A DNA stretch of 31,011 nucleotides from the NCBI GenBank assembly GCA_007135895.1, contig SLHZ01000287.1:1-31011 (forward strand). The letters are read 5' to 3'. Made by a program: the position numbers and the translations under genes. The notes below the pieces were generated by a model. That model ran no database searches, was not told the origin of the DNA, and was given only the letters and a program-made list of their open reading frames with translations. The stretch's first letter is position 1, and the number at the start of each line of letters is the position of its first letter. The DNA comes from Balneolales bacterium (GTDB lineage: Bacteria > Bacteroidota > Rhodothermia > Balneolales > Natronogracilivirgulaceae). This document shows, one piece after another, positions 1 to 31,011 of the stretch.

Positions 1-3000
1 AAGAATTCATCGGGTCCGTCAAGATAACCGAACACGCGCGTTCGCATCTGAATACGCTGTGAAGCGAGCATAAAACCGTAGCGCAGTTCCGCCTCCATGG
101 AGTGGTTGTGAAACTGATCGTAAATAGGAATGAGTGTCCCGTCCCGTATGTCATAAGAGTCGAGCAGTTCGCTTGGTTCATACCGGTAGCGTATGATGCC
201 TCTCCAACCTAAGGGGGCGATATCACGATGCGGTTCCGGATACGTGAGATTGAAGATCCAGGCCGTTGTCCAGGTAGAACCCGAATAATAGCGTGAAGTC
301 GATCCCGGGATCTCCTGCCGGTACTCCCTTGAATAGAATGATTCGGTGGATACCCGGTAAGGGCTGTAGTGATAGCCGAGTTCAAGCAGGCTCCAGCGAT
401 TCAGCTTGCTGATAAGGCTGACCTCCAGCTGCCACATGTTGTAGGCGATATCGGTGGCGGTGGTATCCGGCAGACAGGCTGTACAGGGGAACTCCTCAAT
501 CTGGAGGCCATCCTGTACGTTTCTCCTGATATTGAAAAATGCCAGTGAGACGGTGGGAGACCAGTGCCGCTTGATGAACGGGAGTCCGGCATATTCCACT
601 TCAAGGAACAGGTCGCGGTCCAGACTGACCAGCCTCCCGGGCGCAAAGAAATTGCTTACACCGTCACTGGAGCGTGATCCGGGGCCAAAGAGAGCACCAC
701 CGAAAATACTGAACCGTTCGCGCATCTCCCGTGATGCAAAGTAGGCGCCGGTTTTGAAGTCACGCCACATATTCGCGCCGAAGTCACCATATTCTCCGGA
801 TCTGAGCAGGGTGGTGTTGCTTCCACGCATACGGGAATAGGTATCAAGCCGGAAGACGGGATAAAACTGGAAAGAGGTAAACTGGTCTTCGTAGCGGTAG
901 AGCTGCCGTTCAGACGATGAGCCTCTTGTCGGAAGCTGAAAAGTATAGGGTGTGTGTGCGCTGTTTTCCTTGACAGCGGATTTCAGCGGTTTGATATCCG
1001 TGTCGTCATAGTCATTGAGATTCCATGAGGAGTCATGTGCAGGATATCTCTGTGAATATCCCGCATCAGAAGCATGAAATGACGAGGTGACCACATCAAA
1101 TATCATTTCAGTGAGATCCAATAAAGCGATTTTGTATCCGTCGGAGCGGTATTCTGAATAGAGGAGCAGCTCGTTTTCCGGATGGGGAGAGGGCATGAAG
1201 GCGCCTCCGGCGACGTTGGTGATCCGGTAAATCTGTTTGTCGGTAAAATCAAGGCGGTACACATTAAAAGCTCCGGAGATATCGGCACTGAAATAGAGGT
1301 AGCGCCCGTCGGGGCTCAGGACAGGATCTCTGAAATCGACGGATTCATCTGCAAGGACGGGTTCTGCCGGATAGGTCCTGCCGGGCTGATCCTCTCCGTA
1401 AGCTCGAAACAGGCCGGATGCGGGAAGCTCTATCTCTATTCGTCCGATATTCCGGTTTCCCGTGCTGGAGTAGGCGAAATAGATAGATTGGCCGGATGGA
1501 TGCCATACCGGCCGGTAAACCTGTTCTCCATTCCGGAAATCAGTCAGCCGGATCAGAGAGTCTTTTTCGACATGATAGAGGAAGAGGTTGGTGGACCCGT
1601 CCTCGATTTTCCCGGCAACAATCGTTTTCCCGTCGGGACTCCATGCGGGATCCTGGAGCCGTTGGTTGCGGGTCAGCCGCCGGCTTTTTCCGGTTTCCAT
1701 ATCGTAGAGGTGGAGGTCCCTGTACTGTTCACCATAGCGGTTGAGGGATGCTCTGCTGTAGGCAATGCTGCTGCCGTCCGGGGAGAAGCTGAAAGAGGTC
1801 TCAAGGCGCCGGAGCAGGGTCTGGTTTAAATGACACGAAAACATGTGTTGGCCGCCGGTGCGGTGTTGCTGATTACCTCCTGATGCATGGAATCGGCGGG
1901 CGGACATATTGTTGTCCGGGTGGCTGGCCTGTTCGTAGATAAGGTTTTCAAAAGCCGTCGATTCAATGGCATGGCCAGTATCTTCGATATCTCTGAGGAT
2001 AAGTTTGGCCACGGCGCTGTAAGTTTCCTTGTTGGAAAGGTAGGCCAGCTGCTTGCCATCGGGATGGAAAACCGGGTGCATATTGAAAAAACCTTTGGTT
2101 TCGACCCACGTCCGGTTGTCCGGCTGGCTGTCCCGGCCTTCCATAAAAATATCATAACGGGCTTTCCGGTCTGCGATCCAGTCATCAAAGAGCTCCGTTC
2201 CGGGAATACCGGTGGCCTGTTCAATGGCCTTGTCGACGTCATGGGTTCCCCGTTGGCTGAATATGCGCGTAATATCGGCCAGTGCCTGTTCTCCGAGACG
2301 TTCTGCTATGTAGCGGGTAAAATCAAAGCCCTGGTTATAGACAAGCTCTCTTTCAAGGGCTGTTTTGGAATAGAAGGTCCCCATCTTTTCCAGTCCCAGA
2401 TAAGTGCCGTCCAGGATGCGGGTGCGTAAAAGCATGTCACGGTGGCTGTCCCAGTCATCATAAAAGATATTGGCACGCATGAACTGGGCGGTGCCTTCGG
2501 CAAGCCAGGCCGGCATGGTGATGCCGGATAGTGGATAGGAAATGATGGTATTCGGGAAGCCGTAGAGTACATCGGGTCGCCGGACCTCTTCGTAGGAGAG
2601 CCATTGCAGATAGGTCGCCGGATGGCGGCGGCTGTTCTTCATGGCGGCCTGAAGCTGGATAATGTGGGTGAACTCATGGGTAATCACATTGCGCAGCCAG
2701 TCATGTGTTCCCCTGAGCGGTGTATCGAGGGAAGGCAGCCAGATTTCAATTTTGTTATCATAAAAGAAAGCTGCGCCATTGGAGTAATCCAGCCGGTCGA
2801 TAAGGAGAATGCTGATTTTATGATCGGGCTCATGATTGTACAACTCCGTGATGGGAATGTAGATTTCCTCGGCTATCCGTGATATCACCTGAGCCGGCCG
2901 GCTGTTGCCCTCCTGAAAATGGACCAGGAAGTGGTCGCTTTCAATAGTATACCATTCCAGATGATGATAGGGGTAATTATAGAATACCGGGTTGCGCTGA

Positions 3001-3068
3001 GCCTGCAGATCTGCTGTAGTGATCAATAGGACCAGGATTGTGAGACCGGTGGCAACGACGCATCGCAT
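1..3068 (-). CDS. Secreted multidomain outer-membrane protein, 3'-truncated by the window edge (>1022 aa): signal peptide, gluzincin/peptidase MA-like domain, PD40/WD40-like beta-propeller, probable Omp85/BamA-type beta-barrel
   Basis: Manual translation shows a frame open from ATG 3068 (alternative in-frame ATG 3146) to the window edge with no stop. It is absent from the ORF track. N-terminus is MRCVVATGLTILVLLITTADLQAQ. Zinc motif THEFTH (HEFTH 2664-2678) is followed by PAWLAEGTAQF (E at 2496-2498). Propeller repeats are FHPDGKQLAYLSN, FSFSPDGSSIAYS, PAWSPDGKTIV, PVWHPSGQSIYFA and PVLSPDGRYLYFSAD. The C-terminal part has alternating aromatic beta-strands and HRDIAPLGWRGIIRY. The barrel identity is inferred because its end lies outside the window. 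Confidence 0.88.
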   Translation of the reverse strand, partial: MRCVVATGLTILVLLITTADLQAQRNPVFYNYPYHHLEWYTIESDHFLVHFQEGNSRPAQVISRIAEEIYIPITELYNHEPDHKISILLIDRLDYSNGAAFFYDNKIEIWLPSLDTPLRGTHDWLRNVITHEFTHIIQLQAAMKNSRRHPATYLQWLSYEEVRRPDVLYGFPNTIISYPLSGITMPAWLAEGTAQFMRANIFYDDWDSHRDMLLRTRILDGTYLGLEKMGTFYSKTALERELVYNQGFDFTRYIAERLGEQALADITRIFSQRGTHDVDKAIEQATGIPGTELFDDWIADRKARYDIFMEGRDSQPDNRTWVETKGFFNMHPVFHPDGKQLAYLSNKETYSAVAKLILRDIEDTGHAIESTAFENLIYEQASHPDNNMSARRFHASGGNQQHRTGGQHMFSCHLNQTLLRRLETSFSFSPDGSSIAYSRASLNRYGEQYRDLHLYDMETGKSRRLTRNQRLQDPAWSPDGKTIVAGKIEDGSTNLFLYHVEKDSLIRLTDFRNGEQVYRPVWHPSGQSIYFAYSSTGNRNIGRIEIELPASGLFRAYGEDQPGRTYPAEPVLADESVDFRDPVLSPDGRYLYFSADISGAFNVYRLDFTDKQIYRITNVAGGAFMPSPHPENELLLYSEYRSDGYKIALLDLTEMIFDVVTSSFHASDAGYSQRYPAHDSSWNLNDYDDTDIKPLKSAVKENSAHTPYTFQLPTRGSSSERQLYRYEDQFTSFQFYPVFRLDTYSRMRGSNTTLLRSGEYGDFGANMWRDFKTGAYFASREMRERFSIFGGALFGPGSRSSDGVSNFFAPGRLVSLDRDLFLEVEYAGLPFIKRHWSPTVSLAFFNIRRNVQDGLQIEEFPCTACLPDTTATDIAYNMWQLEVSLISKLNRWSLLELGYHYSPYRVSTESFYSREYRQEIPGSTSRYYSGSTWTTAWIFNLTYPEPHRDIAPLGWRGIIRYRYEPSELLDSYDIRDGTLIPIYDQFHNHSMEAELRYGFMLASQRIQMRTRVFGYLDGPDEF

Positions 3069-3159
3069 GGAAGCCGCGGCATGCAGGTAACGCAGCCAGC
3101 ATTTGCCGGGAAGAGATAAGCGCGCATGTGGTCGGGAACAGGTCATTCCGGTTTTGGTA

Positions 3160-6100
3160 TCAGCGGTTAACAACGATTTTGATCAGGGAGGATTCGCTTT
3201 TGGAACCGTTGCCGGCTCTGACGCGGGCGAAGTAGATGCCATTGCCCCAGGAGGAGGTATTCAGCCGGACTTCCTGCGGATACTGCCCGGGTGTTTCGGT
3301 TGTATGTTCGAAGACGGTTCGTCCGGCCGGATGCATGACAGTGATGTCGATGCGGGCCGGTTCAGAGGTCATGAATCGAATATGGGTGTGATCGGTTGCC
3401 GGGTTGGGCCAGTTGTATGTTTCCTGCTTGTTAAGGAGTCCGAAGTCTTCAGGCGGCCTTGCTGTCTGCCGGGCGTTCTTTCCCGCCTTATTGCCGGGCT
3501 GGGGTCCGTAGACACGGCCCCAGGCGATGGTGCCCCGCTCGGGCAGGTTCCATGCCTTGACTTCACCTCCGGGGGCCACTGAAATCAGATATTCGCCGGC
3601 GATAAGCAGCGGTGGTGGCTGATGGCCGTCCGGGTCGGCACTTCCGGCCAGCAGGGGGAAGTCCTCAATGAGTTCTGCGAAGCGGTTGTAAGCCCGGATG
3701 CTGATGTTCAATGTGTCCGATGCCGCAATGATTAACTCAAGATGCCCGTCACCGGTAAGGTCGGCCAGAAGCGGAGAGCCAATGTAACGGTTTTCGTATC
3801 TGGCCTGCAGCGGGAAGTGGTCAAGCAGAGCGCCATAGCGGTTCAAACCAAGGAGCCTCTTGCCATCATCATCGGTGAAAAAAAGATCAAGGCTGTTGTC
3901 ACCGGTCCAGTCACCCAATGCAGGCCAGGAGAGGTTGTTTCCCTCGTAGACGACATCAAGCTGCCATTCCCGGGAGCTGTTTTTTTTGATGAGGCAGAGG
4001 CGGTGGTCGGTTAGCAGGAAAAAAGCGGGGTCGTCATCACCGCTGAAGCGGATATTGCCGGTGTATTTTCGCAGGGACACCCGGTCCTGCTGGTCGAGAT
4101 CATAAAAGAATGATCCATCGGAAATCTCAAAACGGTCGTTGAGCAGGAAGGAAAACAGTCCGTTTGTTTCGGCGCTTTGCTGGTATGCACCGCTGAAATC
4201 GTCCAGGAGAGATCCTTCTTCTGTGAAGCGAGCAGGCGTCAGATCGGCATGGATCTCATTGACACCCGTACTGCTGACCAGGCCGGGTCCGGATGGTATA
4301 TTCCGCAGTGGCTGGGGCCATGCGGGGAGCCACTGGTCGTTTTCATAGATCCATGACCGGATCTCCTGAGGGGTGGTTCCATGGCCTGTTTGTCCTGAGA
4401 TGATCCGATTTTCCCTGATGAGCGGAGAGGAGGGCCATGGATGTTCCAGGAAAGTATGGGGCTCGTCGTTTGCGGGAAATGGAGCGATAAAGAAACCATC
4501 GGGTGAGGGCAGAAGCAACTGGTTGCCGTCAGGATTGGAAATCAGCTCCGGGCTGACGGGGAAGGCGGTTGTTTCAGGGGGAAAGACCGGTCTGGTTAGC
4601 CATGCCGGCTGTGGGGAGTCAACGGGCCGTGTCCAGATGCCGGGAAGAGAGCGGGCGTAAAACCAGGCAATGTCGAGGTTGTCTGAAAAATCAAAAAACT
4701 CGAAAAAGGACGGACTTCCGGTGTTGCTGTGATTGGAGGGACGCGTATCGGGTCCGAACCGGTTTTCATAGGCAACAATGCTGTCCCCTGTGGCGGTGAT
4801 GACGGTAAAGTCATTGCCAGACCACCAGAAGTCGAAAGCGTGTCCGTTCACGAAGCGATCTTGTCCGGGCAGCGGCGGCCGGCCAATGTCTCTGGAACCA
4901 TCGGCTTCGACCAGCTGGACTCCCCGGCGGTCACGGTCGGCATTTACCCGGTTTTGACTGATCGTTCTTCGTATTACAGCCTCGTCGATATGCCATATCA
5001 GGATGCCGCCATTGAGGATCCGGTCGTCATGATCTCCCCGTGCGTCTTCCTCGTCGAAATCGGGGCCACCGGGCAGACTCCAGTCGAAGTTGCTGACATT
5101 GGTGATAACGCCGGGTTCAAGGATCTCATCGTATCGTGAGATATCGAAGGGATCGAATCGCGCATCATCCGGTTCAATAAAGCGGGTGACAGTACGTCCG
5201 TCGGGTGTACGAATGGTCAGTTCGAGAGGTTCGAGGTCCGGATTTCGATGTCGGTTCTCAATGAGGAAGTATTCATCGTCGGATATGCGGTGCCGTGCTA
5301 TGCTTAAATCCTGTTGCATGGAGGCGGCCGGCAGCATAATGGGCTGGCTGGTATCGAGGGTGATGTCGAAGGGTTCGGCCCATCCGAGATGGATTTTTTC
5401 CCAGGCGGAGGGCTCCGGAGGAAACAGACCACGGTAGGAGAAGATGGAGGCTCCGTCCATGAGTCCGAACCGGCCGATAGCCGAAGCGCCGGTCCGGGTG
5501 TCAAACAGGTCGGGCAGGCCGAGGAAGCTGCCGATATTAGCGACGAGGATGCCATTGATGGAGAGCTGGAGTACGTATTCGGTTCCGGTGATGTCTTCAC
5601 CGGCGCGGGACTGGGTTTGCGGGATTAGTGCTGTATTGGTCACACGCAACACCGGATCACCAATATCGAATCCGTCAAATGCAGGATCATCCAGCAGACG
5701 TCCGAGGGCGTTGGTTCCCAGATAGACCGAGGGAATATCCTGGGGTGTTTTATAGAGGCTGGTGCCCATGAGTTCGATATTGCGACCGGCTCCGGCGTGG
5801 AAGATGATAAACATCGTGCGATCCGGGTCGGGGCTCTGGCCGGGAGGCGGACTAACGGGGCCAACGCGGTTCCAGACATCGCGTGCCAGATGTGCGAGTT
5901 TGAAATTTTCTTCACTGGTTTCACCAATCGGGGCATAGTCCCTCATCGGGTGGTCCAGTCGTACCATATCCGGGTGGATATGGTAGGAGATATTCAGCCG
6001 GTTGCCGGAGACGCTTTCAAAGTAGTTTTTGGCAAATTCGAGATGAGCCTCGAAGTGGGTGCGGTTATGGGGCAGGGGGTCGATGACGATGTCGTCACGT

Positions 6101-6351
6101 TGCAGGTAATCCAGATCAAATGTGCCGTCCCCCGATGTAAAGCGGTTTTGTTCGGGCTGGAATTCTGCCATGACGGCGATGATATGCAGGGTATCGCCGG
6201 TATCCATGCCTGCGGGGGCCTCTGCAGAGAGAGCCAGGCTGGTGCTTCTGAAGGTCAACTCTGCCGGAGGAGATGCCCCGGCAGTGTAACTGAAAAACAG
6301 GAGAAGGGGGAAATAACAGATAAATCTGCTTCTCCGGAAGCATGGAAGCAT
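3160..6351 (-). CDS. T9SS cargo protein (1063 aa): M6/immune inhibitor A-like domain with degenerate zinc site, FG-GAP-like repeats, type A C-terminal sorting domain
   Basis: Signal peptide. M6-like motifs IIFHAGAG, LGLPDLFD, GRFGLMD and PSAWEKIHLGW, then EYFLIENR and GILIWHIDE. Ca-blade repeats LGDWTGDNSLDLFF and LADLTGDGHLELII. CTD with YNWPNP...GIYFARV...KIVV. Confidence 0.85.
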   Translation of the reverse strand: MLPCFRRSRFICYFPLLLFFSYTAGASPPAELTFRSTSLALSAEAPAGMDTGDTLHIIAVMAEFQPEQNRFTSGDGTFDLDYLQRDDIVIDPLPHNRTHFEAHLEFAKNYFESVSGNRLNISYHIHPDMVRLDHPMRDYAPIGETSEENFKLAHLARDVWNRVGPVSPPPGQSPDPDRTMFIIFHAGAGRNIELMGTSLYKTPQDIPSVYLGTNALGRLLDDPAFDGFDIGDPVLRVTNTALIPQTQSRAGEDITGTEYVLQLSINGILVANIGSFLGLPDLFDTRTGASAIGRFGLMDGASIFSYRGLFPPEPSAWEKIHLGWAEPFDITLDTSQPIMLPAASMQQDLSIARHRISDDEYFLIENRHRNPDLEPLELTIRTPDGRTVTRFIEPDDARFDPFDISRYDEILEPGVITNVSNFDWSLPGGPDFDEEDARGDHDDRILNGGILIWHIDEAVIRRTISQNRVNADRDRRGVQLVEADGSRDIGRPPLPGQDRFVNGHAFDFWWSGNDFTVITATGDSIVAYENRFGPDTRPSNHSNTGSPSFFEFFDFSDNLDIAWFYARSLPGIWTRPVDSPQPAWLTRPVFPPETTAFPVSPELISNPDGNQLLLPSPDGFFIAPFPANDEPHTFLEHPWPSSPLIRENRIISGQTGHGTTPQEIRSWIYENDQWLPAWPQPLRNIPSGPGLVSSTGVNEIHADLTPARFTEEGSLLDDFSGAYQQSAETNGLFSFLLNDRFEISDGSFFYDLDQQDRVSLRKYTGNIRFSGDDDPAFFLLTDHRLCLIKKNSSREWQLDVVYEGNNLSWPALGDWTGDNSLDLFFTDDDGKRLLGLNRYGALLDHFPLQARYENRYIGSPLLADLTGDGHLELIIAASDTLNISIRAYNRFAELIEDFPLLAGSADPDGHQPPPLLIAGEYLISVAPGGEVKAWNLPERGTIAWGRVYGPQPGNKAGKNARQTARPPEDFGLLNKQETYNWPNPATDHTHIRFMTSEPARIDITVMHPAGRTVFEHTTETPGQYPQEVRLNTSSWGNGIYFARVRAGNGSKSESSLIKIVVNR

Positions 6352-6385
6352 TCGGAAGTCAGAAATTGGTGGCCGGATAGTGGTT

Positions 6386-7507
6386 CTAGAAGTTCAGCAG
6401 GGCGGTAAAGCGCAACGTATTGGCAAGCGGGTGATCTTCTTCGATGGTATAAATATAACTGAAGTCGATTCCGAATATGTTATAGCGCAGTCCGGCGCCA
6501 AAAGTGAGGAACTCGCGGGCTCCGTTATTGGGAGACTCGTAGAAATAACCGGCTCTGAGAGCGAAAAGTTTGTCATACCAGTACTCCAAACCAAGACCGA
6601 CCATGATTTGTTCGCTCAGTGGCACATCGACGATCTTTTGACCGTCGTGTCGTGTATAGGTGTCCCATGACCGGAACAGCGCTTCAATGGTGCCCATGGA
6701 CCGGCCTTCTTCATCGTTGCGAGCCATGATCTTGGAGAAGTCGTTGCTCAGGGTGATCGTGTTGAAACCGTTCCGGTCAAGATCCATTTTGTAAGCCCAG
6801 CCAATACGAAGCAGGGTGGGCAGGGGATCTTTTTGCGCCTCATCGGTATACTGAATAGCGGGACCTATATTGGAGAGGTTCAGACCGGCCCGGACTTGTG
6901 CTTCTCGATTGGCGATCATGAAAGGGGTGGAGCGGTAGAGTGTGGCGATATCAAGGCCAACGCTGGTCCCGTTCCGGGCGGTTTGTCCGCTGACATCGGT
7001 TCCGGCAGGTACAAGGTTACTGAAAATGAATCGCAGACCGGTGCCAACGGCAAGGTTTTCATTGACTTTGAAGCCGTAAGAGAATCCGGAGGCCACTTCA
7101 TAGCTGGAGAATTTCCCCAGCTCATTGCCACGCTCGTCTGTCCGCATCTGTTCTCCGAGATTCAGGAAGGTGATATGAGCTCCGATGGTACCGATGCCGT
7201 CGATGTGATATCTTCCCGCCAGGTAATCGTAAAACATATCCACATTGAAGTTGGGCAGCCAGTCGGCATGGGTCAGACTGACTTCGTGCCCTTCCAGGAA
7301 AGCCAGGCCAGCCGGGTTCCAGAAAATAGCTGTAGCGTTATCGGCAATTGCTACTCCTGAGTTGCCCATGCCGGCGGTTCGTGAATCGGGCTCAATCTGA
7401 AGGAAGGGGACGGCAGTGATACCAACCTGAGCTAAAGCAGTGCCAGTGAGGACCGTAAGCCAGGCTCCTGCAGTTAAAAAACAGATAAGGGAGATCTTTT
7501 TCAGCAT
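6386..7507 (-). CDS. porV: Type IX secretion system outer-membrane shuttle PorV (373 aa from ATG 7507)
   Basis: Signal peptide MLKKISLICFLTAGAWLTVLTGTALAQ, then the PorV signature ITAVPFLQIEPDSRTAGMGNSG...WNPAGLAF, SLTHADWL, LRAGYFYES, LTFGAGLRY and NTLRFTALLNF. Lies directly downstream of porU. The ORF-track start at 7690 overlaps porU and is rejected. Confidence 0.93.
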   Translation of the reverse strand: MLKKISLICFLTAGAWLTVLTGTALAQVGITAVPFLQIEPDSRTAGMGNSGVAIADNATAIFWNPAGLAFLEGHEVSLTHADWLPNFNVDMFYDYLAGRYHIDGIGTIGAHITFLNLGEQMRTDERGNELGKFSSYEVASGFSYGFKVNENLAVGTGLRFIFSNLVPAGTDVSGQTARNGTSVGLDIATLYRSTPFMIANREAQVRAGLNLSNIGPAIQYTDEAQKDPLPTLLRIGWAYKMDLDRNGFNTITLSNDFSKIMARNDEEGRSMGTIEALFRSWDTYTRHDGQKIVDVPLSEQIMVGLGLEYWYDKLFALRAGYFYESPNNGAREFLTFGAGLRYNIFGIDFSYIYTIEEDHPLANTLRFTALLNF

Positions 7508-7553
7508 GACAGAAAGTATTCTTGTTGTTGTTTCATGTAAAATAACGCAAAAA

Positions 7554-10500
7554 TCATCTAAAAATGACAAGTCTTTCGATTTTATCTTGAGTTTGTCGAC
7601 CCTGGCCGGTATCGGCTCTGACCTGCAGGTGGTAGAGATAGGTGCCTGATGCCAGACGATGGTTGTCGTCATCACGGCCATGCCAGTCAATGCGCACCAT
7701 ATTGCCGGATGTTATGAGCTGTTCCCTGCGGATGGTGGTCACCGGTTTTCCGCTGAGGGTAAAGATACGGATATTTACATCCATTGGAACCCCCGGCTGA
7801 TTGTGTTCAAAGATAAAATGGGTGAACTGATGCATGGGGTTGGGATAATTATAGACATTGCGGATTTGAAGTTCGCTGCTGTCGAGAACCTGGAAATGAA
7901 TTTCCGCTTCACCGAGGTTATTGAACACATCCCATGCCCTGACCCTGAGTCTGTACGACCCTTCCCTGAGGTTATTGAGCGGGTATTCAATGCGGCCGCT
8001 GGTAAAATCATCCAGGTCACTCAGGTAGTAGTCGTTCAAAACAATGGTATTTCGGCTGGTTTCGTCATTTCTGTCTTCGATGATGGCTACGATTTCATGG
8101 CCTACGCCGGCTCCGGTGGTATTGATGCCGGTGTTGTCGTTGAGCAGGACAATGAGTTGTGGAGCGTCATTGACGATACCCCCGTCGGTGAAAAGCTCGT
8201 CATTGAGATAGATGGTGATATCCGGACCTTTGCCGTCGTCCATGGCATCGGGATTCCGGCTGCGGATACGGAAGCCCGAGTTGGCGCCGGTGGCACTTCC
8301 GGTTTGTTCCCGGGCAAAGACATGCGCACGACCGCTCCGTGTAGAGTAGGAGACATCTTTCGGGATAATGAATTCGCTGCGGAAGGTGCCGGAAGAGACA
8401 GATACGCGTCCGTTGAACAGGGCATCGGTCTGGACGTGATAGCCGCAGTTGTCCAGATAGCAGTCGTTATCGGCGACCCAGGGCAGGTCAGGATATCGAA
8501 CCAGTCTCTTCGCGTCGAAAACACGGATGCTGGCTTCCCCGTTGAAACCGGTGTCGACTGTGCCGTCCGGTCGCAGAATATGGCCGCTGAGGGAGACCCT
8601 GTCGAGGGCCCGGAGTTCAAAAAGGGTGTCGGGCTGCACGGGCAGATCATTTATCTCCGTGATTTCTGCACGGGCTTCGGGCAGGCCGATTCGCATGGCA
8701 GGATCACCAAGAAGGATGAACTTCCGGCTGTTAAAAACAGTGCCGACAGGAGTATTCTTTGTTTCCCTGAAGATGTCGCCCAGTCTTTTGGGCAAGCCGT
8801 CGTCATCACGGCGGGTCATGGCACGGGTCAGGGCGATATTGAGCCCCATGTTGAGAACAGCGGGAGAAGGTGCAGTGAAAACAACCCGGGTGGTAGTGAA
8901 CGCGGCGACGATACCGCCGTCTGGATGTAACAGTAGTTTTTCGGCTCCGGATTGGTCTTCCGTATCATCAAAACGTCCGAACGAGCATGTGGCCGTGACC
9001 ATGATACCAAGCCGGTCGCGATTGTGTAAACGGCCGATATCATCCGAGCTGAATAGCCGCTGGTCCGTGAGGAACTGTTCTGCTCCGTGACCCGAGAAAT
9101 TAAATACCAGTGTGCCGTCATTAATGCGGTCAATCATGGCCTGGGTAGCCTGCGGGACCCGCCGGCCGGCACTGGTGTTTTCAAAGGGGAAGGAAATCTG
9201 GTAGATTTTTTCCAGCCGGATTCCGGTAGCGTCCTGGTCAATTACTTCCGCCGTGCCATCAGCGTTGAAAATGTGAAGGTCGCCGTCATTGGAACGGCCG
9301 GCAACATCGTCATCGGCAATAAAGGTAAAAAGATTTTGCCACTCGCCGCGGTTTCTGTGGTCTTCGTAGGTTTTGATTTTGTCGACCAAAAGGCGGGCTT
9401 CGTCTCGTGTCTGAACCGGAAGGCGGCCCACACCCAGGTCCATCAGATTAATTGGGTTGCCGGGAGTGCTGGCCTGGGGCCAGAGTCCTTCATTATCGCC
9501 CATGAAGGTGAAAAAGTCATCACTGCCATAGCTGTTGGTGCGGTGGATGGACTCTTCGCTCTGGTAGGTGAAGACGAAATTGCGCATGACCGGATTGGCG
9601 ACGATATTTTTGTAGTCGTACGTAGTATCACCAAATAGCAGCAGATACCGGGGCAGAGGTCTTCCGGCAGCACCGGCCCGCAGATAGAGAAAGCGGACAT
9701 AATCCCGTAACGCTGTAAAATCGGGTACACCGCCGTTGAATTCATTGAATATCTGGTTTTGCGTTACAATAACCGGAATGAGACCGTCGCGTTCGAAACG
9801 GTAGCCGGCCAGTCGTTCGGCTTCTTCTGTAAAGGGTTCGGCTGTGATAATGATATAGTCGGGATATACGGAGGGGTTGCGGATATTCTGGTTGGCCATC
9901 TCTTCACCGGCGGGTGGCCGCCGGAAGGTGTCTCTGGCCAGGATACGCTTGCCGGGCAGTGAGGAGTGGATGACGGTGTGCTGCCCTCCCTGAGCCTGCA
10001 CTTCCAGTTTCACGGGCTGGATGGGATCGGTAATATCCAGAACGAAGGGTTCCCGGCTGAAACCGGTCATTAGATAGCGTACCAATTCGCCATTGCCATT
10101 ATCAGGTGAAAGGAAAAGCAGGCGGCCGTTGTGAGCCGAGAGCCGGCGCTCGGCGCGTATCCGGATCCAGTTTACCCAGCCGCGTGATGCGCTGGAGGGA
10201 TTCTCAAACGTAGCGGCAATGGTGATGATGTCGTTCTGAAGTGAAAAACCGGTCAGGGTTTGCCGCAATTCGGCAATTCGGGCAGAAAGATGTGTGGCGG
10301 CCGTCAGGCTTGGGATACTGTTGATGGGAAGGGTTGGCAATGCCGTGCTTCCGTTGACCGTGAAGGAGAATCGGGATGTTTCCAGAGATCGTGCGCCCAT
10401 GGAAAACCAGACTTCAATATCCGAGCCCTGAACGAAACCATGAAGGGTGTCGGTCATGATAACTTGTGAGTGTGAATGAACGGGGTCAAAACCCTGTCCA

Positions 10501-18616: not shown

Positions 18617-19273
18617 TCAGCAAACTCCTTCTTTTCGATTGTATCGGAAGATGCCGTTGCGATTGACGTGCCCAACGTATTTACCCAGGACTCGTACCTC
18701 TTCGAAGATATCGGGTTCAATGGTTATATCCTGGTATTCCTTGTTGGCGGGTTTAAGCTGCAATCCGTTTTCACCGTAGTATATGTGCTTCAGTGAAGTC
18801 TCTCCGTTATAGAGCACCGCTCCGATATCACCGTTCCGGATATCGTCATCGATAAGAAGCACAAAGTCCCCGTCGTGGATGCTGGCATCTTTCATGCTGG
18901 AACCGGATACCCGGAGCGCATACATGCGATCCATATTGGGGAAAAGGTACTCGAGAGTAATAGCCCCCAGGTTGGCCTCCACGGCTTCCTGAAGCGACCC
19001 GGCTGCTATCAATCCCCTCACCGGAATGCCGCCTGTTTTTGCGGAGAACCGGGTTTGACTGCCTGGGGCGAGTTCGTATTCTTCCTCATCGGTTTTTACC
19101 AGATAGCCTTTTTTGACCAGGGCCTGAAGATTCTGGGTGACACTGTTGGGTGATTTGAACCCGAACCGGTCGGTAATTTCCCGGTAAGTTGGCCAGATGT
19201 CGTGTTCTTCCCGGTAAGATACGATGTAGTCGAGGAACTGCTTTTGTTTGCGGGTGAGCTGCTGGTTGTCCAT
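18617..19273 (-). CDS. lexA: LexA transcriptional repressor (S24 family), 218 aa
   Basis: N-terminal winged HTH (LTRKQKQFLDYI...PTYREI...FGFKSPNSV...LQALVKKGYL), Ala-Gly cleavage site GLIAAG, catalytic Ser (VSGSSM) and catalytic Lys (ETSLK). Confidence 0.95.
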   Translation of the reverse strand: MDNQQLTRKQKQFLDYIVSYREEHDIWPTYREITDRFGFKSPNSVTQNLQALVKKGYLVKTDEEEYELAPGSQTRFSAKTGGIPVRGLIAAGSLQEAVEANLGAITLEYLFPNMDRMYALRVSGSSMKDASIHDGDFVLLIDDDIRNGDIGAVLYNGETSLKHIYYGENGLQLKPANKEYQDITIEPDIFEEVRVLGKYVGHVNRNGIFRYNRKEGVC

Positions 19274-19298
19274 CAGGATTCACGAATTAGCGGTTATG

Positions 19299-19349
19299 TG
19301 TAAGAAACATGTGCAAAATACAATAAAAAACCGCTGCAAACAACACGTG
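19299..19349 (-). promoter_or_regulatory. Candidate lexA promoter (TTGTTT-17-TATTTT) bracketed by two copies of a 15-bp operator-like motif
   Basis: -35 at 19338-19343 and extended (TG) -10 at 19315-19320. Minus-strand CACGTGTTGTTTGCA (19335-19349) and CACATGTTTCTTACA (19299-19313) are identical at 11 of 15 positions. Confidence 0.45.
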
Positions 19350-19355
19350 ACAGCA

Positions 19356-20249
19356 TTAATGTGTTTTTTGGGCACCTTTGAGGCGTCTGGGATTGACCGT
19401 AAAGACAGCCGGCTTCACATGCCGCACAACATTTGATGCCGTGCTGCCGAGGCGCAGATAATCAAGGCCGGTGCGTCCGATGGTAGCCATGACGATCAGA
19501 TTATAGTCTGTTTCTTCGCTGATCCGGGTGATTTTTTCGTGGATGGAGCGTTTTGTGGTTAATACCTGTGTCCTGACATTACCGGTCATGCCGTCAAACC
19601 GATCCGCAACCAGCTTTTGCATCTGCTCTTCGCGTGATTCGATGATATTCTGAATTTTTGAGGCACTACCCAGGGGTTCACGGCTGAGTATGTGGATGAT
19701 ATCGAGATCGGCACCGGAAGCCGTGGCGATACTTCGGGCAAAGGGAACAGCTTTGAGAGAGTAATCGGAGAAATCGGTGGTGAGCAATATTCGTTTCAGA
19801 GGCTTCAATTCCGAAGATTCTCCGGCTACAACAACGGGTACAGGTGCAAAGCGTATGACCTTTTCCGCCACCGATCCCATGATAAGCCGTGAAACTCCGG
19901 TACGGCCATGACTGGTCATCACAATCAGGTCGAAATGGTGAGCGGTCTCTATTATGGCATCGGACGGGTTGCCCACATGAATGATCCCGCGATTCAGGGC
20001 AGAGGGCTCGGCATGTCTGGCCGACTCCGAGTCAAGTTTGAGCATCAGCCGTTTTGCCAGCTCTTCATGAGCATCTGAAAAAGTATCGGAAGCGGGGTGT
20101 TCCGGATCGTCGATATCGCCAAGTGAGAGGTAGGAGTGAAAAGGTGTAATAGCTCCGTCGAACAGTTCGGCGAAGACGGATGCAACTTCAAAGGCTTTGT
20201 AGCTGAGTTCTGAAAAATCTATGGGTACCAGTATGTTTGCATTCTTCAT
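19356..20249 (-). CDS. Universal stress protein with tandem USP domains (297 aa)
   Basis: ILVPIDFS, DLIVMTSHGRTG...MGSVAEKVIR, then a second domain ILLTTDFS...LIVMATIGRTG...LGSTA. Confidence 0.95.
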   Translation of the reverse strand: MKNANILVPIDFSELSYKAFEVASVFAELFDGAITPFHSYLSLGDIDDPEHPASDTFSDAHEELAKRLMLKLDSESARHAEPSALNRGIIHVGNPSDAIIETAHHFDLIVMTSHGRTGVSRLIMGSVAEKVIRFAPVPVVVAGESSELKPLKRILLTTDFSDYSLKAVPFARSIATASGADLDIIHILSREPLGSASKIQNIIESREEQMQKLVADRFDGMTGNVRTQVLTTKRSIHEKITRISEETDYNLIVMATIGRTGLDYLRLGSTASNVVRHVKPAVFTVNPRRLKGAQKTH

Positions 20250-20282
20250 AAAGGGCGCAGTGGTGGTGTGATGTTGGACGAA

Positions 20283-21158
20283 TCATCCGGCTGTGTCAGG
20301 CTTGATACTTAGTACGGGTGTTTTGACATGGTGAAGAATACTGGCGGCCGTACTGCCAAGCATCATGTAATCGAGTCCGGTGCGACCGATGGTAGCCATG
20401 ACAACAAGGTTGTAGGGGTGTGCTTTTGTGAGGCGGATGATCTCTTCAGAGACGGATTTTTCTGTGTAGATCACTTCGGTATGAAGCTGTTCTTCAAGGT
20501 CTCCGAGGTATTTCCGGGCCAGGTGGTCGAGTTCCAGTTTTCGATCCTGGCTGTCGTGCTGTGCCCGGGCAAATGTGTCGAACTGCTCAAAACTGACGAT
20601 ATGAACCAGGTCGATTTTTGCATTGGCTGCACGGGCAAAGGCGGCGGCTGGTTCAAATGCGTAGAGGGAATTCTCGGAAAAGTCGGTGGTGAGGAGGATC
20701 CTGTGCAGCGGCATGAGCCTGCTTTCTTCTTCTATGACCAGAACAGGGGCAGGGGATGTGCGCAGGACTTTATTACAAACCGATCCCAATATGAGTCGCG
20801 TGAAACCGGTGCGTCCGTGGCTGCTCATGACGATGAGGTCATAGTCGCTGGCGGTTTCGCTGATGCATCGGGCGGCATTGCCTATTTTCACGACAGGTTC
20901 GGAATAGATGCCTTCATCAAAATATTTTTCCGACAACCCGGCCAGGCGTTTATGAAGATTTTTTTCCAGAGTGCGCAAATCCGATTCCGGACTTGTTTCA
21001 CCCATGAAGTAAAAACCGTCGAGGTCATTCATCTGCATGTAGGCATGGAAAGGTGTAATTTTTCCATCAAGGAGCCTGGCGATGGCCAGTGCATTCGGAA
21101 AAGCGATCAGGCTGAGGTCGGAAAAATCGGTGGGGACGAGGATACGTGGCTTTTTCAT
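20283..21158 (-). CDS. Universal stress protein with tandem USP domains (291 aa)
   Basis: ILVPTDFS, DLIVMSSHGRTG...LGSVCNKVLR, then a second domain ILLTTDFS...LVVMATIGRTG...LGSTA. Confidence 0.95.
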   Translation of the reverse strand: MKKPRILVPTDFSDLSLIAFPNALAIARLLDGKITPFHAYMQMNDLDGFYFMGETSPESDLRTLEKNLHKRLAGLSEKYFDEGIYSEPVVKIGNAARCISETASDYDLIVMSSHGRTGFTRLILGSVCNKVLRTSPAPVLVIEEESRLMPLHRILLTTDFSENSLYAFEPAAAFARAANAKIDLVHIVSFEQFDTFARAQHDSQDRKLELDHLARKYLGDLEEQLHTEVIYTEKSVSEEIIRLTKAHPYNLVVMATIGRTGLDYMMLGSTAASILHHVKTPVLSIKPDTAG

Positions 21159-21242
21159 CAGTTACCGGGTTGTGTTCCTGTGGAAGAAGAAGCATGATCA
21201 TGCCGGGTACAAGTATCGCTGCAAGCGATGGCCTGATCCAGG

Positions 21243-21250
21243 CAAAGGTA
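21243..21250 (-). promoter_or_regulatory. Candidate -7 promoter element TACCTTTG upstream of the USP pair
   Basis: TAnnTTTG match 84 nt upstream of ATG 21158, correctly oriented in intergenic DNA. Confidence 0.4.
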
Positions 21251-21305
21251 TATCTAAAAGATACCGGGGGAGATAGAGAGCATACGTGTAATGTAGTTAA
21301 TCCAA

Positions 21306-21330
21306 CATACTCTGACAAATGTGGAGTATG
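21306..21330 (-). terminator. Possible weak terminator hairpin after the patatin gene
   Basis: CATACTC/GAGTATG 7-bp stem with an 11-nt loop, 25 nt after the stop. The U-tract is poor. Confidence 0.25.
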
Positions 21331-21355
21331 GCAATTAATTCCTTATGTAACAGGC

Positions 21356-23530
21356 TCAAAAGTTCATTCCGACCTGAAACTCGAGAAGAACGGAGTACTT
21401 GTCGCTTCCGGAGAGAACCAGTTCAATGGGACCGAGCACGGTGTTCCAGCTGATGGAAGTGCCCCAGCCCCAGCGTGGAAACTGTTCCAGAACGGACAGG
21501 TCCAGCAAGCGGTAGGTATCTCCCGCATTGAAACCGCCGGTGACGTAGAAGTTTCCATAAAAGCGGTACTGAGCGGCAAGGCGGCCCGTGATGATATTAT
21601 GTCCGGAAAGACCCTCTTTGGGATACCCCCAGAAGGAGTCGTGGCCGCCGGCATAAAAACGGTAATGCAGGGGGGCGGTACCCCAGAAGATATGCCCGGC
21701 CCGAAGTGCATGAATCAGTGACAGGTTGTCATTGATCTCATAATAGGCGGTCCATCTTGCGTATATTTTTCCGAAAGCGGCATCGTTGGGCAGGAAATCA
21801 GGGAAGAAGTCAGAGCGAACTTTCGCATGGTGGCCTTTTGTCGGAATACGACTCCGGTTGAGGTTGTCAAATTCCAGCTTTCCCGTAAAAGCATGAAGCT
21901 GGTTTGAACCTTCCGGGACATTGAGTTCACCGATACTTTGGGTCAGGTTGAAGAACTCGAACCGGTAGCCGGCGCCGGCACTGGTTACCGAAGCGTATTG
22001 TGGACCGACAAGGGTTTCAGTGTAAAAAATATCTGTCCGGGCCGTGGCGATTTGCCGGTCGTTGCGATACACATCGATTTCACGTTCCCGGAAGCCGGTG
22101 GTGTGCATGACGGCCAGACGCGGTTCGAGGCCGACATAATTGAAGTAGTTTGCTTCGATCATGGACTCATGGCCCACCCGGATGTTTACACGTGCCGTGG
22201 AAGCCGGATAAATCAGGTTGCGGAAGGTGGCGTTGAACAAGACCGAGGGGCCAAGTGTATTCTTGTGATGAAAACCGGCATGGATGGTGTTGCCGGTCTG
22301 CTCTTCCAGCATGATGATCAGATCCGCCTGATCGTCGTGCCATGCCAGGCGATAGCTCACCTGTTTGAAACGCTGCATGCCGTAGAGCCGCATCAGTCCG
22401 TCATCGAGCTTTTGCCGTGCAAGGAGGCTGTTTTCTTCGATTTGCAGGTTCGAATGGATGTGATCTTTCGGGACGGTGTATGCTCCTTCGATTCGGATAT
22501 TTCGAACGGGCAGATAGAAGGACTGCTCGTAGGCTGGAACAGATGGTCTGTCGCTTGATGATCTCAAACGGTTGAGGCTGTCGGCCAGTGCCTTGATCTC
22601 GGGGAGTCGTCTGCGCGCCTCAGCTTCGCCGGCCTGTATGATCTCTGTGACTTCACCGAAACTCAGTGTAGAGTAGTGCCTTAAGTCCGGCTGAAGATAG
22701 AAATCGGCAACCTCCCGCTGTTCAAGCATGGAGGTCCGCATTCCAATGGCAATGGTCTGAGTGAGGATATCGGGCAGAGTGAGCAGCTGGTCGGCCGGTT
22801 TAAGATCCGAGCTGGAGTTGACAGCGATGACAAAATCGGCCCCAAGCTTGAATGCCTCCCGAACCGGCATGTTATTCATCACACCACCGTCGACAAGGAA
22901 GGTGCCGTCAATCCAGACGGGATCAAAGACCGAGGGGATGGACATGCTGGCCCGGATGGCGTCCGGCAGAAATCCGCGGTCCAGAGTCACGGCCGTTCCG
23001 GTCTCCAGATCGGTCGCGATACAGAGGAAGGGCCGGGGCAGCCGGGTGAAGTCTTCGACATCATGGTAGGCCCAGGTGAGACCGGCCAGCATGTTGAAGA
23101 TCAGGTTGCCTGATACCATTCCGGTTGGCAGCTGAACACGGGTTCTCTCAACAGGAAAAGAGACCAGGAAGCGTCCGTCATAGGGTTTTTCATCCATGGG
23201 CAGGAAAGTGCGGCTGATCTGCTCTTCAAAGAGCTGGCGCCAGTCGGTTTTTATCACTTCCCGTCCCATCATTTCCGGGGTATAACCGATGGCATAGAGG
23301 GCGCCTACAATGGCGCCCATACTGGTGCCTGTAACGATATCAACGGGTATACCGGCTTCTTCAAAGACTTTAAGTACTCCGATATGGGCCAGACCGGCTG
23401 CTCCTCCGCCACTCAGGGCAAGTCCCACAACAAATTCATCCGTGGCGGGATCGCTGAGGGGACCGGGTTCATGTCCCCGTGCTGATCCGGCCAGCAGGAT
23501 CAGTATCAGCAACAGGCGGCATCGTTTCAT
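21356..23530 (-). CDS. Patatin-like phospholipase + POTRA + Omp85 barrel protein (PlpD / type Vd architecture), 724 aa
   Basis: Signal peptide, LALSGGGAAGLAHIG, nucleophile GTSMG, IRASMSIP and LVDGG. A POTRA-like segment (VRNIRIEG...LDDGLMRLYGMQRFKQVSY) precedes beta-strands ending in FQVGMNF with a terminal Phe. Confidence 0.92.
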   Translation of the reverse strand: MKRCRLLLILILLAGSARGHEPGPLSDPATDEFVVGLALSGGGAAGLAHIGVLKVFEEAGIPVDIVTGTSMGAIVGALYAIGYTPEMMGREVIKTDWRQLFEEQISRTFLPMDEKPYDGRFLVSFPVERTRVQLPTGMVSGNLIFNMLAGLTWAYHDVEDFTRLPRPFLCIATDLETGTAVTLDRGFLPDAIRASMSIPSVFDPVWIDGTFLVDGGVMNNMPVREAFKLGADFVIAVNSSSDLKPADQLLTLPDILTQTIAIGMRTSMLEQREVADFYLQPDLRHYSTLSFGEVTEIIQAGEAEARRRLPEIKALADSLNRLRSSSDRPSVPAYEQSFYLPVRNIRIEGAYTVPKDHIHSNLQIEENSLLARQKLDDGLMRLYGMQRFKQVSYRLAWHDDQADLIIMLEEQTGNTIHAGFHHKNTLGPSVLFNATFRNLIYPASTARVNIRVGHESMIEANYFNYVGLEPRLAVMHTTGFREREIDVYRNDRQIATARTDIFYTETLVGPQYASVTSAGAGYRFEFFNLTQSIGELNVPEGSNQLHAFTGKLEFDNLNRSRIPTKGHHAKVRSDFFPDFLPNDAAFGKIYARWTAYYEINDNLSLIHALRAGHIFWGTAPLHYRFYAGGHDSFWGYPKEGLSGHNIITGRLAAQYRFYGNFYVTGGFNAGDTYRLLDLSVLEQFPRWGWGTSISWNTVLGPIELVLSGSDKYSVLLEFQVGMNF

Positions 23531-23595
23531 ACGAATCTGGATGCTGTCGGTTAGGCAGGCCGGTTCTGGTGTGCCGGATTTTAAAGAAAGAAATG

Positions 23596-24648
23596 TTACC
23601 GTACTTCCCAGGTTTCTTCACCTGAAAGCAGATCCTCGAGACCGGGCTCTCCAAGGCGCTCTTTTGCCGCTGCGATTTGCCGGTGGAGCAGGTCCTCATA
23701 GGTTGCCCGCTCTTCGGCCAGCAGCACTCCAAACGGGCGTGGGAAAGCGCCTTCCACCCAGTTGTCCTCAAAAAAGCGGCTCAGGATAAATGCTTTGTTC
23801 CGGTCTTTTTCGTCATGGACCCAGAGATCGTTGACGGACCATTCGTTGCTTCGAAGGTCGACTATTTCGGGTTTGTGTCCATCCAGGCGGATGCCGTATT
23901 CATCTTCTTTCCCGAAAACGAGCGGTTTTTCGTCATAGATGTAGATACTGTTGTTGCTTTTACGCTCCTTGTCGGTCCAGGGCTGGAAGGCCCCGTCGTT
24001 GAAGACAACACAGTTTTGATAAATTTCCAGGAAGGAGGTACCTTTATGACCGGCACTTCGTTCCAGGATTTCCTGCAGATGTTTGGGGTCGCGGTCGATG
24101 GCTCGTGCCACGAAGCTTCCGTTAGCGCCCAGTGCCAGTGTTAGCGGGTTGAATGGGCTGTCAAGAGATCCCATGGGACTGGTCTTGGTTACGTGTCCCA
24201 CATGGGAGGTTGGTGAATACTGCCCTTTGGTCAGGCCGTAGATCTCATTGTTGAACATCAGGATGTTAATATCGAGATTGCGGCGAAGCAGATGAATGAA
24301 GTGATTGCCTCCAATGGAGAGACAGTCACCGTCGCCGGTGGTCACCCAGACGCTCAGATCAGGTCGTGAAGCCTTCAGTCCGGTTGCGATGGCGGTGGCC
24401 CTTCCGTGGATACCGTGCAGCCCGTAGGTATTCATGTAATACGGGAATCGGGAAGAGCAGCCAATTCCGGCCACAAAGACAATGTTTTCCCTGGGAACTC
24501 CGAGTTTGGGCATCAGGGTTTGGACCTGCTTGAGGATGGTGTAGTCACCGCAGCCCGGGCACCAGCGCACATCCTGATCCGATGCAAAGTCTTTCCCTTT
24601 GAGATTTCCGTTGGTGGGGGCAGTTTTGGTACTTTGTTTCGCACTCAT
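23596..24648 (-). CDS. korB: 2-oxoacid:ferredoxin oxidoreductase beta subunit (350 aa from ATG 24648)
   Basis: RWCPGCGD, GIGCSSR, HGIHGRA, GDGDCLSIGGNH, NNEIYGLTKGQYSPT and EIYQNC. Substrate specificity cannot be determined from the sequence. Confidence 0.93.
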   Translation of the reverse strand: MSAKQSTKTAPTNGNLKGKDFASDQDVRWCPGCGDYTILKQVQTLMPKLGVPRENIVFVAGIGCSSRFPYYMNTYGLHGIHGRATAIATGLKASRPDLSVWVTTGDGDCLSIGGNHFIHLLRRNLDINILMFNNEIYGLTKGQYSPTSHVGHVTKTSPMGSLDSPFNPLTLALGANGSFVARAIDRDPKHLQEILERSAGHKGTSFLEIYQNCVVFNDGAFQPWTDKERKSNNSIYIYDEKPLVFGKEDEYGIRLDGHKPEIVDLRSNEWSVNDLWVHDEKDRNKAFILSRFFEDNWVEGAFPRPFGVLLAEERATYEDLLHRQIAAAKERLGEPGLEDLLSGEETWEVR

Positions 24649-24744
24649 AGTTCTTGTTGTCTGATAGAAATCCTTGGTGTCGGTAAATAATTCGTGAAGC
24701 AGACGCTCCATACAAGCTGCTTATGCCTGCATGGCGCCTGCTGT

Positions 24745-26613
24745 TCATGACCGGTTGTATGTTTCTGTGATCTTTTCCCTGAGTTCGGCTACCGTGAAAG
24801 GCACGCCCCGAATTCTGTTGTATCCTTCGGCAGGGACCAGGTAGGTATCCCTCAGCAACTTCACGAGCTGGCCCTGATTCAGTTCGGGCACCAGGATACG
24901 CTCAAATCGGCGAAGCATGTCCCCCAGGTTTGCAGGGAACGGGCTCAGATGGCGGATATGGAGATAAGAAACGTCGCAGCCTTCTTCCCGGACATCGGTG
25001 ACGGCGGATTTGATGGCACCGTAGGTAGAGCCCCATCCAACAACGAGCAGCTTTCCACTGTCGGAGCCTTCGTCCATTTCTTGTCCGGGTATGACTTTTG
25101 CAATGTTGTCCCGTTTTTCCTTTCGCAGTTCGGTCATCAGCTGGTGGTTATCGGGATCATAGGAAATATGTCCGGTTTCATGCTGCTTTTCCAGTCCGCC
25201 AATGCGATGCTCGAGACCTTTGGTGCCCGGTATTGCCCAGGGCCTGACCAGGTTGTCGTCCCGTTTGTAGGGCAGGAAAGGGGTCTGACTATCGCTTTGC
25301 TCATCCGCTTTTGCGAACCGGAACCGGAAGGGTTTCAGTTCCGACTTTTTGGGCAGTTTCCAGGGTTCAGACCCGTTGGCGATATAGCCGTCAGTTAGGA
25401 CCATGACCGGGATCATGTGTTCCACGGCAATGCGGCATGCCTCATAGGTGATGGAGAAGCATTCCGCCGGGGATGCGGGAGAGACGACAACCAGCGGGGT
25501 CTCGCCTGCGCGGCCGTAGAGTGCCTGAAGCAAATCGGACTGCTCGGTTTTGGTCGGGAGACCGGTTGATGGTCCGGCTCGCTGGACGTTGACGATGACC
25601 AGAGGCAGTTCCAGCATGACCGCCAGTGTTATGGCCTCGGATTTCAGGGCTATGCCCGGACCGGAGCTGGTAGTCACGCCGAGGCTTCCTCCATAGGAAG
25701 CTCCGATTGCGGATGCGATGGCTGCGATTTCGTCTTCGGCCTGATACGTGGTGACACCATAATGTTTGAGACCGGAGAGATACTGCAGGATCTCGGATGC
25801 CGGTGTGATGGGATAGGATCCCAGGAAGACGGGGACTCCCGAGTTTTTAGCGACGGCAGCGATACCGAGTGAAGTGGCATCATTGCCTGTGATATTACGG
25901 TAAGTACCCGGTTCAATCGGAGCAGCTTCCACATTGTAGCGTTCGCTGAAGAGCTCGGTTGCAATGCCAAAGGTGTATCCGTCATTCAGTGCCCTGACAT
26001 TGGCTTCGGCAATGAGGGGTTTTTTCTTGAACTTTTTCTGAATGAAGGAAACAGTGGGTTCCAGGGGGCGGCTGTAGAGCCAGTAGAGCACACCCAGCAC
26101 AAACATGTTCTTGGAGCGATCAATGTCTTTGTTGGGAAGACCGGTATCCTTCAGACTTTCCCTGGTCAGACGGGTGACGTCGATTTCAATGACGGTGTAT
26201 CCGGAGTCTTTCGCATCCTGGAGAGGAGTTGCATCAACGGGATACTGGGCAAGTGACAGGTCTCTTTTATGAAATCCGTCAGAGTTTGCAATAATGATGC
26301 CACCGGTTTTCAATGACTTCAGATTGGCTTTCAGGGCAGCGGCATTCATGACCACAAGGACATCACACGAATCTCCCGGTGTATGGATGGCTTTACTGCC
26401 GAAATGAATCTGGAAACCCGAGACACCGGATACCGTACCTGCCGGAGCACGTATTTCGGAAGGAAAATCGGGGAAGGTGCTCAGATCAAAGCCGGAGATG
26501 GCAATAGTGGAGGTAAACTGGGAGCCGGTCAGCTGGATCCCGTCTCCCGAGTCACCGGAAAAACGGATGGTGACCTCTTTTTTGAATTTTTCTTGCTTTT
26601 CTTTCACACTCAT
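24745..26613 (-). CDS. korA: 2-oxoacid:ferredoxin oxidoreductase alpha subunit (gamma-alpha fusion), 622 aa
   Basis: IRFSGDSGDGIQLTG, PSEIRAPAG, SYPITPASE, QAEDEIAA, TSSGPGIALKSE, VQRAGPSTGLPTKTEQSDL and ELNQGQL. Confidence 0.94.
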   Translation of the reverse strand: MSVKEKQEKFKKEVTIRFSGDSGDGIQLTGSQFTSTIAISGFDLSTFPDFPSEIRAPAGTVSGVSGFQIHFGSKAIHTPGDSCDVLVVMNAAALKANLKSLKTGGIIIANSDGFHKRDLSLAQYPVDATPLQDAKDSGYTVIEIDVTRLTRESLKDTGLPNKDIDRSKNMFVLGVLYWLYSRPLEPTVSFIQKKFKKKPLIAEANVRALNDGYTFGIATELFSERYNVEAAPIEPGTYRNITGNDATSLGIAAVAKNSGVPVFLGSYPITPASEILQYLSGLKHYGVTTYQAEDEIAAIASAIGASYGGSLGVTTSSGPGIALKSEAITLAVMLELPLVIVNVQRAGPSTGLPTKTEQSDLLQALYGRAGETPLVVVSPASPAECFSITYEACRIAVEHMIPVMVLTDGYIANGSEPWKLPKKSELKPFRFRFAKADEQSDSQTPFLPYKRDDNLVRPWAIPGTKGLEHRIGGLEKQHETGHISYDPDNHQLMTELRKEKRDNIAKVIPGQEMDEGSDSGKLLVVGWGSTYGAIKSAVTDVREEGCDVSYLHIRHLSPFPANLGDMLRRFERILVPELNQGQLVKLLRDTYLVPAEGYNRIRGVPFTVAELREKITETYNRS

Positions 26614-26880
26614 GGCAATAGGGAGCAGAAGTATTTATGATTAATGGATGAGGAGTTTGTGGTCCGGAATAAAAGAAAGTGATAATAAAGTAATAATAAA
26701 CAAAAGCCTGTACACAGCAACAATAATGATTGTATCTGCTTGTGGAAGATGGAAATTGTCCCTTATTTCATACCGGACAATGATGTTTGTCCCTGCAGAT
26801 GGCTCAAGATAGGCAATCTGCCGCAATATTGTTCAATGAATCACATCAAAAAAGGGGCTTTTTCAAGGAAAAAACTCGAT

Positions 26881-28020
26881 TCATGATCCGGCATCCGGTT
26901 GTCGGTCGGTGGCATTGCTGCGAATAGACATGTTTGTACGTTTGCGGCTGGCGGATACCTGAAGCTGTCCACACCCTGCAAAAATATCTTCTCCACGGCA
27001 CCATCGCACATCAACCGGATGGCCGGCACGGACCAGTACATTTCGAAACGATTCCATTTTCTCAATGTCCGTGCGCCGTACACGGCAACCGGCTACATCA
27101 TTATACATGATTAATGTGATATTTATGTTAAGATTTCCGATAAAACGGACGAGAGCTGCGGCGTCATCAGGCGAATCATTTACCCCGTCCAGCAGCAGAT
27201 ACTGCAGGGTGACGCGATGGCCGGTGAGGCGCTGATGCCGGGCGATCGCCTGCCGAATATCAGCAAGTGGCAAACGGGCACTGATGGGCATGATTTCCTT
27301 GCGTTTTTCCTGATTCGCCGAATGGATGGAAACGGCCAGCTTCACTTTCGGATGGTCCGATGCAAGCATGCCAATCTGCCGGTACAGGCCAACGGTGGAG
27401 ATGGTGATCCGGGATGGATCCGGCCCCGGTGCTTCACCGCTTTCAATCAGGGTTATCAGATCCGAGACGGCCCGGTAGTTGTGCATGGGCTCACCCATGC
27501 CCATGAAATAGAGATGGGTAACGGGAGCGATCTTTTCTTCTTCTGCTGTCCGGATTGCCAGCCTGACCTGGTCGGCCAGTTCTCGTGTGGAGAGGTTGCG
27601 GTTGAAACCCATTTGGCCTGTTGCACAGAAGGAGCAGCCGAAAAAACAGCCCACCTGTGATGAGATACTGACCGCACATTTTTTGATACTCCCTTCTTTT
27701 CGTTCCGGTATGATCACGGTTTCGGCGAGGTGGTCGTCATGAAGGAGCAGTGTAAGTTTAAGCGAACCGTCGCTGCTTCGGGTAAGACTTTTAAGCCGGG
27801 AGTCATGAAGGATGACTTTGCCGGCAAGCTTTTGCCGCACATCTGAGGGCAGATCATCCATTCTTGACAGAGAAGGTATGCCCTGGAGAAAAACGGCCCG
27901 GCGTATCCGCTGCAGTATCCCGGGCATGATATCCAGGTGCTCTGCCAGTTCATCCCACTCCGACAGTGAGAGACGCCCCAGGTCAACCGGCGTTTTCTTC
28001 AGCAGGTGGTGGTCAGCCAT
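26881..28020 (-). CDS. Divergent RlmN/Cfr-family radical SAM RNA methyltransferase homolog (about 379 aa)
   Basis: DGSLK, AETVIIP, SSQVGCFFGCSFCATG (CxxxCxxC), MGMGEPMHN, ITISTVG, LAVSIHS, GVNDS and RGEDIFAGCGQL. The Cys118-equivalent position is Ser. Alternative starts are 28047 and 28086. Confidence 0.88.
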   Translation of the reverse strand: MADHHLLKKTPVDLGRLSLSEWDELAEHLDIMPGILQRIRRAVFLQGIPSLSRMDDLPSDVRQKLAGKVILHDSRLKSLTRSSDGSLKLTLLLHDDHLAETVIIPERKEGSIKKCAVSISSQVGCFFGCSFCATGQMGFNRNLSTRELADQVRLAIRTAEEEKIAPVTHLYFMGMGEPMHNYRAVSDLITLIESGEAPGPDPSRITISTVGLYRQIGMLASDHPKVKLAVSIHSANQEKRKEIMPISARLPLADIRQAIARHQRLTGHRVTLQYLLLDGVNDSPDDAAALVRFIGNLNINITLIMYNDVAGCRVRRTDIEKMESFRNVLVRAGHPVDVRWCRGEDIFAGCGQLQVSASRKRTNMSIRSNATDRQPDAGS

Positions 28021-28197
28021 CGGGGTATCCTTACCATGGGAAGACATGAAAAAAAAAGTTGGGGTATTATGAGCAGATTGCGGCAAAGCCGGTATGGGTG
28101 CGGCGATGAACCAGGTGGTTCCCGGTTGGCCGGTATCTTTGCGGGAGTCGTTTCAAGATACAAAAAAAGGTTTTTTCCAACTGCTGCAAAAAACTCC

Positions 28198-28226
28198 TTG
28201 CAAAGCGATCATAAATCTGTTATGAT
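28198..28226 (+). promoter_or_regulatory. Canonical sigma70-type promoter TTGCAA-17 bp-TATGAT (extended TG -10) for the ankyrin gene
   Basis: TTGCAA 28198-28203, 17-nt spacer, TATGAT 28221-28226. A GAGG RBS at 28263-28266 lies 6 nt before ATG 28273. Confidence 0.6.
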
Positions 28227-28272
28227 ACTTCAGGACACGTAACCAGAAAACACTAAAACAACGAGGGTGCTT

Positions 28273-28665
28273 ATGAAGGAAAACGAGCTTCTTGATGCCG
28301 CAGAGAGCGGTGATTTATCGGTCATCAGCAAGTTTATGGCCGAGGGTGCCGATGTGAATACCATGGATGAACATCGGCGGTCTGCTCTGCTGAAGGCATC
28401 TAAGCACGGCCACAAGAAGATAGTTGAATTTTTATTGGATCAGGGTGCAAAAGTAAATTTGCGGGACAACCGGGGAACGACGGCAGTTTACTGGGCGGCT
28501 GTTCGGGGTCATCATGAAATCGTTTCACTGCTGGTAGATAGTGGTGCTGTTGTGACCTATACCGATGACCGTGGCTGGGCCGCCATCGATCATGCCAAAT
28601 CCAATCAGGACCTGGAAATGATTGCTCTTCTCGAGGAAGCGCGTGCGGCACAGAAAGTTGCCTGA
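28273..28665 (+). CDS. Ankyrin repeat protein (130 aa, about 3 repeats)
   Basis: LLDAAESGD...GADVN, SALLKASKHGHKKIVEFLLDQGAKVN and TAVYWAAVRGHHEIVSLLVDSGA. The ATG at 28273 has an RBS; the ORF track uses GTG 28267. Confidence 0.93.
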   Translation: MKENELLDAAESGDLSVISKFMAEGADVNTMDEHRRSALLKASKHGHKKIVEFLLDQGAKVNLRDNRGTTAVYWAAVRGHHEIVSLLVDSGAVVTYTDDRGWAAIDHAKSNQDLEMIALLEEARAAQKVA

Positions 28666-28683
28666 ACGAATTCGGTTTAACCA

Positions 28684-29586
28684 TTATTTTTTCCGGCCTG
28701 CCTTTTTTCCTGAAGGGCGGGCCTTTTTTTTTCGGCCAACTTTTCGGGGTGCGTGGCTAGTTTTTCGAAATATGTGGTCGCTTTTTCGGGTTGCCTGGTC
28801 GGTTTTTCGGGTTGTGTGGTCTGGTTCGGCAAGCAACAGGTAGATCACGGGCTGCTGATGCAGTACAGGCCTTTCTTTTTTCCATTCGGTGATGGTGCGG
28901 GTCACCGTGGATTCCTCCGGAAGTGTGAGGCTGGCTGCCAGGCACAGCTTTGTTGTATCCTGAAGAATATCAAGAAGATGGCTTATCAATTGGTCGTTTC
29001 GGTACGGTGTTTCCATGAAGATTTCGGTGCTGCCTGTACGTGCAGACCGCTGCTCCAGATGGCGAATCATGCGGCTTTGTGCGGCTCCGGGCCGGGGAAG
29101 GTAACCGTTGAACGAGAAAAGCTGTCCGTTCAGACCCGATGCCATTAGTGCAAGGATTATGGATGAAGGTCCGACCAGCGGAATGACCCTGATACCCGCC
29201 TCGTGGGCCAGTGCTACCAGTGTGCCGCCCGGGTCGGCAACGGCAGGACACCCTGCTTCACTGAGAATAGCGGCATTGTTTCCTTCTTTGAGCAGCCGGA
29301 TCATGGGCAGCAGATCTTCCGCCGGTGTGTGTTTGTTCAGCTCGAAAAAACGGCATTTGTAATCCGGAACAGGGTGCTTGATCCATTTGAGGAATGATAC
29401 GGTCTGGCGGATTCGCTCCACGAAGAAAGTATCGATACTGTAGAGGGTTTTTCTGACCAGCTCAGGAAGAACATGCTCATGGGGTCCGGCTCCAAGCGGG
29501 GTTGGTATGAGAAACAGCTCTCCTGCTTTTTGGGCAGGCTCCGGAGGATTGCTGCTGTCATTTTTAATTTTTTGGACGTTCTTCAT
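28684..29586 (-). CDS. RsmI-like SAM-dependent methyltransferase (tetrapyrrole methylase superfamily) with a basic C-terminal tail, 300 aa
   Basis: LFLIPTPLG, FFVE, LSEAGCPAVADPG, PLVGPSSIILALMASGL...FSFNGYLP, IFMETPYRN and LCLAASLT. The detailed pattern fits the RsmI-like subgroup better than canonical RsmI. Confidence 0.88.
   Translation of the reverse strand: MKNVQKIKNDSSNPPEPAQKAGELFLIPTPLGAGPHEHVLPELVRKTLYSIDTFFVERIRQTVSFLKWIKHPVPDYKCRFFELNKHTPAEDLLPMIRLLKEGNNAAILSEAGCPAVADPGGTLVALAHEAGIRVIPLVGPSSIILALMASGLNGQLFSFNGYLPRPGAAQSRMIRHLEQRSARTGSTEIFMETPYRNDQLISHLLDILQDTTKLCLAASLTLPEESTVTRTITEWKKERPVLHQQPVIYLLLAEPDHTTRKTDQATRKSDHIFRKTSHAPRKVGRKKKARPSGKKAGRKK
28741..28824 (-). repeat. Four degenerate 21-bp tandem repeats inside the methyltransferase 3' end
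   Basis: Plus-strand units are TTTTCGGGGTGCGTGGCTAGT, TTTTCGAAATATGTGGTCGCT, TTTTCGGGTTGCCTGGTCGGT and TTTTCGGGTTGTGTGGTCTGG. They encode PDHTTRK-TDQATRK-SDHIFRK-TSHAPRK. Confidence 0.9.
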
Positions 29587-29595
29587 CTCCCCGGG

Positions 29596-30117
29596 TCATC
29601 TTTGCGGATCGGAGTACTGATGAGCCGGTTGGTTGATAATTTCAACAGGCAGATGTATAGCTTCTTCTTCCCTGCGCTGACGCCGTACATGGCGGTGTGC
29701 GGTTAAGGCGATGAATATGGTGATGAGAACAGAGAGAATGAGTACTCCCAGGTTGACCAGGACCATGCGCCGGTGAAAATCATAGATCGGGACAAGGACA
29801 ATGGGCTGGTAACTTCCTTCGAGGTAGCGGACAGGCATTATTTCAGAGGCCTGCAGCTGGGCGGCATTCTGAATAGGCTGGGAGAGCTTGCGTATGATTT
29901 CTGCGGAATTATCCGGTGTAAATCGCACCGTGATGCTCCCGTTGGTCTGAGCGGCAATTTGCTTGATTTCAAAATGGATGACATCGGCCAGGTAACTCTG
30001 ACCGTTTTCATATGTATTCCCAAGCCCCGTATAAACGGCAGCCATGTGTACGGCCATGCCGGACAGGTAAAGGGGCAGAAGCCACAGGAGATACCAGAAA
30101 TAGAGTTTCTTTTTCAT
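29596..30117 (-). CDS. Hypothetical membrane protein with two predicted TM helices (173 aa)
   Basis: Hydrophobic segments LYFWYLLWLLPLYLSGMAVHMAAVY and MVLVNLGVLILSVLITIFIAL flank a soluble beta-rich region. A basic stop-transfer segment (HRHVRRQRR) follows. Confidence 0.75.
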   Translation of the reverse strand: MKKKLYFWYLLWLLPLYLSGMAVHMAAVYTGLGNTYENGQSYLADVIHFEIKQIAAQTNGSITVRFTPDNSAEIIRKLSQPIQNAAQLQASEIMPVRYLEGSYQPIVLVPIYDFHRRMVLVNLGVLILSVLITIFIALTAHRHVRRQRREEEAIHLPVEIINQPAHQYSDPQR

Positions 30118-30151
30118 CTGTTCGGTCGTTTCGAAAAAAGGATGTAATCGT

Positions 30152-30193
30152 ATGTAACAAAAACGTAGACTAACATCCGCAGTTTGTTTACAT
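30152..30193. promoter_or_regulatory. Imperfect AT-rich inverted repeat upstream of the membrane-protein gene
   Basis: ATGTAACAAAAAC (30152-30164), a 17-nt spacer, then GTTTGTTTACAT (30182-30193). Confidence 0.25.
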
Positions 30194-30272
30194 CAACGTT
30201 GACAGCCGACTCTGTAAATGGACACGCGAAAATGTAAGCATAAAGTGGAAAGTGCTTTTTGGCCGAATGGGA

Positions 30273-30983
30273 TCATCGGGCAGGCACAAGGCCGCGAAGA
30301 AGCAGCGCCTGGGTAGTGATCTCAACGACCTGATCGGTCGAAAAAATTCCTTTGTCAATCAGAAGATGATAATGATGGTAGTCGCGAACGCTTTTGTGGG
30401 TAAATTCATAGATAAAGTCCTCCCTGCGTTTTTCTTTTTCGAGGATCATTTTTTTTGCCTCGCTGCTACGAATGCCCAAAACCGATGAAATATGATCCAC
30501 TTTATAATCCAGGCTGGCAAAAAGCCGGATATGAAGCATGTGGGAAAAGTCGGAAGTCAGAATGGCGGCACCGGATCCCAGAATAACCGTTCGACCGCCC
30601 ATGGCCAGAAGACGCAGTGTCTCGGCCCTTTTTCTGTAGAGCTGGATATTGGTGGGGGTATGGGCCAGCAGGTTTTCGATGTACTGTCCGAGAATGCTTC
30701 TTTTTTCGGGGTCTACCCATTCCATCAGATCGGTCTTCAGGTCTTCCTGACCGCTGAGCTCAGTGATTAGATCACGGTGGAAAACGGCCCAGGGGTACTC
30801 CTTGCTGCTGAGTTTGAGGGCCAGTTTCTTTGATATTGAGATTCCTTCGCAGCCGAATTCCCTGGAGATGGTGATACAGGGGAACTGTGTTTTCTCTCCC
30901 CGTTTTTTTCCTACTCCCATGGCTTTGAGTTGTGCGCCAATATCTTGATCAATTTTTTGAAGAAGGTTGGTGTATATGGTCAT
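30273..30983 (-). CDS. Cytidylate kinase-like family protein (Cytidylate_kin2 type), 236 aa
   Basis: CITISREFGCEGISISKKLA, VILGSGA, LHIRLFASLDYKV, EKEKRREDFIYEF and YHLLIDKG. Confidence 0.85.
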   Translation of the reverse strand: MTIYTNLLQKIDQDIGAQLKAMGVGKKRGEKTQFPCITISREFGCEGISISKKLALKLSSKEYPWAVFHRDLITELSGQEDLKTDLMEWVDPEKRSILGQYIENLLAHTPTNIQLYRKRAETLRLLAMGGRTVILGSGAAILTSDFSHMLHIRLFASLDYKVDHISSVLGIRSSEAKKMILEKEKRREDFIYEFTHKSVRDYHHYHLLIDKGIFSTDQVVEITTQALLLRGLVPAR

Positions 30984-31011
30984 GGCGTGAGACGGTTTGG
31001 CTGTGATGGCA

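What the first reader, a model, noticed from the sequence alone, without database searches (positions are those of the whole stretch)
5458..5541. M6-like pseudo-protease: zinc motif HExxHxxGxxD rewritten as ANIGSFLGLPD
Seen in sequence: GILVANIGSFLGLPDLFD aligns residue-for-residue with the M6/InhA motif (typically G-x-x-A-HEFGH-x-LGLPDxY). Both His ligands and the catalytic Glu are replaced (H to A, E to N, H to S; ANIGS at 5527-5541). The Asp, the Met-turn (GLMD, Met 5458-5460) and the flanking motifs are kept, and the 1063-aa ORF is intact with a T9SS CTD. Inference: a secreted non-catalytic protease fold acting as a peptide-binding adaptor, inhibitor or scaffold next to the sortase.
Basis: partly seen in the sequence, partly recalled or inferred. 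Interest (0 to 1): 0.7.

Follow-up and report, generated by a model that had tools for sequence, protein, structure and literature searches.

The report
Dead M6-like protease beside porU-porV
This gene encodes a secreted protein with the fold of an M6 (immune inhibitor A type) zinc protease that has lost both zinc-binding histidines and the catalytic glutamate; NCBI already curates this family as "inactivated", so the finding is correct but not new, and the protein's job beside the type IX secretion genes is still untested.

Summary
ORF 3160-6351 (-), 1063 aa, reads A271-N-I-G-S275 where M6 proteases have H-E-x-x-H. The third ligand Asp281 (GLPD) and the Met-turn Met298 (nt 5458-5460) are kept.

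It is already described. The protein matches NCBIfam NF052323, "T9SS-dependent M6-like inactivated metalloprotease", end to end at 1137 bits (cut-off 600). This scan has also reported the same family in at least eight other genomes.

What I confirmed or added:
- **Fold:** the AlphaFold model of aa 45-575 (pLDDT 89) matches Bacillus anthracis InhA2 (Z 20.6; next best 9.1). It is followed by a beta-propeller and a T9SS C-terminal domain.
- **Motif loss is family-wide:** 0 of 77 readable species copies (Balneolales, Rhodothermales, Ignavibacteriales) keep either His or the Glu.
- **Constraint:** the former active site is the most conserved stretch, and dN/dS is 0.12.
- **Gene cluster:** the order porU-porV-M6i-(HExxH peptidase + PD40 + probable Omp85 barrel) is fixed. 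porV lies upstream in 72/72 loci and the peptidase gene downstream in 67/67.
- **Limits on its role:** it is not a PorZ substitute, and some T9SS-bearing relatives lack it.

Best reading: a non-catalytic binding protein exported by the T9SS, probably working with the neighbouring machinery. That last step is inferred, not shown.

The parts
3160..6351 (-). M6i gene: 1063-aa T9SS-dependent M6-like inactivated metalloprotease
   Evidence: Intact ORF. NF052323 scores 1137.5 bits against a cut-off of 600, covering model positions 7-1042 of 1043.
6274..6351 (-). Probable Sec signal peptide (aa 1-26: basic RRSR, hydrophobic core, AGA|S)
   Evidence: Read directly from the translation. No predictor was run.
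4627..6219 (-). M6 (thuringilysin/InhA)-like catalytic-type domain plus the domain packed against it, aa 45-575
   Evidence: AF2 pLDDT 89.4, pTM 0.92. InhA2 4yu5/4yu6: Foldseek E 1e-15; Z 20.6, rmsd 3.7 A over 380 residues, next best Z 9.1. AFDB hits are InhA and PrtV.
5509..5541 (-). Degenerate zinc motif A271-N-I-G-S275-F-L-G-L-P-D281, replacing HExxHxxGxxD
5458..5460 (-). Met298, the Met-turn methionine (GLMD), kept
   Evidence: Aligned to the Met of DLMS in an active M6 paralogue. Nearly invariant in the family.
3532..4626 (-). Beta-propeller, aa 576-940 (a weak FG-GAP_3 hit at aa 814-874)
   Evidence: AF2 pLDDT 93.1. BamB/WD40-type propellers match at Z 20-22. FG-GAP_3 scores 22.2 bits, below the cut-off.
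3163..3411 (-). T9SS type A C-terminal sorting domain, aa 981-1063
   Evidence: PF18962 34.2 bits (cut-off 27). TIGR04183 29.1 bits (cut-off 23).
6386..7507 (-). porV (outer-membrane shuttle), directly upstream. The ORF is open back to 7690, but a near-identical locus has a 373-aa gene call.
   Evidence: NF033710 282.8 bits (cut-off 250). Gene call in L127. Upstream of M6i in 72/72 loci with room.
7554..11516 (-). porU (T9SS sortase, C25 family)
   Evidence: NF033707 1033 bits (cut-off 420). PF01364 301 bits. Upstream in 56/64 loci with room.
3..3173 (-). Downstream partner gene, cut by the window edge. It has an intact HEFTH MA-type peptidase and a PD40 propeller. Full-length homologues (about 1200 aa) end in a probable Omp85-type barrel.
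   Evidence: Atlas feature hits to Omp85-bearing clusters score 0.97. Downstream of M6i in 67/67 loci with room.

Best explanation
The gene encodes a catalytically dead homologue of M6 (thuringilysin / immune inhibitor A) metzincins, a member of NCBIfam NF052323. Shown: the M6 fold is kept. Both zinc-binding His and the general-base Glu of HExxH are replaced (A, N, S). Only the Asp ligand and the Met-turn remain. The loss is ancient and family-wide, and the gene is under purifying selection. It carries a signal peptide and a type A CTD, so it should be exported across the outer membrane by the T9SS. Inferred: the former substrate cleft is the most conserved part of the protein, so it most likely still binds a peptide or protein ligand without cutting it. 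The gene is locked into a porU-porV-M6i-(HExxH peptidase/PD40/Omp85-like) cluster across Balneolales, Rhodothermales and Ignavibacteriales. It therefore most likely works as a non-catalytic binding or scaffold subunit together with that cell-surface sorting machinery or with the neighbouring live protease, and not as a free-standing enzyme. Odds: about 0.9 for 'non-catalytic pseudo-protease', about 0.4 for 'works physically with the neighbouring T9SS/Omp85-peptidase proteins'.
For: Family membership: NF052323 scores 1137.5 bits against 600, full length. Fold: InhA2 Z 20.6 against a next best of 9.1, Foldseek E 1e-15, InhA/PrtV in AFDB. Motif: A271/H, N272/E, S275/H, D281/D and M298/M against active paralogues. 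The roles of these residues in metzincins are as stated in PMC12237041. Family-wide loss: 27/27 phylum-wide sequences and 0/77 named species copies keep H..H or E. Constraint: the two most conserved 30-aa windows are aa 290-319 and 259-288. dN/dS is 0.118 for the whole gene and 0.094 for the M6 domain, with no non-synonymous change in aa 255-325, measured against a 98% identical copy. Export: CTD hits, PorU/PorV adjacent, PorZ elsewhere in the genome. Linkage: porV upstream 72/72, peptidase gene downstream 67/67, porU upstream 56/64. The same gene order holds in 18 of 20 distant unnamed loci. The gene is single copy, with 165/401 sampled genomes of the phylum over the cut-off. Five same-class genomes without M6i also lack a comparably scoring orthologue of the downstream peptidase: best 78 bits against 416-751 bits in the M6i-bearing loci.
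Against: No experiment exists, and I found no paper on the family. I could not inspect model coordinates, so an unconventional metal site built from other invariant residues (H95, H185, D205, D299, H454, D456) is not formally excluded. Conserved gene order does not prove physical association. M6i was not found in five complete same-class genomes that still carry PorV, four of them also PorZ. It was also not found in 136 sampled genomes of three large families of the phylum, two of which have PorZ. So it cannot be an obligatory T9SS core part.
Confidence: 0.75

Rival explanations
1. An ordinary T9SS cargo: a surface-displayed or released binding protein (adhesin or ligand trap) whose function has nothing to do with the secretion machinery. 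On this reading the position next to porU-porV only reflects co-expression with the export route.
For: NCBIfam names it 'T9SS-dependent', that is, a substrate. Its CTD is an ordinary type A CTD, like about 52 others in this genome. T9SS-bearing genomes without M6i exist.
Against: Ordinary cargo genes are scattered and variable. This one is single copy and keeps the same two neighbours in 72/72 and 67/67 species over phylum-level divergence of 28-45% identity.
Confidence: 0.3
2. Still an active hydrolase that uses a non-canonical metal-ligand or catalytic set elsewhere in the cleft.
For: Several His, Asp and Glu residues are invariant in the family (H95, H185, D205, D299, E365, H454, D456). The cleft region is the best conserved part.
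Against: Both helix histidines and the general base are gone in every copy. They are replaced by small or polar residues that vary (A/G/S; N/Q/S/T/M; S/N), with no conserved ligand on the helix. NCBI curators also call the family inactivated. A metzincin site reduced to a single Asp is not known to hold catalytic zinc (general knowledge; motif roles in PMC12237041).
Confidence: 0.05
3. A decaying gene, that is, a private degeneration on its way to becoming a pseudogene.
For: None beyond the lost motif.
Against: The 1063-aa frame is intact. dN/dS is 0.12. The same substitutions in kind occur across three orders. There are 541 relatives in species genomes.
Confidence: 0.01

Closest known systems
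NCBIfam NF052323.1, T9SSA_dep_M6i, 'T9SS-dependent M6-like inactivated metalloprotease' (equivalog)
   Same: Full-length match at 1137.5 bits (cut-off 600). Same architecture: M6-like domain without HExxH, then a propeller, then a type A CTD. UniRef already uses this name for homologues.
   Different: Nothing; this is a member. The model name gives no function beyond 'inactivated' and 'T9SS-dependent'.
Immune inhibitor A / thuringilysin (MEROPS M6), e.g. Bacillus anthracis InhA2 (PDB 4YU5/4YU6) and Vibrio cholerae PrtV
   Same: Same fold over about 380 residues (Z 20.6). It keeps the GLPD Asp ligand, the Met-turn and the ...EYFLxENR block.
   Different: Both His and the Glu of HExxH are lost. 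The M6 HMM scores below its cut-off (52.6 against 110.8 bits) and there is no Pfam Peptidase_M6 hit. There is no N-terminal prodomain: the fold match starts at InhA2 residue 159 but at aa 50 here. The C-terminal half is a propeller plus T9SS CTD instead.
Inactive metzincin homologues such as ADAM22 (pseudopeptidases reviewed in PMC11266112)
   Same: A metzincin fold kept as a non-catalytic binding module. ADAM22 chains appear among the weaker structural matches (Z 7.5-7.8).
   Different: No specific relationship, and a different metzincin family. The review holds no occurrence of 'family M6'. The analogy is functional only.
PorZ (T9SS attachment-complex propeller-plus-CTD protein, PDB 5M11)
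   Same: The C-terminal half (propeller + CTD) has PorZ as its top Foldseek hit (E 5e-9, TM 0.35). Both proteins are encoded in T9SS contexts.
   Different: No PorZ HMM hit on this protein. A true PorZ gene is present elsewhere in this genome and in most M6i-bearing genomes. So M6i is not a PorZ substitute, and the propeller match is generic.

Membership tests
NCBIfam NF052323 (T9SSA_dep_M6i) | Whole-protein score above the curated cut-off, covering the full model | tested here: met
   1137.5 bits against 600; model positions 7-1042 of 1043.
NCBIfam NF052323 (T9SSA_dep_M6i) | M6-like domain with the catalytic HExxH inactivated | tested here: met
   A271, N272 and S275 replace H, E and H. The fold matches InhA2.
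NCBIfam NF052323 (T9SSA_dep_M6i) | T9SS type A C-terminal sorting domain, in a genome that has a T9SS | tested here: met
   PF18962 34.2/27 and TIGR04183 29.1/23. PorU and PorV are adjacent, and PorZ is in the genome.
MEROPS M6 active metallopeptidase (thuringilysin / InhA) | Zinc motif HExxHxxGxxD: two His ligands, a catalytic Glu and an Asp ligand | tested here: not met
   Only G278 and D281 survive.
MEROPS M6 active metallopeptidase (thuringilysin / InhA) | Met-turn below the metal site | tested here: met
   M298 aligns to the Met of an active paralogue and is at least 90% conserved.
MEROPS M6 active metallopeptidase (thuringilysin / InhA) | Family HMM above its cut-off | tested here: not met
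   TIGR03296 scores 52.6 bits against 110.8 and covers only aa 276-369. There is no Pfam Peptidase_M6 hit.
MEROPS M6 active metallopeptidase (thuringilysin / InhA) | M6 three-dimensional fold | tested here: met
   4yu5_B: Z 20.6, rmsd 3.7 A, 380 residues.
MEROPS M6 active metallopeptidase (thuringilysin / InhA) | Bound zinc and proteolytic activity | not testable with these tools
   Needs purified protein.
T9SS attachment-complex component (PorZ-like) | PorZ family HMM match | tested here: not met
   No NF052228 hit on the protein. A separate PorZ gene exists in this genome at E 4e-112.
T9SS attachment-complex component (PorZ-like) | Physical association with PorU, PorV or PorQ | not testable with these tools
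   Only conserved gene order is available.

The most novel reading that the evidence does not exclude
M6i and the downstream HExxH-peptidase/PD40/Omp85-like protein form a second, so far unstudied module of the T9SS surface-sorting apparatus in the non-Bacteroidia lineages of Bacteroidota (Balneolales, Rhodothermales, Ignavibacteriales). In this module the dead M6 cleft would hold cargo, or a partner's peptide segment, for PorU or for the neighbouring live protease. The module would be ancestral and lost in Bacteroidia, where all T9SS experiments have been done.
Probability: 0.25. Interest if true: 0.65.

Novelty: already known. Interest (0 to 1): 0.25.

Why it matters
As a catalogue entry it adds nothing, because NCBI already names the family as inactivated. 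The open point is function. This single-copy dead protease is strongly constrained and keeps the same neighbours (porV and an Omp85-linked live protease) across three orders. That is unusual for a mere cargo. It suggests that T9SS outside the well-studied Bacteroidia has accessory parts nobody has examined. A knockout or pull-down in a cultivable carrier would settle this cheaply.

Tried and rejected
- **PorZ-replacement idea: rejected.** PorZ (NF052228) is present in this genome and in most M6i-bearing genomes.
- **Sequence searches of the PDB found no M6 structure.** Neither the single protein nor the family profile reached one. Only the fold comparison did.
- **Co-folding gave no verdict.** A run of the M6-like domain (alignment A2) with mature PorV (alignment A4) scored 0.00 against a mark of 0.32. 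No other pair could be tried because the cap is one job.
- **Literature searches found nothing on this family.** I searched for T9SS plus 'inactivated metalloprotease', M6, pseudoprotease, and T9SS in Rhodothermus, Balneola and Ignavibacteria. The InhA2 structure paper (PMC4706643) is not held.
- **No check for an alternative metal site.** The tools do not expose model coordinates, so I could not measure distances around the former zinc site.
- **Two early genome-search runs failed** on the accession format, and one paper search and one paper look-up failed on a short term.

Full report
**Observation.** The window holds an intact 1063-aa ORF on the minus strand, 3160-6351. Its translation contains ...INGILVANIGSFLGLPDLFD...GRFGLMDG. 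Active M6-type paralogues from genomes of the same family read TTMHELGHNFGLPDLY (L040) and AHEMFHVLGASDLY...DLMS (L037). A profile alignment pairs A271 with the first His, N272 with the Glu, S275 with the second His, D281 with the Asp ligand and M298 with the Met-turn Met. In metzincins the two helix histidines bind the catalytic zinc and the Glu is the general base. The third ligand is His or, in snapalysins and thuringilysins (M6), Asp, and the Met-turn underlies the site (PMC12237041).

**What it is.** Pfam sees only the T9SS C-terminal sorting domain (PF18962, 34.2 bits, aa 981-1053) and a sub-threshold FG-GAP repeat. NCBIfam gives the answer at once. NF052323.1, 'T9SS-dependent M6-like inactivated metalloprotease' (equivalog), matches end to end at 1137.5 bits against a cut-off of 600. 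The generic M6 domain model TIGR03296 hits only aa 276-369 at 52.6 bits, below its cut-off of 110.8. Homologues in UniRef already carry the NF052323 name.

**Structure.**
- An AlphaFold2 model of aa 45-575, built on a 63-sequence alignment, has pLDDT 89.4 and pTM 0.92.
- Its best solved match is the Bacillus anthracis immune inhibitor A2 zymogen, 4YU5/4YU6. Foldseek gives E 1e-15. VIA-align gives Z 20.6, rmsd 3.7 A over 380 residues and 17% identity. The next best entries, other metzincin-like peptidases, score Z 9.1 or less.
- In AlphaFold DB the top hits are InhA and Vibrio PrtV, both M6.
- The match begins at InhA2 residue 159 but at aa 50 of this protein. After the signal peptide there is therefore no room for a prodomain.
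- The second half, aa 576-1063, has pLDDT 93.1. It is a beta-propeller (Z 20-22 to BamB/WD40-type propellers) followed by the CTD sandwich. PorZ (5M11) is the top Foldseek hit for this propeller-plus-CTD arrangement, but at TM 0.35.

**Is the loss private or family-wide?**
- In 120 Balneolales homologues the motif is always A/G-x-x-G/A-S.
- In a 27-sequence alignment spanning the phylum (28-49% identity to the query), none has His at either ligand position or Glu at the base position. The flanks (...SINGL..., LGLPDLF, GIGRFGLMDG, FPPEPSAWEK) are nearly invariant.
- In 80 named species genomes fetched by pattern scan (Balneolaceae, Cyclonatronaceae, Gracilimonas, Rhodohalobacter, Fodinibius, Roseithermus and other Rhodothermales, Ignavibacterium, Melioribacter), 0 of 77 readable motifs keep H..H or E.
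- The family model is over its cut-off in 165 of 401 sampled genomes of the phylum, as a single copy. It was not found in three large families (0/87, 0/28, 0/21).

**Is it under selection?**
- The two most conserved 30-residue windows of the whole protein are aa 290-319 and 259-288, which is the former active site and Met-turn region. Mean column conservation is 0.53 for the M6-like domain, 0.30 for the propeller and 0.55 for the CTD.
- Against a 98% identical copy from another sample (L127), Nei-Gojobori dN/dS is 0.118 for the gene (51 synonymous and 20 non-synonymous differences) and 0.094 for the M6-like domain. There is no amino-acid change in aa 255-325.
- This is a maintained protein, not a decaying gene.

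**Context.**
- The gene is the third of four co-oriented genes. These are porU (7554-11516; NF033707, 1033 bits), porV (6386-7507/7690; NF033710, 283 bits), M6i, and a gene cut by the window edge (3-3173).
- That fourth gene has an intact HEFTH MA-type peptidase motif and PD40 repeats. Its full-length homologues are about 1200 aa and have the same Pfam domains. Their last 500 residues resemble Omp85-family barrels by language-model features (0.97).
- The order is conserved in 18 of 20 distant unnamed loci and in all 12 same-order loci, as far as those loci reach.
- In the named set, porV is directly upstream in 72/72 loci with room, the peptidase gene is directly downstream in 67/67, and porU is upstream in 56/64.

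**Tests of a machinery role.**
- PorZ is present in this genome (E 4e-112) and in most M6i-bearing genomes, so M6i is not a PorZ substitute.
- Five complete genomes of the same class lack M6i yet have a bona fide PorV, and four of them have PorZ.
- Those five also lack a comparably scoring orthologue of the downstream peptidase, with a best hit of 78 bits against 416-751 bits in the M6i-bearing loci. This ties M6i more specifically to that neighbour than to the T9SS core.
- M6i is therefore an accessory, not an obligatory T9SS part. One co-folding attempt with PorV gave no verdict and is recorded only under Tried and rejected.

**Mechanism.**
- Shown: M6 fold, loss of two of three metal ligands and of the general base, export signals, purifying selection, fixed gene neighbourhood.
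- Inferred: the cleft still binds a peptide or protein ligand, and the protein acts as a non-catalytic binding or scaffold subunit with the neighbouring sorting proteins or the live protease.
- The main rival is an ordinary surface-displayed binding cargo.

**Novelty.** I found no paper on this family, and a 2024 review of pseudopeptidases holds no occurrence of 'family M6'. The family and its 'inactivated' status are nevertheless already curated by NCBI. After reaching my conclusions I found that this scan had reported the same family beside porU/porV in at least eight other genomes, with the same verdict. The finding is correct and well supported, but already known. Only the untested functional link to the T9SS cluster keeps some interest.

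Noticed in passing
window 3-3173 (-); full-length homologue L057:12182-15796: The gene after M6i has an intact HEFTH MA-type peptidase motif plus PD40 repeats, and it is cut by the window edge. The 1204-aa homologue's last 500 residues resemble Omp85-family barrels (atlas feature score 0.97; PF01103 on 34% of one cluster). No curated family reaches its cut-off. It is always adjacent to M6i (67/67), and no comparably scoring orthologue was found in five genomes that lack M6i.
   Followed up: partly
G000, whole genome: The 67%-complete genome (2.3 Mb, 358 contigs) holds at least 52 further matches to the CTD part of the model, most in reading frames several hundred to over 1000 aa long. This points to a large T9SS secretome.
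   Followed up: no
L040 (G404:C12) and L037 (G414:C151): Genomes of the same family also carry M6-type proteins with an intact HExxH (HELGHNFGLPDLY; HEMFHVLGASDLY). Live and dead M6 forms therefore coexist in the lineage. Only L037 passes the TIGR03296 cut-off (154.5 bits).
   Followed up: partly
G003 and G036 (same class, no M6i): These genomes have 11-13 PorV-family matches each, with one true PorV plus many sub-threshold PorV/PorQ-like barrels. The genome handle G256 has a single match.
   Followed up: no
window 11708-12892 (-): The thiolase gene upstream of porU scores well above family cut-offs (TIGR01930 326.5 bits against 240.55). I did not check its catalytic residues.
   Followed up: no
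L061, L062, L070, L073, L080, L084, L085, L089: In eight Balneolales loci (Rhodohalobacter, one Gracilimonas and several Balneolaceae MAGs), porV-M6i-peptidase is intact but no porU is found within the 9 kb upstream. porU seems to have moved elsewhere in that group.
   Followed up: no
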